Shown piece by piece: positions 1 through 64,000 of a stretch of DNA of 64,000 bases. Origin of the DNA: a virus; IMG/VR virus record IMGVR_UViG_3300036945_000368, positions 1 through 64,000 of that record. One strand, given 5' to 3'. A model generated the notes under the pieces. It saw only the letters and a list, made by a program, of their open reading frames with translations. It made no database searches and was not told the origin of the DNA. A program made the position numbers and the translations under genes. Numbering within the stretch: the stretch's first letter is position 1; every line of letters starts with the position of its first letter.

Positions 1-150
1 CGCCTGTCGCTCTGTTGGTCGCTGTCGCCTGTCGCTCTGTTGGTCGCTGTCGCCTGTCGCTCTGTTGGTCGCTGTCGCCTGTCGCTCTGTTGGTCGCTGT
101 CGCCTGTCGCTCTGTTGGTCGCTGTCGCCTGTCGCTCTGTTGGTCGCTGT
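1..150. repeat. Perfect 25-bp tandem repeat x6 (CGCCTGTCGCTCTGTTGGTCGCTGT), may extend left of the window
   Basis: Six identical units read directly; no spacers. Confidence 0.97.
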
Positions 151-227
151 CGTGGCCGATATTTTTGGTTGGCATGTTTCCTGCTATTGGCAAATCCCGT
201 TCCAACTCAATTTGGTTACATTTATAA

Positions 228-287
228 TTCTGACTATATTTCGGATTCTGATAACATTAATCATTCTGACAATATTTTGCTTTCTGA
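228..287. repeat. TTCTGA motif x4 at exact 18-bp spacing
   Basis: TTCTGA at 228, 246, 264, 282. Confidence 0.8.
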
Positions 288-416
288 TAAATTTATTCCA
301 AAACTTACATTCTAAGCGTTTTCAAACTGCCATAACCCATATGGGTTTTTTGTTTAAAAACTTTCACAAGTTCAGTGGAAAATTAGAAACCAAAACGGCT
401 TTTTGAAATGACTAAA

Positions 417-448
417 ACCCCTAACGGATTTTTAATTCCGAAAGGGGT
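417..448. terminator. Stem-loop, possible end of the leftward early transcript
   Basis: ACCCCT-aa-CGGA...TCCG-aa-AGGGGT inverted repeat. Confidence 0.45.
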
Positions 449-624
449 CGTAGATTTTTAGATTTTAAACTTGATCGTAGCCTTTGCCAAATCCAAGATA
501 GAAATGCCAGAATGCCAGATTGATATGCACACTCAATGCATGTTCACCCTTAGGTACAACCTGCAAACCTAATGCAAAGAAGCTATAGTCGCTGTAGTAA
601 CGAAATTTAGAACCTGAACCCATA

Positions 625-867
625 TTATCTCCTCCCTTTTTCTGTCCAATGTTTGCTACATATTAAGCAACGCATATTGCTATAGAATTCTGGTGATGCA
701 CCATAATCATCGACACGTTTATGTTCTATGTTTACGTGCCTATGCTCACATCGCTCTTGTGCATTGTACTTCGTCTGCTGTAATTCTTCGATTTGAGCGT
801 TAGCGTTACTAATAAGGTAACGAGTAATCAACTCTTCATCTGTATACTGTACCAGATTCTCCCTCAT
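625..867 (-). CDS. Hypothetical protein, possible Zn ribbon
   Basis: 80 aa, CxH...CxxC; overlaps upstream ORF by ATGA. Confidence 0.7.
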   Translation of the reverse strand: MRENLVQYTDEELITRYLISNANAQIEELQQTKYNAQERCEHRHVNIEHKRVDDYGASPEFYSNMRCLICSKHWTEKGRR

Positions 868-1040
868 GATTTACTACTTTCCTTTGGTTGCCACAACCCA
901 CATAGATTTTTGAGAACTCCAATAGGTGTAGGCTTACCCCAATTCTTACTGCACTCTTGCCACATCCACTTAGTACCGTTGGCAGTTACTGCACCGATAC
1001 CTTGTGAATGAAACTTACAGTTTTGACAGTTCTTTTCCAT
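864..1040 (-). CDS. Small Cys-rich hypothetical protein (58 aa, MEKNCQNCKF...)
   Basis: Translated by hand; coupled overlaps on both sides; below ORF-track cutoff. Confidence 0.65.
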   Translation of the reverse strand: MEKNCQNCKFHSQGIGAVTANGTKWMWQECSKNWGKPTPIGVLKNLCGLWQPKESSKS

Positions 1041-1180
1041 TATACAAGCACAGCCATAGCAAAGGCTGCAAAGTTGAATACTAAAGATAAAGCATTCAAC
1101 CAGAATAATGCGCGAATATCTTTAAATTCTGCCATGAAATACACAGCTAAGAAACAGAAAAACAAATTAATCAAATACAT
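1040..1180 (-). CDS. Small membrane protein (46 aa)
   Basis: MYLINLFFCFLAVYF..., two hydrophobic stretches, AAGGGA RBS. Confidence 0.6.
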   Translation of the reverse strand: MYLINLFFCFLAVYFMAEFKDIRALFWLNALSLVFNFAAFAMAVLV

Positions 1181-1189
1181 AATATTCCC

Positions 1190-1612
1190 TTAGTTATTCA
1201 CTTCGAATGGTTTGTCCCATGCACCAATATTGATATGCATGTAGTAAGCACAGTTAAAGTAATCAGATTGAATATCTGACTTATCCCAATGGTCTACTGA
1301 CATGATAGCCTTAACCTTCTCAAGATACTCTAAAGCTAAACCATTGTAATGTGAATCTAACCAATAATGATTAACTTGCACATAACGATTACGTTGCATG
1401 TACTTAACAACTTCTTCGTAATCACGCATAACGTTAGCAGCATTTACTGTATCGATATAGTTCTGAATCAAATCAATCTTACCTGAAATGATACGAACAT
1501 TGAGCGAAGAGCTATTCGTACCAGATACGCTAGTCTTCATGCCGTACTCTTTATTCAAGAGCTTTAAACCATTGCGAACCTTCGTAACTGTATCTTTGTG
1601 AACCCAAGCCAT
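1190..1612 (-). CDS. Hypothetical early protein (LPD29-like C-terminal motif)
   Basis: DKSDIQSDYFNCAYY motif; AAGGAG RBS; own promoter. Confidence 0.7.
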   Translation of the reverse strand: MAWVHKDTVTKVRNGLKLLNKEYGMKTSVSGTNSSSLNVRIISGKIDLIQNYIDTVNAANVMRDYEEVVKYMQRNRYVQVNHYWLDSHYNGLALEYLEKVKAIMSVDHWDKSDIQSDYFNCAYYMHINIGAWDKPFEVNN

Positions 1613-1615
1613 TTA

Positions 1616-1657
1616 GAACTCCTTTTGTTGATGCTGCAAGTATAGCACAGATTTTTG
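1616..1657 (-). promoter_or_regulatory. Early promoter-RBS cassette (extended -10 TGCTATACT)
   Basis: AAAAATCTGTGCTATACTTGCAGCATCAACAAAAGGAG on minus strand. Confidence 0.75.
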
Positions 1658-1658
1658 A

Positions 1659-1838
1659 TTATGATTGAACTGTCTCTACTTCAATGTCAAATTCTGGTCG
1701 GTCATAGATAGACTTGTACTCAGCTTGTCGCTCTGCAATATAAGCCTTAGCTGCTTCCATTGTAGAGAATGTACAGCAAATGTCCCACTGAGTATGACTA
1801 CTATAAATTGATTCAATCGTTACGATAAAAACTTGCAT
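1659..1838 (-). CDS. Hypothetical protein (59 aa, MQVFIVTIES...)
   Basis: Translated by hand; AAGGAG RBS and promoter upstream. Confidence 0.7.
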   Translation of the reverse strand: MQVFIVTIESIYSSHTQWDICCTFSTMEAAKAYIAERQAEYKSIYDRPEFDIEVETVQS

Positions 1839-1841
1839 TTA

Positions 1842-1882
1842 GACTCCTTGTTAAGTTGACGCAAGTATAGCACGGATTTTTA
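1842..1882 (-). promoter_or_regulatory. Early promoter-RBS cassette
   Basis: AAAAATCCGTGCTATACTTGCGTCAACTTAACAAGGAG on minus strand. Confidence 0.75.
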
Positions 1883-2044
1883 GTCCTTATCTTTACCTGA
1901 GTAAATCTTACGGTTATTAAAGTAGTCAACCATTCCACCAACCATTAGCATTAAACCAAAGAATGCCCATCCAGCTGCAGCGCCAACTACACTACCATAA
2001 GCAAACGAAAAGATAATAACACCTGTCCAAAATGTATCGTTCAT
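1880..2044 (-). CDS. Small membrane protein (54 aa)
   Basis: MNDTFWTGVIIFSFAYG..., hydrophobic; translated by hand. Confidence 0.6.
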   Translation of the reverse strand: MNDTFWTGVIIFSFAYGSVVGAAAGWAFFGLMLMVGGMVDYFNNRKIYSGKDKD

Positions 2045-2045
2045 A

Positions 2046-2228
2046 TTAGTCCTTTGAAAGAGGTAATGCTACCAGTACACAATATTCCTTGCGTGGAATG
2101 TTTTGCTCACACTCTACCTTAGCTTTACGTGCATTATCAATCCAATTAGGTTCTAACCAAGATTGAATAATAAGTGCAAATACGGCAGACACTAAGCATA
2201 GAATAAAAATAAGACTGTCATTTTTCAT
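2046..2228 (-). CDS. Hypothetical membrane-anchored protein
   Basis: N-terminal TM helix, two Cys. Confidence 0.7.
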   Translation of the reverse strand: MKNDSLIFILCLVSAVFALIIQSWLEPNWIDNARKAKVECEQNIPRKEYCVLVALPLSKD

Positions 2229-2419
2229 TTAAAATCCTTCCAAAAATCTTCAGCTGTTTGAGAATCGGGTGATTTAAGTAGTTTATTGTACAACTCTTTT
2301 AATTCATAAATTGAATCTTGTAGCATATCTAGTTGAGCTACTGGATGCATTTCTTTAAATGTATCTGTGATTTTCATAGTCGTTTCACCCATTACAGGCT
2401 TCCATGTAAATTTAATCAT
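2225..2419 (-). CDS. Hypothetical protein
   Basis: GGAG RBS, coupled overlaps. Confidence 0.7.
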   Translation of the reverse strand: MIKFTWKPVMGETTMKITDTFKEMHPVAQLDMLQDSIYELKELYNKLLKSPDSQTAEDFWKDFK

Positions 2420-2675
2420 TTAACTCTCCTTTTTGAGCACAACTAACATCTTGTTCTTTAACTAAGAAGATTGTACCACTATTACGTAGCTCTTCTCCAA
2501 TAAAAGTAGGTGAATCGGAAAATACTGTGTGCTGCACTGAACCGCCTAGTTTGACTCTACTTTCTGTTACTACACCAGTAACCCAAGCTTCATCTAAGTA
2601 CTTAGCAACTACCCACTGGTTGACTCGATCAAAATTCGAACCTGCATTAAATTTACACTTAGCTTCAACGATCAT
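2412..2675 (-). CDS. Hypothetical protein (SH3-like)
   Basis: GVVTESRVKLGGSVQHTV; TGATATACT promoter upstream. Confidence 0.65.
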   Translation of the reverse strand: MIVEAKCKFNAGSNFDRVNQWVVAKYLDEAWVTGVVTESRVKLGGSVQHTVFSDSPTFIGEELRNSGTIFLVKEQDVSCAQKGELND

Positions 2676-2727
2676 AGGTGCCTTTCAGTTGTTTATAGAG
2701 AGTATATCACAGTTAACTATGACCCTA

Positions 2728-3063
2728 TCAGTCTCTGTAATTCTTTTCTTTCAGTTTGGCTTCGATGGCTCTAGTGATGCTTTCTCCAGTTCTTTTTTGA
2801 TCAGACCAAATATCGTTCATTTCCTCATCCGTCAGCCCAACCCATGTGCGTTGTTGTTGCAGTTGAATCGCCAAAGTTTTGTAATCGGGCTCACCCTGCT
2901 CTTGCTTGGCTAGTGCTTCTTTGATGGTGGTGACGGTTTCTCTTGAGGTGGTAATTGCCATACCCCGCCACAACGAATTTTTTTCTGGAAACGGTCCATA
3001 AGACCCGTGCCAGTCTGCTATTTTTTCCAACGCATCAAGCGCCAGCTTCAATACTTCTTTCAT
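2728..3063 (-). CDS. Modular hypothetical protein (ALKLAL / QEQGEP / RTWVGLTDEE family)
   Basis: Paralog of 3787-4176 with identical DNA blocks. Confidence 0.8.
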   Translation of the reverse strand: MKEVLKLALDALEKIADWHGSYGPFPEKNSLWRGMAITTSRETVTTIKEALAKQEQGEPDYKTLAIQLQQQRTWVGLTDEEMNDIWSDQKRTGESITRAIEAKLKEKNYRD

Positions 3064-3527
3064 GGCTGTCCTCCGTTATCTGCCTTGACTGCAAGGTTGT
3101 ACAAGTCTTCGTCTGAATTATCTTTTCCAAGATAACTTTGGATAATTTGCTGTGACGCTTCAAACGCTTCTTCTGCACGTCGAATACGGTCTTGTCGGTC
3201 ACAGTACGCTTCAAGCGCTCTTGTGTACGCTACTTGGCTTATGTAGTCTGATTCGATTGGTCGTTTCATTTGCGAGCCTCTTGCTCGGATTGCTCTAATG
3301 CAGTCGTTAGGGTCAGGGTAATTAACATCCTCATCGCTTTCGCAAACCCATTTGGTGTAAACCTCATGGCACACCTTTGCACAGGCTTCACGTTCGGCTG
3401 CTGCTACCAGTTTGGCAAAAACTTTAAGCTCAAACTCGCATGACGTTGGCGCATAGATTGCATTGGTCACAGAACCAATTTCAAAACCAGCCTGTCTAGC
3501 CATCTCAATGATTTCATCTTGTGTCAT
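3060..3527 (-). CDS. Modular hypothetical protein (EREACAKVC family), apparently chimeric
   Basis: Shares EREACAKVC...AIR.RG with 3524-3790. Confidence 0.75.
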   Translation of the reverse strand: MTQDEIIEMARQAGFEIGSVTNAIYAPTSCEFELKVFAKLVAAAEREACAKVCHEVYTKWVCESDEDVNYPDPNDCIRAIRARGSQMKRPIESDYISQVAYTRALEAYCDRQDRIRRAEEAFEASQQIIQSYLGKDNSDEDLYNLAVKADNGGQP

Positions 3528-3790
3528 GCTTCACCTCGGTTTCTGATTGCTTTGGCGCATTGTTCTGCTTCGTCACAACTGTCGTCATCAAGGTCAAAAA
3601 GCCCTTCACACACCTTTGCACACGCCTCACGCTCTAGCTTCACAGCCTGCGTAAAACCAGCCACACCCTTTTCATAGCCAGCTTGGAACGCTTCAGCTGC
3701 TCCAAGCTCGTAAGCGTTCTCCATCGCTGTGATCGTGTTCTCGTTGACTCCTACGCTGCGTAAGAGGGTTGTCATCTCTTGTTTAGTCAT
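3524..3790 (-). CDS. Modular hypothetical protein (EREACAKVC family)
   Basis: ATGA overlaps; motif shared with neighbour. Confidence 0.75.
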   Translation of the reverse strand: MTKQEMTTLLRSVGVNENTITAMENAYELGAAEAFQAGYEKGVAGFTQAVKLEREACAKVCEGLFDLDDDSCDEAEQCAKAIRNRGEA

Positions 3791-4176
3791 GTGTTCTTCT
3801 CCTTGAGTTTGGCTTCAGTGGCTCTGGAAAATTGCTGTATTGGCCCGCCATTTCTTAGGTGTGTGGTGTACATCGCGCCATATTCCTCATCCGTCAGCCC
3901 AACCCATGTGCGTTGTTGTTGTGTGATGTAGAGCTTTTTGTTTTCCAAAAGTTGGGCCATTTGCAATTGCTCTGTGCTTCCGTTCCATAAGCAATTCATC
4001 GTGTCGGCAACTTCTTGGTAAGTGACGCTTGCAGGCTCACCCTGCTCTTGCTGTTCCAAGGTTTCTTTGATAGCGGTGATGGCTTTTCTTGCCTCATCAA
4101 ACTCAGGCTTTCCATTGTCCCAATACATCAGGTCATCCAACGCCTCCAGCGCCAGCTTCAATGCTTCTTTAGTCAT
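3787..4176 (-). CDS. Modular hypothetical protein (ALKLAL / RTWVGLTDEE family)
   Basis: Likely start MTKEALKLAL after AAGGTG. Confidence 0.78.
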   Translation of the reverse strand: MTKEALKLALEALDDLMYWDNGKPEFDEARKAITAIKETLEQQEQGEPASVTYQEVADTMNCLWNGSTEQLQMAQLLENKKLYITQQQRTWVGLTDEEYGAMYTTHLRNGGPIQQFSRATEAKLKEKNT

Positions 4177-5044
4177 ACGAACACCTTTCAATTAGTTGCA
4201 TTCCGTAGTTGTTGATTGTATCAGCAATCTCTAGACCATTGCGCTTAATTAGAAGATTATTTTTAAAGGGTCTATAGTCCACAGAATGATGCCAACGGTT
4301 AAACTTCCACACTAGCTTAGTTACATCAGGGTGCAAATCTACAAGCATTTGTGATTTGTTTTTAGTACCTTCATGGCGGTAGAATTCTTCGGTGTTGCCA
4401 CCCTTCATACGCTGTGTAGTTACCTTACCCTGCAAGAATGCATTGAACTGAATTGTACACCAACCATCCTTCAACATACGTAAGGATAAGTCAGTATCTT
4501 CATTGTATCTACCACGCCACTGATACTGTGCATTATTGTCGATAAGCAAACAAGAATAGATTCGTGTGTTTGTAATAAAAGGTGCTACTCTATCTGTTGC
4601 CTTTGCAAACGAATAATAATTAAAACCAGCTAACGGTACATTGGTATAGCGGTCAACAAAATCCTCGGCTGCGGCGAAGCAAGCACCAGTTTCTACTACT
4701 ACTTTCATGTTATGGTTTAGGCGATGGAATGCGTCTAGGTTATCGTCCATTACCCAATGCCGTTTGAAACCTCGGTGTTTTGCATGCCACCAGCAGAAGT
4801 TCCGCGCTGCACCGGGTCCCTTACTCAGCGTATTGCCTAAGCTATCACACGTATCATACTCGTCCAGCCAACTCTGAGGTAATACGAGGATTTTTGAAGG
4901 GTCAATCACCTTGGAGTACTCTAGGTATTCCTGCTCTTCAATAACGATGCTGTAGGGCACTCTCATGCGTTCTAGAGCCTTGCTAGTCAGTCGAGTATGT
5001 GCCCTACCCTTAGATACAATATAAATAGGATATTTAGGATTCAC
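4169..5044 (-). CDS. GREB1-like / TET-associated glycosyltransferase (GT-A fold)
   Basis: YPIYIVSKGR N-terminus, WVMDDN (DxD-like), YSCLLI, RGRYNEDTDL, MKGGNT motifs. Confidence 0.78.
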   Translation of the reverse strand: MNPKYPIYIVSKGRAHTRLTSKALERMRVPYSIVIEEQEYLEYSKVIDPSKILVLPQSWLDEYDTCDSLGNTLSKGPGAARNFCWWHAKHRGFKRHWVMDDNLDAFHRLNHNMKVVVETGACFAAAEDFVDRYTNVPLAGFNYYSFAKATDRVAPFITNTRIYSCLLIDNNAQYQWRGRYNEDTDLSLRMLKDGWCTIQFNAFLQGKVTTQRMKGGNTEEFYRHEGTKNKSQMLVDLHPDVTKLVWKFNRWHHSVDYRPFKNNLLIKRNGLEIADTINNYGMQLIERCSYD

Positions 5045-5279
5045 TTACGTGTCCCTCCGTGTCATCTACATACCTCTTATTTGCGTTGATACCTCGCTCT
5101 AAGAACGGATGCCAGATACTCTTAGTCTTAGCTGTAAGCTTTTGATTCACTAGGTTAGCAAACTCATCTAGGTCTTCTTGGTTACGAAAGCGAATGATAA
5201 TCTTAGCATAGGGTTCTTGCTTGTCTTGTACAAACTCAGGCATGCCTTTCCATTCGGTTTCTGCTAGTTCATGACTCAT
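5034..5279 (-). CDS. Small protein coupled to the TAGT gene (WKGMPEF...IRF...KSIWHP)
   Basis: Overlaps the TAGT start; motif typical of TAGT-adjacent phage ORFs (recalled). Confidence 0.75.
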   Translation of the reverse strand: MSHELAETEWKGMPEFVQDKQEPYAKIIIRFRNQEDLDEFANLVNQKLTAKTKSIWHPFLERGINANKRYVDDTEGHVSES

Positions 5280-5631
5280 ATACAGCTCCTTGTTCTTCAG
5301 CCATTAAAGCCGCCCATTTTAACCAAAAATAACGATCTTGTTGAGACTGAATATTAATATAGTCGCCCTTAATCTTAGACGATGGGAATAAGTTTGTAGA
5401 ACCTACATCACAACCCATTGCCTCTAAGCCTTCGTTAATAAATCCAAGAGACTCTTCATAAACAAACCAAGATTCTTCTACATCGATTAATTCTTCTAGT
5501 GCATTACTAATAGCACAGCAAGAATACTTTTCACCATTATATCCAAAATTATTGAACCAGTAATGAATATCATCAACAGCTAGGCATTTATCAGCTGCAA
5601 GATGCAATACTTCAGCAATATTAATTTTCAT
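5269..5631 (-). CDS. Hypothetical protein
   Basis: Likely start MKINIAEVLH after AAGGA; YSCCAI motif. Confidence 0.7.
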   Translation of the reverse strand: MKINIAEVLHLAADKCLAVDDIHYWFNNFGYNGEKYSCCAISNALEELIDVEESWFVYEESLGFINEGLEAMGCDVGSTNLFPSSKIKGDYINIQSQQDRYFWLKWAALMAEEQGAVYES

Positions 5632-5632
5632 A

Positions 5633-5923
5633 TTACATTCCTTTGTAGTTACGGACTTGAGAGGGAAAGCGTTGATAGCTTCGAATAGGGCTAACATCAC
5701 CAACGTTATTATAAACATAATCTGGCTTTTTACCATACTTTGCTTCGTAAGCTTTTGAGAATAAGTACATGTCGTAATCCTCTTCAAGATACGTAGTTTG
5801 ACCCTTAACGTAGCTATACAAGGTGATATCGTTGTAGATATCAAGATCGTACAATTCTGCAGTCTTAACTGCCAGCCAACCGTGACCAGCATCTGCGTAG
5901 AACTTGTAAGTTTTGTTTTGCAT
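5633..5923 (-). CDS. Hypothetical early protein (D.GHGWL...YLEED family)
   Basis: Start MQNKTY after AAGGA; TATACT promoter upstream. Confidence 0.72.
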   Translation of the reverse strand: MQNKTYKFYADAGHGWLAVKTAELYDLDIYNDITLYSYVKGQTTYLEEDYDMYLFSKAYEAKYGKKPDYVYNNVGDVSPIRSYQRFPSQVRNYKGM

Positions 5924-5980
5924 GTTTGAAATCCTTTGAGTAGTTAATGTCTGGAGTGAAGTATACAGCAAATTTTGGAC

Positions 5981-6008
5981 AAAAAAATACCCTAGGAAAA
6001 CCTAGGGA
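5981..6008 (-). terminator. Rho-independent terminator after HNH gene
   Basis: CCCTAGG-ttttt-CCTAGGG followed by T-run on minus strand. Confidence 0.8.
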
Positions 6009-6013
6009 TATTC

Positions 6014-6535
6014 TTAAATCAGTTTGTTGGACTTACTTATGTTTTCTTTTGCTGTAAGTATCTGAAGATTCCAAGGCACATGTAATCCGCATACTTTGTC
6101 ACTCTGCAGAGGAGAGATGTGGTCTACTTGATACTCTTGCCCAGTATATAGCTTAAAAGCTGCTGCGATTATATAAAAGTCTTCTATTTCTTGTAGCTGC
6201 TCTTTAGTTAACCATTTAGGTGTCGCATTTAACTTAGCTGCTCTGCGTTTAGAGGAAATAGCACAAATTTTAGCTTTATTCCTTTGCTGATAGTCTTTTT
6301 GATAGATAGCTAATCGGGATTTATTCTTTTTATTATAGTCTCTGCATCTAGCGTTTTCTTTTTCTTTATTAGTTTCTCTGTATATTTTACTTTTAACTAC
6401 TAACTTTTCTTTATTTTGAATCCTATACAAGTTTTTACAATTTTTACACTGACTTACATAACCAGAAGGTCTGTTTATTCTTTTAGTAAAGCATATAAAA
6501 TCTTTTTCTTGTTTACACTTAGTACATATTTTCAT
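6014..6535 (-). CDS. HNH endonuclease with N-terminal Zn finger
   Basis: CTKCK...CKNC; VDHISPL...CGLHVPWNLQILTAKEN; likely start MKICTK. Confidence 0.88.
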   Translation of the reverse strand: MKICTKCKQEKDFICFTKRINRPSGYVSQCKNCKNLYRIQNKEKLVVKSKIYRETNKEKENARCRDYNKKNKSRLAIYQKDYQQRNKAKICAISSKRRAAKLNATPKWLTKEQLQEIEDFYIIAAAFKLYTGQEYQVDHISPLQSDKVCGLHVPWNLQILTAKENISKSNKLI

Positions 6536-6538
6536 AAC

Positions 6539-6626
6539 TTTTCCGTTAACCCGTATAATTAAACGTAGAAGGCTCACACGGAAAATGAGCTTTTTCGAAT
6601 AAGGTAATTATGCTTACTCTATCTAC
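6539..6626 (-). ncRNA. Structured 5' leader (three-way junction plus pseudoknot to the RBS region)
   Basis: GTAGA/TCTAC, GAGTAAG/CTTATTC, GCTCA/TGAGC stems; loop TTTTCCGT complementary to ACGGAAAA before ATG. Confidence 0.65.
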
Positions 6627-6632
6627 AATTTA

Positions 6633-6661
6633 ATTATACTATTAGGTTAACGGTAAGTCAA
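6633..6661 (-). promoter_or_regulatory. Sigma70-type promoter of the HNH gene
   Basis: TTGACT-17-TATAAT. Confidence 0.85.
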
Positions 6662-6689
6662 TACCTATAATAGTCAGTTTACCTTACTA

Positions 6690-6914
6690 TCAAGGTTCCA
6701 TTGGTTCCTTCTTTACGCGAGTACCACAATCGTCACAATACGACCACAACCAGTGCGGTTGCGTGTATAGAGGACCACCGCAAGAATTGCAAGTCCAATC
6801 TTCGTCTTCATCTATCTCTGGTTTACAAATGATAGCTTCTAGATTCTTTGTGTAATTATCCTGAGAAATACTAAATGGGCGTGGTTTACCACCCTTACCT
6901 GCATCATGTGCCAT
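6690..6914 (-). CDS. Hypothetical protein with C-terminal Zn ribbon
   Basis: GKGGKPRPFS N-terminus; CNSC...CDDC. Confidence 0.72.
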   Translation of the reverse strand: MAHDAGKGGKPRPFSISQDNYTKNLEAIICKPEIDEDEDWTCNSCGGPLYTQPHWLWSYCDDCGTRVKKEPMEP

Positions 6915-7264
6915 TACATACCTTTCGATTTAAAATGCAAGATCATATCATCTAGCCAAAGCTGTCGAGTTAATTGTAACTTAATCCAAGTTTGATTGTA
7001 GTCTTTTTGGAGTTCTTCATATGAAACTTTACCTTCTGCAACCAACCAACTTTTTAGACAAAATTTACCATCTAAAAGGGTATTGATGTGACTTGAAATA
7101 GTATTTTTTGTTTCATCGTTAATCTCTCCTTGCTGCCACAAGTCCTTGATATTATCACAGATATATGGGGAGTTACCAGATGCATCTGTTTTATAATTAT
7201 CAGGTAGGCGTTTTTTAACACGTTTCAAAGCTTGACTTGGTTTAAGACTTGGTTTAGCTTTCAT
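6914..7264 (-). CDS. Hypothetical protein
   Basis: Likely start MKAKPSL after GGAG. Confidence 0.68.
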   Translation of the reverse strand: MKAKPSLKPSQALKRVKKRLPDNYKTDASGNSPYICDNIKDLWQQGEINDETKNTISSHINTLLDGKFCLKSWLVAEGKVSYEELQKDYNQTWIKLQLTRQLWLDDMILHFKSKGM

Positions 7265-7265
7265 T

Positions 7266-7709
7266 TTATTCTCCAAAGTTAATACGTTTATAGACAGCAA
7301 CAACACGCTTACGAGCATTGTTATTGAAAGTATCGATAACCTTACCGTTAACGACTGCAACAGCATGACCTGTTACGTTGACAATATATTCGCCACAAGA
7401 AGGTAGTTGTTCTAACAATCGACCAAATGTAATGCCTTCAGCCCAAGGTGTATCATCTACTGTGCGAATAGCAAACCTTGCGCGTTTACCATCGCCGCAT
7501 ACTTTAGTCAAACGGAAACCACACTCTTCATACGCTGCATGCAAAGTTTTGAATGTAGCCCCACGACGGTCTTTACGACCATGCTTTTTCAGTACACGGT
7601 GAGCTGTATCATATGCAATATCAGCTGCATTGGCTAAAGCACGTACTGTGCAGTCGTTAGTTTCAGCAGAGGATGTAACGCCACGGTCAACGGAAAGAAC
7701 TGTCTTCAT
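7266..7709 (-). CDS. Hypothetical protein, possible papain-like Cys-His-Asp fold
   Basis: NDCTVRALA...GHAVAVVNGKVID. Confidence 0.65.
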   Translation of the reverse strand: MKTVLSVDRGVTSSAETNDCTVRALANAADIAYDTAHRVLKKHGRKDRRGATFKTLHAAYEECGFRLTKVCGDGKRARFAIRTVDDTPWAEGITFGRLLEQLPSCGEYIVNVTGHAVAVVNGKVIDTFNNNARKRVVAVYKRINFGE

Positions 7710-7713
7710 ATCA

Positions 7714-7762
7714 ACTCCTTGTTAAGATGCGAGAAGTATAGCATAGATTTTGACCTATGCTA
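7714..7762 (-). promoter_or_regulatory. Early promoter-RBS cassette overlapped by an 8-bp inverted repeat
   Basis: AAAATCTATGCTATACTTCTCGCATCTTAACAAGGAG; TAGCATAG/CTATGCTA. Confidence 0.72.
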
Positions 7763-7823
7763 ATACCCCTACAGCTTAGTAGGAGTTATCTGAACTTTAT
7801 TAGCAGCACATACGATTCTTGAA

Positions 7824-8297
7824 TTATGCATGATTAGTTTCTAGGACTTTTTGGTGAAGAGCTGCTTTAGCTTTGTGAAAAGCTTCGATACTCTCAACAA
7901 AACTATTGAACTTGTCCTTTACTTTTTGAATGAAAGACTTCTGTTCAATTTCATTGATTTGTATGTCTTCAGCGTAATCATCTAAGGTACTGAAAAGATA
8001 GTCGGATAACAACAAGCACATGAATGCTCGTGGTTCCCACTCTTCGTAGCTATTGAAAGAAGTTAGCTCTGGCCCTTCGAAATATTTATCATCGTAAGTA
8101 TAACCAATCTCTATCATTAGGCGAGTCATTTTACTATATGCACTACGAACATTAGCAAAATTAGCCAGTTGAAAGCAAATACCTGCACGAATATTAATAC
8201 CATTGCCGTCATAGTACATACGTGCAATGTCAACTAAAGCGGGAATTAACTCTAGGCGTTGATCATAATCTAATGGTGTGTATAAATAGTCTTTCAC
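7824..8297 (-). CDS. Hypothetical protein
   Basis: Likely GTG start (VKDYLY) after AAGGAG. Confidence 0.68.
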   Translation of the reverse strand: MKDYLYTPLDYDQRLELIPALVDIARMYYDGNGINIRAGICFQLANFANVRSAYSKMTRLMIEIGYTYDDKYFEGPELTSFNSYEEWEPRAFMCLLLSDYLFSTLDDYAEDIQINEIEQKSFIQKVKDKFNSFVESIEAFHKAKAALHQKVLETNHA

Positions 8298-8307
8298 TAT
8301 GTTCTCC

Positions 8308-8622
8308 TTAAATAAACTCTGAATGAATATCTGTATCTTCAATACGAACAAGAGCCGTATTGGAGTAATCGTGTTTTTCACCTAACTTTGGTACGTTAAA
8401 AGTATTAAGAACACGACCAAAACCTTCAATAAAAGAATCTTCACCGAAACGAGCCATCTGTTCTGCAGCATATAGGATAATGTCATCTATTGAATCAACT
8501 TTGTGAAAAGCTTCACTGAATTCTTTAACTTCATTAGCTACAAACTCTGGATTATCATATTCTCTGTGCATGATAATCTCAATATCTTTTTCAATTGTTA
8601 CTCGAACTTTACGTCTAATCAT
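8308..8622 (-). CDS. Hypothetical protein
   Basis: ORF track; coupled overlap. Confidence 0.7.
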   Translation of the reverse strand: MIRRKVRVTIEKDIEIIMHREYDNPEFVANEVKEFSEAFHKVDSIDDIILYAAEQMARFGEDSFIEGFGRVLNTFNVPKLGEKHDYSNTALVRIEDTDIHSEFI

Positions 8623-9164
8623 TAAATTTTCCCTTCTTTATCTGCATAAAAACGATGCTTGCCAATCTCAGCAACTATTCGCTTTTTCTTTGTCCACTTG
8701 TTGCTGACCTTCTTGGTAGTATACCACATTACTGAAGGGGCTAAGGTAGGCTTAAAACTCTCTTTAACCATACTATTAGCTAAGATAGATATCTCAGTAT
8801 AGATTTTACGTTCAGCGGCTGGAAGGACGTTTTTAATGTCTTGACCGAACGGTTTATTCTCTAAAGTATAACTGAATTGTTTATACTGATTAGTTATACC
8901 ACAGAAACTGTCCGGAAAGTAAGGGTGATTCTTACGATTGTATATCACAGAAGCTACGGCATGAAGTCCTTTTGTACCTTCACTACGGGCCTCATGATAT
9001 AAAGCAGTAACTAAGCAGTCTTCCTCTGCTTTCTGGTACTCTTCTATGACTTCTGCTTGGCGTAACTGTTCATTATGGATTGAAAGTACTTGAACCAGAA
9101 GCAGTGAAATTAAGGCACCTAAAATGCACAGAGAAGAGAATAAAAGCTTATCCTTAAATCGCAT
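8622..9164 (-). CDS. Cell wall hydrolase, SleB/Hydrolase_2 family, with N-terminal TM
   Basis: CLVTALYHEARSE, VASVIYNR, QFSY, IGKHRFY; likely start MRFKDK. Confidence 0.88.
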   Translation of the reverse strand: MRFKDKLLFSSLCILGALISLLLVQVLSIHNEQLRQAEVIEEYQKAEEDCLVTALYHEARSEGTKGLHAVASVIYNRKNHPYFPDSFCGITNQYKQFSYTLENKPFGQDIKNVLPAAERKIYTEISILANSMVKESFKPTLAPSVMWYTTKKVSNKWTKKKRIVAEIGKHRFYADKEGKI

Positions 9165-9306
9165 TATTTTCTCCACGCTTAGTTTGACGTTGCTGAGAGA
9201 AGTCTTTCTTTTTGCGCTTTTTGTTGCGGTTTTGATAGTCTTCATACTCAGTATGATCGTACTGTTTTTTCTTGCCTTTGTTGGTTTGAAGGTAAGAGCT
9301 TTGCAT
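9154..9306 (-). CDS. Small basic protein (50 aa, MQSSYLQTNKGKKK...)
   Basis: Translated by hand; AAGGA RBS and TGATACACT promoter upstream. Confidence 0.55.
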   Translation of the reverse strand: MQSSYLQTNKGKKKQYDHTEYEDYQNRNKKRKKKDFSQQRQTKRGENNAI

Positions 9307-9799
9307 TTTAGGTTCCTTGGTTAGTTAAGCAGCTTGTAGTGTATCACACAAATCAAGAATTTTCTGCGCTTCTTCGAAATCTACAGCTTTTGCCATAAAA
9401 TCTACGGTTTCTGATTCGTAATCAACACAAACTACATCATACAATGATTTAACTTCTGGATTACGGACGATGACGAATTCTTTTTCCATATGATACTCCT
9501 TGATTTACTTACCGTTTAAACGAGCTACGTTAGCTTCTGCTTCGGTCTTTAGGCGATGTAATGCTACATCCGTAAATTGAACCGTGTCAAAAGCTTTCCA
9601 GTAACCGTTGTTCCACTTGACAGTATAACGCATTATTTGAACCTTTCTTTATAAGCTTGTTCGATTGATAATCTTAGCAATGTTTCCAGAATCAATGACT
9701 GACCATGCACTGCACGATACAAGTCATCGATTGGAATTTCTGCAGCATTAGCTTCATGAATCAGTTGTTGCAACCGATACTCAAAGTTAGCTGCATTCA

Positions 9800-10087
9800 T
9801 TAATCAGCCTTTGGAGCTTCGTCTGATGGAACTAGTGCTAATTTAGCCTTAGCTTCATCGTTAGCAGCTTGTTGTGCTTCTAATTGACGTGCAGCCTCTT
9901 GTGCAATAGCTTGCTGTTGACGCATGCGTTCTAAGTACTGCACTACATTGGTATCGTACACCACTTCAACAAACTGTTTGCTAACAGTAAGTTGACCATA
10001 TACAACCGCAACATCTAAAGAGTTTAGACCTACTGTTACCAATTGGTCTAAAGCCTGCTTAAATTCTTGCTCAGTGATTTTGCTCAT
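9800..10087 (-). CDS. Hypothetical coiled-coil protein
   Basis: Likely start MSKITEQ after AAGGGA. Confidence 0.7.
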   Translation of the reverse strand: MSKITEQEFKQALDQLVTVGLNSLDVAVVYGQLTVSKQFVEVVYDTNVVQYLERMRQQQAIAQEAARQLEAQQAANDEAKAKLALVPSDEAPKAD

Positions 10088-10262
10088 AATATTCCCTTTC
10101 TTGGTTAAAAAATTCTTTCTCCTGAGAGTATCGCATAGCTGCAATAACTTCTCGTTCATCTCGTTCAGTTACAAACTCTAAGTTACTCTCAGAAAACCGT
10201 GAGTATACATCAATTTCCTGAGTCTGTCTAGCCTTTTTAGCTTTATTTTTCAACTTCTTCAA
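10071..10262 (-). CDS. Hypothetical protein
   Basis: GGAGG RBS. Confidence 0.6.
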   Translation of the reverse strand: MKKLKNKAKKARQTQEIDVYSRFSESNLEFVTERDEREVIAAMRYSQEKEFFNQEREYYEQNH

Positions 10263-10506
10263 ACCTCCATACTTTAAACTCTAAGTCTTCAATGATACCT
10301 TGCTTTTCATGCAACTCTTGAGATAAGTCTGAAATTTCATCAAACAGTCCGTTTCTCTCTTCTTCAAGTTGGTCTACACGTTTTTCTAGAAGTTTGATCT
10401 CAATCTCACTTTCTTCTAGTAAGACCTCAAATTGAGCCATAATGTCTGTAGTTGTAACAGCACCAGCCAAATAAGCCTGCACTTCAAGTTCCTTTAGGTT
10501 TGTCAT
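10243..10506 (-). CDS. Hypothetical coiled-coil protein
   Basis: Heptad-rich; likely start MTNLKE. Confidence 0.68.
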   Translation of the reverse strand: MTNLKELEVQAYLAGAVTTTDIMAQFEVLLEESEIEIKLLEKRVDQLEEERNGLFDEISDLSQELHEKQGIIEDLEFKVWRFEEVEK

Positions 10507-10975
10507 TCTTACCTTTCTTAAGTACTCTAGCAATAGGTTTAAAACTCTCTAGTACTGAGTAGTTTTCCCTGAACACTTGAACTTCACCACGCCTGTACAT
10601 ATTCTCCACGGAAATAAGCAGGAACAATGCTTGCATAGATTCGTGAAGAAAGTCAGGACTTAGCTCAACAACACCTTCACCTAGCGCCAGCACAAAGCAT
10701 AGTAATGACAAGTGATAGAGATTCTTTCCAGCTTCATCGTTATCAACAATATACTGCTTAAAATCATCTGTACGAATTGTACTCATAAGTACACCTAAGT
10801 GCAATACTTCTACATCGTCTAACTTTTCAAAGAATTCACCAGCAGTTAGATAACTACTTTCTCGCAACTCCTTACCTGCCCGTACAATGTACTCAGGTAA
10901 ATCTGTCGCGTTAATAATTTTATCTAACTGAAGATAATAACCTTGAGGTTTTACATCAGTGAATTCAAAAGACAT
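10484..10975 (-). CDS. Hypothetical protein
   Basis: 163-aa ORF, GAGG RBS. Confidence 0.72.
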   Translation of the reverse strand: MSFEFTDVKPQGYYLQLDKIINATDLPEYIVRAGKELRESSYLTAGEFFEKLDDVEVLHLGVLMSTIRTDDFKQYIVDNDEAGKNLYHLSLLCFVLALGEGVVELSPDFLHESMQALFLLISVENMYRRGEVQVFRENYSVLESFKPIARVLKKGKNDKPKGT

Positions 10976-11074
10976 TACATCGTTGCCTCTGGTACGTCAG
11001 ATAAGTCATCCTTAGTTTTAGTATGACGTTTCTGGTCTAGTAAAGCTTGACTCTGAGGTGTGCGTACACCGTTA

Positions 11075-11413
11075 TCAGTCGGAAAGGGCCAAACCTTGCG
11101 ATTGTCGTTGTTCTCTGAGGTTTTCTTCATTTGATTCCTTTAGTGTTCTACGAAATGACTCATCTACTCTTAGCGATAGACCAGCCATATTATATACCAT
11201 AACTGGTTCTCGTCCCTTGATTTCAACAATTCTTGGCTTATATTTTTTCGTGCTGATAGTACCTAAACCATTTAACTTAATTTCATCACCGTCTACCAAG
11301 ATAAGTTGAATATTTGCAATTAGGTGCTCGAAGATATCCTCAACTTCGTATACCTTATAGCCGCTAGTTTTAGCTACTTTTTTAAGTAGAGTCTTTGTGT
11401 TTATTTTAGCCAT
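11075..11413 (-). CDS. HU/IHF-like DNA-binding protein
   Basis: LLKKVAKTSG...GDEIKLNGLGTI...KPR pattern. Confidence 0.75.
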   Translation of the reverse strand: MAKINTKTLLKKVAKTSGYKVYEVEDIFEHLIANIQLILVDGDEIKLNGLGTISTKKYKPRIVEIKGREPVMVYNMAGLSLRVDESFRRTLKESNEENLREQRQSQGLALSD

Positions 11414-11631
11414 TTGACAATCTCCATGAATGAAGGTAATACATAATTCTTCACATCTTGCAAATCATCGTGAATAGTTTGCACAACAGAGTCACCAAAA
11501 CAATTCTTAGAGATAAATCTAAACTTTGTTGGTGAGCTGGCAAATGTAAACACATCGTAGGTATTTAATTCACCTACAGGTTGTGTAAAATCCTCTGGTT
11601 TCCAGTCTTGTAAATCAATATCTGAAAGCAT
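11401..11631 (-). CDS. Hypothetical protein
   Basis: ORF track; RBS. Confidence 0.68.
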   Translation of the reverse strand: MLSDIDLQDWKPEDFTQPVGELNTYDVFTFASSPTKFRFISKNCFGDSVVQTIHDDLQDVKNYVLPSFMEIVKWLK

Positions 11632-11632
11632 A

Positions 11633-12532
11633 TTAACCTTCCTTTACGTTGTTAGGGATTAGTTGACGAAATTGAATCCAACCGCGTAGGTTACCGCTGT
11701 ACGGGACACCTTTTGTATCGACATGTGTTATACCTTTAATATTTAGATAAGTTGGAATATCCTCAGGGAATATCAGCGTAGCGATATGCTCAACTGGTGA
11801 TGCATGTACTGGCACTGAGTTAATCAATCGATCAAACACCATAGAAGCCTTCTCTAAGCTGCCATCGTTTTTACGATAACTGACTTGAGCGCAACAGCTG
11901 GCACTAATCATACGAGCCTCTTCCATAGTGATGTACTTGTCATGTTCATCCAAATAGAAGCGTTCATTAGTATGTGCATCACGATATGTTTTTACATAAG
12001 GTACGTGCCATTCACCAACAGATAAACTCTCTGGAATATTTGCAGTATATTCAATGCACATCACAGCTGCAAGTTCTGCAATTTCTGGTTGTGCATCTTC
12101 ATGGTCACGTAACCAGAACCAGTTATTGTAGTCTGTAGCAGTTACGATTGTCTTCATTAGTTGATATGGCTCAAGTATGCGGTTTACAATTTGTTTATGT
12201 AATCCTACATCCTTCATAGCCTTAGCATACTTTACTGCGCTATCACGAGAAGCTAACCATAATGTCTTTGCGCGTTCAATTTCAGATACTTCAGTCTTAG
12301 CTTGCATACCTGCTTGGTTAGCACCCCAATGCACAGGCATAGCTGGCGTAGTCTCAACCAGTTCAATAACCTTGTCAATTGGAATAGCCCGAGAACTAGC
12401 AGCATTACGACTAAACATGCGATGCGTCATCAGCTCACCATGAATAAAACGTGGATAGACTAATTCAAACGTAGTGAGACGCGAATTGAGAAATGGGTTA
12501 TAACTGTCTGCAATAATTTTAGCTGTAATCAA
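11633..12532 (-). CDS. thyX: Flavin-dependent thymidylate synthase
   Basis: ELMTHRMFSRNAASSRAIP ThyX motif; AQPEI; HASPVEH. Confidence 0.85.
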   Translation of the reverse strand: MITAKIIADSYNPFLNSRLTTFELVYPRFIHGELMTHRMFSRNAASSRAIPIDKVIELVETTPAMPVHWGANQAGMQAKTEVSEIERAKTLWLASRDSAVKYAKAMKDVGLHKQIVNRILEPYQLMKTIVTATDYNNWFWLRDHEDAQPEIAELAAVMCIEYTANIPESLSVGEWHVPYVKTYRDAHTNERFYLDEHDKYITMEEARMISASCCAQVSYRKNDGSLEKASMVFDRLINSVPVHASPVEHIATLIFPEDIPTYLNIKGITHVDTKGVPYSGNLRGWIQFRQLIPNNVKEG

Positions 12533-13023
12533 GCTGGTTCCTTTCGTAAAATTTTATTTGTTGGGAATGCTACTAATGTAACTGACCCACCCTTAGCTTT
12601 AACAGCATCTGCAAAGCCCTGTAGCATGCCTAGAATTCGCTCTCTATTACCGCCAGCTAGTCCCATACCAATATACGGAAAACCGAAGTCACGGTGACCA
12701 TGTTCTTTAACCAAACGGTCTAGGATTTTCTGGAAAGCTTCGTACTCAAAGTAATCACCCTTGCTGTCATAACCCTTAGCAAAATCATATTGAGTATAGG
12801 CGTTGATAACGGTAATAGGTCCATACATGATACTGTAAGTCCCAAGTTTACTACGTTCTCCATAATAAGTCAAGCAATCTGCTGCATAAGCTGCAGGAAA
12901 CTCTGCCTTAATCTGTTTAGCAATGCCCTTGCCCATAGTACAAAAGCAATTACAGCCATGCACAATATAGTTGAAATGCCCTTGACGAGCTAATTCAATC
13001 AAATCACCTTCTAAGTGTTTCAT
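12529..13023 (-). CDS. Macrodomain (ADP-ribose / Appr-1''-p processing) protein
   Basis: GDLI...HGCNCFCTMGKGIA...PYIGMGLAGG. Confidence 0.88.
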   Translation of the reverse strand: MKHLEGDLIELARQGHFNYIVHGCNCFCTMGKGIAKQIKAEFPAAYAADCLTYYGERSKLGTYSIMYGPITVINAYTQYDFAKGYDSKGDYFEYEAFQKILDRLVKEHGHRDFGFPYIGMGLAGGNRERILGMLQGFADAVKAKGGSVTLVAFPTNKILRKEPA

Positions 13024-13893
13024 TTATTTCCCTTCTATCTCTTCTAAAACTGCTCTGCGCTCTTGGTCATTGAAGCTTAACCAATCGTCTTTGGTAACTG
13101 CCCTCCATATTTCAAGTGGAAAGTTATACCAACCTCTCGGCAAAATTTTTGCAATATCGGTTGGATTGTTAAACATTATTTCAATATTCTTCGCTGACAT
13201 ACGCATAAGCTTTTTCTTACCTACATAATATGGTGTCTTAAGTTTGCATGCTGCAGTCTTCTCTGCACAATCTACACGGTAAATCATAAAACCTTCACCA
13301 CGGTCTGTTTCAGCTAAGGCAATAGCTTCTGCAAGTGTCATAACACCGATCAGGTTGTGTGGTGAAAATGTGCCGCTTGCCTTGTCACGAAACCCTAACA
13401 GATGTAAACCCATACTTTCGGCAACAATGTGTGGATCTTGTGGTACTACGACCTCAAACAATGTAGTGGATTCCTTCTCAATATTTGGTGCATGTTTCCA
13501 CCATTCATTAAGAATTAATTCCTTGGCCCACTGAGCATATTCAGAAGTTGTTGAGCCAGTAGTTGACACTACCAATTCATTATTATGCAAAGTAGCACAA
13601 GCCATGTAACCGTTAATTTTTTTATACACTTCAACTGGTGTATCTAAGTCTGTAGCAGCCCACCAGAGGTCATTCTCTTTGTAATTGAAGGACTTGCGTG
13701 GTGCAGCTTGTACTAGTTCTTTGGTTACTGAGTCGTAAACATGTCCCCTGCATTCGTGGAGGTCATACTCATTAAACCAGAGGTATTCGTACATAGCTCG
13801 GCGGTGGTACTTAAACGTAGTATATTTACCATCATTCTTCATGATAGCTAGACCACGGTTAACTAAGTTCATTTGTTCGTCAAAGTTTAACAC
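13024..13893 (-). CDS. RNA ligase 1 (T4 Rnl1-like)
   Basis: ECRG, KSFNY, motif I KINGY, TTLFEV, EGF, KLKTPYY. Confidence 0.85.
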   Translation of the reverse strand: MLNFDEQMNLVNRGLAIMKNDGKYTTFKYHRRAMYEYLWFNEYDLHECRGHVYDSVTKELVQAAPRKSFNYKENDLWWAATDLDTPVEVYKKINGYMACATLHNNELVVSTTGSTTSEYAQWAKELILNEWWKHAPNIEKESTTLFEVVVPQDPHIVAESMGLHLLGFRDKASGTFSPHNLIGVMTLAEAIALAETDRGEGFMIYRVDCAEKTAACKLKTPYYVGKKKLMRMSAKNIEIMFNNPTDIAKILPRGWYNFPLEIWRAVTKDDWLSFNDQERRAVLEEIEGK

Positions 13894-14278
13894 TGAAACG
13901 CTCCTTCATTTGTCTGATTTTATCTTCTGGTACGTTGTGGATGTTAACACCATTATGACGATTTTCAACGATGATACTAACAAAATTTGCACCGCATTCG
14001 TCAGCAATTGCTTTGTATACTTCGACTTCACGTTCAGTAGTACTTGTATTCGATACAGCTACAGACTTACCCTTCTCAAGTACATACTTAGTGTTTAACT
14101 GACAGTATCGATGTGCCTCTGATAATCTGGCAGGATTGAACCGATAGAGACCATCGTGATAAAAGAAGTCATCAGCTTCAAAAATCCGTTCAACAATACC
14201 TGCCGACCATAATTGCATGGCAAAAGTAGACTTACCTGCGCCAGATACTCCACGGACTAGGTATAAGGTTGGTTTCAT
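13880..14278 (-). CDS. Polynucleotide-kinase-like P-loop protein (kinase domain only)
   Basis: RGVSGAGKST, EADD, VSNT, HNVP. Confidence 0.85.
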   Translation of the reverse strand: MKPTLYLVRGVSGAGKSTFAMQLWSAGIVERIFEADDFFYHDGLYRFNPARLSEAHRYCQLNTKYVLEKGKSVAVSNTSTTEREVEVYKAIADECGANFVSIIVENRHNGVNIHNVPEDKIRQMKERFSVKL

Positions 14279-14454
14279 TTCTTTCCTTTCAGTTTTAAAT
14301 ACTGTTCATCATCCAAATCACGAGCGCCAGCACAAGGCTTATTGATAGCTTTCTCCGTTGCTCGGTTACCTAAGCGTATTAGACCACACTTTCCGCAGTA
14401 AATGAACATACCCTTAGCATTTAATGTACGATTGAAATTATGACCTTGAATCAT
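14275..14454 (-). CDS. Small Zn-binding hypothetical protein
   Basis: MIQGHNF...YCGKCGL...C. Confidence 0.68.
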   Translation of the reverse strand: MIQGHNFNRTLNAKGMFIYCGKCGLIRLGNRATEKAINKPCAGARDLDDEQYLKLKGKK

Positions 14455-14647
14455 TGTCTCTCCCGTAATTCCAACCACCCTTATCCCACGTATCAAACGT
14501 AGCTTTAGACATGCGGATATTGTGCTTAGGTAGTACTCTAGAAGTGCCAGAGAACCACTCAGATTCAAACGCACAAGACATAGATGCTAACTCATGTTCA
14601 TGACTTAATTCATAAAGCCACCAAGGTAAGGCATTATTCCAACTCAT
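14438..14647 (-). CDS. Hypothetical protein
   Basis: ORF track; abuts the aldolase gene. Confidence 0.65.
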   Translation of the reverse strand: MSWNNALPWWLYELSHEHELASMSCAFESEWFSGTSRVLPKHNIRMSKATFDTWDKGGWNYGRDNDSRS

Positions 14648-15304
14648 TTAATACCTACCGCTTGCAAGAACTATACGAGAGATATGCTCAAGTCGTTCAA
14701 TATGCTCATACGCTCTCCAAGGGCTAGTATCAATGGCGACAACACCGTGACCCTTGATACCTACAATATCATAGTAAATGTTGCCAGAGCGATCTAACCC
14801 TAAATTTTCAAAGCATTTATCTGCCAATTCTTGACTAATTGGAGGAACATCCCCTACACTAGGTGCTACCTTAGTATAGCGATTAAGCTCTGGAAATGAT
14901 TCACTGATAGTACTCAGGTCAATACCAGCATGCATAGCGGCAATACAATAAGTAGGATGAACATGCACAACTACGCGAACATCGCCGCTATGTTGTCCCA
15001 TATTTTTCTGTAGGCCAAAGTGCAGAGGAATCTCTCCACTTGGTACTAAGTTTTTACTGATATCAGTATAGGGCAAATCTTGCCAAGTGTAGTTAAAAAT
15101 CGCAGAACCATTTCCACTATTAATCGTTCTATCAATACTGATTTTCTTAAACTGATCTGGTTGAAGCGTCTGCTTACGTGTACCACTAGGTGTGATATAA
15201 AAATGATCGCGGTCATGATGACGAATACTTACATTACCATCGCGGCTGGTAATCCAGTTACGCTTATAAGCATCTTGCAATACTTCGCAAATTGTCTCTA
15301 ACAT
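14648..15304 (-). CDS. Class II aldolase/adducin family protein
   Basis: DGNVSIR, ITPSG, PSGE..LH, VHVHPTY, KGHGV metal-binding motifs. Confidence 0.88.
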   Translation of the reverse strand: MLETICEVLQDAYKRNWITSRDGNVSIRHHDRDHFYITPSGTRKQTLQPDQFKKISIDRTINSGNGSAIFNYTWQDLPYTDISKNLVPSGEIPLHFGLQKNMGQHSGDVRVVVHVHPTYCIAAMHAGIDLSTISESFPELNRYTKVAPSVGDVPPISQELADKCFENLGLDRSGNIYYDIVGIKGHGVVAIDTSPWRAYEHIERLEHISRIVLASGRY

Positions 15305-15319
15305 AATTTCTCCTTAATA

Positions 15320-15478
15320 TTACCAATGTCTAATAACGCCTGCTACAATAAAACAGTTTGTCAATATATATGACAGAACAATCATAGTACGAATAACTGC
15401 TATGTAATCAGACTCTCTATCTGTAGCTCCTGATTTTTCACCTAAAGCCTTAGCCCATAGGCGCCAGAATTTTTTCAT
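15320..15478 (-). CDS. Small membrane protein (52 aa, MKKFWRLWAKALGEKS...)
   Basis: Translated by hand; WRLWAKALGEK...GVIRHW pattern seen in aquatic phages (recalled). Confidence 0.68.
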   Translation of the reverse strand: MKKFWRLWAKALGEKSGATDRESDYIAVIRTMIVLSYILTNCFIVAGVIRHW

Positions 15479-15785
15479 TTGTTTCCTTTGCATATTGAGC
15501 TAAATGTTCTTCACGTTCTGCTTCATGTTTCAAATCAATATAGGCACTATCCATCAGCACTTCATAAGCCAGACGTTCTAGATTATTAGGTCCAGCACCC
15601 ATAGCAGATCGAATTGGCATACGCTCCAGTTCATCAAGACATTTATCTACAAATTCCTTATTGAACATAGCACAACATTTTAGTCGCAATTGAACTAAAG
15701 GGGCGGTTCCTTGTGGTTGTAAATTATTTCGTAATCGTTCGATTAAAGACATATCTTTAACTTGTCTGTTCATTTTATACTCCAA
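15450..15785 (-). CDS. Hypothetical protein
   Basis: ORF track. Confidence 0.62.
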   Translation of the reverse strand: MEYKMNRQVKDMSLIERLRNNLQPQGTAPLVQLRLKCCAMFNKEFVDKCLDELERMPIRSAMGAGPNNLERLAYEVLMDSAYIDLKHEAEREEHLAQYAKETNEKILAPMG

Positions 15786-16003
15786 TGTACTAGTCCGACC
15801 AAGTATATCATAGCAGAAGCCATTTCAACCAAGATTAGGGGTTTATCTTTAGCAATAAAGCCAGCAATGCACCAAAGTGTACCACCGATTGCACTGAAGA
15901 TTAAGTTTAACGGAAATATGTTAAACGCAGTTAATGCCATACCAATTAAGTAGGTTAAAGTTGCCACCCATTTCAATTTTTCTATGTTTGATATATTTAC
16001 CAT
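15770..16003 (-). CDS. Small three-TM membrane protein
   Basis: KWVAT...FNIFPLN...GTLW..AG..KDKPL. Confidence 0.72.
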   Translation of the reverse strand: MVNISNIEKLKWVATLTYLIGMALTAFNIFPLNLIFSAIGGTLWCIAGFIAKDKPLILVEMASAMIYLVGLVHWSIK

Positions 16004-16710
16004 GCATACTCCTTCGGTATGTGATTATGCTTACTTATGTTTTCAAATGCAGTTAATATTTGCAAATTCCAAGGGACATGTAAGCCGCAAACTGTTTCAC
16101 CTCTGAGAGGTATGATGTGGTCTACATGATGCATTATACCTGTATCCAGAGTCAGTTGTTCGCAACGTTCGTAAATTAATCTAATTTGCTCTAAATGTTC
16201 TACAGTCAACCAAGAAGGAGTTGCTTTAAGTTTGGAAGCCCTGTATTTAGCATGATTAGCATTACACCTATCTTTATTTTTCTTTTTCCATGTAGAAGCT
16301 TGTTCCTTAACTTTAGTAGGATTATTTTGCCGATATTTTGCCGAACTTTGTTTATAATCTTCTGTAAAAATTGCATACTTAAGTTCATTCAATGCTCTTA
16401 GTATTTCTTTATTTTTCTCGTTATACTCATGCCGCGATTTTGCTCTACAAACTTTACAACAACTTCTGTACCCATCCGCACTGACCGATTCTTTAGAAAA
16501 TTCAAAAATAGGCTTCTCTGTTAAACAATCATTACAAATCTTATATGTCAAAACAGGGTAATTTTTTTGTGATAGTTTTGCAGTAATCTTTGATTGAGAT
16601 AGTCTACAAGACTTGCAGACATGTCGGTAACCAGTCTTACAGGAAGAACTTTTCGCAAATTGATTCAAAGGTTTTGTAAGATTACATTTTTTACAAATTT
16701 GTTCTAACAT
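15997..16710 (-). CDS. HNH endonuclease with two Zn-finger repeats
   Basis: CKKC..KP..F...CKSC twice; HVDHIIPL...CGLHVPWNLQIL. Confidence 0.88.
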   Translation of the reverse strand: MLEQICKKCNLTKPLNQFAKSSSCKTGYRHVCKSCRLSQSKITAKLSQKNYPVLTYKICNDCLTEKPIFEFSKESVSADGYRSCCKVCRAKSRHEYNEKNKEILRALNELKYAIFTEDYKQSSAKYRQNNPTKVKEQASTWKKKNKDRCNANHAKYRASKLKATPSWLTVEHLEQIRLIYERCEQLTLDTGIMHHVDHIIPLRGETVCGLHVPWNLQILTAFENISKHNHIPKEYAW

Positions 16711-17156
16711 AGTTGTGTCTCACTGTACTGTTGAATTCTTACACCAGAACCTTCTAGCAAATCTAAGCCAGATGCATCACGGTAAGGTGTCTTGTAGACT
16801 ATGCGTTTAACGCCAGCTTGAACCATCATAGCGCTGCATTGTACGCAAGGTGCAAGTGTAACATACACAGTTGAATCAACACAGCTTACACCCTCTCGTG
16901 CAGCTTTCAAAATACAGTTCAACTCTGCATGAATTACTTCTGGTTTTGTAACTCGTGTAACAAACCAATCCTTATCGATAAGTTCTTCTTCACAGCAGTT
17001 ATCACGCCCTTTAGCAGTGCCATTATAGCCAGTGAGGGTTACCCCGTGACTAGTGACTAAAACAGCTCCTACCTGCGCTCTAACAGCCTTTGAGAGCATT
17101 GCATGAGTTAGTGCTGTCTGCATGTAGACGCTATCAAGTTCTTTTTGACTAGCCAT
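16704..17156 (-). CDS. dCMP deaminase
   Basis: TGYNG, HAELN, TLAPCVQC, AGVKRIVY. Confidence 0.9.
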   Translation of the reverse strand: MASQKELDSVYMQTALTHAMLSKAVRAQVGAVLVTSHGVTLTGYNGTAKGRDNCCEEELIDKDWFVTRVTKPEVIHAELNCILKAAREGVSCVDSTVYVTLAPCVQCSAMMVQAGVKRIVYKTPYRDASGLDLLEGSGVRIQQYSETQLC

Positions 17157-17418
17157 GATACACCTTTACAATCGTTTTAGGTGTTAATTTATCTGGAGGT
17201 TGTTTCTCCATAACTTCAACAGCTCTTTCAAAAGTGTTTACCTTAGCATTGTCAATATAAGCGATAGTCCACCACATGATATCTTCAAAGAATCCACCCA
17301 ACCATGCAGCGCGGTCCTTATATACCCACATTAGACCACACCAGCCACGCTTACGTACAGCAAAATTACCATCGGCAAATTCCACAATATGTGGTTTAAA
17401 AATGTTATAGAACTTCAT
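17149..17418 (-). CDS. Hypothetical protein
   Basis: Likely start MKFYNIFKPH. Confidence 0.65.
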   Translation of the reverse strand: MKFYNIFKPHIVEFADGNFAVRKRGWCGLMWVYKDRAAWLGGFFEDIMWWTIAYIDNAKVNTFERAVEVMEKQPPDKLTPKTIVKVYHG

Positions 17419-17758
17419 ATTCTTTAATTCCTTCTTCAGATGTATAACGAACAAACTTAACACCAAAACCTTTCAGCATTGCTTGACAAGTTGGACAAGG
17501 TTTGGCAATAGCCATATCACCATTGTCATGAAAACGCTGCACTAGAATGCTATGGATATCTTTACGTCCAGATTGTAGCACAGCTGATAACTCAGCATGC
17601 TGGTAAATCTTTTCATTAGACTCTCCAGCCTTAACTGCAAAGTGCTGCATCAAAGGATGAGACTTATTGTAGTTGTTAGTACCAGTTCCTAGTACCTTTC
17701 CTTTGCGATCAAAGCATGTAGCTACAATAGTGTAGCGTTTTCGTACTGACATTAGCAA
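17405..17758 (-). CDS. Second Zn-dependent cytidine-deaminase-fold protein
   Basis: HAEL...AKPCPTC. Confidence 0.8.
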   Translation of the reverse strand: MLMSVRKRYTIVATCFDRKGKVLGTGTNNYNKSHPLMQHFAVKAGESNEKIYQHAELSAVLQSGRKDIHSILVQRFHDNGDMAIAKPCPTCQAMLKGFGVKFVRYTSEEGIKEYEVL

Positions 17759-18201
17759 CTGCCCTTAGCTTTCTTGAGTTTGCGTTGAATAGACGAGAGT
17801 TTGTTACTTTGAATTTTAAGTTTACGCTTCCAACTCTTGAGTTGATTCAGATACGCAAAATCTTCTAAAGTATTTGGATTATCAGGGTCACACAACAACC
17901 AGTGAACTTGGATATCACGGTTGATTAGTTTCTTGACCTCTTCCACCCTAGTTAGTGCAACACGGTTGATGCTGACAAGAAAATCAATGTCTTCGTTAGT
18001 AAGGGTTTCGATATTGTGCAAGATGACAGTGTTGCGTACCTCAAAGTTCACTGGTTCACCACCCAACAGTAAAGCCTCTTGCGTAGGTTTGCCTTGTACT
18101 GATTTCTCAGCACGTTTCCAGAAGATTTCGGCCAGTGTACGTTCATCTTCACCAAGACCCATACGCTCAACCAAGCTATCGAACTCAGATTTCATTTGCA
18201 T
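17752..18201 (-). CDS. Hypothetical protein, first gene of the leftward operon
   Basis: AAGGAG RBS, promoter upstream. Confidence 0.72.
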   Translation of the reverse strand: MQMKSEFDSLVERMGLGEDERTLAEIFWKRAEKSVQGKPTQEALLLGGEPVNFEVRNTVILHNIETLTNEDIDFLVSINRVALTRVEEVKKLINRDIQVHWLLCDPDNPNTLEDFAYLNQLKSWKRKLKIQSNKLSSIQRKLKKAKGSC

Positions 18202-18230
18202 TGCAGCTCCTTTAAGTTATTGAAGCCTCT

Positions 18231-18259
18231 ACTTTACCACAACTTTTTGCTGTTTGCAA
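18231..18259 (-). promoter_or_regulatory. Leftward sigma70-type promoter
   Basis: TTGCAA-17-(TG)TAAAGT. Confidence 0.65.
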
Positions 18260-18291
18260 CACTTATTTTGAAAATATTTCTAACATTGTGC

Positions 18292-18320
18292 TTGCCTTCT
18301 AACAAGAACTATGCTATAGT
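18292..18320 (+). promoter_or_regulatory. Rightward sigma70-type promoter
   Basis: TTGCCT-17-(TG)TATAGT. Confidence 0.72.
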
Positions 18321-18349
18321 GTAGTTTTCAACGTTACAAGGAGAACCCT

Positions 18350-18652
18350 ATGAATGACCCGTATAATCAGTTATCTGTAGCATCAGGTGTTACAGATGGT
18401 AGTACTAACAAACCAGAAGTTTACTATGAAGGTGAACCTAGGTTTTGGTTTTGGTACGATACTGTTCAAGAAGTAGCTAGTTTAGAAAGAGTGTGGAACC
18501 ACCCTGTACTAGGTTTCTGTCGTGATGTACGTACAAGCGCAGTCCTTCGAAAGTTTGATGGTGGTTTTGAGACACGTAACACCATCTACAAAGAACTTAC
18601 ACCACAGATTCGTGCAACTTTTGCACCTAAATTTTTAACAGAGGTAGAATAA
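18350..18652 (+). CDS. Hypothetical protein
   Basis: HPVLG..VRTS.V......FETRNTIY; AAGGAG RBS. Confidence 0.75.
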   Translation: MNDPYNQLSVASGVTDGSTNKPEVYYEGEPRFWFWYDTVQEVASLERVWNHPVLGFCRDVRTSAVLRKFDGGFETRNTIYKELTPQIRATFAPKFLTEVE

Positions 18653-19233
18653 TGTCACAGATTATTTATAATGCTATTCGTACACCCGATGGTACAGTTC
18701 TGCACAGTCGTCATCGTCATGACTACAAAGAACACTTAGATGCTATTACTGGTGAACTGTATATCAATGACGGTGGCAATGATTACCAGCGCCGTAGTGT
18801 AAATACAACACCAGCTGAAGAACTTTCTATCACAATGGATGATTCTCATAGTGTCAAACGACAGTTTATTACATGGAAGACTTACGGTAAGGACGGAGAA
18901 TTTCCAGAAGGTAAGTTGCTCAAATTGTGTGATATGGAGGTTGACCATATTCGTGCTATACTTGATACTCAACACCACATTCATGGTACGTATATTGAAC
19001 AGTTGTTTGCAGATGAGTTAGAATGGAGAGAGGACAACTCTGTAGGCACTTTAGGTGATTTTTCTGAATGGCTTATGGCGGCTCAATCCGGTACAATCGG
19101 ACCTTTCGGTAAACCTATGCCATTGATTACAGAAATTCTTTATGGAGTTTGTAAGAACAACGAAGAACAATTTAAGCAAGTTTGTGATATGATGCAGGTT
19201 GCTTTCGAAGCAGGTCAAAAATTTAAGGAGTAA
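18652..19233 (+). CDS. Hypothetical protein
   Basis: NAIRTPDGTVLHSRHRHDY...DGG.DY motif. Confidence 0.75.
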   Translation: MSQIIYNAIRTPDGTVLHSRHRHDYKEHLDAITGELYINDGGNDYQRRSVNTTPAEELSITMDDSHSVKRQFITWKTYGKDGEFPEGKLLKLCDMEVDHIRAILDTQHHIHGTYIEQLFADELEWREDNSVGTLGDFSEWLMAAQSGTIGPFGKPMPLITEILYGVCKNNEEQFKQVCDMMQVAFEAGQKFKE

Positions 19234-19235
19234 CT

Positions 19236-19373
19236 ATGTCAGAAACTGAAAAATTTTGGGTTGCAGTTGCAGCTAAGTTTGGTGATAACCGTCAGTGGCA
19301 TCAATTGCAACCGCAGGAGCAACATCAGGTTATCATGGGTATCAACATGATTTTATCGGTGGTAGCGCGATGA
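19236..19373 (+). CDS. Small hypothetical protein (45 aa, MSETEKFW...)
   Basis: AAGGAG RBS; ATGA overlap with next gene. Confidence 0.6.
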   Translation: MSETEKFWVAVAAKFGDNRQWHQLQPQEQHQVIMGINMILSVVAR

Positions 19374-19654
19374 AATTCCAAAAGAAACCAGTAATCATTG
19401 ATGCATATCAGTGGGATGGTAGTAGAGGCTGTGCTGAGGATATCTCTGCGCTATTTCCAAAGTTAGTTACTAACTCGTTTGAATATTATATGAATCTAGA
19501 TGACAAACACCCTAACAGTTGGACCATCTATACTCTTGAAGGTTTAATCACAGCAAAGCCAAACGATTGGATTATTAAAGGTGTACAAGGAGAGTTTTAT
19601 CCTTGTAAGCCAGATATTTTTGAACAAACTTATACCCACTGGATTGAAGTATGA
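19370..19654 (+). CDS. Widespread small phage protein (KKPV...TLEG...GEFYPCKPDIF family)
   Basis: Signature motifs; true start MKFQKKP at 19370. Confidence 0.8.
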   Translation: MKFQKKPVIIDAYQWDGSRGCAEDISALFPKLVTNSFEYYMNLDDKHPNSWTIYTLEGLITAKPNDWIIKGVQGEFYPCKPDIFEQTYTHWIEV

Positions 19655-19757
19655 CATTTCCTAAGCTAATTTGGATGAGTCCAAAGATTTTTTATTACGC
19701 AGGTTTGTATCTTAAACTTGGTAACAAACGTTACCGCATATTGAAAGTAGGTCCACG

Positions 19758-20660
19758 ATGATTCCAGAAGGTTTTAAGCCAAGTCTCGCAATTGAACAAG
19801 CTAAGGTTAAGACACAACCAGCACTACGCTATCTCAGTGAAAAGCTTGACGGTATTCGTTGTGTAATCTTTGGTGGTGTTGCGTATAGTCGCAGTCTTAA
19901 AAAGATTCCTAACCTATCAATTCAAGCATATGTAGCGCATCACGCTACAGTACTCGAAGGTATGGATTGTGAAATTATTGTTGGTGACAAGAATGCACCA
20001 GATGTATTCACACAATCAACTTCTGGCGTTATGCGTATTGAAGGTGAACCTGATTTTACTTTGTGGGTGTTCGACTATTACCATCCAGATAAAGTGTGGT
20101 TGGAGCGTTACAATCAGTTGCAAGATATGTATGACCGTGGACGTTTCCCACAACGTGCCCAATTGCTTAAGCATACGTACATGCTTGATGATGAAGATAT
20201 CGATGCAGCTGAAGCCTATTTCCTAGACTTAGGTGCTGAAGGTGTTATGTTGCGCGATGCACATGCTAAATATAAGTGTGGTCGCTCTGGTACAAAGAAT
20301 CCAGAACTACAGAAGGTTAAGCGTTTCGTAGACAAGGAATTTGAAATCATTGGTTGGGAGCCAAAGTACCACAATACTAATGAAGCAAAGACCAATGAGT
20401 TAGGACGCACAGAACGCTCTACAGCTAAAGATGGTATGGTAGCCCTAGATACTATGGGAACGCTCCTTCTACGTACCTCTGAGGGCTTAGAATTCGGTTG
20501 TGGTAGTGGATTCACTGACGCTTTACGTGCAGAGCTGTGGGAGATTCGTGATACACTAGCAGGTCAGCTTGCAAAGGTAAAATATTTCGATGTAGGAACT
20601 GGTTATAGCGTACCTCGCTTTCCAGTGTTTCAAGGTATTCGTCATAAAGACGACATGTAA
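19758..20660 (+). CDS. ATP-dependent DNA ligase
   Basis: SEKLDGIR, EGVMLR, KVKRF, GSGF, PRFPVF. Confidence 0.93.
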   Translation: MIPEGFKPSLAIEQAKVKTQPALRYLSEKLDGIRCVIFGGVAYSRSLKKIPNLSIQAYVAHHATVLEGMDCEIIVGDKNAPDVFTQSTSGVMRIEGEPDFTLWVFDYYHPDKVWLERYNQLQDMYDRGRFPQRAQLLKHTYMLDDEDIDAAEAYFLDLGAEGVMLRDAHAKYKCGRSGTKNPELQKVKRFVDKEFEIIGWEPKYHNTNEAKTNELGRTERSTAKDGMVALDTMGTLLLRTSEGLEFGCGSGFTDALRAELWEIRDTLAGQLAKVKYFDVGTGYSVPRFPVFQGIRHKDDM

Positions 20661-20669
20661 GGAGTAAAT

Positions 20670-21704
20670 ATGTCAGAACGTCAATTAGCAACAATCCGTA
20701 AAATCGCTGCATTAGAACCTATTGAAGGCGCAGATGCAATCGAAGTAGCCGTAGTCGATGGTTGGAAAGTGGTAGTAAAAAAGGGGGAGTTTGCTGTAAA
20801 TCAGTTAGCGGTATATTTCGAATTGGATGCGTGGATTCCAACAGAACTAGCGCCGTTCTTATCCAAAGGTAAAGAACCTCGTGCTTTCGAAGGTATCCGT
20901 GGTGAACGCCTACGTACAGTTAAACTACGTGGTCAAATCAGCCAAGGCTTGTTACTGCCTTATATTGAAACCTTAACTGTTGAACATGAAGGTAATACAG
21001 GCATTGGCGATTGGAAAGAAGGTGATGACGTTACAGAAGCCTTAGGTATTAAAAAGTGGGAGCGTCCTATGAATGCTCAACTTGCAGGTATGGCACGAGG
21101 CAATTTCCCTGCATTAGTACCAAAGACTGACCAAGCACGTATTCAAAACCTTACTCGTGATTTTGAGAAGTTGCAGGAAGATACGTGGTCCATTACCGAA
21201 AAGCTTGATGGTTCGTCTTGCACTTTCTATTTGGATTCAGAAGGTGAATTTCACGTATGCAGTCGCAATCTAGACTTGAAACCTGACGAGGTAAATACCT
21301 TTTGGAAACTTGCCTTGCAATTGGATATCGAAGCTGTTATGCGCCGACATAGCCTATTAGGTATGGCTATTCAAGGTGAAATGATCGGTGAAGGTATTCA
21401 AGGTAATCAGTACAAGACAAGGCTTGACTTTTACGTTTACGACATGTACAATACAAGTACTGGCGAGTACATCTTGCCAATTCAGCTTGAAGCTGCATGT
21501 AAACGTTTAGGTTTAAAGCACGTACCTATTATTGCATCCAACACCGATATCAAAGAACAGACAATTGAATCTATTTTGCAATTTGCAGAAGGTAAGTCTC
21601 AATTGAATGGTAGTGAGAGGGAAGGTTTGGTCTTTAAGAGTAGTACTGTACATTACTTAAGTTTTAAAGCTGTGAGTAATCGTTGGCTCATGAAATATGA
21701 ATAA
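20670..21704 (+). CDS. RNA ligase, Rnl2/DRB0094 family
   Basis: N-terminal OB-like region, TEKLDGSS, SRN, QGE, EGLVFK. Confidence 0.9.
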   Translation: MSERQLATIRKIAALEPIEGADAIEVAVVDGWKVVVKKGEFAVNQLAVYFELDAWIPTELAPFLSKGKEPRAFEGIRGERLRTVKLRGQISQGLLLPYIETLTVEHEGNTGIGDWKEGDDVTEALGIKKWERPMNAQLAGMARGNFPALVPKTDQARIQNLTRDFEKLQEDTWSITEKLDGSSCTFYLDSEGEFHVCSRNLDLKPDEVNTFWKLALQLDIEAVMRRHSLLGMAIQGEMIGEGIQGNQYKTRLDFYVYDMYNTSTGEYILPIQLEAACKRLGLKHVPIIASNTDIKEQTIESILQFAEGKSQLNGSEREGLVFKSSTVHYLSFKAVSNRWLMKYE

Positions 21705-21712
21705 GGAGTAGA

Positions 21713-23446
21713 ATGGCATTATTCGTTAAGCATACGAATTGCGAAAAATGTGGAAGTTCTAATGGCAATGCTATCTATAACGATGGCAGTCATTATTGTT
21801 GGGTATGTCAAGATAAAACACTAAGCGAAGATTATAAGGCCCAACTTGATTCTAAAAAGCGCAAGGGTAAAGTTAAAAAAGTAAAGGAAGTTGAAGATAT
21901 GGAAGTTAAACCTAGCACTAAACCTGCTCTGACTAAAGAAGAAAACCAAGAGTTCAAATCAGAAACCTCTGCAACAGGCAAGGGTTTTAGAGGCATTCGT
22001 GACGAGTTTAATAAGCAGTTCGGTGTACGCTATTCCTTTTCAGAAGAGACAGGCGAAGTAGTTGAACAAGCTTACCCATGTACTCAAGCTGGTGAATTAG
22101 TTGGTTACAAGATTCGTGAAGTGCCAAAGAATTTTTACTCTAAGGCTCGTACTGGTGCTGACTGTGATTTATTCATGCAGTTCAAGTTTAACCGTGGTGG
22201 GCGTTATGTTATTATTACTGAAGGTGAAGTAGATGCGTTATCTGCGTATCAAATGCTTTCTGATTATAATAAAGAACGTAAGAGTGAATATGAAATTGCC
22301 GTAGTAAGTCCAACGACAGGTGCTAGTTCACACAAGCAAATCGCAGGACAGTATAAGTTCTTTGATACGTTTGAACAGATTGTTGTTTCATACGACAATG
22401 ACAAAGCTGGTCAAGCTGCTATTGAGAATATCGTCAAGGTTTTACCTAAGGGTAAAGTCAAGATTATGTCTATGCGTTTTAAGGATGCAAACGAGTACTT
22501 AGAGAAGGGTGAAGAGAAGGCTTTTATTAGTGACTTCTACAACGCTAAGACCTACGTACCAGTTGGTGTATTACCTTCTAGCGGTTTGTATGATCGTATC
22601 TTGAATCAATCTTCAATAGCTAAAATTCCATTCCCACCTTTTATGGGGCAATTGAATGAGCTGTTTATTGGTGGTATGCCATTAGGACATATTATCAACA
22701 TTGCTGCAGATACTGGCATCGGTAAAACTACTCTGGTAAATGAAATGATTTACTATTGGGTATTTAATTCTCCACACATGATTGGTATTGTTTCTATGGA
22801 ACTTGATGCTGGTCAATATGGTGAAGCTTTATTATCTCGACATATTGAAAAGAAGTTAGCTCTTATTCCGACACAGGAAGAGAAATTAGCGTTCTTACAA
22901 TCTGACCGAGTTAGAGCGCAAGCTGACGAATTAATGCTCGATTCCAGTGGTAATTCACGCTTCTATTTGCTAGATAACCGTGATGGTTCAGTGGACGATA
23001 TTAAAGATACTATCGAAGAGTTAGTTGTAGGTTGTGGTGCTAAGGTTATTGTCTTAGACCCGTTACAAGATATCTTAGATGGTTTAGGTAATGAAGAGCA
23101 AGCTGAGTTCATGAAGTGGGCTAAGGGCTTTATGAAAAGCCATAGCGTTACGTTCGTATTCATTAACCACATGCGTAAAACACCTGCTGGTCAAAATGGA
23201 GCCGATAGCGAACAAAACATTATGGGTTCAAGTACCATTATCAAATCTGCATCTGCTAACATCTTGTTGAAACGAGACAAAATGGCAGAAGACGAGTTGA
23301 CACGTAATAGCACAGAAATCAGTGTAACTAAGAACCGTGTATGCGGTTTGACAGGTCCAGCTGGTTCTATCTACTACGACAACAACACGCATACATTGCA
23401 CAACCTGAAAGATTGGATGCAAGCAAACGTAAGCGATGTCAGGTAA
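21713..23446 (+). CDS. Primase-helicase (T7 gp4-like)
   Basis: CEKCGS..CWVC Zn finger, TEGEVDA and YDND TOPRIM, GIGKTT, KNR. Confidence 0.93.
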   Translation: MALFVKHTNCEKCGSSNGNAIYNDGSHYCWVCQDKTLSEDYKAQLDSKKRKGKVKKVKEVEDMEVKPSTKPALTKEENQEFKSETSATGKGFRGIRDEFNKQFGVRYSFSEETGEVVEQAYPCTQAGELVGYKIREVPKNFYSKARTGADCDLFMQFKFNRGGRYVIITEGEVDALSAYQMLSDYNKERKSEYEIAVVSPTTGASSHKQIAGQYKFFDTFEQIVVSYDNDKAGQAAIENIVKVLPKGKVKIMSMRFKDANEYLEKGEEKAFISDFYNAKTYVPVGVLPSSGLYDRILNQSSIAKIPFPPFMGQLNELFIGGMPLGHIINIAADTGIGKTTLVNEMIYYWVFNSPHMIGIVSMELDAGQYGEALLSRHIEKKLALIPTQEEKLAFLQSDRVRAQADELMLDSSGNSRFYLLDNRDGSVDDIKDTIEELVVGCGAKVIVLDPLQDILDGLGNEEQAEFMKWAKGFMKSHSVTFVFINHMRKTPAGQNGADSEQNIMGSSTIIKSASANILLKRDKMAEDELTRNSTEISVTKNRVCGLTGPAGSIYYDNNTHTLHNLKDWMQANVSDVR

Positions 23447-23449
23447 CAG

Positions 23450-23487
23450 TTGACGTAAGCCCTAAGTTGTGATAGACTTGGGGCTTA
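23450..23487 (+). promoter_or_regulatory. Promoter of the polymerase gene overlapped by a hairpin
   Basis: TTGACG-17-TAGACT; TAAGCCCTAAGTT/GACTTGGGGCTTA. Confidence 0.62.
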
Positions 23488-23507
23488 TTGCATTTTGAAA
23501 GGAAGTT

Positions 23508-25799
23508 ATGCGTTTTATTATCGACATTGAGAGTACAAATCTTTTACAAAACGGTTTAGATTACTCTGTAATGCCTTATGCACTGAAGCCTGATTACAAG
23601 GTATGGTGTGTTGTCATCCGTAACCTAGATACTAAGGCCGTGATTTCATTGGTTAAAGAAGAGATCACTAAGGAACGTATTCAGCATATCCTACGCGACT
23701 GCACCGAAATTATCGGTCATAACATTGTGGCCTTCGACTTGCCAGTGCTTAAGCTGTATGGTGTTATGGAGTATCGTGTAGGTTATCCAGATCAACCATC
23801 TACAGTGTTCGGCATCCCTTGTAAGATTACCGACACGCTATTATGGTCAAAATTGCTCAGTCCTGATCGTTTTGGTGGACATAGCCTTGATGCATGGGGT
23901 AAGCGTTTAGGTAACCACAAAACTCACTTTGAAGAATGGGACCGTTTTTCTCAGGAGATGCTGGATTACTGTATTCAAGATACAAGCGTCAACGAGACTG
24001 TGCATTATGAGTTGATTGAAGAGCAAGGCGATCATCCTTGGGACCGCGCATACTCTGTTGAAGTTAAACTCACAGATTTAACACTACGTCAAGAGTTATT
24101 CGGCTTTGATTTTAACGTACAACTGGCAGAGCAAAACCTTGCAGAGCTTAACAAGATGATGCAAGATATCGCTGTAAAAGTTGACCCACTGTTGCCAAAG
24201 AAGCGCATGTCTAAGGTAGCTGCAAGCTTCTACGAGTTACCTAAGATTAGATTTAAAAAGAACGGTGATGTATCATCTAACTTGCTCAAGTTCTGTGAAA
24301 AGACCGGCGCTGTATTATCTGAGAATAAGGAAACGATTGTTCTCGAAGGGAAAACATTTCCGCTGAATACTGACGAACCATTAAAGACACACGTAGATGC
24401 TGACATTGAAGATATAGATGTAGTAAAGGGTTACTTGATTTCATTAGGTTGGGAACCAACAGAAGTTAAAGAACGTGACATTGTTAAGAAGACAGATAAA
24501 TCAATTCGTACCTATGCGGAAATCTTAGTTGCTATTGAACGCTACGTTGCACAAACCGAAACGTCTGTATTCCGTGAGTTGCGCTTAGACTTGATTGGCT
24601 GCAGTATGAACAATCTAAAACGTTATTTAGAAGGTAAGATTGATGGTAGCAAGCCAATCTATCTACCCACTACACCGAAGCTGACAGTAGGCGTTGAAAA
24701 AGAAATCTGTCCTGCACTAATTCAGTTAGGTGAGAAAGCCGACTTCGTGAAAGATGTTGTGCATTACTACACGTACCGTCACCGCCGCAATTCAATTGCT
24801 GGTGGTGTACTGGATGAAGATGGCGACCCTGTAACTGGTTTCTTAAGTAACGTCCGTGAAGATGGTCGTATTCCTACGCCTGCAGATACTTTAGGCGCTA
24901 ATACTGGTAGGTATCGTCACAAGATTGTATGTAATGTTCCTCGTGTAACTTCGTTATATGGTGAGCAAATGCGTAACTTATTCGGCGCTGGTAAAGGGTT
25001 GTGGCAACTAGGCTATGACTTTGCATCACTAGAAGCTCGTGTAATGGGTCACTACGTATTGCCATACACTGATGGGGAAGCATTGGCTATTTCATTGATT
25101 GCAGAGAAGCCCAACGATATTCATAGTATCAACGCACGTAAATTAGGTATTGACCGTAACTCAGCGAAGTCATTTAGCTACGCTGCTATTTACGGTGCTC
25201 AACCTAAGAAGCTTGCAAAGATGCTAGGTATTTCATTAGACGAAGCTAAGGTACTATTCAACAACTATTGGGATGCTGTACCTGCATTGAAGCAGTTAAA
25301 AGAAGACTTAGAGAAAGCATGGGTATCACGCGATAAGAAGCACATTAAAGGGTTGGATGGTCGTCTACTATCAACACGTAGTAAACACAGCCTTATTAAC
25401 GTTCTATTTCAATCTGGCGGTGCTATTGCTGCTAAGTGGTCTGCTGTTCGTTTAGCTCAAGCTATGGAAGAGCGTGGTATCTTGGGTGACCCGTTTGTTA
25501 ACGATAAAACCGAAGCTAAGGTGTGGTGGTTGATTCACATGCATGACGAACAACAAATGGCTTGTCACCCTTCATTGATGCAAGTTAAGAGTTTTGCTAC
25601 CGATGATGAAGCTAAGGCTGCACTATGCGAAGGTTCTAGTGCAATTGGTCACGGTTCTAAGGGGGCATATGTTGGTTTTAAGACACAGCCAGTTGAGTGC
25701 ATTGATATCGGTATCAAGCAAGCGGTTAAGGAGTTAGGTTTAAGAGTTGAGTTAGGCTTTGAGTGGATACCCGGTATGTCTTGGGGACAATGCCATTGA
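23508..25799 (+). CDS. DNA polymerase, family A, with 3'-5' exonuclease
   Basis: DIES, HNIVAFD, YCIQD; DFASLEAR, RNSAKSFSYAAIYG, HDE. Confidence 0.95.
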   Translation: MRFIIDIESTNLLQNGLDYSVMPYALKPDYKVWCVVIRNLDTKAVISLVKEEITKERIQHILRDCTEIIGHNIVAFDLPVLKLYGVMEYRVGYPDQPSTVFGIPCKITDTLLWSKLLSPDRFGGHSLDAWGKRLGNHKTHFEEWDRFSQEMLDYCIQDTSVNETVHYELIEEQGDHPWDRAYSVEVKLTDLTLRQELFGFDFNVQLAEQNLAELNKMMQDIAVKVDPLLPKKRMSKVAASFYELPKIRFKKNGDVSSNLLKFCEKTGAVLSENKETIVLEGKTFPLNTDEPLKTHVDADIEDIDVVKGYLISLGWEPTEVKERDIVKKTDKSIRTYAEILVAIERYVAQTETSVFRELRLDLIGCSMNNLKRYLEGKIDGSKPIYLPTTPKLTVGVEKEICPALIQLGEKADFVKDVVHYYTYRHRRNSIAGGVLDEDGDPVTGFLSNVREDGRIPTPADTLGANTGRYRHKIVCNVPRVTSLYGEQMRNLFGAGKGLWQLGYDFASLEARVMGHYVLPYTDGEALAISLIAEKPNDIHSINARKLGIDRNSAKSFSYAAIYGAQPKKLAKMLGISLDEAKVLFNNYWDAVPALKQLKEDLEKAWVSRDKKHIKGLDGRLLSTRSKHSLINVLFQSGGAIAAKWSAVRLAQAMEERGILGDPFVNDKTEAKVWWLIHMHDEQQMACHPSLMQVKSFATDDEAKAALCEGSSAIGHGSKGAYVGFKTQPVECIDIGIKQAVKELGLRVELGFEWIPGMSWGQCH

Positions 25800-25854
25800 T
25801 TGTTGCAAATGCTAATTTGTATGCTATACTGCATGCATCTTGAAAGGATTAGAA

Positions 25855-26058
25855 ATGTTGCGAGGAATATCACTTGACTATGAAACTGCAGACAGAATCA
25901 CTGTGCTGGTTCTTAAAGAACAACTGAGCTTTATGCAAGAATCATTAAGAGCAAAACTGGAAGATGACAAGTACCTACACCCAACTGACTCAGAACTGTA
26001 TACAGAAAAGTATATTCCATCAATAAAAATGTTATTAGAATATTTTGGAGAACAGTGA
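25855..26058 (+). CDS. Hypothetical protein
   Basis: Likely start MLRGISLD after AAGGA. Confidence 0.65.
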   Translation: MLRGISLDYETADRITVLVLKEQLSFMQESLRAKLEDDKYLHPTDSELYTEKYIPSIKMLLEYFGEQ

Positions 26059-26081
26059 ATTCTATGTTATAATGCAATTAA

Positions 26082-26156
26082 GCGTTTGTAGTACAATGGA
26101 AAGTACAACAGGTTTCTACCCTGTGAATGGTGGTTCGATTCCATCCAGACGCACCA
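26082..26156 (+). tRNA. tRNA-Arg(UCU)
   Basis: GCGTTTG/CAGACGC acceptor, ACAGG-TTTCTAC-CCTGT anticodon arm, GGTTCGATTCC T arm, encoded CCA; TGTTATAAT promoter upstream. Confidence 0.92.
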
Positions 26157-26346
26157 GATAAGCCCCGCTATGCTTGTTACTCGTATCCCTAGAGCCAGCA
26201 GCACACTTCAGCGCCATATGAGCATAAATCTTGCCGCATATGGGTAAAATACATGTTACAATTGGTCGTGTAACAGTACGGACCTCCAGACCTGCGGATT
26301 GTCGTCCAATAGGAAAAGACACTACAACAACTGTTTAGGGACAGAG
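26157..26346 (+). ncRNA. Candidate structured ncRNA A (multibranch)
   Basis: TCCCTAGA/TTTAGGGA closing stem; CCATATG/CATATGG and TGTTACA/TGTAACA hairpins; no plus-strand ORF. Confidence 0.5.
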
Positions 26347-26461
26347 GTTATAGTTCAGTATATTTCAGGTTGGGTAAGTTAACGTGACTTACTATTTGGA
26401 TATAATAGGCTAGATAATTACTAGTGCTTATATTAAGATACGGAATATGCTGAACTATAAC
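26347..26461 (+). ncRNA. Candidate structured RNA B (20-bp stem enclosing two hairpins)
   Basis: 26347-26366 pairs with 26442-26461 with two G-U pairs. Confidence 0.55.
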
Positions 26462-26472
26462 TAAGGAGGGAT

Positions 26473-27276
26473 ATGAAAAATCTTTTGATTGGTTCACGAG
26501 CGTTAGCTAATTGGAAACCTGTGCCAATTAAACTAACAACCGATTGGGACATTATTAGTGCTGCTGATATTTCAACAGACAATATTGAGTGGCATGACAG
26601 ATCATTCTTGAATAACTATGCCTTCGATAGTTTTGCTTCAGATGTAACTGGTGAAATTGATGGTGTAAAATTTCATGTAATGAATCCAGTTGGTTTGACG
26701 ATTATTAAGCGTAGTCATTTATGGCGTGACTTATCTTTTGGTAAGCATATTACGCACTACCACAAGTATTTAGCCACTTGGCGACAAACTTTTCATGCAA
26801 GCACTGAGCATTTATTGCAAGAGCGTACTAAGTTAACTATGGAAGCATACCCACAAGGTAATCCAAACTTAATGCAATCTGTTGAGGGTTTCTTTGATGA
26901 CGCTGTAACTAAGAAATATAGTCATGATTGGTTGCATGAATTAGTTGCTTATCAATCAAAACCGATGTATACTCGGATGCAGCACAATCCAGATATGGCT
27001 TGGTGTGAAAAAGTACTATGGGATAAATTGTCCTACGAAGAACAGTTACAATGCGTAGCTGAAGAAACATATGTAATCGCTATGGAAAGATTTCTTGTAC
27101 CTAAGCAATGGGATTTCCCATATCGATTAGCTTACACTAAATCTTTGGATAAAGTATGTACAACATTATGCTCAGGTTGGTTTAGAGATTTTGCTATCGA
27201 TAATTACCCTAGTATTCTCGGTCTGTTTAATGCAGACAAAATTAACGCTGTAAAAGCAATCATTGAAAAGGAGTGA
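26473..27276 (+). CDS. Phage protein with N-terminal nucleotidyltransferase-like motif (DUF7275-like)
   Basis: LIGSRAL...TDWDII; IKRSH; FFDDAV..KYSHDWLHE. Confidence 0.7.
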   Translation: MKNLLIGSRALANWKPVPIKLTTDWDIISAADISTDNIEWHDRSFLNNYAFDSFASDVTGEIDGVKFHVMNPVGLTIIKRSHLWRDLSFGKHITHYHKYLATWRQTFHASTEHLLQERTKLTMEAYPQGNPNLMQSVEGFFDDAVTKKYSHDWLHELVAYQSKPMYTRMQHNPDMAWCEKVLWDKLSYEEQLQCVAEETYVIAMERFLVPKQWDFPYRLAYTKSLDKVCTTLCSGWFRDFAIDNYPSILGLFNADKINAVKAIIEKE

Positions 27277-27279
27277 GTT

Positions 27280-27633
27280 ATGAGTTTACAAGATACAATC
27301 AAAGCTTTGTTTGATGAAACAAGCGATAGAATTTTAGAGGAAGGTTTTTTCCACGAGGAAATTAGTCCTGATTATGAAGGCTATGAAGAAGACGAAGATT
27401 CTGTAGACGGTTTATCAAAAGCATTAACTATTGCTCAGGTATCCTTTGAATGCGTAGAACAACACGGTGGCGAAGGTGAAGGTGAAGACTTTTATACTGT
27501 CTACAAATTCACTAAGGGCGATGAAACAGTATTCGTTAAGTTTCAGGGTTGGTATCAGTCCTACAACGGGTCAGAAATGACTGGTTGGGCTTTCGTTACA
27601 CCTAAGCAAGTAATGGTGACTGTATATGGTTAA
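27280..27633 (+). CDS. Acidic hypothetical protein
   Basis: GGEGEGEDFYTVYKF...KFQGWYQSYNG. Confidence 0.78.
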   Translation: MSLQDTIKALFDETSDRILEEGFFHEEISPDYEGYEEDEDSVDGLSKALTIAQVSFECVEQHGGEGEGEDFYTVYKFTKGDETVFVKFQGWYQSYNGSEMTGWAFVTPKQVMVTVYG

Positions 27634-28066
27634 AAAGACTTTACGTACTCAACTAAAAGAAGAGACTAAAACTCTTAAAGAACAAATTGCAGCCCTAATT
27701 GCTGAGAAGGAAGCAGAGCTAATTAAGAATGCTTCTTTAGCAGATAAGGTTATCTACTTTTTTGAGGACATGCCTCGCTCTGAGGTAGAGGAAGCCATGT
27801 TTCGCGGTTATGGGACTTTACTTATTAACAACATTAAGGCCCGTTTAAAACCACATAACATTGATTATCATCTAGTTGAAGAACTTGGCGGTGATGAAGT
27901 GGAAAGTGGAAATGAATACTGGAAGGTATATTCATTCTATGATGGTGTAGAGGACTGTCTTATCAAGTTTGATGGGCACTATTCTTCATATGATGGTGCT
28001 GAAATGCGAAACTTTTTCGTCGTCAAGTCAACAACAAAACAAATCATAGTATTTGAAAAAGTTTAA
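27626..28066 (+). CDS. Hypothetical protein, paralog of 27280-27633
   Basis: GGDE..GNEYWKVYSF...KFDGHYSSYDG. Confidence 0.78.
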   Translation: MVKKTLRTQLKEETKTLKEQIAALIAEKEAELIKNASLADKVIYFFEDMPRSEVEEAMFRGYGTLLINNIKARLKPHNIDYHLVEELGGDEVESGNEYWKVYSFYDGVEDCLIKFDGHYSSYDGAEMRNFFVVKSTTKQIIVFEKV

Positions 28067-28073
28067 TCTATAA

Positions 28074-28148
28074 GTGAGTGAAGCCGAGAAGTCAGGCAGC
28101 GACCTCATAAGTCGTTGGAAGCAGGAGCGTTACCTGTCGCTCACACCA
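28074..28148 (+). tRNA. tRNA with CAT anticodon (Met or Ile2), atypical D and T loops
   Basis: GTGAGTG/CGCTCAC acceptor, GCGAC-CTCATAA-GTCGT, T loop AGCGTTA, encoded CCA. Confidence 0.82.
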
Positions 28149-28149
28149 G

Positions 28150-28178
28150 TTGACAAGTTGTACCAAATCTGGTATAAT
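28150..28178 (+). promoter_or_regulatory. Consensus sigma70 promoter of the SSB gene
   Basis: TTGACA-17-(TG)TATAAT. Confidence 0.92.
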
Positions 28179-28186
28179 TTGTGCTT

Positions 28187-28250
28187 AGGTTGGCAGACCT
28201 TAAAACTGCCACACAATAGTCAATCCTAAAGTCAACCCTAAAGTAAGGAG
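28187..28250 (+). promoter_or_regulatory. H-type pseudoknot plus 12-nt direct repeats in the SSB leader
   Basis: AGGT/ACCT and GGCAG/CTGCC; AGTCAATCCTAA, AGTCAACCCTAA. Confidence 0.6.
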
Positions 28251-28255
28251 TTTAT

Positions 28256-28909
28256 ATGAGTTTCAACAGAGAAAAAATTTCTGGTATGTTAGTTTACGTT
28301 TCCGTTAATGAGGCTAAGAAAGCACTGCAAAAAGCTGGCGCTCCAAAGAAGCCAGATGAATGGAAAGCAAGCGTAGTAATTACCGATGAAGATTATGCAG
28401 ATGATTTAGAAGCATATGCAAAAGAACTAGATACGATGATTTCCCTCAAGAAAGTCAAACGTACTGAGTTCGAAAATATCTACAAGGTAGCACCTCCTGA
28501 AGGTGATGGAAAGAACGTATGGGTCTTTACATTACGCAAGAGTACTGAGCTTGGTAAAACTGGTAAACCAGTACCTGAACTCTATCAACCAAAAGCATTC
28601 GAAAAAGTCGGTAAAACACTAGTCGATATTACGCATTCTAAATTAGTCGGTAATGGTTCATACGGTTCTATTAGCGTAGATAAGTTTGAACGTCAAACTG
28701 GTGGTGCATCATTGTTCTTAAAGAACGTTTTAGTAACAGACTTAGTTGAGTACACTCAAGCTGAGAGTAATTACCAAGCTGGTTCTGAGTTTGATGATGA
28801 AGCTGATGGTGACGATACCCCTGCAGAGAAGCCAGCTAAAGCAGCTGCTAAACCTGCTAAGGCTAAAGTCGCTAAAGAAGCTGCAGAGGATGATGACACA
28901 CCATTCTAA
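28256..28909 (+). CDS. Single-stranded DNA-binding protein (gp2.5-like)
   Basis: VGNGS motif; acidic tail ending DDDTPF; position in replication module. Confidence 0.72.
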   Translation: MSFNREKISGMLVYVSVNEAKKALQKAGAPKKPDEWKASVVITDEDYADDLEAYAKELDTMISLKKVKRTEFENIYKVAPPEGDGKNVWVFTLRKSTELGKTGKPVPELYQPKAFEKVGKTLVDITHSKLVGNGSYGSISVDKFERQTGGASLFLKNVLVTDLVEYTQAESNYQAGSEFDDEADGDDTPAEKPAKAAAKPAKAKVAKEAAEDDDTPF

Positions 28910-28913
28910 GGTT

Positions 28914-28932
28914 AAGGGCTTCGGCCCTTTTC
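28914..28932 (+). terminator. Rho-independent terminator
   Basis: AAGGGC-TTCG-GCCCTTTT. Confidence 0.85.
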
Positions 28933-28954
28933 CATAGATTACTAAAAGGAATTT

Positions 28955-29152
28955 ATGACAAAAGATATTATTACCATTATTACTATTTTTGTACTTGCTG
29001 TACTAGTTGTAATTTTTGCCCCTCTTGCTACACTATGGGCAGTCAATGCACTGTTTCCAATGTTAGCTATTCCCTACAACTTTTACAGCTGGTTAGCTGT
29101 GATAGTTTTGAATCTAACATTACGCTCAAGCGTTTCATTTAAGAAGGATTAA
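28955..29152 (+). CDS. Small membrane protein
   Basis: P...LWAVNALFP.L.IPY.F.SW. Confidence 0.72.
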   Translation: MTKDIITIITIFVLAVLVVIFAPLATLWAVNALFPMLAIPYNFYSWLAVIVLNLTLRSSVSFKKD

Positions 29153-29153
29153 T

Positions 29154-29372
29154 ATGCAAAGTAAAGAAGCAATCGCAAAGCTGGTACGCTTATATACAGA
29201 AGAACAATCGCTTGCCGAAGACGTTAAAGCCGTTAAGGATGAAGCAAAAGATTCAGGCTTAGACCCTGCAATCTTAAGCGCAGTAGCCAAGGCTATTGTC
29301 AAGAATAAAGTAGACGACTTAATTGCCAAGTCTAACGAAGTTCTAAAAGCTATCGATATTTCACGTAGCTAA
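29154..29372 (+). CDS. Small dsDNA-binding protein (GapR/DUF2312-like)
   Basis: L.EDVKAVKDEAKDSGLD. Confidence 0.62.
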   Translation: MQSKEAIAKLVRLYTEEQSLAEDVKAVKDEAKDSGLDPAILSAVAKAIVKNKVDDLIAKSNEVLKAIDISRS

Positions 29373-29378
29373 TATGAT

Positions 29379-29407
29379 ACCCGAAGGATAAAACCTTCGG
29401 GTTTTTT
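29379..29407 (+). terminator. Rho-independent terminator
   Basis: ACCCGAAGG-ataaaa-CCTTCGGGT-TTTTT. Confidence 0.85.
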
Positions 29408-29423
29408 GTTAGAAAGGAAGATA

Positions 29424-30404
29424 ATGACAGAGAGAGTTTTAATCATTGATGGCGACTTAATCGCTTACCGCTTTGCTGCAGCGGGTGAACAACGCAGTGT
29501 TTCAGTAAAACACATTAAATCAAATAAAGAACGTATCTTCAAGAATCGTACGACCTTTAAAGAATTTCTAGTTGAAAAGAAGTATGAGTATAAACCTGAA
29601 GACTATCTGATTGAAGATATTCAGACAGTGGGTAGTAAAGATTTTACATTAGGCACTATTGAGAAATTCCTAACACGGATGAAAGAAGAGACTTGGGCTG
29701 ACCGTATGGAAATCTATATCGGCTCTGGTGATACCTTCAGACATAGATTAGCCTTACCTGTAGGGTACAAGAGTAATCGTGCTGATAACTTACGACCTTT
29801 ACTTTTAGATGATACTCGCCACTACCTTAAAGTAAAATATCGTGCTCATGTAGTGCCTGCCTCTGGATTAGAAGTTGATGATGTTATCACCATTCGTTCA
29901 TACGAAGAGCTTGCCAAAGGTAATGACCCTATTCTTGTCAGTAATGATAAAGACGCACAACAAAGCTCAGGTATTCAAGTACTAAATTGGCAGAAGGACC
30001 CTTGGGAATTAAAGATGATTCCAACTGTCGGTTCGTTGTACAAGGAAAAAGCTGCGGTAAAAGGTGAAGGACTAATGTTCTTAGCTTTACAAACGTTGTC
30101 TGGCGATACAGCTGACTGCTACTGTGGCTACGATTTGTCTCAAGTTAAGTACGGACCTACAAAAGCAATGAAAGCTCTAGAAGGCGCTAAAACAGAGCAG
30201 GAAGTACTGGAGATACTAATCAGTGAATTCAAGCGGTTATATCCTGCCGAATTTACATATACTGATTGTCACGGTGTAGAACATGCAGATGCAGATTGGC
30301 GTGATATGCTTCAGATGTATTGGGAGTGTGCTTACATGAAACGTAGTTGGGATGATGGAAGTAGTTTCGTACAATTTGCTGGTGAACGAGGTGTTTACTT
30401 ATGA
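29424..30404 (+). CDS. 5'-3' exonuclease (T7 gp6 / FEN-like)
   Basis: IIDGD, YKSNR, EVDD, DKD, GDTAD. Confidence 0.9.
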   Translation: MTERVLIIDGDLIAYRFAAAGEQRSVSVKHIKSNKERIFKNRTTFKEFLVEKKYEYKPEDYLIEDIQTVGSKDFTLGTIEKFLTRMKEETWADRMEIYIGSGDTFRHRLALPVGYKSNRADNLRPLLLDDTRHYLKVKYRAHVVPASGLEVDDVITIRSYEELAKGNDPILVSNDKDAQQSSGIQVLNWQKDPWELKMIPTVGSLYKEKAAVKGEGLMFLALQTLSGDTADCYCGYDLSQVKYGPTKAMKALEGAKTEQEVLEILISEFKRLYPAEFTYTDCHGVEHADADWRDMLQMYWECAYMKRSWDDGSSFVQFAGERGVYL

Positions 30405-30898
30405 CGATTGACCTTTACAACACAGCAGATGTTAAGAAGGTAAGAGAGGCATTGACAGAAGAGCAGAACAATATTGATGCTCTTACTGGCTTGCCTATCC
30501 AATCTAAACAACACTGCCTCGACCACAATCATTCTACAATGAAAGTAAGGGCAGTACTTTCCAGACAATCTAACGCAGCCTTAGGTAAGATTGAAAATAT
30601 TTGGACTAGGTACTTAAGTTATTGGTATCCTCATGACTTACCTACATTCTTAGAACAATCTGCTGAATACTTACGTAGACCAGATGATGATAGATACCAT
30701 CACCCACATTGGATAAAGAAGGCTAATACAGCTTTTAATAAGTTAAATGAATCTAATAAGGATAAGGTACTTACTGCATTGGGTTGTGATAAATGCAAGA
30801 ATGGTGCAGAACGTAAAAAAGCATTTCAGAAGGCTATATTGACAAAACAGTTTAGTTATGATACACTGTGTGACTTTATTGACAATGCAAAGGAGTAA
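30401..30898 (+). CDS. Endonuclease VII-like protein
   Basis: LDHNH..VRAVL.R.SN.ALGKIEN. Confidence 0.8.
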   Translation: MTIDLYNTADVKKVREALTEEQNNIDALTGLPIQSKQHCLDHNHSTMKVRAVLSRQSNAALGKIENIWTRYLSYWYPHDLPTFLEQSAEYLRRPDDDRYHHPHWIKKANTAFNKLNESNKDKVLTALGCDKCKNGAERKKAFQKAILTKQFSYDTLCDFIDNAKE

Positions 30899-30899
30899 T

Positions 30900-31073
30900 A
30901 TGTTTATTAAAGTAGTAAAATGCCATGATAAGATGCTATGGTACTCTAAGCATGTTGGTGAAATATTTGAAGTTCTACGTGAAGAGGAAGCTATCTATTG
31001 GGCTAGGGAACGAAACTTATGGAACTGTTTAAATTGGATTCGTAAACTAGATTGTGAGGTAGTAGATGGCTGA
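30900..31073 (+). CDS. Small hypothetical protein
   Basis: MFIKVVKC..WY..VGE.F; AAGGAG RBS. Confidence 0.68.
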   Translation: MFIKVVKCHDKMLWYSKHVGEIFEVLREEEAIYWARERNLWNCLNWIRKLDCEVVDG

Positions 31074-31596
31074 AGTGTTTTTAACTAGTGACACTCATTG
31101 GGGTCATGTTGGGGTTTGTAAGTTTCTTGCCGATGATGGCACAAAATGCAGACCTTGGGATGACCCTGAAAAGATGAATGAAGATATGATTGACATGTGG
31201 AATAAAACTGTCGGACCTAAGGATAAAGTTTATCATTTAGGTGACGTAGTTATTAACCGCAGATTTTTATCATTGCTTTCACGGTTAAACGGAAGTCAAG
31301 TTCTAATCAAAGGCAACCACGATATCTTTCGATTAGAAGAGTACTTACCATACTATCGTGATATTCGAGCTTATCACTACCTTGACAAGTACATGTTGAC
31401 GCATATGCCTATTCATGAGGAATCATTAGGGCGATACGCTGGTAACATTCATGGACACTTGCATCAAAACAGAGTAATGAAGGATGGCAAAATTGACCCT
31501 CGTTACTTGTGTGTAAGTGTAGAACACACAGAATTTAAGCCTATTAACTTTGAAGAAGTTAAAAAGCGTTTTATAGCCCAACAGGAGAACGAATGA
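31066..31596 (+). CDS. Calcineurin-like metallophosphoesterase
   Basis: SDTH, HLGD, GNHD, TH.P, HGHLH. Confidence 0.9.
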   Translation: MAEVFLTSDTHWGHVGVCKFLADDGTKCRPWDDPEKMNEDMIDMWNKTVGPKDKVYHLGDVVINRRFLSLLSRLNGSQVLIKGNHDIFRLEEYLPYYRDIRAYHYLDKYMLTHMPIHEESLGRYAGNIHGHLHQNRVMKDGKIDPRYLCVSVEHTEFKPINFEEVKKRFIAQQENE

Positions 31597-32540
31597 AATA
31601 TACAGAAGAAGTAGTTAAAACAATCTTAGACTTGCACTATGATGGTATGGCTTCACGACAAATTGCTAAACTTTTAGAGATTAGTAAGAGCGGTGTTAAT
31701 TATGTTGTTCAACGTAATAATGAATTGCAGTATGACCCTAAAGATGCAGCTTTTAAGAAAGATGGGCCTCGTGTTTTAATCTTTGACACTGAAACAGCTG
31801 CAGCCACTGCCCTTACATTTGGACGATTCAAAGTTAACTTATCTCAAGACAATATCTTAGATAATGGTGGCTGGATTATTTGTGCATGCTGGCGCTGGTT
31901 GGGTGAACAGAAAGTCCATAAGATTTATCTCACACCAGAAGAGGTAGCAAATAAAGACGATAGCAGAATCGTAGCTCAATTGTTTGAGTTGTATGAAGAA
32001 GCTGATGCAGTACTAGCACATAACTCTCAAGGCTTTGACCATAAGGTTGTGCAAACTCGTGCGGTCTACAATGGATTTCCTCCATTACCACAAGTTAAAG
32101 TTTTAGATACATTATTACTCGTTAAGAAGTATTTAAAATTGCCTAGCAATCGTTTAGATGCAATCGGTGAATTCTTTAACTTAGGCCGCAAGATTTCAAC
32201 TGGTGGAATTATGCTCTGGAGACGAGTACAAGAAGGCGATGTAAAAGCTATGGAAGACATGGTTACTTATTGTGCCCAAGACGTTGACCTACTTTATGAG
32301 GTATACTTGCGTACTCGACAGTTAGGCCGAGCTGGTTCAGACTTTAATGCTGCTTTATATTACAACGATGATAAAGTTCGTTGTCGTGTTTGTGGTAGTG
32401 ACGATGTTGAAGCCACTGGTCGTACTACAGAAACCTCTTTAAATAAGTTTGAAGAAATTCGTTGTAATAGTTGTGGTGCTGTCCACCGTGACCGTAAACC
32501 TATTACTACAAAAGAAAAGCGCAAATCGCTCTTGGCGTAA
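31593..32540 (+). CDS. HTH + DnaQ/RNase H-like exonuclease + Zn ribbon
   Basis: FDTET, AHN..GFD, YCAQDV, CRVCGS...CNSCG. Confidence 0.85.
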   Translation: MKYTEEVVKTILDLHYDGMASRQIAKLLEISKSGVNYVVQRNNELQYDPKDAAFKKDGPRVLIFDTETAAATALTFGRFKVNLSQDNILDNGGWIICACWRWLGEQKVHKIYLTPEEVANKDDSRIVAQLFELYEEADAVLAHNSQGFDHKVVQTRAVYNGFPPLPQVKVLDTLLLVKKYLKLPSNRLDAIGEFFNLGRKISTGGIMLWRRVQEGDVKAMEDMVTYCAQDVDLLYEVYLRTRQLGRAGSDFNAALYYNDDKVRCRVCGSDDVEATGRTTETSLNKFEEIRCNSCGAVHRDRKPITTKEKRKSLLA

Positions 32541-32560
32541 TGTTCATTATGTGATATAAT
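32532..32560 (+). promoter_or_regulatory. Sigma70-type promoter
   Basis: TTGGCG-17-(TG)TATAAT. Confidence 0.7.
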
Positions 32561-32582
32561 GCTTTAACAATTTGAAGTAACA

Positions 32583-32608
32583 CCCCGCCTAAACAGCGGG
32601 GATTTTTT
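32583..32608 (+). terminator. Rho-independent terminator
   Basis: CCCCGC-ctaaaca-GCGGGG-ATTTTTT. Confidence 0.78.
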
Positions 32609-32783
32609 GTCTCTTGAAAGGAGTCTTATATGCGTAGTTGGGTTAAATGGTGTATTAATCACCGAGTAAAGTTTCTTGTATACATGGTATGGTTTATTGT
32701 CTTACCTCTTTACTGGATTGTGTATTTTCAAAATGCAGTAGAAGATGCAGTTTACGATTTAAAAGATATTAACAAAATGAAAG

Positions 32784-33302
32784 GTGAATAAGATGCCACA
32801 TAACGGTTACACATTTGACGACTTTAAGATTGACGTATATGCTTTCAATGAAATTGCAGGTAAAGATAAGGCTGCTACACATTTAGACTTGTGTAAACAG
32901 TTTGCACTAATTACAGAAGAACTAAAAGAACTAGCTGACGGTCTTAGCGAGAATAATCCAGTTGAAGTACTGGACGGTGTAGTAGATGTGCTAGTTACAG
33001 GTTTAGGTTTACTACAGAAATTGGAAGCTTTAGGTTTTAATTCTCAGAAGGCTTTATTCGACACTGCAGAAAATAATCTAAGTAAGTACCCAACGGATGA
33101 AGCTGTAGCTATTGAATCAGCTAAGACGCTTGAAGGAAAAGGTGAAACTGTCAATGTTACTTATAATTCTACTTACGAAATGTTTGTAATCAAAGACTTA
33201 CAAGACAAAGTTCGTAAACCTTTTAACTTTGTATCTAATGATTTATCTAACTGCATTCCGATGTATGTATTGAGTAATGGATTTGAAGGATATCCAAAAT
33301 GA
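32784..33302 (+). CDS. MazG/PRA-PH-like NTP pyrophosphohydrolase
   Basis: LITEELKEL...EVLDGVVD...NNLSK...KVRKP. Confidence 0.8.
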   Translation: MNKMPHNGYTFDDFKIDVYAFNEIAGKDKAATHLDLCKQFALITEELKELADGLSENNPVEVLDGVVDVLVTGLGLLQKLEALGFNSQKALFDTAENNLSKYPTDEAVAIESAKTLEGKGETVNVTYNSTYEMFVIKDLQDKVRKPFNFVSNDLSNCIPMYVLSNGFEGYPK

Positions 33303-33679
33303 TAATTAAAAATGAGGTTAATGATTGGTATTTGGCAGGTATGCCTTCAGGTAGTGAAGAATCTGCTCAAATTGCAGGTACTAAATATGATGCTGGTAAA
33401 GTTCAATATACATTAGTACCTCCGTATGCATTACAGGAAGTTGCACGTAATTTAACCGAAGGGTTAAAGAAGTACAAAGAACGTAATAACTGGCAAAAAG
33501 TAGAAGGTGCAGAACAGCGTTACATGGATGCGCTTATGAGGCATTTTGAGGCCATTAGAAGGGGTGAATTGTATGACCCCGATAGCTCCGTACCAGATAT
33601 GCCCCACATGGCAGCAGTAGCCGTTAATGCGATGTTCCTGTTGGAGTTTATGCTCAATCCCGAATTGAAGAAAGGTTAA
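33299..33679 (+). CDS. dATP/dGTP diphosphohydrolase-like protein (DUF5664)
   Basis: KYDAGK..YTLVP...G.KKY..NNW...RH...H.A....N..FL. Confidence 0.85.
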   Translation: MIIKNEVNDWYLAGMPSGSEESAQIAGTKYDAGKVQYTLVPPYALQEVARNLTEGLKKYKERNNWQKVEGAEQRYMDALMRHFEAIRRGELYDPDSSVPDMPHMAAVAVNAMFLLEFMLNPELKKG

Positions 33680-33795
33680 TATGGAAGTATTAGTTTATTT
33701 AGCATTGGGCATATTAACTGCTCCATATATTCTCATGGGCATAGCTGCACTAAAACTGCACTTAGCTGAGATTAAGAATCAAGGTGAAACAGCCC

Positions 33796-33824
33796 TTGAT
33801 TTAACTAAATCTACATGATATAAT
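33796..33824 (+). promoter_or_regulatory. Sigma70-type promoter of the RNR operon
   Basis: TTGATT-17-(TG)TATAAT. Confidence 0.78.
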
Positions 33825-33851
33825 CATTTCTCTCTCAATAAAGGGTAAACC

Positions 33852-34274
33852 ATGAATAAAAAATTAAAATTTCCACCCCGTCCTTCAGCCATTGTAGCCT
33901 TATGTATTGTGTCTGAATCAGAGATTGTAAGAGTAATGCCAAATTACTCGTTTGACTTTGAAAATAATACAGAAGCTTTTAATAAGTTTTTGCATTCATT
34001 AGGTATGGATATCGATAAACCTGTACTACGACAAGATGGGTTACAGCACCGTAATCGCTTGAATGAAGTGGTCGTATGCAGTCGGTGGGTTGGAGAAGAG
34101 AGATTAGATGAAGCTTGGCTATATAGCGGTTACGCTAGTAGGGAAGCGCTCGATAAAGCCAGTGGCTCGAAGATTCTAGAAGACTTGTACCGTAGTCGTT
34201 ATCTAACGCAAGACGCTCAAGATTCTTTAGAGGCTCGTGACCGCTACAATGTAGTAAAAGACGAAGAGGAATAA
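33852..34274 (+). CDS. Hypothetical protein
   Basis: ORF track. Confidence 0.72.
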   Translation: MNKKLKFPPRPSAIVALCIVSESEIVRVMPNYSFDFENNTEAFNKFLHSLGMDIDKPVLRQDGLQHRNRLNEVVVCSRWVGEERLDEAWLYSGYASREALDKASGSKILEDLYRSRYLTQDAQDSLEARDRYNVVKDEEE

Positions 34275-34275
34275 A

Positions 34276-35259
34276 ATGCTAGAAAAATACCTGCTACCGA
34301 TCAATGAACGACCAGAACCTGTCGAGTTTGCAGACCAACAATTAAAAGTATTCTGGTTACCTGACGAAATTAAGGTCGAAAAGGATGTCCAGGATGTGTT
34401 AGTTAACTTTACTGAAGCTGAAAAGCATGCAGTTATTACCACCCTTAAATTATTCAGTATCTATGAAACCCACGCAGGTTCTGAATATTGGGGTGGTCGC
34501 TTTAAGGATATGTTTGATAGTGCGGAATTTCACCGCATGGGGTCCGTATTCTCTATGTTTGAATTGGCAGTGCATGCACCGTTCTATAATAAGATTAATC
34601 AACTATTGCATATTGATACTCCAGAGTTCTATATGTCGTATTTGGATAATGAAGTATTGAAAAGCCGTGTAGCACATATCGGTGAGATTATTGACCATCC
34701 TGATGATTTAATTTCGTTAGCTGCGTTTTCAATGGTAGAGGGTGTTATTCTGTACAGTTCATTTGCTTTCTTAAAGCATTACCAATCACAAGGTAAGAAT
34801 AAGTTAATGAATATTGTACGTGGTATTAACTTCTCTGTACGTGATGAGAATATGCATTCACAAGGTGGTGCATGGGCTTTCAAATATAAACTTGAACAGT
34901 TAAAGCAAGAGTTAACACCTGAAGCTTTTGAATTGCATAAATTAGCTATTGAATCTCAAGTTCGTGAAGTAGCTAAGAAAATTTATGAGCATGAGTGCCA
35001 GATTATCGCCATGCTATTTGAGAAGGGTGAAATTAAAGGTATTACTGCTCACCAACTAGAGAACTTCGTGCAGTCTCGTGTAAATGAATGCTTGAAGACT
35101 TTAGGTTTTGCTAAAGAGTACGATGTAAAATACAATCCGATTTCTGAGTGGTTCTACAAAGGAATTAACGATTATACCTTCAACGACTTTTTCTCAGGGA
35201 TGGGCAACCAGTATCACCGTAGTTGGGACAGTTCAGCGTTCGTATGGAATAAGGAATAA
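34276..35259 (+). CDS. nrdB: Ribonucleotide reductase class I beta subunit
   Basis: FWLPDE, E.AVH..FY, EGVILYSSF, RDENMH. Confidence 0.95.
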   Translation: MLEKYLLPINERPEPVEFADQQLKVFWLPDEIKVEKDVQDVLVNFTEAEKHAVITTLKLFSIYETHAGSEYWGGRFKDMFDSAEFHRMGSVFSMFELAVHAPFYNKINQLLHIDTPEFYMSYLDNEVLKSRVAHIGEIIDHPDDLISLAAFSMVEGVILYSSFAFLKHYQSQGKNKLMNIVRGINFSVRDENMHSQGGAWAFKYKLEQLKQELTPEAFELHKLAIESQVREVAKKIYEHECQIIAMLFEKGEIKGITAHQLENFVQSRVNECLKTLGFAKEYDVKYNPISEWFYKGINDYTFNDFFSGMGNQYHRSWDSSAFVWNKE

Positions 35260-35260
35260 A

Positions 35261-36964
35261 ATGACAGATAATATTTATAAGAAGTTGAGTGAAGAGCGTA
35301 AGGAGTTACAAGAACAGGGCTTAGTCCCTGAATGGTACACTACAGCTGGTTATCAGATGTTCAAAGATAAGTACGAGTACCAAACTGAAGGCCGATCTGT
35401 TCGTGGTCAGTTTTTACGAATCGCTAAGACTGCGGCTAAACACCTACCTGAAGATTTTAAAGTTAAGGCTGAAAATGAATTCTTTGATTTGTTTTGGAAC
35501 GGATGGTTGAGTCCTTCTACACCCGTACTTGCTAATATGGGTACTACTCGTGGTATGCCAGTATCTTGTTCCGGTACAGTCGTAGGTGATTCGGTAGATG
35601 GTTTCTATACTAACCTACATGAAGTAGCTACGTTAACTAAGCACGGTTTTGGTACTGCTAGTGATTTTTCTCATGTTCGCCCTCGCGGTTCTAAGATCAG
35701 TGTAGGTGGTAAAGCTTCTGGCGTTATTCCTGTAATTAAAGAACACGTTAATGCTATGCGTAATATCGCACAAGGTACTGCACGTAGAGGCGCATGGGCT
35801 TGTTACCTTGATATTGAACATGGTGATTTCCAAGAGGTAGTTGACCTGATTTCTTCAGAACCAGACGACTTAAATATCGGCTGGACCATTCGACAATCCT
35901 TTATTGATCGTTTAGATGCTGGCGATGCAGAAGCGTTAAATCGTTTCCAAGCTGCCATGAAGGTTAAGATGGTTACTGGTAAGGGTTACTTTTTCTTCAT
36001 CGATAAGGCCAATGCTAAACGTCCAGTAATGTACAAAGATTTAGGCTTGATGATTAATAACTCTCAGCTTTGCTCTGAGATTATGTTGTTCAATGATCTA
36101 GAGCATACTTACACTTGCGTATTATCTTCTATGAATGCTTCTAAATGGTATGAATGGAAAGACACTCAAGCTGTATATTGGGCTACAGTATTCTTAGATT
36201 GCGTAGCTAGTGAGTTCATTACTCGTGCTAAGGATGTAAAAGGATTAGAAAAAGCTGTAAGATTTACTGAAAAGAGTCGAGCCTTAGGTTTAGGTTTATG
36301 CGGCATCCATACTTTGTTTATGCAGAATATGTTGCCCTTTGAATCATTCGATGCCCATATGCTAAGTCAAGAGATTCAAGCACACATTGATGTTGAATCA
36401 TTACGTGCAAGTAAAGATTTAGCTGGAATCTTAGGTGAACCAGAGTGGTGCAAAGGTTATGGTTTACGTAATACCCACCGTATTGCTATTGCACCTACAA
36501 AGTCTACAGCATTACTAATGGGTGGTATCTCCGAAGGTATTAACCCTGACCCCGCTATGAGTTACAATCAAATGACAGCAGCTGGTGAGATTGATCGTTT
36601 GAACCCTGTTTTACTTGATATCATGAAAGCTAAAGGTGTTTACACTAAGAAGCATGTGCAAGAGATTACAGATAAACAAGGCTCAGTACAGCATGTCGAA
36701 TGGTTAACTGACGATGAAAAGCAAGTCTTTAAAACAGCTTTTGAGATTAATCAGAAGGCTGTGCTAAGGTTGGCTTCTGCGCGTAGCAAGTACATCGATC
36801 AATGGCAATCATTGAACCTGTTCTTTGCTGCTGATGAAGACCCTGCATGGATCGCTGAAGTTCACAAAGAGGCTTTCCACGATGAAAACATTTTAGCGTT
36901 ATACTACATTTACACTCAGGCTGGCGTACAAGCTGCTAAAGGTGAATGTGAAGCTTGTCAATAA
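35261..36964 (+). CDS. nrdA: Ribonucleotide reductase class I alpha subunit (no ATP cone evident)
   Basis: SPSTPVLAN, VSC, QGTARRG, SQLCSEI, IAPT, C-terminal CEACQ. Confidence 0.95.
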   Translation: MTDNIYKKLSEERKELQEQGLVPEWYTTAGYQMFKDKYEYQTEGRSVRGQFLRIAKTAAKHLPEDFKVKAENEFFDLFWNGWLSPSTPVLANMGTTRGMPVSCSGTVVGDSVDGFYTNLHEVATLTKHGFGTASDFSHVRPRGSKISVGGKASGVIPVIKEHVNAMRNIAQGTARRGAWACYLDIEHGDFQEVVDLISSEPDDLNIGWTIRQSFIDRLDAGDAEALNRFQAAMKVKMVTGKGYFFFIDKANAKRPVMYKDLGLMINNSQLCSEIMLFNDLEHTYTCVLSSMNASKWYEWKDTQAVYWATVFLDCVASEFITRAKDVKGLEKAVRFTEKSRALGLGLCGIHTLFMQNMLPFESFDAHMLSQEIQAHIDVESLRASKDLAGILGEPEWCKGYGLRNTHRIAIAPTKSTALLMGGISEGINPDPAMSYNQMTAAGEIDRLNPVLLDIMKAKGVYTKKHVQEITDKQGSVQHVEWLTDDEKQVFKTAFEINQKAVLRLASARSKYIDQWQSLNLFFAADEDPAWIAEVHKEAFHDENILALYYIYTQAGVQAAKGECEACQ

Positions 36965-36975
36965 AGGAGAAGGTG

Positions 36976-37536
36976 ATGAATTGGGAGAATATTTTTTATT
37001 ACGATGAAACATCTCCTACTTTTCTAAAGTGGAAATATACGCGCAGAAATTTTAAGTTTAATAATATTATTGTGCTGAAAGATGAGGTAGCAGGTTGTCT
37101 TAGATTTTATAAGAATGGTTTACCTAAAAATTCAGCTGTTAGCTTGAATAATTGTTCATACTATATTCACAGAATTATATACGAGATGGCTTTCATGGTT
37201 AATTTAAAACAGTACGAGATAGTAGACCATCTAGATGGTAATCCTCATAATAATAAATTGGAAAACTTGCGTTTAGTTTCCCTTAAGGATAATGCCCACA
37301 ATGTTAAAAAAATGTCTCATAATACAACAGGAATAACTGGTGTTGTTTATTCAAAATCTATAAATTCTTGGAGGGCAGTATGGTACAATGGAAATGGTAA
37401 GCAGTTGAGTAAAAGCTTCTCAGTTAACAAGTATGGTTTTGATAAAGCTAAACAACTTGCTATAGAGCTGAGAGCCTTATCAATATCTAAACTAATTCAA
37501 AATGGTAATCTATACACAGAAAGGCACGGTAAATGA
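36976..37536 (+). CDS. HNH-AP2 homing endonuclease
   Basis: HRII, VDHLDGN..NNKLENLR, GITGV, KSFSV.KYG. Confidence 0.88.
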   Translation: MNWENIFYYDETSPTFLKWKYTRRNFKFNNIIVLKDEVAGCLRFYKNGLPKNSAVSLNNCSYYIHRIIYEMAFMVNLKQYEIVDHLDGNPHNNKLENLRLVSLKDNAHNVKKMSHNTTGITGVVYSKSINSWRAVWYNGNGKQLSKSFSVNKYGFDKAKQLAIELRALSISKLIQNGNLYTERHGK

Positions 37537-37778
37537 AAAAGCTAGTTGTATTTTCAGCAGAGGGATGGTGTAGTAACTGTAAAGTACTTCATAAAAGTAT
37601 TGAAGCAGCAAAATTAGAAATTCCTGTAAATATTATCGATGTAGATAAAGACCCGCTTGCCGCTAAGGAGTTTTTAGTCCGTGGTGTACCTACGGTATTA
37701 CTCATGGAAGATAATCAAGTTATCAAGCGTTCTAGTGGCTCTATGACAGCTTCTCAACTTGTAGAGTTCTGCCAATGA
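37533..37778 (+). CDS. Thioredoxin
   Basis: WCSNC, VRGVPT. Confidence 0.88.
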   Translation: MKKLVVFSAEGWCSNCKVLHKSIEAAKLEIPVNIIDVDKDPLAAKEFLVRGVPTVLLMEDNQVIKRSSGSMTASQLVEFCQ

Positions 37779-38038
37779 AAGAAAACCAAAGAATTGACGA
37801 GAAATTTGAAGAATGGTTTTGGGAAACAGAGGACGGTTTCCAGTTTAGAGCCGAACGTTGTTTTCAATGGGCTCAACTGGCAGCTGAGAAACCTGAGTCA
37901 CTTAACCGCTTCTTAACTGATTGGATTAAGGGCGCTTATGAAGCCGCATATAAGCAAGGTTACCGTGATGCACTCTCTAGTTTGCATTACAAACCTGAAA
38001 ACAGTTCAGGTAATCCTGCAGTGATTCATTTACAATAG
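37775..38038 (+). CDS. Hypothetical protein
   Basis: ORF track; ATGA overlap. Confidence 0.65.
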   Translation: MKENQRIDEKFEEWFWETEDGFQFRAERCFQWAQLAAEKPESLNRFLTDWIKGAYEAAYKQGYRDALSSLHYKPENSSGNPAVIHLQ

Positions 38039-38046
38039 TTTAGACG

Positions 38047-38090
38047 AAAAAATACCCCGTAGTACCTTAGTTGGTATTACGGGGTTTTTC
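38047..38090. terminator. Bidirectional terminator between convergent modules
   Basis: A-run, ACCCCGTAGTACC/GGTATTACGGGGT, T-run. Confidence 0.88.
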
Positions 38091-38091
38091 T

Positions 38092-38583
38092 TTATGGTTT
38101 CCAAGCTGCGTATTCAGCAGCAGTTAAGACACCAGCAACATACATTTTATGTGAATTAGCTGGACGCATAACAGTTAAGTTTTGACGCTTTAAGGCAGGG
38201 TCAAATGAAATATGTACCCAACCTTTATCAGGTGTCATACTATACTCATGGATTAGTTGGTCATATTTAATACCGGATGCAGCGATTGCTTTACAGATAT
38301 CGTGTGGTGAACCAAAGCCATTACAACGAAAATCGATAGCAAAACCATCCATATGTGCTGACTTTTCTGAACCGCCTACCGCTACATTAACTTTTGGTAA
38401 ACGTAGCCAAGACTGTACGCTAATGGGTTTGCCAAGTAGTGCGCGTACTTGTTCCATACCTTGTGCTGCAATTTGCATATTTGCAAGCTGGAGAGTAGAT
38501 GGTGTATTGTCTACACCTAGCTCAATTGCTTTAGCTGAGTACGTACCCTCTTTGTACGTAAAATGCTCTGATAAATTTGTCAT
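38092..38583 (-). CDS. Endolysin, peptidase M15A family
   Basis: LSEHFT..E, R...N.AVGG..SAH..G.AID, DQLIHE, WVHIS. Confidence 0.9.
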   Translation of the reverse strand: MTNLSEHFTYKEGTYSAKAIELGVDNTPSTLQLANMQIAAQGMEQVRALLGKPISVQSWLRLPKVNVAVGGSEKSAHMDGFAIDFRCNGFGSPHDICKAIAASGIKYDQLIHEYSMTPDKGWVHISFDPALKRQNLTVMRPANSHKMYVAGVLTAAEYAAWKP

Positions 38584-39071
38584 TATTTAATACCTTTAAT
38601 CATTGCTTGGGTTTTATCTGCACTTGACTTAGAAGAGCCATAGAAGAAATTAAAAATTGAAGCAATCGCTGTACCTAATAGGAAACCTAAAATAATATTA
38701 GCGAAGTCTCTTGAACCTTCTGGCATAGTAAGAAAAGTTACACAAAAGAAGTATAGTGCTGAGACTACGGACCAAAACCATGCGAAGCGATACACGAAAT
38801 TTTTACTTTCAGAATCACCTTGAGCTAATGCAGCTTGTTGCATCTCTCTAGCGCTTGACCTGTCTTTTACTTCTTGCTCAAACATAAACTCGTCATGTTT
38901 CATTGCAGCTTCTTGTACAGCTGCTAATTTTTCAGGTGACATATTAGGTTCTAATTTAACACCTAATTTATCCTCCACATAGTCTAAACCTTTTGAGGTA
39001 ACAGCTTCTGCAACTTTACCTAAACCGTTTGAGACTAGCGAACTTATAATTCCTGCTAATAATGGTAACAT
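38583..39071 (-). CDS. Holin-like membrane protein (3TM gene-transfer-release type)
   Basis: DR.SAREM, two TMs, FFYGSS. Confidence 0.78.
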   Translation of the reverse strand: MLPLLAGIISSLVSNGLGKVAEAVTSKGLDYVEDKLGVKLEPNMSPEKLAAVQEAAMKHDEFMFEQEVKDRSSAREMQQAALAQGDSESKNFVYRFAWFWSVVSALYFFCVTFLTMPEGSRDFANIILGFLLGTAIASIFNFFYGSSKSSADKTQAMIKGIK

Positions 39072-39086
39072 AATATTCCTTAAGAA

Positions 39087-39104
39087 GTCCCGCCGAAGCG
39101 GGAC
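39087..39104 (-). terminator. UUCG hairpin
   Basis: GTCCCGC-TTCG-GCGGGAC on minus strand. Confidence 0.6.
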
Positions 39105-39109
39105 ATTGT

Positions 39110-39337
39110 TTACATACCTACAACTAATTTAAGCACATTTGTAATTCCAATCGATTGAGAGAGAATGACAAGTACTGCACCAGTAGCTAAATACTTAATC
39201 TGATTAAGAGTCTTTTCAATACTTGATAATGAAGCACTTAATACTGAAGAAATATCTTGTAACTTCTTTAATTCATTTGCATGGTCATCAACTTTTAACT
39301 CAAGTTTAATAACTCTATGTTCAATTTGTTCTTGCAC
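39110..39337 (-). CDS. Coiled-coil + TM protein (XhlA-like lysis accessory)
   Basis: Heptads followed by a C-terminal hydrophobic segment; next to lysis genes. Confidence 0.6.
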   Translation of the reverse strand: MQEQIEHRVIKLELKVDDHANELKKLQDISSVLSASLSSIEKTLNQIKYLATGAVLVILSQSIGITNVLKLVVGM

Positions 39338-39338
39338 G

Positions 39339-40574
39339 TTACTCTCCGATTAATTTTGCTATTAGTCTCTCTAATTGAGAAATTCGTTTATCTTGCTCTA
39401 CAACTCTTTCGGCTAACTTAACAGCAGATACCATAGCAGCATTACCATAAGCAACAGATAATTTGCCATCAGCTCCCTCGATAATGGCATTCGGCAGAAA
39501 AGTTCGTAAGGATTGAGCCCCAACTCCAACCTGTGTTTTATTTTCACAGTCTAGCCGATCATAAATTCCATGCTTTACTTTAGCTAGTTGCTCAATATAA
39601 TCTACTGGAAGTTCACGCCAATTAGTTTTTAAAGTCTCGTCTGAGAATGCTGTAATGTCACCACCTGATATAAAGTTAGCATTATTATATGTCCTAACAT
39701 TACCAGCTTCAGTTGCATGAATACCTACGGCATAAGTTTCATTATACCAGCCAGTATCACCTGTTGATCTGTGCCAGTTAGGGCAACTAAAGGAACCTGC
39801 ATATAACCAGTCAGAAGATGGGTTACAGTAAATTCCTCCTGTAGCATATACACCATTACCAGAGCCCCAAAGCATTTGGTAAGTGCTATTAGAGTCATTA
39901 CTATAGTTGATAACTACGCTACCAGCCGTGCCACTAATAGAGCCTTGAATCTGATTATTAAAAGTTTTAGTGCCTCCAATAGTTTGATCACCGGATGTGT
40001 ACACTCCATTAGTAACGCTACCAGCGTTACCTGAAATACTACCTGTAATTTGATTACTAAAAGTTTTAGTGCCTCCAATAGTTTGATCACCAACTGTGTA
40101 GACACCGTTAGTAACACTACCAGCATTACCTGAAATAGTACCGGTAATTTGACTACTAAAAGTTTTTGCACCTCCAATAGTCTGAGTACCTGTAGTATAT
40201 ACACCATTAGTGACAGTACCAGCATTACCTGAAATATCCCCACTAATCTGGCTACTGAAGGTTTTTACACCTCCAATAGTTTGAGTACCAGTGGTATATA
40301 CACCATTGGTTACAGTTGCAGCATTACCTGAAATGTTAATACCGTATAAGTCATTTGTAACTAAGTCAACCCAAGTTGAACCGTTCCATTTACGCCACTT
40401 ATTATTTTGGCTACTCCACCCAATAGAATCTACCGGAAGGTTACTAATAGTTGGGTCGCCTGATGGAGATTTAGCAGGGTCCAAACCTCTTGCTAAATCA
40501 TCAAAGCGATTATCCAACTCTTGTACGAAATTTATATACCCACTCGTTTGAGTAGGTAAACTATGATTTGCCAT
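39339..40574 (-). CDS. Tail fibre with 33-aa repeats and C-terminal S74 intramolecular chaperone
   Basis: NGVYT.G.QTIGG.KTF x4; FSDETLKTN. Confidence 0.85.
   Translation of the reverse strand: MANHSLPTQTSGYINFVQELDNRFDDLARGLDPAKSPSGDPTISNLPVDSIGWSSQNNKWRKWNGSTWVDLVTNDLYGINISGNAATVTNGVYTTGTQTIGGVKTFSSQISGDISGNAGTVTNGVYTTGTQTIGGAKTFSSQITGTISGNAGSVTNGVYTVGDQTIGGTKTFSNQITGSISGNAGSVTNGVYTSGDQTIGGTKTFNNQIQGSISGTAGSVVINYSNDSNSTYQMLWGSGNGVYATGGIYCNPSSDWLYAGSFSCPNWHRSTGDTGWYNETYAVGIHATEAGNVRTYNNANFISGGDITAFSDETLKTNWRELPVDYIEQLAKVKHGIYDRLDCENKTQVGVGAQSLRTFLPNAIIEGADGKLSVAYGNAAMVSAVKLAERVVEQDKRISQLERLIAKLIGE
39915..40335. repeat. 99-bp coding tandem repeat x4
   Basis: CCTCCAATAG at 39973, 40072, 40171, 40270. 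Confidence 0.9.
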
Positions 40575-40576
40575 TA

Positions 40577-43500
40577 TTAATATCCTTTAATAGACCAACC
40601 GACTCGGGCATCTTGCCTTACACCGGACGTTGAGTTAAAAACATAAACTCGCATTGATTGCGCATATGTGACTACAGCACCAGATGTACTAGATTGACCA
40701 GTAGCTACAGCCGTATATTGGTTATCATTTATCTTAGTTATTATATATACACCACTAGTGCCTGAACCACTAGAAAATGCTAGTCTAACTGCTTGACCTG
40801 TAATCAAACCGTGCGCAGTAGCGTTAACTGTAATAGTACCTGAACTAATTGCATAGGTACCTGAGATAGTTTCCTCATTAAAATCATAAACAGCTGTTAA
40901 TGGGGTAGTACCAGCAGCTGTTAGATTGATACTTTGAACCGCGATAAACTCTTTATTAAAGTTTACAATAGTTCCTAAACTGTCTGCAAGTAAACAAGTA
41001 GCACTATCAGAATCTGATATCTGCTTATTATCTAAACGAACTATTAATTTATCTAACTTATATAAATCTGCAGTTGTATTAGCTAATGCATTAATAGTAA
41101 CCCTAATATATTGAAAGTTAGTTGCAAATATGGCATCAAGTTTTTGAGGAGGTGTCCATGTTGTACCGTTAAGGCTAGTTTCAATTTCTGTATAAACAGA
41201 AGGTGTACCACTTACTACAGAACCTGTAAACTCTACGGTAATACTGCTACTAGCTAATAACTGATTATAATTAAACACTTCTTGATAATACGCAGGAGCA
41301 GTATTGGGTTGTGAGTAAATAGGGTAGTTTGCAGCAACTTGATCTTCAGGTGTATTCCATGACCTATTAGAAAAATGCTGTGCCCAAGTCTCAGAGTTAT
41401 TTACTAACATCAACAGTGATGTTGAGTTTGTAATATTACTTACATTGCTTTTTGTAGCTTGTAATGTACTAATGTATTCAGCATTAAATACGAAGTCAGG
41501 TGGTTGAGAAACTGTTAGTGCAATAGGAATAGGTGTAGATTCTCTATCATCAGTATCAACTACTGCTAACCAATAAGTATAGTTACCACCAGCTAATTCA
41601 AAGATAGAAGTAAAAGTACCACTCTTTTCACCAATAATCTTATCTGCATCTTCCCAAGATACTCCACGCTTAATTAAGATATGTGAAATTGGTAAGCTAG
41701 TCTTATTAGGTAAAACCCAACGAAGCAATACGTTATTATCCACAACGTCTGCATTGAAAGATACAATAGGTGCTGGAACATACTTAGGTACAGTTAGTGT
41801 AGCCGCTGGACTTACGTTACCGCTGATATCTATTACTTCGATTGAAATAACGGCATTACCTACCCAATCAGCATTACTGATGTACTTAGTGCTTGCAGTT
41901 GTTAAAACTTCTGTAGGTTTATCTGGCTTAGTAATAGTCAGTTTATATTCTCTAATAGTAAAGTTAATCTGGCTAGGAGGTTCCCAACTAAATGTAACTG
42001 TAGAATGAGTATTACTAGAGCTACCATACACATATGATAAGTTTGTAGGCTTATCAGGTAATGGGGCAGTGTAAATAATACTTGCACTAGTTGCACTATA
42101 ATTATTTCCATAGTCATAGGCTCTAATATAGTATGTTGTACTGTGGGCTGAATCTTCTGCTAAGGTAGAGCAGGTATTAGTTGAACCACTAAACACTCTA
42201 TTTGCAGATGTACCCCAACCAGTATTTGCAGTTCTTACTTCATAACCTTTAATATCAATCTCGGAATTATTATCCCAACTTAATCTTAAACGTCCAGTGT
42301 TGAGTTCTGCTTCATAATTAAAGTTAGTGACTTGACTAGGTAGAGATGTTTTACCAACAATAGTATTGTTAGCCCATTCAGTCCATTTACCAAAGCGTCC
42401 GTCTGAAGTTACATAACGTAATCTTACCTTATAAGTTTCACCTTCAACAACATTAGGCACTAGAATAGAACCAGAAGTATAATCTGTGCTGTTAATATTA
42501 TAATTTAAACTATCAGTAGAAGCTGCATAATCATATTGAATTTGAACAGATGCTATAGTAGCTGGAAGTTTAATATCATTAGTGTAAGATACTTTTAAGT
42601 TATATTTGAAAGCACCATCAGAGATTTTCTCCATTACTGACTCATCGCTGACAAGTTTAGTAATAGTTGGAATACTATCACCAAGACCTGCTAATGTTAA
42701 CTTAGGAGGTAAAGTAATTTGAGATTCAAAAACTGTACTTGCTGTTAATGTTAAATAATCAGTAAAGATGTTATAGGTATCTGTTACACCATAATCAACT
42801 AAAGTAATTCTAGCTGATTTATTAGTTGTAGGTTCAATACTCAGTACAATTAAATCCTGAGCTTCAGAATCAAGTTCACCAAACATAAATAAATCAGATG
42901 CATTAACTTCAGTACTTGTTGTAGAACTTGTAAGAGTTATCTGAGAGTAGTATCCATCGATACCTACGCTTTGAACATTTCGTACAACTGAGCTACCATT
43001 AGAAGAACGAACTCGAATAGTATAATTCAGACCGGACTGCATAGGAACTTCTTCGTCAAGTTCAAATACTGTGCTAGAGATTCTATTCTTAATCCTACCT
43101 GATGCTAAACCCCACATAGGGATATCATGAGATACTTTTACACGGTCACCGCGATTACAAACAAGGTATTCAATATCTACGTTAAGAGTATAAATCTCTG
43201 GTCTTAGTTTAGATTGCGCCATATGCCACTTAGCATGATCGATTACGCTGGACTTTTTAGTAACACCGGGGAGTTGAATCGCTTCAAACAATTCAGCATT
43301 ATTTTCATTTTTACCAATTGCATATACAATAATTTCACTCTCTTGATAGTTATTATCTTCATCAAAGTATGTTACTCTTAAACCATCTGGTAATTTAGGT
43401 AATGCTTTTGTTGATTCAAATCCCCAACTATTGTGTGGTGTAAAATGCTGAATAATATTTTCTTTAGCTTCATCAATAGTAACTGTCCACTTACCATCGA

Positions 43501-45496
43501 TTAAAGCAGGACTTGCTCTACCTGCAGCACAAATATCTCTTAATACTTCTAGTACGCTGCGTTGTGAACCAAGTACTGCGTTATATTGGAAACCTTTTGT
43601 ATTGCAGTATGTAGCCCAATGTTGTAATTGAACAAGATCAAACTTAGCAGAAGGGTTTGTAATCTTTTGTGAATTAGCAGGATGCTCTAAAACATATCTG
43701 AATAAATCTGCAGGGTTACTTGTTGATGCATCCACCCAAGCAGAACCATTCCAAGATTTACAGTATGTTTGTACGATTGCATTTAAGCCTTCAATAGAAC
43801 CGTTAAGTTGATCTGTAGCTTTAATCTTAAAAGCTGATTTCGCAATCTTAGCTCCAACAGGGTCTAAAGCCGGTGTTGAATTTCTAAAGAATGTTACTGC
43901 ATGTAAAATGCTTGTATGGTAATATCTGTACTCAGGATTATCTTCTACATTATCACCAGTTGTACGTCTAATGCGTATAGAGATGCCATTATTAACTGGA
44001 ATAATACTATCGTAGATAGAAAAAGTCTTAGTATAAGTAAATGCATCCTTCTTAGGAGCATCATCACCAATAGTAATTGAGCCTAATGAAATCCAACTTG
44101 TATTATAAAACTCAATATCAAAACTTACAGGAGCAGTTGAACTATCACCAGCGCCACTACCTTTGGCTTTAATCTTACGCAAGCCTTGAGGGAAGTGTAA
44201 AGCTATTGTTACACTATCTACTGCTTCAGTTGAAATAGATGTAGCCCAAGGTCCAGCTGTTACAACAGTCTCTGGATTACCATCACAACCTAATTCAAGA
44301 TTAGGGTTAGTTGGTGTAACATCCTTACCATAAATCGCATTGAACTTATCTAATTGTAATTGAGTAGGTTCTGTTTTTCTATCTAATGTTTCTAAAACAT
44401 AATCTGTGTAGTTACTGATCGGTTGTTCACCAATTTTTAAAGTGGCCTGATCAATTGTTAAAGGTCCATAACCCCAAGTTAAGAGCATAGATAAATAACT
44501 ATCTCTATCATTCTCATAGGTTAAATAGTTATATGAACCTAAAGGAGGTGTCATTTTAACTTTACCTAAGACTACAGGAATAGCCCCATAAGGTGTAGCT
44601 TGATTTGATGCACCATCTACCATTAACTGCCGTTCACTGCTACCGGCATCCCTTGGCCCTGCAGGGACTCTGATTGGGGCGATGTAATTTACTAATGCCA
44701 TACCAACCATACTAACTGCTACACTACCCATTGCAGCAGCGCCAGCAGACCATCCAGCACCTGTTGCACCACCCGCTGTTGCTGCTACTTCAGGTGCAGC
44801 TAAGTATGCTCCAGTTTGTACAGCAATATACATTACAGCTAAAGATAGTACAAGTCTAGTTGTATCACCACCAGTAGGTACTGAACGGTACTCTACCTTA
44901 TCATTGTCATTTAAGGTAACCTCTGACCAATTAGCTTGATCAATAATCTTACCGTTAACAATAATATTGACCTTACTTTGAATCTCTTCAGGTACGGCAT
45001 ACTCTTTTAAAATCCAGTTAGCTAATACATCCAGTTTTGTACCATTAGGTACTGGCATAGTGTAGCGCTCAGTTCGAAGGGGATGAGGAACTACGTTTAA
45101 GGTTGTACTATTAGCATTATATTTAAAGTAACCAACAATGCGTTTTTTCCAGTAAGGAGAAGCAAAAGCTTCGATAGCTGAATCATAACCATCTCGTGCA
45201 TGAATAAAATGCGTAGCTGATACTGCAACACCGATATGTGAAGCAGACCCCATGATCTTAAATAATACTAGATCACCTTCAGAAGGTACTTCAGTGGATT
45301 CCCAACCTTCTTTATATTGAGCGATCAGATCAGAAATTCTTTCGATATCGCTGTCTTCATACTCTGAGCTAAAGGATGGAAGCGTAATGGCATACTCATT
45401 CTTATAGACTAGTCGGGCTAATCCCCAACAGTCTACGCCTTCTTCAGTTCTACCTTTGTATTTAAAAGGAATACCGATATAATTATTTGACCACAT
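40577..45496 (-). CDS. Tail tip protein: NlpC/P60 + gpI-like + gpJ-like with FN3 repeats
   Basis: G.DCWGL...HIGV; N.ATPYG.IPVVLG; SNPA; RGD.V. Confidence 0.88.
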   Translation of the reverse strand: MWSNNYIGIPFKYKGRTEEGVDCWGLARLVYKNEYAITLPSFSSEYEDSDIERISDLIAQYKEGWESTEVPSEGDLVLFKIMGSASHIGVAVSATHFIHARDGYDSAIEAFASPYWKKRIVGYFKYNANSTTLNVVPHPLRTERYTMPVPNGTKLDVLANWILKEYAVPEEIQSKVNIIVNGKIIDQANWSEVTLNDNDKVEYRSVPTGGDTTRLVLSLAVMYIAVQTGAYLAAPEVAATAGGATGAGWSAGAAAMGSVAVSMVGMALVNYIAPIRVPAGPRDAGSSERQLMVDGASNQATPYGAIPVVLGKVKMTPPLGSYNYLTYENDRDSYLSMLLTWGYGPLTIDQATLKIGEQPISNYTDYVLETLDRKTEPTQLQLDKFNAIYGKDVTPTNPNLELGCDGNPETVVTAGPWATSISTEAVDSVTIALHFPQGLRKIKAKGSGAGDSSTAPVSFDIEFYNTSWISLGSITIGDDAPKKDAFTYTKTFSIYDSIIPVNNGISIRIRRTTGDNVEDNPEYRYYHTSILHAVTFFRNSTPALDPVGAKIAKSAFKIKATDQLNGSIEGLNAIVQTYCKSWNGSAWVDASTSNPADLFRYVLEHPANSQKITNPSAKFDLVQLQHWATYCNTKGFQYNAVLGSQRSVLEVLRDICAAGRASPALIDGKWTVTIDEAKENIIQHFTPHNSWGFESTKALPKLPDGLRVTYFDEDNNYQESEIIVYAIGKNENNAELFEAIQLPGVTKKSSVIDHAKWHMAQSKLRPEIYTLNVDIEYLVCNRGDRVKVSHDIPMWGLASGRIKNRISSTVFELDEEVPMQSGLNYTIRVRSSNGSSVVRNVQSVGIDGYYSQITLTSSTTSTEVNASDLFMFGELDSEAQDLIVLSIEPTTNKSARITLVDYGVTDTYNIFTDYLTLTASTVFESQITLPPKLTLAGLGDSIPTITKLVSDESVMEKISDGAFKYNLKVSYTNDIKLPATIASVQIQYDYAASTDSLNYNINSTDYTSGSILVPNVVEGETYKVRLRYVTSDGRFGKWTEWANNTIVGKTSLPSQVTNFNYEAELNTGRLRLSWDNNSEIDIKGYEVRTANTGWGTSANRVFSGSTNTCSTLAEDSAHSTTYYIRAYDYGNNYSATSASIIYTAPLPDKPTNLSYVYGSSSNTHSTVTFSWEPPSQINFTIREYKLTITKPDKPTEVLTTASTKYISNADWVGNAVISIEVIDISGNVSPAATLTVPKYVPAPIVSFNADVVDNNVLLRWVLPNKTSLPISHILIKRGVSWEDADKIIGEKSGTFTSIFELAGGNYTYWLAVVDTDDRESTPIPIALTVSQPPDFVFNAEYISTLQATKSNVSNITNSTSLLMLVNNSETWAQHFSNRSWNTPEDQVAANYPIYSQPNTAPAYYQEVFNYNQLLASSSITVEFTGSVVSGTPSVYTEIETSLNGTTWTPPQKLDAIFATNFQYIRVTINALANTTADLYKLDKLIVRLDNKQISDSDSATCLLADSLGTIVNFNKEFIAVQSINLTAAGTTPLTAVYDFNEETISGTYAISSGTITVNATAHGLITGQAVRLAFSSGSGTSGVYIITKINDNQYTAVATGQSSTSGAVVTYAQSMRVYVFNSTSGVRQDARVGWSIKGY

Positions 45497-45539
45497 TAAA
45501 ATACCTCATAAGAATAGGTTGCTATTAAATTATGCTTAC

Positions 45540-46061
45540 TCAGAACATACCGGGGAAATATCTCGGACTGAATGAATGCATTGGAAAAGGTTCTCGTTCT
45601 AAATCTACCATTGCTAAATTAGTCGTAACCGTATTTGCATTATATGTAAAACTGTTAATATAAAAACCTTCAAAAGATACTTCCACTACGTTAGGTGTCT
45701 TAGATAAAACTAGTTCCATCTTAATAGAAGGTGGAGATGTAATTGACCTAATAATAGGTGTAATTAATCTCGTCACATCGTGCAATGTAATTGAGCATCT
45801 AGGAGCTTGTGCTTCATCTTCACTAGGCAGACCAATTTCCATAGGTAAGAATATATAATCCTGCCCATTACTTTTTACACCGTATACAATCTCAGTATCT
45901 GTTTCACTAAGCCGTTGAGTATATCCGTCAGCTAATCTTGCAATTACATTTGACGGATTTTCAGGGTCATAGATAGTTAGTAAAAAGATTAAATCAGAGT
46001 CAGCTTCTGGAGAGAAAACTGCTCTGAGTGCTTCTGGTGACATGGTAGTTAAACGACTCAT
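45540..46061 (-). CDS. Minor tail protein (gpL/DUF1833-like)
   Basis: LLTI, P.EIGLP, EPFP..F.P..FPGMF. Confidence 0.78.
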   Translation of the reverse strand: MSRLTTMSPEALRAVFSPEADSDLIFLLTIYDPENPSNVIARLADGYTQRLSETDTEIVYGVKSNGQDYIFLPMEIGLPSEDEAQAPRCSITLHDVTRLITPIIRSITSPPSIKMELVLSKTPNVVEVSFEGFYINSFTYNANTVTTNLAMVDLEREPFPMHSFSPRYFPGMF

Positions 46062-46423
46062 GGTAGAATCTCTAGCTGCAATGAAACTGAGTAAAGTTCG
46101 GGCATAATATAACTAGTTGAATATAATGCGCCATCGCCTTGAGCTACTACTCTTACTTCTACTGTTTGATTAGTCCTCGGATGTACAAAACCAAATCTAG
46201 CTGTACCTTGCAAAGTATCCTTTAGGAATGTTTCAAGGGTTGCTACTTGAGTAGTTGATAGATCGTATGATACTTGCATAGTATCTGGTCTTGTACCTCT
46301 TCTGCGTATCTTCGCAGGTCCAGCATCCATAGGAGTTCTAAGTAATAAAACTCCACTGGACTCTGAATAGTTTGTTTTAGGTTTCTGCGGTAATGTTAAA
46401 GGCCAGATAAAACTGTAAGCCAT
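46058..46423 (-). CDS. Distal tail protein (gpM-like)
   Basis: WP.TLP, RTPMDAGPAK.RRR; follows tape measure. Confidence 0.78.
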   Translation of the reverse strand: MAYSFIWPLTLPQKPKTNYSESSGVLLLRTPMDAGPAKIRRRGTRPDTMQVSYDLSTTQVATLETFLKDTLQGTARFGFVHPRTNQTVEVRVVAQGDGALYSTSYIMPELYSVSLQLEILP

Positions 46424-46425
46424 AA

Positions 46426-49400
46426 TTATCTCCTAATAAGAGCTGGTTGAATACCATATGTTGATTTCATAGCTTTCTGTGAAGAGCTACCACTGCGAGT
46501 TACTTCGCCAGCTGTCATATCGCCAATAATAACTTCTACCTTTCTATTTCCTCTTGAGTCCGTAGTCTCTTGGGTTGTAGCTTGTGCATTTGTGTTATTG
46601 ATAATACTGACAGAAACATTACTGCCGCCACCTTGTGATTGAACACCTAAGGAACCATCCGGACCTCTACGTAGTGGCATAATAGCTTCTGGACCAGCTT
46701 CACCCATTAAACCAGTGCCCTTAGCAAACTTAAATAAAGTAGGACTATCTACGATTGAATTCGTGAATGAACCACCTTTAGCGAAGGCTTGTACTCCGTT
46801 GTTCCATGCACCACCTAATGCTTGTGGCATTGGGCCTACAAAGTTCTCAGAGCCCGGTGTGTACTGTCCACCAGTCATTCCACTATAAACCCCTTTGATT
46901 GTATTTAATATACCTAAGGAGCCACCTGTAGTTTGATACAATGAAGACATTTGTGCTTGCAACTCAAAACGAATTAAGTTACTAAGCATAGAATCAATCA
47001 AACCTTTAAAACTAAATTCACCTGTTTTAACAAAGTTTAGAATTGCATCTCCCATACCTTGAAACACATTTGAAAAAGCATCGTTATAAGCATTTAAACG
47101 CTTTAAGGACATATCATTATATCTAGCTTCAGCATCATCAGCAGCTTTAGCAGCAGCTATTTTAGCAGCAGCTAAAGTGTTAGTTGAATCAAGTCTAGTC
47201 TGATCTAAAGCCTTTTGCGCTAATGCAGCTTGCTCAGTATCTTTAGGAGAACCTTCTAAGTTTTTCTCAGCTTGTTTAATGCGCTGTTCAGCAGCGGTAA
47301 TAGCTGGAATCAACTTATTATACTCATCACGATAAGCTTTAATACGTTCAGCTGAAGCGCCATAAGCACCAGCCAATTCCTTCTCAGCTTCGTATGAAGC
47401 ACTACGTTGATTAGCAGAAGATGCAACAGTTTTACTAAAATCTATGTAAGCATCCTTGGATTGTTTAATAACTTCTCCAATAGCTCTCATGTTTTCAATA
47501 GAGCGGGTAGTAACAGTGTCGGCAATACCTTTTTTAGTGTTCTCTAAGCTTTTATTTAACTCTTCAAAAGTAGCAGTTAAGTTCTTTACGTCCTGAGAAC
47601 CAGCACCAGATTTGGCAGATAATGCCTTATACTGAATAGCATAAGCGTCTGCGAATTGCTTCTGAAACTTTTCAACAACAGCCAATTGAGAAGATTCAGA
47701 CTGTTCTAAGAGTTTAGTATCTTCAGTTACATATTCTGAGCGATCTTTCAAACCGATATCATAGTAGAACTTAAGAACTTTGCGCTTATTATCGTTCATA
47801 GATTGAGCCATTTTTAACTCTTCACTATAACCTTTTTGAGCGATCTCTAAATTGTTTGGTAATGCAGCTTCACCGAAGATTTCTTTACGAATTCCAGCTA
47901 ATATTTTAGCTTGTTCAGCTTCACCTATACCAGCCTTAAGAGCAGCCTCCTGAAGTTTCAATCTTTCAGCTTCAAATCTTGCTTGTTTAGATAAGGATGC
48001 TTCAGCATATTTTCCGTATTTAATTCCAAATTCAGCAAAAGCGTTAGATTTATCTTTTGCTTGAGCTACTTTTTCTTCGTTCTCAACCTGTGCTTTCAAA
48101 CCATCTACAATTGCTTGTTGCTTAGTTAACTCTGCTGCTATGAGAGGTCTATCTTTATTACTGGCAAATTGTAATTTATTTAGTTCATCGGTTGCAGCAT
48201 TTAATTGGCTTGTTAAATCTCCCTTTCGACCTGCATTCGCAATTCGGTCCCACATTGAAGAAGCAGCCCTACCTACAGTGTCGAAAAAGGATTCTAAATA
48301 ACTCATGTCTTTTTGAATATCAGAAGAAGCTTTTTTCATGGCATCAGAATAAGAATTAATAGCCAATGTCGCGGCTTCTGTTTTCTTACCTTGTTTTTCT
48401 AAGCCATCCACGGCTTTCATAATCTCTGGCGAAATTAAACCAGTGCTTTTAGCTAATTCACGAATAGCTTCAGTTGGTTTCTCGCCTAATTTACTAAATT
48501 GCTTAATTGTATCTTCAATTGGTATACCAGCTGCCTTATTTAAATCGATAGCAGCAGAAGTTACAGCCTGCAAATTATCTGCAGAAATATTTCCAGCTTT
48601 AGCTGATGCGGCAATAGCTTGAGCAAACGCTCCAACGTTGCCTTTAGCTCCTGCATATGTCTTAGATAGAGCTATTGCTTGATCATTGGTAATACCTAAA
48701 GCACCTCCTGAAAGGGTTACAGCTCTAGACAGTTCACCTTCTTGCTTAATTACTTCTTTTAGACTTACTGCCATTGCAATAAGCGTAGCAATAGCAGCTA
48801 CAACTATACCACCAGTAAAAACCTGAATAGCTACACTGATGCCATTTAACACCGAAGATAATCCAGTTTTACCTGTAATAGCTTCCTTAAAAATTAAAGA
48901 TTCTTTAAGTTTATCAAGAATAAAAGTAGCTCCAGTAATATCGGAACCAAATTTAATAACAGCTTTACCAGCACTAGCTAAGGAGTTGACAACTAAGCCA
49001 CCAACAGCGATGCCTACGTCTTTTACACTACCTACCATACCTGCAGCAGCGTCTTGAAGTGCTTTACCCATGTCCTTACCTGCGATACCAGCTAAAGCAA
49101 GCTGATCTCTTAACTGACCACCCTGTTGTAGAAGAACAGTCAAAGGGTTTTGACCTGTCATTAAGCCAACACCAATATCGGTAATCTGTGGTCCTAATGC
49201 ACGAGCTAAGTAATCTACTTGACGGTTACCACTCTGTTTATTTGTTTCAGCTAATTTCTTTTTAAATTCGTCTAATTTAACGGTCTGCTCTGCTAAGGTC
49301 ATACCTGATTGTTTCAAAGCATTCTCAAAACGAATTAGAGCGTTAACAGAACCAGAACCTAAATCTTTATTAGTTTCTTGTAAAGCCGTATCTAAACGAT

Positions 49401-50127
49401 ACATTTCTTTTTCAAGATAAGCATTAGCTTTAGCTGTTTGGTTAATCCACTTCTCTTGGTCCTTGACACTATTAGTAACAGAATTAATAGTAGTAGCTGT
49501 CTGTGAAGCAACCTTAACTAATTTCTCGTATTCGATATTAGCAGCGCCTACACCCTTATCTTTAAACAGTTCATTTAGGCGTAGCTTATCACGCGCTAAC
49601 TCTTCCATCTGACCTTTAGTTAAACCAAGATTACGGTTATAAAGGTTTTGTACTTCGTTAGCAACTTTTAATCTGTTAGTCCATGCTTCTAATGTACCAA
49701 TGCTTTTGTCAAAGGGGTCTGTACCCATTAGAGTACGTTGAGTCTTTAGGGTAGCACCAATGAGGGTTAATTCATCGTTTAAAGCACCAGAGGCTTTAGC
49801 GTAAGCTAATACAGAAGATTGACCTTTAGAATAACCTTCAGTCATGAAAGCTAAGATATCTTGCTGGCGCTGAAGTACAGATACACTTTCCTTGAGTGGC
49901 TTATTACTGTCTTCCTGAGCCTTGGCTAATTTAATAGTAGCCATCTCTGCTTTAGCATTAGCTGTAGTAGTTTTAGCTTGTGACTGTGCTAACTTCTCAG
50001 AAGCAACAGCTGCATCGGAGACTGGTTTGTTAAGCTTAGAAACCTCTGTAGTAAGGTTCTTAATAGCTGTTACAGCAGAGACTAATTCACTAGTCTCTAC
50101 TTTAAATTTTAGCGTTTGTAAGTCCAT
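46426..50127 (-). CDS. Tape measure protein
   Basis: QITDI...GQNP...LQQGGQL; FAKGG...MGEAGPEAIMPL. Confidence 0.93.
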   Translation of the reverse strand: MDLQTLKFKVETSELVSAVTAIKNLTTEVSKLNKPVSDAAVASEKLAQSQAKTTTANAKAEMATIKLAKAQEDSNKPLKESVSVLQRQQDILAFMTEGYSKGQSSVLAYAKASGALNDELTLIGATLKTQRTLMGTDPFDKSIGTLEAWTNRLKVANEVQNLYNRNLGLTKGQMEELARDKLRLNELFKDKGVGAANIEYEKLVKVASQTATTINSVTNSVKDQEKWINQTAKANAYLEKEMYRLDTALQETNKDLGSGSVNALIRFENALKQSGMTLAEQTVKLDEFKKKLAETNKQSGNRQVDYLARALGPQITDIGVGLMTGQNPLTVLLQQGGQLRDQLALAGIAGKDMGKALQDAAAGMVGSVKDVGIAVGGLVVNSLASAGKAVIKFGSDITGATFILDKLKESLIFKEAITGKTGLSSVLNGISVAIQVFTGGIVVAAIATLIAMAVSLKEVIKQEGELSRAVTLSGGALGITNDQAIALSKTYAGAKGNVGAFAQAIAASAKAGNISADNLQAVTSAAIDLNKAAGIPIEDTIKQFSKLGEKPTEAIRELAKSTGLISPEIMKAVDGLEKQGKKTEAATLAINSYSDAMKKASSDIQKDMSYLESFFDTVGRAASSMWDRIANAGRKGDLTSQLNAATDELNKLQFASNKDRPLIAAELTKQQAIVDGLKAQVENEEKVAQAKDKSNAFAEFGIKYGKYAEASLSKQARFEAERLKLQEAALKAGIGEAEQAKILAGIRKEIFGEAALPNNLEIAQKGYSEELKMAQSMNDNKRKVLKFYYDIGLKDRSEYVTEDTKLLEQSESSQLAVVEKFQKQFADAYAIQYKALSAKSGAGSQDVKNLTATFEELNKSLENTKKGIADTVTTRSIENMRAIGEVIKQSKDAYIDFSKTVASSANQRSASYEAEKELAGAYGASAERIKAYRDEYNKLIPAITAAEQRIKQAEKNLEGSPKDTEQAALAQKALDQTRLDSTNTLAAAKIAAAKAADDAEARYNDMSLKRLNAYNDAFSNVFQGMGDAILNFVKTGEFSFKGLIDSMLSNLIRFELQAQMSSLYQTTGGSLGILNTIKGVYSGMTGGQYTPGSENFVGPMPQALGGAWNNGVQAFAKGGSFTNSIVDSPTLFKFAKGTGLMGEAGPEAIMPLRRGPDGSLGVQSQGGGSNVSVSIINNTNAQATTQETTDSRGNRKVEVIIGDMTAGEVTRSGSSSQKAMKSTYGIQPALIRR

Positions 50128-50149
50128 GATTTTTCCTATCTATTTGGAA

Positions 50150-50203
50150 TTTTATCTTTAATAACTATGTAATTACTAAAGATAAAAGCCCTCGTTAGAG
50201 GGC
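50150..50203 (-). terminator. Terminator followed by a second long hairpin
   Basis: GCCCTC/GAGGGC-TTTT; 17-bp downstream stem. Confidence 0.7.
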
Positions 50204-50208
50204 AGTTA

Positions 50209-50592
50209 TTATTTACCTTTAGAGTTCTTTTCCTGAGCTTTAGCAAATGTATCTAAGGCTAGGTTATCAAATTTGCGTAGTAAAGTCAGTTCCCATTCTT
50301 CGGGGTCTACTTGCAACAAATCGAAATAAGCTTTCATTTCAGTGAATGTAATAGGTGAAGCACCAAAACCGTTTCCAGTTCTGGTTGTATGTAAGTCTTT
50401 AAAGTAACCCCATACATATAAACAACTATCAGGGATAGTAAGAAGATCAGACAATTCTTTAGGCTTATGCCCTGTCTGTCTCCATACACTTTCCAGATGT
50501 TGTTTTACTGTAGCCCCATTCTTATCCTGAGTATTAAGCTTGAACTCTTGTTCGGCAAAAGCTAGAGCTTGTTCAATTTCCTGTGGGTCGAA
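50209..50592 (-). CDS. Tail assembly chaperone, frameshift extension (gpGT-like)
   Basis: Open +1 frame from TTC GAC CCA to the stop at 50209; W.YF.DL...R..G.G.SPI.F.E motif. Confidence 0.75.
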   Translation of the reverse strand, partial: FDPQEIEQALAFAEQEFKLNTQDKNGATVKQHLESVWRQTGHKPKELSDLLTIPDSCLYVWGYFKDLHTTRTGNGFGASPITFTEMKAYFDLLQVDPEEWELTLLRKFDNLALDTFAKAQEKNSKGK

Positions 50593-50992
50593 AATTGAGA
50601 ATCTGTGAAGATTCCTCCATCACTTGTTCACGAATCCATGAGTGTTCTTTAAAGATTTTAGCTGCAGTTTCTGGAGAGAATTTAACTTCTTCACCGTTAT
50701 CTGTAATGCCTCGCCAACCTAATACTCGAACAACAGCGGTTTCAATAGAAAGTTCTTCGGCATCTTCTAAGGTCATATCCTCTACGTCCTTACCTCTGCG
50801 TTTAGCTTGTGTTTGCTTCTGTTGAAATTCCTTGAACTTGTTTCTACCGAAAGCTTTTACAGTCTTTGATTCTTCACCACGTACTGTAATAAAAGCTCCT
50901 GTACCTTCACTCGTAGTTGGTAACCGTACTTCAAATTCAAAACCAATATCAGCAGCTACGCTTAAGTTATTCTTTGCTAAATCTAATGCCAT
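50573..50992 (-). CDS. Tail assembly chaperone (gpG-like)
   Basis: Between tail tube and tape measure; ends WIREQV.....NF. Confidence 0.82.
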   Translation of the reverse strand: MALDLAKNNLSVAADIGFEFEVRLPTTSEGTGAFITVRGEESKTVKAFGRNKFKEFQQKQTQAKRRGKDVEDMTLEDAEELSIETAVVRVLGWRGITDNGEEVKFSPETAAKIFKEHSWIREQVMEESSQILNFRPTGN

Positions 50993-51045
50993 ATATGTCC
51001 TTTCAAGACGTTGATAAGATGAGATAATCTCGCTATACAGATAAG

Positions 51046-51074
51046 ATTATAGCATAATTTTACTTGAAAAGCAA
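51046..51074 (-). promoter_or_regulatory. Sigma70-type promoter
   Basis: TTGCTT-17-(TG)TATAAT. Confidence 0.78.
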
Positions 51075-51085
51075 GATGCAGACGT

Positions 51086-51119
51086 AAAAAAACCCCAAGG
51101 CTGTTACACCAAGGGGTTT
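51086..51119 (-). terminator. Terminator after the tail tube gene
   Basis: AAACCCC...GGGGTTTTTTT on minus strand. Confidence 0.72.
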
Positions 51120-51145
51120 AATTATGTGGCCTCTAAGGGCAACTA

Positions 51146-52354
51146 TTAGGCTGCAGAATCTTGTACAGCGATTGTAGTAGCTGGAAGACCTGCGCTGATA
51201 TCAGCATTAGATAAAGCTTGGAAGCTCGTAGCAGCTACAATACCAAGTTCACCGTCATCCTTTGTAAAGCTACCTAATTTTACCTTAGGGATAGTAAAGG
51301 TAATAAAATCAGAGTTCTTGTTTGAGTCACTAGTTAATACTAAGACTAAGGAGACAGGTACTTCGTCATTGAAATATGTACGGAAGGCAGCATCTTGGAA
51401 GTAAACACTTAAGTTACCGCTAACACGAATACGACCTGTGAAAATATCTGCAACAGAATTAGAACCGACTGTTGTAGCATTTTCTGTAGCACGATCAATA
51501 GTAAAATCTGCAGAAGTAACTAAAGCTACTGGAGCGCCATCAACTAACATTACACCGTTTACAGCAGCAAAAATACCGTTAGTACCTTGAGCAGTCGGGT
51601 TTGAGAAATACTGAGTAGTACCAGTTTGTGCCATATCCTTACCAGCAAAACCTACGTCAATAGTAGTTAAACCAGTTGCAGGTAATTGAACAGCAACACT
51701 GTTTACTTTCATACCTGTGAATACTTCAGACTGTGCAATATCGCTGTACCATTCTTCAATATTGTAAGACTGGTCAGTATGGCCTGTTGCGGGAACAAAA
51801 GTTGTCTTACCAACTGTTGCAATATCTACACTAGCGATTGGACCTTGTGGTACAAGAGTAGAACCATTAATTGTAGTAACAGTTAAAACTGTATCAGTTA
51901 CATTAGTGATTAGTAAGTTATTATCTACGTTAGCAGCGTTCAAATTAACGCCTGTCAAACGAACAACAGTACCTACCTTGTAACCTTGAGTTAAGTAGTC
52001 ACCAGCTGCGCGGGTTACTGTAAAAACATTACCAGATGCGGCGATTGTAACTGAAACACTAGTGGATGTAACACCAGCGCTGAAATCACGAGCAACAACT
52101 GAACCGATAAAATCGGAGTATGAAGCTGGAGATAACTCACCATTTAAGCTACCTGTTGCGCTACGGACACCGTGGCGAAAGTCAGCAATTTGACGGTCTG
52201 TACGAATCTCACCGGATTCATAAGTTTCTTTTGTTAGGTTAAAGTTAGCAGTAACACGGCGTAATAGTTTAGCACCTGTTGCGCCAGCTAGTGTACCAAA
52301 GGCGCTTTCCTTTTTGTAGCCGACTTGTTTAGCCGTACCTTTTGCGATTGTCAT
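51146..52354 (-). CDS. Major tail tube protein
   Basis: E..FG, S.EIR.DRQ..D.R.G...G...GELS; synteny. Confidence 0.85.
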   Translation of the reverse strand: MTIAKGTAKQVGYKKESAFGTLAGATGAKLLRRVTANFNLTKETYESGEIRTDRQIADFRHGVRSATGSLNGELSPASYSDFIGSVVARDFSAGVTSTSVSVTIAASGNVFTVTRAAGDYLTQGYKVGTVVRLTGVNLNAANVDNNLLITNVTDTVLTVTTINGSTLVPQGPIASVDIATVGKTTFVPATGHTDQSYNIEEWYSDIAQSEVFTGMKVNSVAVQLPATGLTTIDVGFAGKDMAQTGTTQYFSNPTAQGTNGIFAAVNGVMLVDGAPVALVTSADFTIDRATENATTVGSNSVADIFTGRIRVSGNLSVYFQDAAFRTYFNDEVPVSLVLVLTSDSNKNSDFITFTIPKVKLGSFTKDDGELGIVAATSFQALSNADISAGLPATTIAVQDSAA

Positions 52355-52417
52355 ATTATTTTCTCCAATTAAATTTCATTTGCAAATGAACTGATTTTAG
52401 GGTATCAGCAAACCAGA

Positions 52418-52825
52418 TTAGTACGAATATACTTCAGCTACCAATTCGATTAAAACAGGGCAGATTACCTTGTCTGATACTGTAGATGTTCCAGCTACCT
52501 GAGGGGTAGAAAGTACATGAATTTTTACATTACCTTCTACAAATACGGTACCTTTTTTAAAGTGGTTTCTGACAAGTTCAGCACGAGCTAAAACTTCAGA
52601 TGTACCCTTATTGGTTGACCCTAAACAGAATACTTGCATAGTTAGGCGTTCTCTATGAAAGCCGGTTCCAAGTACAGGGTCTTCTGGAGGTTGTATTGTA
52701 AATTGAACTCTTTCGTATAGCCCAACTGGAGGAGTAAAACTAACACCCTCCCAAGCGATTGGGACTGTAGGTGTTAATGTATTAAGATGCCTTTCAGCAG
52801 CTTTTTTAATTTCGATTATTGCCAT
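52418..52825 (-). CDS. Tail terminator protein (DUF4128-like)
   Basis: IAWEGV.FTPP, QVF...G....A......F..G. Confidence 0.72.
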   Translation of the reverse strand: MAIIEIKKAAERHLNTLTPTVPIAWEGVSFTPPVGLYERVQFTIQPPEDPVLGTGFHRERLTMQVFCLGSTNKGTSEVLARAELVRNHFKKGTVFVEGNVKIHVLSTPQVAGTSTVSDKVICPVLIELVAEVYSY

Positions 52826-53343
52826 GATGTTGTGCTCCAATCATTATCTGAATTATAGTAATCATCAAGCTTAAGTTGGTAAAAGGCCATAACCTTCTCG
52901 GTAGTAGGTTTCATAATACCTTGTGGAGCCTTCTTAGAAGATGGTACTCCATCTAAACCTTCTAGATTACCGATGTAATGTGCAGGGTTACCAACTATAA
53001 TATCTTCGCCTAGTTTATAATTCATAAGATGAGTGTTAACAGCACCTAATGCAGTGTTACCAGAACTTGCTCCATATAAGGCTTGCTTTTCTAGAGTTCC
53101 ATCTAAAGCTATTTGCCATGAACCTCTTGCATAACCTTCTTCAGGATTTAATCCCCAAACTTGTTCACGCATCGCATATAATGCTGGATACTGATCTGCA
53201 TCGCCTAATGGGGTATAACCTATAGCTGCTTCAGCAACACCAACAGAAAATTTTCTAACCATTCTTGCTAGTCTTTGCTCAACATCTGTTGTTAGCTCTT
53301 CTAGTTGTTTAGTCAGTTCGTCAGCATTACAAGTTACTTTCAT
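52816..53343 (-). CDS. Neck protein (HK97 gp10-like)
   Basis: TP.GD, G.ARGSW, N.A.Y...LE, S.KAPQG. Confidence 0.72.
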   Translation of the reverse strand: MKVTCNADELTKQLEELTTDVEQRLARMVRKFSVGVAEAAIGYTPLGDADQYPALYAMREQVWGLNPEEGYARGSWQIALDGTLEKQALYGASSGNTALGAVNTHLMNYKLGEDIIVGNPAHYIGNLEGLDGVPSSKKAPQGIMKPTTEKVMAFYQLKLDDYYNSDNDWSTTSWQ

Positions 53344-53344
53344 A

Positions 53345-53704
53345 TCAACCCTTTGTAGCAATAAGTTTGTACAAGGTTAATTCACCGTATGCTCTGTGTT
53401 CAATTAAGCTCTGCACTTCGAATGTTTCACTACCTACTGTAATCTTATCTCTAACCGCAGGTACAAAACTTAAGGCATGATTAGCTAGATAAAATACTGC
53501 AGCACTTCTTCCAATTAAATCTGGAAAATTGTACTGATCAGTTTTTAAATGCTTCTTATACATTGTTACAGTATGTTCTGTAGTAGTATTTACTGTAGAA
53601 CCAGTTTCAATATTATAAGTACCTTCGGTAACTTGAAAGTATTGCATGGATTGACCATGCGTTTTTATCATCTTAACACTTGAAAGTAGAAACGGATTTG
53701 CCAT
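53345..53704 (-). CDS. Head closure protein
   Basis: G.YN.ETG motif; synteny. Confidence 0.65.
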   Translation of the reverse strand: MANPFLLSSVKMIKTHGQSMQYFQVTEGTYNIETGSTVNTTTEHTVTMYKKHLKTDQYNFPDLIGRSAAVFYLANHALSFVPAVRDKITVGSETFEVQSLIEHRAYGELTLYKLIATKG

Positions 53705-53712
53705 AATCAACC

Positions 53713-54117
53713 TCAAATATTAAATTGTAATGAAGGCAAACCTGTAGTGTCTTGTGAAGGAACTGCCACAATATTATTGTCAGCGTTAGCATCATTAGCT
53801 GCCATATCTGATTTACTAATACCACCAGCATAAGGCATAGCGTTAGTATAGATAGGGTTTAAATCTGGATTGCTAATATACATCTGCAAAGCTTGCATGA
53901 ATTGTTTAGCGGATGAACTACCCTTAATACTGAAGATATCTACAGTTTCATCTGGACGTAATGATAATTTCATTAACATGGATTTAGCAGCATCTAAAGA
54001 TGATCTGCGAATAGACCATTCGTTTTTATCCAGAAAATAGCGATATTCTTCGTCAGACATTATAGGGAAGTTTACATCGGTATCACCGAGTTCTATGCGT
54101 AATGCTCGAATTGTCAT
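53713..54117 (-). CDS. Head-tail adaptor
   Basis: R.ELGDTD..P.MSDEE, PYAGGIS..D; likely start MTIRALR. Confidence 0.75.
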   Translation of the reverse strand: MTIRALRIELGDTDVNFPIMSDEEYRYFLDKNEWSIRRSSLDAAKSMLMKLSLRPDETVDIFSIKGSSSAKQFMQALQMYISNPDLNPIYTNAMPYAGGISKSDMAANDANADNNIVAVPSQDTTGLPSLQFNI

Positions 54118-54136
54118 GATGTATCCTTTATAATAA

Positions 54137-54193
54137 TTTCTTCTAATAGCCCATGTAGAATGAACCATTAGAAGAAAGCCTCCCGAAGGAGGC
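54137..54193 (-). terminator. Terminator after the capsid gene followed by a second hairpin
   Basis: GCCTCC-TTCG-GGAGGC-TTT; TTTCTTCTAAT/ATTAGAAGAAA. Confidence 0.8.
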
Positions 54194-54209
54194 AATCTCG
54201 TATCTAATT

Positions 54210-55223
54210 TTAGTTAGATGTAGTGACCTTAACCACAGCGGCAGGGCGGCGAATCAAGTTTAAGAAATTGCTCTCTGTTTGAATTTGAATTTCGACATCC
54301 TTTGGATCTCTATAGGTAAATGCGTATGCTTCTTCACCTAAGGTGTTAACGTGACTGAAACGGTTAGCAGGAGAGAAATATGTCTTGAACATATCGCTTG
54401 TACCTGTAGGTAACATTACGCCTTCGCCAGCAGGGATGAGGGCTGAACCGTTGTAAGAACCACGGTATTCAATGTAAGTTACACCACCGTGTACGAAACG
54501 GCGGTATAAACCTGAACCGAGGCGTTGACGTAATGGCTCTTGTGTGCTAGTGTAATACTTGTAAGCCTCTTTAACAGTAGCGTGAGCGATTAACTTAGCG
54601 AAGAATGCTGGTGAGCAAAGAACGATTACTTCATTTACGACTTCACCAGTTAAGATGTTGTCTTGAATGTGAGCAATACCTTCTTCTGACTTAACTAAGA
54701 GGTCAGTTGTAGTAGTACCTAATACGAAGTCGATAGACTTTTGTGTAACACCGAAGTCAGTGAAGAAGTTACCAGAAACTGTACCGTTAGGAGCGTAGAT
54801 AGCGCCAGTGGTAAGAGCATAGGCACGAGCAGCTTCAAGGGTGATAGCGTGGCTAGAACGGATACGCTCTAACTTACGTGCAGTAACAGCAGCTTCGGTT
54901 TCAGCAGCGTCTGCAGAACCGTAGGCACGTTTACCTTGGATATCTTGAGGCTTAATTGCGTCATCCAATGGGAAGTGAGGGATTGGGAATGAACGGAGGT
55001 TACGTGTGTCATCACTGTTCATAGTGTTACGGGCACCGCGAACTTGGTCAGTAACGATACCTAATGTACCTTGTGTAGATTCAACTGTAACAGAGTGTTG
55101 TGAAACTGGCTCTGAAGAGAAGATGCCTAATTCATTGATTAGACCCCATTTGTTAGGAACTAGTAAAAGTTCTTGCGTGTAGTCTACTAATTCAAATGGT
55201 TTGTCAAAACTGCGTACTTGCAT
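54210..55223 (-). CDS. Major capsid protein (lambda gpE-like family)
   Basis: LGIF, F.IPHF..DD.I...DIQG.RA.G, F.HGG..F.EY, T.SN.L....RP. Confidence 0.92.
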   Translation of the reverse strand: MQVRSFDKPFELVDYTQELLLVPNKWGLINELGIFSSEPVSQHSVTVESTQGTLGIVTDQVRGARNTMNSDDTRNLRSFPIPHFPLDDAIKPQDIQGKRAYGSADAAETEAAVTARKLERIRSSHAITLEAARAYALTTGAIYAPNGTVSGNFFTDFGVTQKSIDFVLGTTTTDLLVKSEEGIAHIQDNILTGEVVNEVIVLCSPAFFAKLIAHATVKEAYKYYTSTQEPLRQRLGSGLYRRFVHGGVTYIEYRGSYNGSALIPAGEGVMLPTGTSDMFKTYFSPANRFSHVNTLGEEAYAFTYRDPKDVEIQIQTESNFLNLIRRPAAVVKVTTSN

Positions 55224-55257
55224 GTTATATTTTCCTTATTATTTGTTAAGAGTTAGA

Positions 55258-55659
55258 TTAGATTGCATCGTTGCAATTGATACCTTTAACTTCGAGAGCA
55301 GCGTATACAGCGTTCTTCTCAGCAGTTAAATCGTATGAAGCATCTAATACTAAACCAGCCTTAGATACGATAGCTGGACCTTTGATAAGGACAAGTACTT
55401 TAGTATCTGTAGCAGCGGCGATTGATTGCTCATCAATTACAATAGCGTCAGCTACTTGTGAACCGTCTGTAGCAGTTTGTACAGCGATTTTGTACTTGCC
55501 ATCGGCAGTTACTTTACCGACTACGGTGCCGGGTACATATGACTTAGCAGCAGCTTCGTTAACAGTTACAACTGCACGAGTGTAACCAGTCTCTGCCCAT
55601 AATTCTTGCTTAACTACGTTTGATAGACGTTTAGCTTCTGTTGCGAATGGATTTGCCAT
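55258..55659 (-). CDS. Head decoration protein (gpD-like)
   Basis: GTVVGKVTA.GKY....DGSQ.A; upstream of capsid gene. Confidence 0.82.
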   Translation of the reverse strand: MANPFATEAKRLSNVVKQELWAETGYTRAVVTVNEAAAKSYVPGTVVGKVTADGKYKIAVQTATDGSQVADAIVIDEQSIAAATDTKVLVLIKGPAIVSKAGLVLDASYDLTAEKNAVYAALEVKGINCNDAI

Positions 55660-55680
55660 TTTATTTTTCCTTTAAATATA

Positions 55681-56898
55681 TTATTTAGTATTTAGCTTGG
55701 CTTTTAATACTTTCGCCACAGCAGATTCTTGAACTTTAGGTTCTTCTTCTTGAGTTGAAGCACCCTTTTCAACAAACATCTCAGAGGTTTCTACAGTGGT
55801 CATCATAGCTTGCATAGCAGCTAAGAAGGCTGTGAAATCATCTTCAGATTCTAATGATAGAGCAGCCTTAGCGATTGCCTCTACTTTGCTTTCGTCTTTA
55901 ACGATAGCTTTAACTTGTTCAGTCTTTGCTTTAGCGATAGCTTCTTTTTTAGCAGCTTCGTATTCAGCAATAACTTCTAAAGCTTTTTGTAACTCAACCT
56001 TTTGCTCTTCTAGGGCCTTCTGGATAAGTTCAAATTGAGCTTTTTCTACGGTTTCGATTTTTACATCTTCGTCCATCTTAGATTTCTCCAATTCTTCTTT
56101 GTTAACAGAGGTAGATACCTCTTCTTTAATAACCTCGCATGCGGGTGAGGTATCAGTACCAGCTGCAGAAGCAGTAGGTTCGGATTCTTGAGTTAGAGAC
56201 TTTTGTACTTTACTGAGAGTACCAGCTTTGTGACCAACGACTACATCAGTAGGTTCACCATCTCTATATAGCTTAATCATTACGGCAGGATTTTCTTCAG
56301 TGCCGTTTAGAATGAATTCTGTATCAGGAACAGACATAGTGCCGTTACTTACAATTTTAGTAACTTTGCCTGTAGCTTGACCACCGCTAGAATTCCATTT
56401 CACCATATCACCAACTTTAGGTTTATAGGCTTTCTCAAGATTAGCAAAAGCTTTCTCAAGAGATTCTTGGTCATTCAGCATGGCTAGATATTCGGTTTCA
56501 TCTAATTCTGCTAATACTGTAGCTAAACTTTCTGAATCATTGGCTGATTTTAAAATCTCAAATGCTTCGAGTTTAGATTGAATATAATCTTCATAATCTG
56601 CAGTCTTAGGTTCATCAGTAGCTTCTGGCTTTTCATAGCCCATCATACGGGCAAGAACTTCTGCATCTTCATAATATACGGAAAAGAACTTACGTAGAAA
56701 ATCTGGCAACTCCATAGTTACTCGAACTTGTTGCATCTTCTGGATAAATTCTTCGCTAAATTTATTTGCTTTTAGAACCAGAGCATAATCATGGTTATTA
56801 GCAGGACCACCTTGTGACTTAGCAGTAAGGGCTACGTGAGCGCCTTCTTTTTCAAAGCTAATGTCAGAAAGTTTACGCTTTGCTTTACGTTGTGTCAT
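55681..56898 (-). CDS. Scaffolding-like head protein with an inserted Tudor-like domain
   Basis: N-terminal HVAL..QGG.AN; coiled-coil C-terminus; VGDMVKWNSSGG insert. Confidence 0.68.
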   Translation of the reverse strand: MTQRKAKRKLSDISFEKEGAHVALTAKSQGGPANNHDYALVLKANKFSEEFIQKMQQVRVTMELPDFLRKFFSVYYEDAEVLARMMGYEKPEATDEPKTADYEDYIQSKLEAFEILKSANDSESLATVLAELDETEYLAMLNDQESLEKAFANLEKAYKPKVGDMVKWNSSGGQATGKVTKIVSNGTMSVPDTEFILNGTEENPAVMIKLYRDGEPTDVVVGHKAGTLSKVQKSLTQESEPTASAAGTDTSPACEVIKEEVSTSVNKEELEKSKMDEDVKIETVEKAQFELIQKALEEQKVELQKALEVIAEYEAAKKEAIAKAKTEQVKAIVKDESKVEAIAKAALSLESEDDFTAFLAAMQAMMTTVETSEMFVEKGASTQEEEPKVQESAVAKVLKAKLNTK

Positions 56899-57698
56899 TA
56901 TTCTTCCTCTTCAATTGTTTCGACTGATGCTAAAGCACCAATACTTAAACCGTTAATATCACCGGACTTGATTAATTCCCATAGACCATCATCAAGGGAT
57001 TGCACTGTAGCTAACCAAGTGCCTTTCTTAACGAATTTATCGCCAAGAACAAAATCAGTAGGACAGCAATAACTTTCACAGAACTCAAAAGTACTTGTCT
57101 CAACTAAGTGAAACAAATTAGCCTTCATAGAATATTTATTAAAGTTATGACAGGCTTTACGAACTTCCGCTTCTGTAGTGGTATCACCGTGGGCATCAAC
57201 CTCATCAGGAACCATGACAATAAAAGTTGCTTGTTTTAATTCTTCATCAACAGATTTAGTGATACTTAATTTTTCACCTAAGATTTCGTCTTCTGAATTT
57301 AATTCTGCTTCTGTAATTTCTTTAGTATAAGATTTTACAATCTCTTCCTTCTTCAGGATAGATCGTGCCCATGCTAAACCTGCAGAACCACCCCAAAGTA
57401 ACCAAGCGACAGTTCCAGCTGTAGGACCGCCATCAGGCATTTTCTTTTTAGGTGCATAGTTGTTCTCATGGCGACTAAAGAATGAATACATGCGTTTGAC
57501 GGATTCTAGCGAAAGATTACCATTGATAATATCTCTAGCTCTGGCTACACCAGAACCTACACCAGCATCACTAGCTTGAGAGGAACTTAATCCACCTCTG
57601 TTCCATTTTTCACGTAAGGCTAAACCTCTCCGTGCATTATTTCGCATTGCATCTGTGGGAGCAAAGCTTTTAGCTTTATTAATTGTTTCCATGCTCAC
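56898..57698 (-). CDS. XkdF-like prohead protease with an extra N-terminal domain
   Basis: PDEVDAHGD, NLFH, ESY, GTWL, W..IK.G.I.GLSIG. Confidence 0.82.
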   Translation of the reverse strand: MSMETINKAKSFAPTDAMRNNARRGLALREKWNRGGLSSSQASDAGVGSGVARARDIINGNLSLESVKRMYSFFSRHENNYAPKKKMPDGGPTAGTVAWLLWGGSAGLAWARSILKKEEIVKSYTKEITEAELNSEDEILGEKLSITKSVDEELKQATFIVMVPDEVDAHGDTTTEAEVRKACHNFNKYSMKANLFHLVETSTFEFCESYCCPTDFVLGDKFVKKGTWLATVQSLDDGLWELIKSGDINGLSIGALASVETIEEEE

Positions 57699-57720
57699 CT
57701 CTTATAAGTATATAAACATA

Positions 57721-57749
57721 ATTATATCACATTTTTATTAAAAAATCAA
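57721..57749 (-). promoter_or_regulatory. Sigma70-type promoter of the head operon
   Basis: TTGATT-17-(TG)TATAAT. Confidence 0.8.
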
Positions 57750-57790
57750 GAGGAATTTATTATAATACCTCCTGATTTGATATAAAAGAG

Positions 57791-58186
57791 TTAAATAGTA
57801 CTTGCTTCAGCTTCAGGTTCTACTACAGGCTCTTCAACTGCCCAAGGCATCTTAGTAACTTCTAGATTAGCTTTAGCAACTTCTTTATCTAATACTAACT
57901 GAATATGAGCCTTAATACCTAAGATACGAGTATCAGTATTTTCAATCCAAGTTTGTACTTCAGTTTCTGTTAGAGAAGTGATAGGAATAAATAGCTTAGA
58001 TGTAGGGTCAGGTAATTGGGTAGTTTGAGGTAATTCAAAAGTCTGACCTTTTTCCTTACCTATCATAACCCACTCAACTTCTTTAACTACGTTAGTCTGT
58101 TTACCTAAGGTTGTAGTCCGTAATCCAGTTACTTTAACAGTAAAGTCTGCTGTAAAATCTGTAGGTTGTGCGGCTGCTTCAATCAT
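57791..58186 (-). CDS. Fibre-associated / fibre assembly protein
   Basis: FIP...LTE..V..W...PW; follows the fibre gene. Confidence 0.65.
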   Translation of the reverse strand: MIEAAAQPTDFTADFTVKVTGLRTTTLGKQTNVVKEVEWVMIGKEKGQTFELPQTTQLPDPTSKLFIPITSLTETEVQTWIENTDTRILGIKAHIQLVLDKEVAKANLEVTKMPWAVEEPVVEPEAEASTI

Positions 58187-61100
58187 TTGTTATCTCCAAT
58201 AAGGGTTTCAATAAGGGCTTCAAGTCTTTCAATTCGACTGCGAAGTTCTACGTTATCTTTAGCTAATTCTACGGTAGAAGCAAGAGCCGCACCGCCATAA
58301 TTAACCGCAAGTGTTTGCATATCATCTTTAGCAGTTGTAATTGCCTCAGGTAATAAGTTCTGGAAGGACTGTGCGCCTACACCAACTTGTGTAATTTGAT
58401 CACAATCAGTTCTATCATAAATACCTACCTTTACCTTAGCTAATCTGGCTACGTAATTTTTTGGCATATCTCGCCAATTAGTTTTTAAACGTTCGTCAGA
58501 ATATGCTGTGACGTTTCCAGATGCACGGATATCTGTCGATAAAGCGCACATGAATCCACCGTTTTGTAATAGGAGTAAACCGTGAGATGAGAGGTTTCCA
58601 GCAGCACCGCCAGCGTTAGGATGTGACCAAGCCATACCATATAGGTTACCAGTAGTAGTTCCATCTGCAGGAAGTTTGTAGCTATCACCCATTGCAAACA
58701 CGCCTTGGTAACGATACGAACTATATGCACCAACTACACCATTACCGTAGTTGTCGTCAATATACATGTTACCGTTAGCTCTTTGCGAACGAGCAGCATA
58801 TGCTACAGATTGAGAACTAATATTTTGACTTGAAATAGCATAAGCCCAAGATTGGAAGGTTCCACTACCTTGATAACTTCTAAACCATAAGTTGTTATCA
58901 TAATAGCTCATAGCTACTTGAAAACCGTGGTAGTTTCCTTGGTTACTATGTCGAACGTTAATTGAGTTGTACCAAGTAGCACTAGGCCAGTTTGACCCGC
59001 CGCCATCATTCTCATAGAAACCACTATTTTGCCAAGAGTTAGCGTTGTTGTGGCTCGCAATAAAACTGCCACCATTAAACCAAGATGGTCTGTCTGACAG
59101 TGTAGTCACACTCTGTGTATGGCTTGCAGAGGCAGCGTAGCTCGTGTAATTTCCTGCATGTAACACTTGGTTACCGTTGTCGTAAATTCCAACAGCACGT
59201 AAAGGTTTACTACCATTTGCTCCCGTGCCAATTCTCACTTCGGAACCTCTTACATAAACCAATTCAAGAGGGTCGTTAGCATCTCCGCTATTCAAGGTGT
59301 CAAAGTAACCGTTGTTACCCTGAATACCATATGCAGTATTGCCACTTGGGTAAAGATTGGTAAAGTTGAGGTTTCCGCTTAGCGTTCCTCCGCTCAAAGG
59401 CAGTGCATAAGAGCTGTAATTCTGGTTAGTTAGTACTCGGTTCCACGTTTGCCACGAAGCACCGTTCCAGCCACCACGGAAGATTAAATCATTGCCTGCA
59501 TGACTGATATAAACTTGCGCTTGCGCAGAAGATTGTGCTGAGAGATTTAATAATAGTCCGTACTGATAACCTGCCGCAGTAGGGCCACTAGTAGTAGAAG
59601 CAAAATTAGATGTATCTATCTGCTCGACTGTGTTTGGATATGAATTACCAAGACTATTCCAGTCAGCACTGCCAGAGGCATAACCAATGGAGCGCAGGTA
59701 CGTGTTATTTAAATAACCTGCGTAGTTGTCACTAGCAAGCAGCGTTTTCCAACCAGTCCAAGCATTTCCACTGGACACGTTGTAGTTACCAAATCTAACC
59801 TGTAAGCTGTCGCCACCGTTACTTGGGCCATAGGGGACATACATCTGCAAAGACCCGCCACCACCTGAGTAGGTACGCATAGTCATTACAGAACCGTAAT
59901 TCTGCCAAGCTCCTTCACCAGCCGCAGGTCCAACAAACGCAGCCTGAAGCCCCGCGCTGTAACTTGTCGGTAGTGTGCTTTGAGACCAGACGTAGCTACC
60001 CAATGCCGCAAGCAATGGAGTAGAAGTTGCAGTTGTAGCTGCTCCAGCAGTTAAACTAGCCGCTGTACCTGTAAGCCCTGTGCCGGGTCCAATGTGGTTA
60101 GTCGCTGTTATTGACCCGCTCAACGTGCCACCACTTAAAGGTAAGGCGTAGGAGCTGTAGTTGCCCGCGTGCAGAATTGCGTTACCGCCCAGCTCACCAG
60201 ATGAGCTACCCGTCAGCCTCAAACCGCCTTGGCTCGTGTAGCCTCCACGCCAAGTCAGGACAAAAGGAACTTTAGCCCCACCAGCAGCGTCTGACGTCAG
60301 TGGAGCTTCCCAGCTATTGATTGAGCTGTCTGAGAAAATCCAACCCGTGTTGTACGTTCCAGAACCAGCGCCTCTGAAGTTAATTGCCGACGCATTGTTA
60401 AGGCCGATATAACTGGCATTGCCGCCACTCAAAGGCAGGTAGCTAGATAAAGCAGCACTAGTAATATATCCATTAGGATTACCACTGCTATAAGGAGTAT
60501 AACCTAATGCTGTGGTAATCTGACTTGAAGTAATGCCAGTTAAATAAGTGCTAGTGTCTAATGTCCATGTATCAGCAGCTGTTTTCTTTAAGAAACCAGA
60601 AGTACCACCAAGACCTGCAATAGCAGTTAAATCGCCATCTTGAGGTTGGTAGCTAGTTGTATCTAAAGCCCAAGTATTTAAGGCTGTTTTCTTTAAGATA
60701 CCTGCTGTGCCACTTAGTCCAGCGATAGAAGTTAAGTCAGCGTCTACTGGTTGATAAGTAGATGCAGCATTTGTTGTAGTAAGATAAGTATTTGTATCTA
60801 AGGACCATGTATTAGCAGCTGTTTTAGTCAAGATACCAGACGTACCTGTAAGCCCACCAATGGCTGTTAAGTCAGCGTCAATAGGTTGGTAGCCACTTAG
60901 ATTAATAGCTCCCCATGAAGCCGTAGAACCATCTGTAGTGAGGTATTTACCTGTGTTACCTGTCTGATCTGGTAAACCGCTGGCGCTACCATTTGCAACG
61001 GATGTAATGCGACCATCAGCACCTACAGTAATGTTTGCATTAGTATAACTGCCTGCAGTAGCTCCTGTAGAGCTAAGAGTAGTCGTAATATTACCTGTAC

Positions 61101-61293
61101 CAGAACCAGTAATAGCTCCAGTCAGATTAATAGTTTGTAAACCTGATTGGAAATAATCAATAGTGTTATCTACTTTTTTGTAGAAGAGTTTACCATCGTT
61201 GTAGTTAAGCGCTAACTCACCGTAGTCAACATCACCCGCGACAGGAACCTTGCTAGGTACTGATGAGCGTTTTAGGGAAATCTTATTTGCCAT
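58183..61293 (-). CDS. Long fibre / receptor-binding protein with S74 chaperone
   Basis: LKRS...GELALN N-terminus; DADLT repeats; LPLSGG modules; YSDERLKTN. Confidence 0.85.
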   Translation of the reverse strand: MANKISLKRSSVPSKVPVAGDVDYGELALNYNDGKLFYKKVDNTIDYFQSGLQTINLTGAITGSGTGNITTTLSSTGATAGSYTNANITVGADGRITSVANGSASGLPDQTGNTGKYLTTDGSTASWGAINLSGYQPIDADLTAIGGLTGTSGILTKTAANTWSLDTNTYLTTTNAASTYQPVDADLTSIAGLSGTAGILKKTALNTWALDTTSYQPQDGDLTAIAGLGGTSGFLKKTAADTWTLDTSTYLTGITSSQITTALGYTPYSSGNPNGYITSAALSSYLPLSGGNASYIGLNNASAINFRGAGSGTYNTGWIFSDSSINSWEAPLTSDAAGGAKVPFVLTWRGGYTSQGGLRLTGSSSGELGGNAILHAGNYSSYALPLSGGTLSGSITATNHIGPGTGLTGTAASLTAGAATTATSTPLLAALGSYVWSQSTLPTSYSAGLQAAFVGPAAGEGAWQNYGSVMTMRTYSGGGGSLQMYVPYGPSNGGDSLQVRFGNYNVSSGNAWTGWKTLLASDNYAGYLNNTYLRSIGYASGSADWNSLGNSYPNTVEQIDTSNFASTTSGPTAAGYQYGLLLNLSAQSSAQAQVYISHAGNDLIFRGGWNGASWQTWNRVLTNQNYSSYALPLSGGTLSGNLNFTNLYPSGNTAYGIQGNNGYFDTLNSGDANDPLELVYVRGSEVRIGTGANGSKPLRAVGIYDNGNQVLHAGNYTSYAASASHTQSVTTLSDRPSWFNGGSFIASHNNANSWQNSGFYENDGGGSNWPSATWYNSINVRHSNQGNYHGFQVAMSYYDNNLWFRSYQGSGTFQSWAYAISSQNISSQSVAYAARSQRANGNMYIDDNYGNGVVGAYSSYRYQGVFAMGDSYKLPADGTTTGNLYGMAWSHPNAGGAAGNLSSHGLLLLQNGGFMCALSTDIRASGNVTAYSDERLKTNWRDMPKNYVARLAKVKVGIYDRTDCDQITQVGVGAQSFQNLLPEAITTAKDDMQTLAVNYGGAALASTVELAKDNVELRSRIERLEALIETLIGDNK

Positions 61294-61316
61294 TTTGATC
61301 CTTAATAAAGGTAATA

Positions 61317-61336
61317 AGGGCGGTAAAAACCGCCCT
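61317..61336. terminator. Intergenic hairpin
   Basis: AGGGCGGT-aaaa-ACCGCCCT. Confidence 0.6.
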
Positions 61337-61342
61337 GTTTAA

Positions 61343-63706
61343 TTAGTATGTACCACCGTCTAAGTCTGCCCAAACTGGCAAACCACTTCCATTAATTTGC
61401 AGCACTTTACCATTTGTGCCTGCTGAAAGTTTTGCTAAAGTATTGCTACCTGAAGCATAGATTATATCACCAATCGAATAACTTGTCAACCCTGTACCGC
61501 CTTTAGCGGTTGCAATAGTATCAGCAGACCAAGTACCTGTAGTAACGACACCTAATGTAGTAATGCTTGTCTGACCTGCATAGTTACTGGCAATATCAAT
61601 TGCATCAGCTCCTACTGTGATTCTGTTAGCAGTACCAACCGCATTAATTACTCCACCAGTAAAGGTTAAACCGTTACCAGCAATGCCTGTATGCAATTGT
61701 AGTGCGTTAGCTCCTGAGAACTCTAATCCACCGCTTACAGCAAGCTTAGTTGAAAAGGTAGTACCTGTTAAATCTAGACCAGCACCAGCATTGTATGTAC
61801 CAGCACCAGAGAACTGAGTCCATACAAGAGGGTCTGTACCAATTACATCTACTGTAGCAGTTTGAACCCAACCTGTACTACCATTAGTTCCACCGCCAAC
61901 TACGAATACGAAATCACCGCCTTGAATGTCTAAATCAGAGTCGAAAAGTGAATCACGAGTGAGTACAGTACTACTAGTTAAAACATAAATACCATTATGA
62001 GCAGCGTTAGCTTGATTCTTAACTAAGACTCGTGCAACACCGTAACCTAAACCAGCACCTAATAGATCAACTCCGTCAAATGGATAGCCAGTTACATAAG
62101 AACCTGTAGTTGTTAATGTAGCGCCTACTCCAGAAGCTCCGTTATTATACGTAACAGTACCACCAGACATAATAGCCAAAGTATTTGTTGTGGCGGCATC
62201 TACACCGTCTTGTACATGCAAACCTTGAGCAGAAACAGTATCTACATAAAGCTTAGTTGCTGCATCTGTATCAGCCGTCGGTTCGGCAAGACCTGTAATG
62301 CGTTTATTGCTTACATCAACTGTACCTGTACCTGTTGGAGCTAATACTACGTTTCCGTTAGTATCTGTAGCACCAATAGTATTACCATTAATGTTAATAT
62401 TATCAACTTGTAATTCTGTTAAGCCAGCTAGACTTGTAATAGTGCTACCTAAGGTAACGCTGCTTGAGCCAATAGTAACACCAGAATAAACTAACTTATC
62501 ATTAGTAATACCTGCATCTTTAATGATTACGTCACCAGCAGTTACAGCAAAGTTTGCTGCGTTAAAAGTAGCAACACCTTTATTGGTAGTTGATGCATCT
62601 TCTGCAGAGATAGTAATACGGTTATTTACGCCGCTGATGATTGTGTCAATACCTTCACCACCGATGAAGCTTAATGTCTCACCGTTATTAAATACGTCCG
62701 GTGTGCCAGTATCAGCCGCTAATGTAAATGATGTTGAGATAGCTGCTGTAGCTACGTTAGTTACAAGACCTTTGGCATTTACTGTAACTACAGGTACATT
62801 AGTTGTTGAGCCAAATGTACCGACTGTACTATTAACAGTGTCTAAGACTACGGAAATACTTGTATTGCCTAAGTTAGTCATAGTAGCAGAACCGTCTGCA
62901 TCGCCAGTAATAGTGATTGTAGGACTATTGACTGCGAAATCTAACTTACCATTTGTGTCATCATAAGATACTGTAATACCAGCTTCGGTATTAGTAGACA
63001 CCATTGCGCCTACGATATCTTGGATTGATTCGTGATTTAAACTTACAGCACCAGCATTGATTGTGAAATCAGTACTGTCAAATGAAGCTGCACCTTTTTG
63101 TGTAGCAGTAGCATTCTTGATGGAAAGTGTTACAGTATCTGTAGTGATAGCTGTATCTAAGGCATCGACACCAACGAACGTTAATGTTGAACCTGTACTA
63201 AAAGATTCAGAACCAGTGTCACCAGCAATCGTAAAATCACTAGGTGGTAGACTAGACCATGAGGTTACACCTGCACCATCTGTTTTTAAATATTGTCCAT
63301 TAGTACCAGTAATATTAGGAAATGATTGACCACTTAAAAATACATGACCTGAACCATTTGGCACTAAATTCACATTACCATTAGCGTCTAAGGCTGAGAT
63401 AGTGTTACCATTGATATCGATATTATCGATTTTGATGTTATCTAGTCTACCATTGGAATCGGTAATTAAAGCTGAACTTACAGCTAACGTACCTTTCGTA
63501 TGATCTAACATATCGGTAAAATACTTACCACCGATAACTACGTGATTAACCGCATTACCGTTAGTTTCTGTACCCATACCAATATATAATCGGTCACCAC
63601 CGTTACTACCGTTATCTATTAAGGCTGAATATGCTAATTCACCTTGTGCAAGCACAGAAGGATTACCAGAAACCTCTGAGCGCTTAATTCTTACAATTGA
63701 TGCCAT
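61343..63706 (-). CDS. Long fibre-like structural protein
   Basis: IKRS...GELAYS N-terminus; DAATKLYVD; RVLVKNQ..A.HNGIY; ends LDGGTY. Confidence 0.82.
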   Translation of the reverse strand: MASIVRIKRSEVSGNPSVLAQGELAYSALIDNGSNGGDRLYIGMGTETNGNAVNHVVIGGKYFTDMLDHTKGTLAVSSALITDSNGRLDNIKIDNIDINGNTISALDANGNVNLVPNGSGHVFLSGQSFPNITGTNGQYLKTDGAGVTSWSSLPPSDFTIAGDTGSESFSTGSTLTFVGVDALDTAITTDTVTLSIKNATATQKGAASFDSTDFTINAGAVSLNHESIQDIVGAMVSTNTEAGITVSYDDTNGKLDFAVNSPTITITGDADGSATMTNLGNTSISVVLDTVNSTVGTFGSTTNVPVVTVNAKGLVTNVATAAISTSFTLAADTGTPDVFNNGETLSFIGGEGIDTIISGVNNRITISAEDASTTNKGVATFNAANFAVTAGDVIIKDAGITNDKLVYSGVTIGSSSVTLGSTITSLAGLTELQVDNININGNTIGATDTNGNVVLAPTGTGTVDVSNKRITGLAEPTADTDAATKLYVDTVSAQGLHVQDGVDAATTNTLAIMSGGTVTYNNGASGVGATLTTTGSYVTGYPFDGVDLLGAGLGYGVARVLVKNQANAAHNGIYVLTSSTVLTRDSLFDSDLDIQGGDFVFVVGGGTNGSTGWVQTATVDVIGTDPLVWTQFSGAGTYNAGAGLDLTGTTFSTKLAVSGGLEFSGANALQLHTGIAGNGLTFTGGVINAVGTANRITVGADAIDIASNYAGQTSITTLGVVTTGTWSADTIATAKGGTGLTSYSIGDIIYASGSNTLAKLSAGTNGKVLQINGSGLPVWADLDGGTY

Positions 63707-63716
63707 ATCTTATCCT

Positions 63717-63998
63717 TTAATAGTGGCCTGATTCTAGGCTCTGATTTGTTAGCTGAGTGTTGGCTACCCACTTCTGCTGCTGACTTGAAAAAATTAATAA
63801 CGAACCGTCTTGAAGGTATGAAACGTCCACATCAGGTGCAGCACTAATGCTCATTGACTCTCCAGTATCACCTTTTGGACCCGTAGGCCCAATCGGTCCT
63901 TGAGCGCCTTGAGTAATTACTTGTGTTTCTTGTTCAATTGTTAAAATTGTATCTACTTGACTATCATCTACAAGAATAGTCTCTGCTTCTGTAACGAC
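63717..63998 (-). CDS. Partial structural protein with a short collagen-like stretch (5' end outside window)
   Basis: Translated by hand: ...QGAQGPIGPTGPKGDTG...DGSLLIF...KW...LESGHY*. Confidence 0.75.
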   Translation of the reverse strand, partial: VVTEAETILVDDSQVDTILTIEQETQVITQGAQGPIGPTGPKGDTGESMSISAAPDVDVSYLQDGSLLIFSSQQQKWVANTQLTNQSLESGHY

Positions 63999-64000
63999 TA

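Follow-up and report, generated by a model that had tools for sequence, protein, structure and literature searches.

Homing endonucleases need to be expressed, but only barely, and to our knowledge the control of their expression is largely unknown beyond the T-even phages. Among regulatory RNAs, temperate elements encode the immunity RNAs C4 and CI, which are processed and act in trans. The loops of such RNAs find their pairing partners within the same transcript, and one partner covers a ribosome-binding site (RBS); P4 CI has two target sites. P1 C4 is a small structured RNA that lies upstream of its targets in one operon, c4-icd-ant (PMC8198154). In T-even homing endonuclease genes, RBS sequestration is an established means of control (I-TevI, I-TevII, I-TevIII, segB, and Aeh1 mobE; PMC2988022). 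Formation of these hairpins is limited to long transcripts of the early or middle period, whereas the RBS is free on RNA from a late promoter within the hairpin (PMC2988022).

A further RNA, the int-alpA motif (RF02996), is entered in Rfam under the type 'Gene; sRNA'. No function for it is given by Rfam, and none was found in the literature searched. The motif reportedly comes from Weinberg et al. 2017; the main text of that paper does not mention int-alpA, and in the other papers found with the term 'int-alpA' it refers to gene order, not to an RNA. Its consensus is P1(8)-UA-P2(4)-GAAAA-P3(5, loop ..CCuU..)-CU-P1'-U-rich-AgGG.

We analyzed a stretch of 64,000 nt (the window; positions 1 to 64,000 of IMG/VR record IMGVR_UViG_3300036945_000368). 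The DNA is that of an uncultured, roughly 80-kb, freshwater-type phage, in which the structured leader described here is part of a free-standing homing-endonuclease cassette.

Leader anatomy, promoter, and fold

The leader, its promoter, and the gene are on the minus strand (Table 1), and every element coordinate given in the original prediction was right. The promoter upstream of P1 matched 11 of 12 consensus positions and was the top promoter-like site within positions 5000-8000. It was the sole good promoter-like site on the minus strand in a scan for sigma-70-type promoters. The -10 box is 6 nt from P1 in the window, and a 17-nt-spaced promoter with the -10 box 5 to 7 nt ahead of P1 was kept in L018, L146, L127, L083, L011, L007, and L371. 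Because of this distance in the closest relatives, we infer that transcription starts at the first base of P1 (G6626), which is where it had been predicted to start. The close subfamily with a conserved sigma-70-type promoter consisted of the window, L018, L087, L146, L127, L083, L011, L007, and L371. The remaining leader copies were promoterless and were located in tRNA clusters or other operons or behind a structural gene. A strong consensus promoter placed before a translational brake in cis would be paradoxical, unless the RNA is also a product. One metatranscriptome contig from a relative spans 6497-6613; it is possibly DNA carry-over and is silent on ends, strand, and level.

Table 1. 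Features of the HNH-type nuclease locus in the window
Feature	Position	Strand	Evidence or description
173-aa nuclease gene, HNH-type by motif	6014..6535	minus	ORF and motif
5' edge of module: TAG-TAA and 15-mer GTAAGGTAAACTGAC	6673..6689	minus	15-mer 6687-6673; three-frame stops
Sigma-70-type promoter TTGACT-17-TATAAT	6633..6661	minus	-35 box 6661-6656, -10 box 6638-6633
Three-way junction, whole	6565..6626	minus	MFE and covariation in P1, P2, and P3
P1 GTAGA/TCTAC	6626-6622 / 6569-6565	minus	5 bp, 2 G-C pairs
P1-P2 junction UA; P3-P1' junction CU		minus	sequence reading
P2 GAGTAAG/CTTATTC	6619-6613 / 6603-6597	minus	7 bp, one G.U pair
P2 loop L2 CATAATTAC (RNA CAUAAUUAC)	6612-6604	minus	9 nt, CA-UAAUUA-C, self-complementary core
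P2-P3 linker GAAAAA	6596-6591	minus	sequence reading
P3 GCTCA/TGAGC	6590-6586 / 6576-6572	minus	5 bp
P3 loop L3 TTTTCCGTG (RNA UUUUCCGUG)	6585-6577	minus	9 nt, putative anti-Shine-Dalgarno element
Linker GUUUAAUUA	between P1' and site A	minus	sequence reading
Site A UACGGG	6555-6550	minus	9 nt after P1; L3 duplex scan, -21 to -14
UUA spacer between site A and site B		minus	sequence reading
Site B ACGGAAAA	6546-6539	minus	covers weak Shine-Dalgarno GGA; 3 nt (GTT) before AUG 6535-6533
Intrinsic terminator	5981..6007	minus	hairpin 6007-5990, 7-bp stem and T-run

When the 67-nt junction (6562-6628) was folded alone, the MFE structure and the centroid were both P1/P2/P3 (-14.9 kcal/mol; z = -2.48 against shuffles, 5 of 200 of which were equally good). 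The entire 107-nt leader was of ordinary stability (z = -0.72), with a centroid that still included the loop-RBS pairing. This ordinary thermodynamics of the full leader counts against a cis-acting brake. Folding energy alone is also weak proof of a structure for the same reason, and the comparative evidence is decisive.

Homologues were retrieved from protein-guided HNH loci and by DNA-pattern scans, nhmmer, and covariance-model searches. Homologous leaders directly upstream of nuclease genes were found on many IMG/VR contigs and on one metagenome contig. Near-identical metagenome relatives read GAAAA instead of GAAAAA (a 1-nt deletion at 6591). The matches in short-pattern scans of IMG/VR were mostly due to chance, and the pattern TGTGGNATTTTATGGGAA yielded no new leader. 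A DNA search of the named-phage collection found only two Vibrio phages, which matched weakly in the HNH-coding part and gave no leader match, and no leader adjoined any of 24 HNH homologues in bacterial or MAG contigs.

In the alignment of 14 leaders, 93.2% of cells were paired, compared with 58.5% after shuffling, and both sides had changed at 16 of the 17 pairs. The pair counts are somewhat inflated, since a covariance model fitted the alignments to the structure, but the margin is large. The covariation score was 0.835 for the 14 leaders versus 0.241 for shuffled alignments and at most 0.21 for slid partners, and an alignment of 26 sequences gave the same picture of pairing and covariation, with 93% of cells paired and two-sided changes at 16 of 17 pairs. 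Compensatory changes were also seen in plain MAFFT alignments, where P3 occurred as GCUCA/UGAGC, CCUCA/UGAGG, CCUUG/CAAGG, CCUUA/UAAGG, and AGCAGC/GCUGCU, P1 as GUAGA/UCUAC versus AGCAA/UUGCU, and P2 as GAGUAAG/CUUAUUC versus GUUAAAG/CUUUAAU. G.U pairs were confined to the minus strand (the closing pair of P2 was G.U in 14 cases and G-C in 10), which points to selection on that strand as RNA. The three-way fold proposed in the original prediction was recovered as the MFE fold, with covariation in all three helices. On this comparative evidence, the leader is an evolutionarily conserved structured RNA.

The P2 loop had the 9-nt form NN-UAAUUA-N in leaders that were retrieved independently of that loop. 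The variants UCAUGA in L007 and UAGCUA in L303 and L253 are two-base changes after which the 6-mer can still pair with itself, with L010 (UUGCUA) as an exception. Conservation of this loop is partly ascertainment, because several members were retrieved by a pattern containing it. Hairpins with the loop AGUAAUUAA were strikingly common in IMG/VR, and their stems outran the search pattern far above chance; such a hairpin is the 5' hairpin of some manA RNAs and also occurs in phage tRNA clusters. In the phage's own genome, three TAATTA-loop hairpins were present against 1.0 expected, which was not significant. The dimerization loop of HIV-1 has the same 2+6+1 loop format.

Loop L3 and its two downstream partners

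In the window, L3 and site B form 8 bp with a duplex energy of -9.8 kcal/mol, and L3 and site A form 6 bp, including two G.U pairs, with -6.2 kcal/mol. Site B is thus the steadier partner in the window, and in other lineages the two sites were about equal or site A was the stronger. The realistic length of the L3:site B helix is about 6 bp, since 8 bp cannot wholly fit a 9-nt loop. The GGA within site B is 7 to 9 nt ahead of the AUG, and in the computed L3:site B pairing the Shine-Dalgarno is paired within the RNA structure. If L3 were held by site A, the RBS would be left free and the net effect could be weak, a point that counts against a brake acting in cis.

The sequence of L3 varied by lineage, and the downstream sites changed along with it. 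At least 10 different L3 sequences were found, each matching its own downstream site or sites (Table 2). Two sites were present in 12 of the 14 aligned leaders, with site A at about -28 to -14 and site B at -14 to -3 over the Shine-Dalgarno. In a matrix of duplex energies for the 14 leaders, which represent six loop classes, every downstream region favored the loop of its own lineage. Among 13 class representatives, the mean duplex energy was -6.6 kcal/mol with the own loop and -2.9 kcal/mol with foreign loops, and none of 100,000 permutations equaled the own-loop energy (P <= 1e-5). When the L3:site B pairs were counted by column, two-sided changes were found at all five tested pairs, and 67% of cells were paired, a proportion held down because the register shifts between loop lengths.

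Table 2. L3 loops of the leaders and their matching downstream sites (RNA)
L3	Leaders	Downstream site(s)
UUUUCCGUG	window	site A UACGGG; site B ACGGAAAA
UUUCCGUG	L083, L007	site A CACGGG; site B CGGAGA
CCCCACA	L018, L087, L127, L146	site A UGUGG; site B UGGG
AUUCAUCAC	L011, L008a	site A GAUGAAU; site B GAUGGAG
CUCAUCA	L371	site A UGAUGA; site B UGAUGGAG
CUGUCCA	L010	site A UGGACAG; site B GGACAG
CUCCUCA	L013, L008, L024, L029, L015, own genome's third HNH	UGAGG / UGAGGAG
AUUAUCCAC	L008b, L013b	site A GUGGAU; site B UGGAUAA
CCUAAAU	L278	AUUUAGG
CUCCUA	L327	UAGGAG

These comparisons indicate that the pairing between L3 and the RBS is real and selected. The original prediction had matched the P3 loop to an 8-nt complement at 6539-6546, which the lineage-specific covariation bears out, but it had overlooked the second partner, site A (6550-6555). 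Taken together, the comparative data demonstrate the fold, its conservation, and the covariation of the loop with both sites at the sequence level.

Two readings that assign little or no role to the loop can be weighed against these data. The ordinary folding energy of the whole leader would suit chance inverted repeats in AT-rich intergenic DNA without a function. This candidate was refuted by the comparative data, namely the compensatory changes in homologues from many contigs and the significance of the loop-site matching given above, and its probability is negligible. The structure could also serve mainly in mRNA protection or processing (as a 5'-terminal stem against 5'-end-dependent decay) or as an insulator from upstream translation, with translation hardly affected by the complementarity of loop and Shine-Dalgarno. 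P1 begins where transcription is predicted to start, stops in all three frames are found a short way upstream, and leaders within tRNA operons would need an insulated start. However, the covariation of the loop with two sites over at least 10 sequences would then be left unexplained, and we regard this reading as highly improbable.

Kinship to int-alpA and limits of the mobile module

Searches of the window at 5500-7500 and at 6500-6680 (181 nt) with Rfam models gave no int-alpA match at E <= 10, and the Rfam/Infernal search envisaged for the window copy thus returned no relevant match. However, the leader of a third HNH paralogue in the same genome scored 37.9 bits with int-alpA, above the gathering threshold of 35.8 bits, so that the suggestion of an unnamed RNA motif did not hold. 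The leaders L013 and L008 scored 40.0 and 39.0 bits, respectively. A covariance model built only from the close relatives of the window (R1) retrieved the leader of the third HNH paralogue (L006; E 1.7e-4) as well as L013 and L008, and a second model (R2) scored the Rfam-positive leaders L006, L013, and L008 at 63-100 bits. A hammerhead or another ribozyme was rejected as a candidate: GAAA is present, but UA replaces the CUGAUGA core, and no ribozyme model matched.

The window leader resembles int-alpA in its junctions (UA, GAAAAA, and CU versus UA, GAAAA, and CU in the consensus), in its pyrimidine-rich P3 loop, and in a purine site some 10 nt downstream of P1 (consensus AgGG, window UACGGG). 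It differs in P1, which has 5 bp instead of 8, and in P2, where the consensus has 4 bp and a 5-nt loop and the window has 7 bp and a self-complementary loop of 9 nt. In addition, the window copy comes with a sigma-70 promoter of its own and leads into an HNH gene in the early region of a lytic-type phage, not beside an integrase or alpA gene. On the shared architecture, the three junctions, site A, and the retrieval of Rfam-positive copies by R1, the window element is judged to be an AT-rich divergent relative of int-alpA, with P1 shortened and P2 enlarged.

Canonical int-alpA RNAs (50-67 bits) were present in 21 of 141 genomes of one bacterial family. In these copies, the complement of the loop occurred twice, at about -28 to -22 and over a GGGAGG Shine-Dalgarno at -18 to -11. 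The copies preceded the starts of diverse unannotated ORFs, for which Pfam gave nothing except DUF6387 and PADLOC gave nothing. Because canonical bacterial copies show the same layout of loop, decoy, and Shine-Dalgarno, the anti-Shine-Dalgarno reading would cover the whole int-alpA family, and mobile elements may make wide use of this family for regulation in cis.

The gene behind the window leader matched PHROG 1035 'endonuclease VII' (E 2.7e-20) and also phrog_2340 'endonuclease'. The core DHIxP...NL...N was invariant in eight homologues (D138, H139, I140, P142, N156, L157, N165, K168, and N170), and the wider motif vDHIxPL...WNLQ...ENxSKSN was nearly invariant among them. The nuclease sequence had no match in Pfam, NCBIfam, or PDB; in the top PDB match of its profile, which was nonsignificant, the motif was aligned to the Cas9 HNH domain. 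An AF2 model (pLDDT 84) had no significant Foldseek match in PDB, and HNH nucleases appeared only among the weak rows.

The limits of the mobile module were examined by comparison with related contigs. The upstream gene encodes 74 aa and ends with a TGA stop at 6692-6690. Homology with other cassettes starts at 6687-6689, and metagenome contigs that share the upstream gene part from the window exactly at 6688. The 15-mer GTAAGGTAAACTGAC at this edge was invariant in the window, L018, L087, L083, and L127 and had two changes in L146. It is separated from the -35 box by a constant 11 nt, A/T-rich in the window. It was ruled out as a genome-wide phage promoter, with a single occurrence in 80 kb. 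The empty-site relative L366 parts from the window at the stop codon, and its upstream and downstream genes are adjacent. Between them are only a hairpin, a T-run, and TATACTTC, which align with the terminator region of the window. L367 carries another inserted ORF (78 aa) at the same spot and keeps the hairpin, T-run, and TATACTTC. Because HNH-less relatives hold the hairpin and T-run at the homologous place, the terminator appears to be resident phage backbone outside the mobile module. By these alignments, the mobile unit is the box, promoter, leader, and ORF, at about 6008-6689. The idea of a self-contained cassette was thus correct in that promoter, leader, and gene travel together, and it erred in including the terminator, which is kept in L366 and L367.

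The genes behind the leaders encoded at least four nuclease folds: the HNH family of the window, HNH_3 with or without NUMOD4, GIY-YIG, and the Vsr/DUF559 type. This agrees with the earlier proposal that the motif travels with homing endonucleases. In the phage's own genome, no leader precedes the second HNH paralogue (16024-16710), and the third (G000, at about 69.5 kb and outside the window) has one. The leaders of the window gene and of the third HNH gene carry different, orthogonal loops.

The junction could instead be a sensor that chooses between site A (on) and site B (off), either as a riboswitch or by binding a protein of the phage or the host, perhaps the nuclease. The UA, GAAAA, and CU junctions were constant from AT-rich phages to GC-rich bacterial copies with helices free to vary, as is usual for a tertiary core or a binding pocket, and switches are classically built with two partners that exclude each other. 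However, the downstream genes are related neither to one another nor to any metabolism, so that no common ligand is suggested, and no known riboswitch family matched. Cassettes with different nucleases share the leader and the upstream box, which argues against nuclease-specific autoregulation. The analysis gave no indication of a ligand, of autoregulation, or of self-cleavage, and we consider a sensor quite unlikely.

Proposed mechanism and comparison with known RNA control systems

We consider it probable that the element is a portable leader with an anti-Shine-Dalgarno acting in cis, which keeps translation of the homing nuclease low via a pseudoknot between L3 and site B. Host RNA polymerase would probably initiate at the first base of P1, and the first 62 nt of the leader would fold into an int-alpA-type three-way junction. 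The 9-nt L3 would then act as a custom anti-Shine-Dalgarno that pairs with either site A or site B. Pairing with site B would form a pseudoknot that hides the RBS and blocks 30S binding. With the RBS hidden, only a small fraction of transcripts would be translated and the nuclease would stay scarce. Site A probably competes for L3 and would either set the leak or delay the shut-off during RNA synthesis. The promoter, leader, and ORF would move as one module. Repression by the leader and the roles of site A and of the P2 loop are what we infer from this arrangement.

In an alternative reading, processing, or else termination or pausing at the U-rich tract behind P1, would free the junction as a small stable RNA. 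This RNA would be a programmable antisense regulator of sites A and B, both in cis and in trans. The typing of int-alpA as an sRNA by Rfam is in line with this, as is the promoter, whose closeness to the consensus is unexpected for a gene needing quiet and would be explained by trans action. Most AT-rich members have a U-rich linker behind P1, and the Rfam consensus includes a U-run. Two target sites on one transcript recall C4 (PMC8198154), and the two leaders of this genome have orthogonal loops. However, P1 is just 5 bp with two G-C pairs, and GUUUAAUUAU would be a poor terminator and was unflagged by the terminator scan. Pseudomonad-type int-alpA copies have no U-run after P1. In addition, the complement of the loop occurs at no other gene start in the 80-kb genome, and the sole other ACGGAAAA beside an ATG sits inside a 1233-aa ORF. 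We consider a released RNA unlikely; it would resemble P1 C4 and would mean an immunity-like or cross-regulating system among cassettes that share a loop sequence.

If the cis-acting leader is the correct reading, it would be a compact, modular answer to the control of mobile nucleases, recurring before at least four nuclease folds in uncultured phages, and the orphan Rfam motif int-alpA would gain a concrete, testable candidate function. Because the loop and its targets are freely reprogrammable in nature, the scaffold could act as a small orthogonal translational regulator. A broader and doubtful extension is that the int-alpA-type junction is a general programmable riboregulator, in which the P3 loop is rewritable to match any RBS together with a decoy, the self-complementary P2 loops (UAAUUA, UCAUGA, or UAGCUA) pair leaders with one another or with further phage RNAs bearing this hairpin, and the released junction acts in trans. 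If true, mobile nuclease cassettes and island cargo genes would gain RNA-based orthogonal immunity or cross talk.

Among the described systems, the leader resembles the P1/P7 C4 RNA (RF01695) and P4 CI in that one operon holds both the target and, ahead of it, a small structured RNA, but no sequence or model match to the window leader was found. It shares with the T-even homing endonuclease genes a Shine-Dalgarno of a selfish nuclease gene that would be buried in RNA structure, thereby limiting translation. In contrast, the promoter in the window is upstream of the entire structure, and none was found inside it by the scan for sigma-70-type promoters. The putative inhibitor belongs to a three-way junction, one hairpin loop of which would act at a distance through a pseudoknot, whereas the T-even inhibitor is a simple local hairpin. 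Unlike the T-even hairpins, which are ad hoc, the window leader belongs to a conserved portable family, and it has a second, decoy site. The leader is an unrecognized variant of a catalogued, unexplained motif, in which RBS hiding would be a known job done in a new way.

HNH paralogues and the insertion site

Besides the HNH gene at window 6014-6535, the phage's own genome (G000) carries two HNH paralogues, one extended at its 5' end and lacking a leader and the other preceded by an int-alpA leader. The latter gene is located directly 3' of a conserved 114-aa gene, and its leader has the generic anti-Shine-Dalgarno loop UUCCUCA. The gap between the 74-aa gene upstream of the cassette and its terminator is empty in the related contig L366, holds a 78-aa ORF in the related contig L367, and is occupied by the HNH cassette in the window. 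This space is an insertion hot spot.

Three genes downstream of the cassette, the window encodes a TET-associated glycosyltransferase (PF20691, E = 4e-50), a copy of which, 92% identical, is present in L367. The predicted enzyme suggests that this phage's DNA may be hypermodified. In the related contig L010, an HNH gene with a leader is followed some 800 nt later by a group I intron (RF00028, 90 bits).

Coordinates of the features compared in the window, the phage genome and related contigs
Feature	Location	Strand	Remark
HNH paralogue, 5'-extended, without leader	window 16024-16710	minus	
HNH paralogue with int-alpA leader	G000 ~69003-69560 = L006:1495-2061	minus	
Compared gap regions	L366:2700-2830; L367:2734-3060; window 6008-6692		
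Invariant box TAGTAAGGTAAACTGAC	window 6673-6689	minus	5' edge of module
Glycosyltransferase gene	window 4169-5044	minus	
Group I intron	L010:4437-4663		
CCCCACA-loop leaders	L146:1475-1579; L127:1831-1930; L018/L087	minus (L146); plus (L127)	
Canonical int-alpA (RF02996)	L396-L415		one bacterial family
AGUAAUUAA-loop hairpin examples	L338:818-1027; L333, L276, L329, L343 (tRNA clusters)		also the IMG/VR pattern matches

Box at the 5' edge and a separate hairpin

Each of the three reading frames meets a stop in the box TAGTAAGGTAAACTGAC, whose distance from the -35 box is a constant 11 nt. Because it is common to cassettes with different nuclease genes, a role as a nuclease-specific operator was ruled out. 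Possible functions are those of an activator site, a UP-like site or a translational insulator.

Separately, hairpins whose 9-nt loop is AGUAAUUAA were very frequent in IMG/VR, where a pattern scan gave more than 117 stretches (a lower bound). Among the matches listed, stems were at least 3 pairs longer than the pattern in 44 of 99 distinct contexts (expected, ~5%). In some manA RNAs (RF01745) this structure makes up the 5' hairpin; it is also found between tRNA genes, adjoining a T-arm-like hairpin.

Leader variants and canonical int-alpA RNAs

In near-identical leaders from freshwater metagenomes, the GAAAAA junction is shorter by one A (window 6591, minus strand) and the rest of the leader is unchanged; this deletion yields GAAAA, the int-alpA consensus. 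In the CCCCACA-loop lineage, an AUG lies within site B, the loop partner over the ribosome-binding site. In L146 this AUG opens a 4-codon uORF that ends in a UGA overlapping the main AUG; in L127 it opens an out-of-frame 7-codon uORF, and in L018 and L087 it yields an in-frame 4-codon extension. Site A, the proximal partner, would serve as the Shine-Dalgarno sequence of the AUG in site B.

Behind the canonical int-alpA RNAs, diverse unannotated ORFs, one of them DUF6387, begin within about 40 nt. The P3 loop of these RNAs has two complements, a proximal site and a GGGAGG Shine-Dalgarno sequence, which a small CGCC/GGCG hairpin often holds in its loop. Despite its typing as sRNA in Rfam, the int-alpA family looks cis-regulatory.
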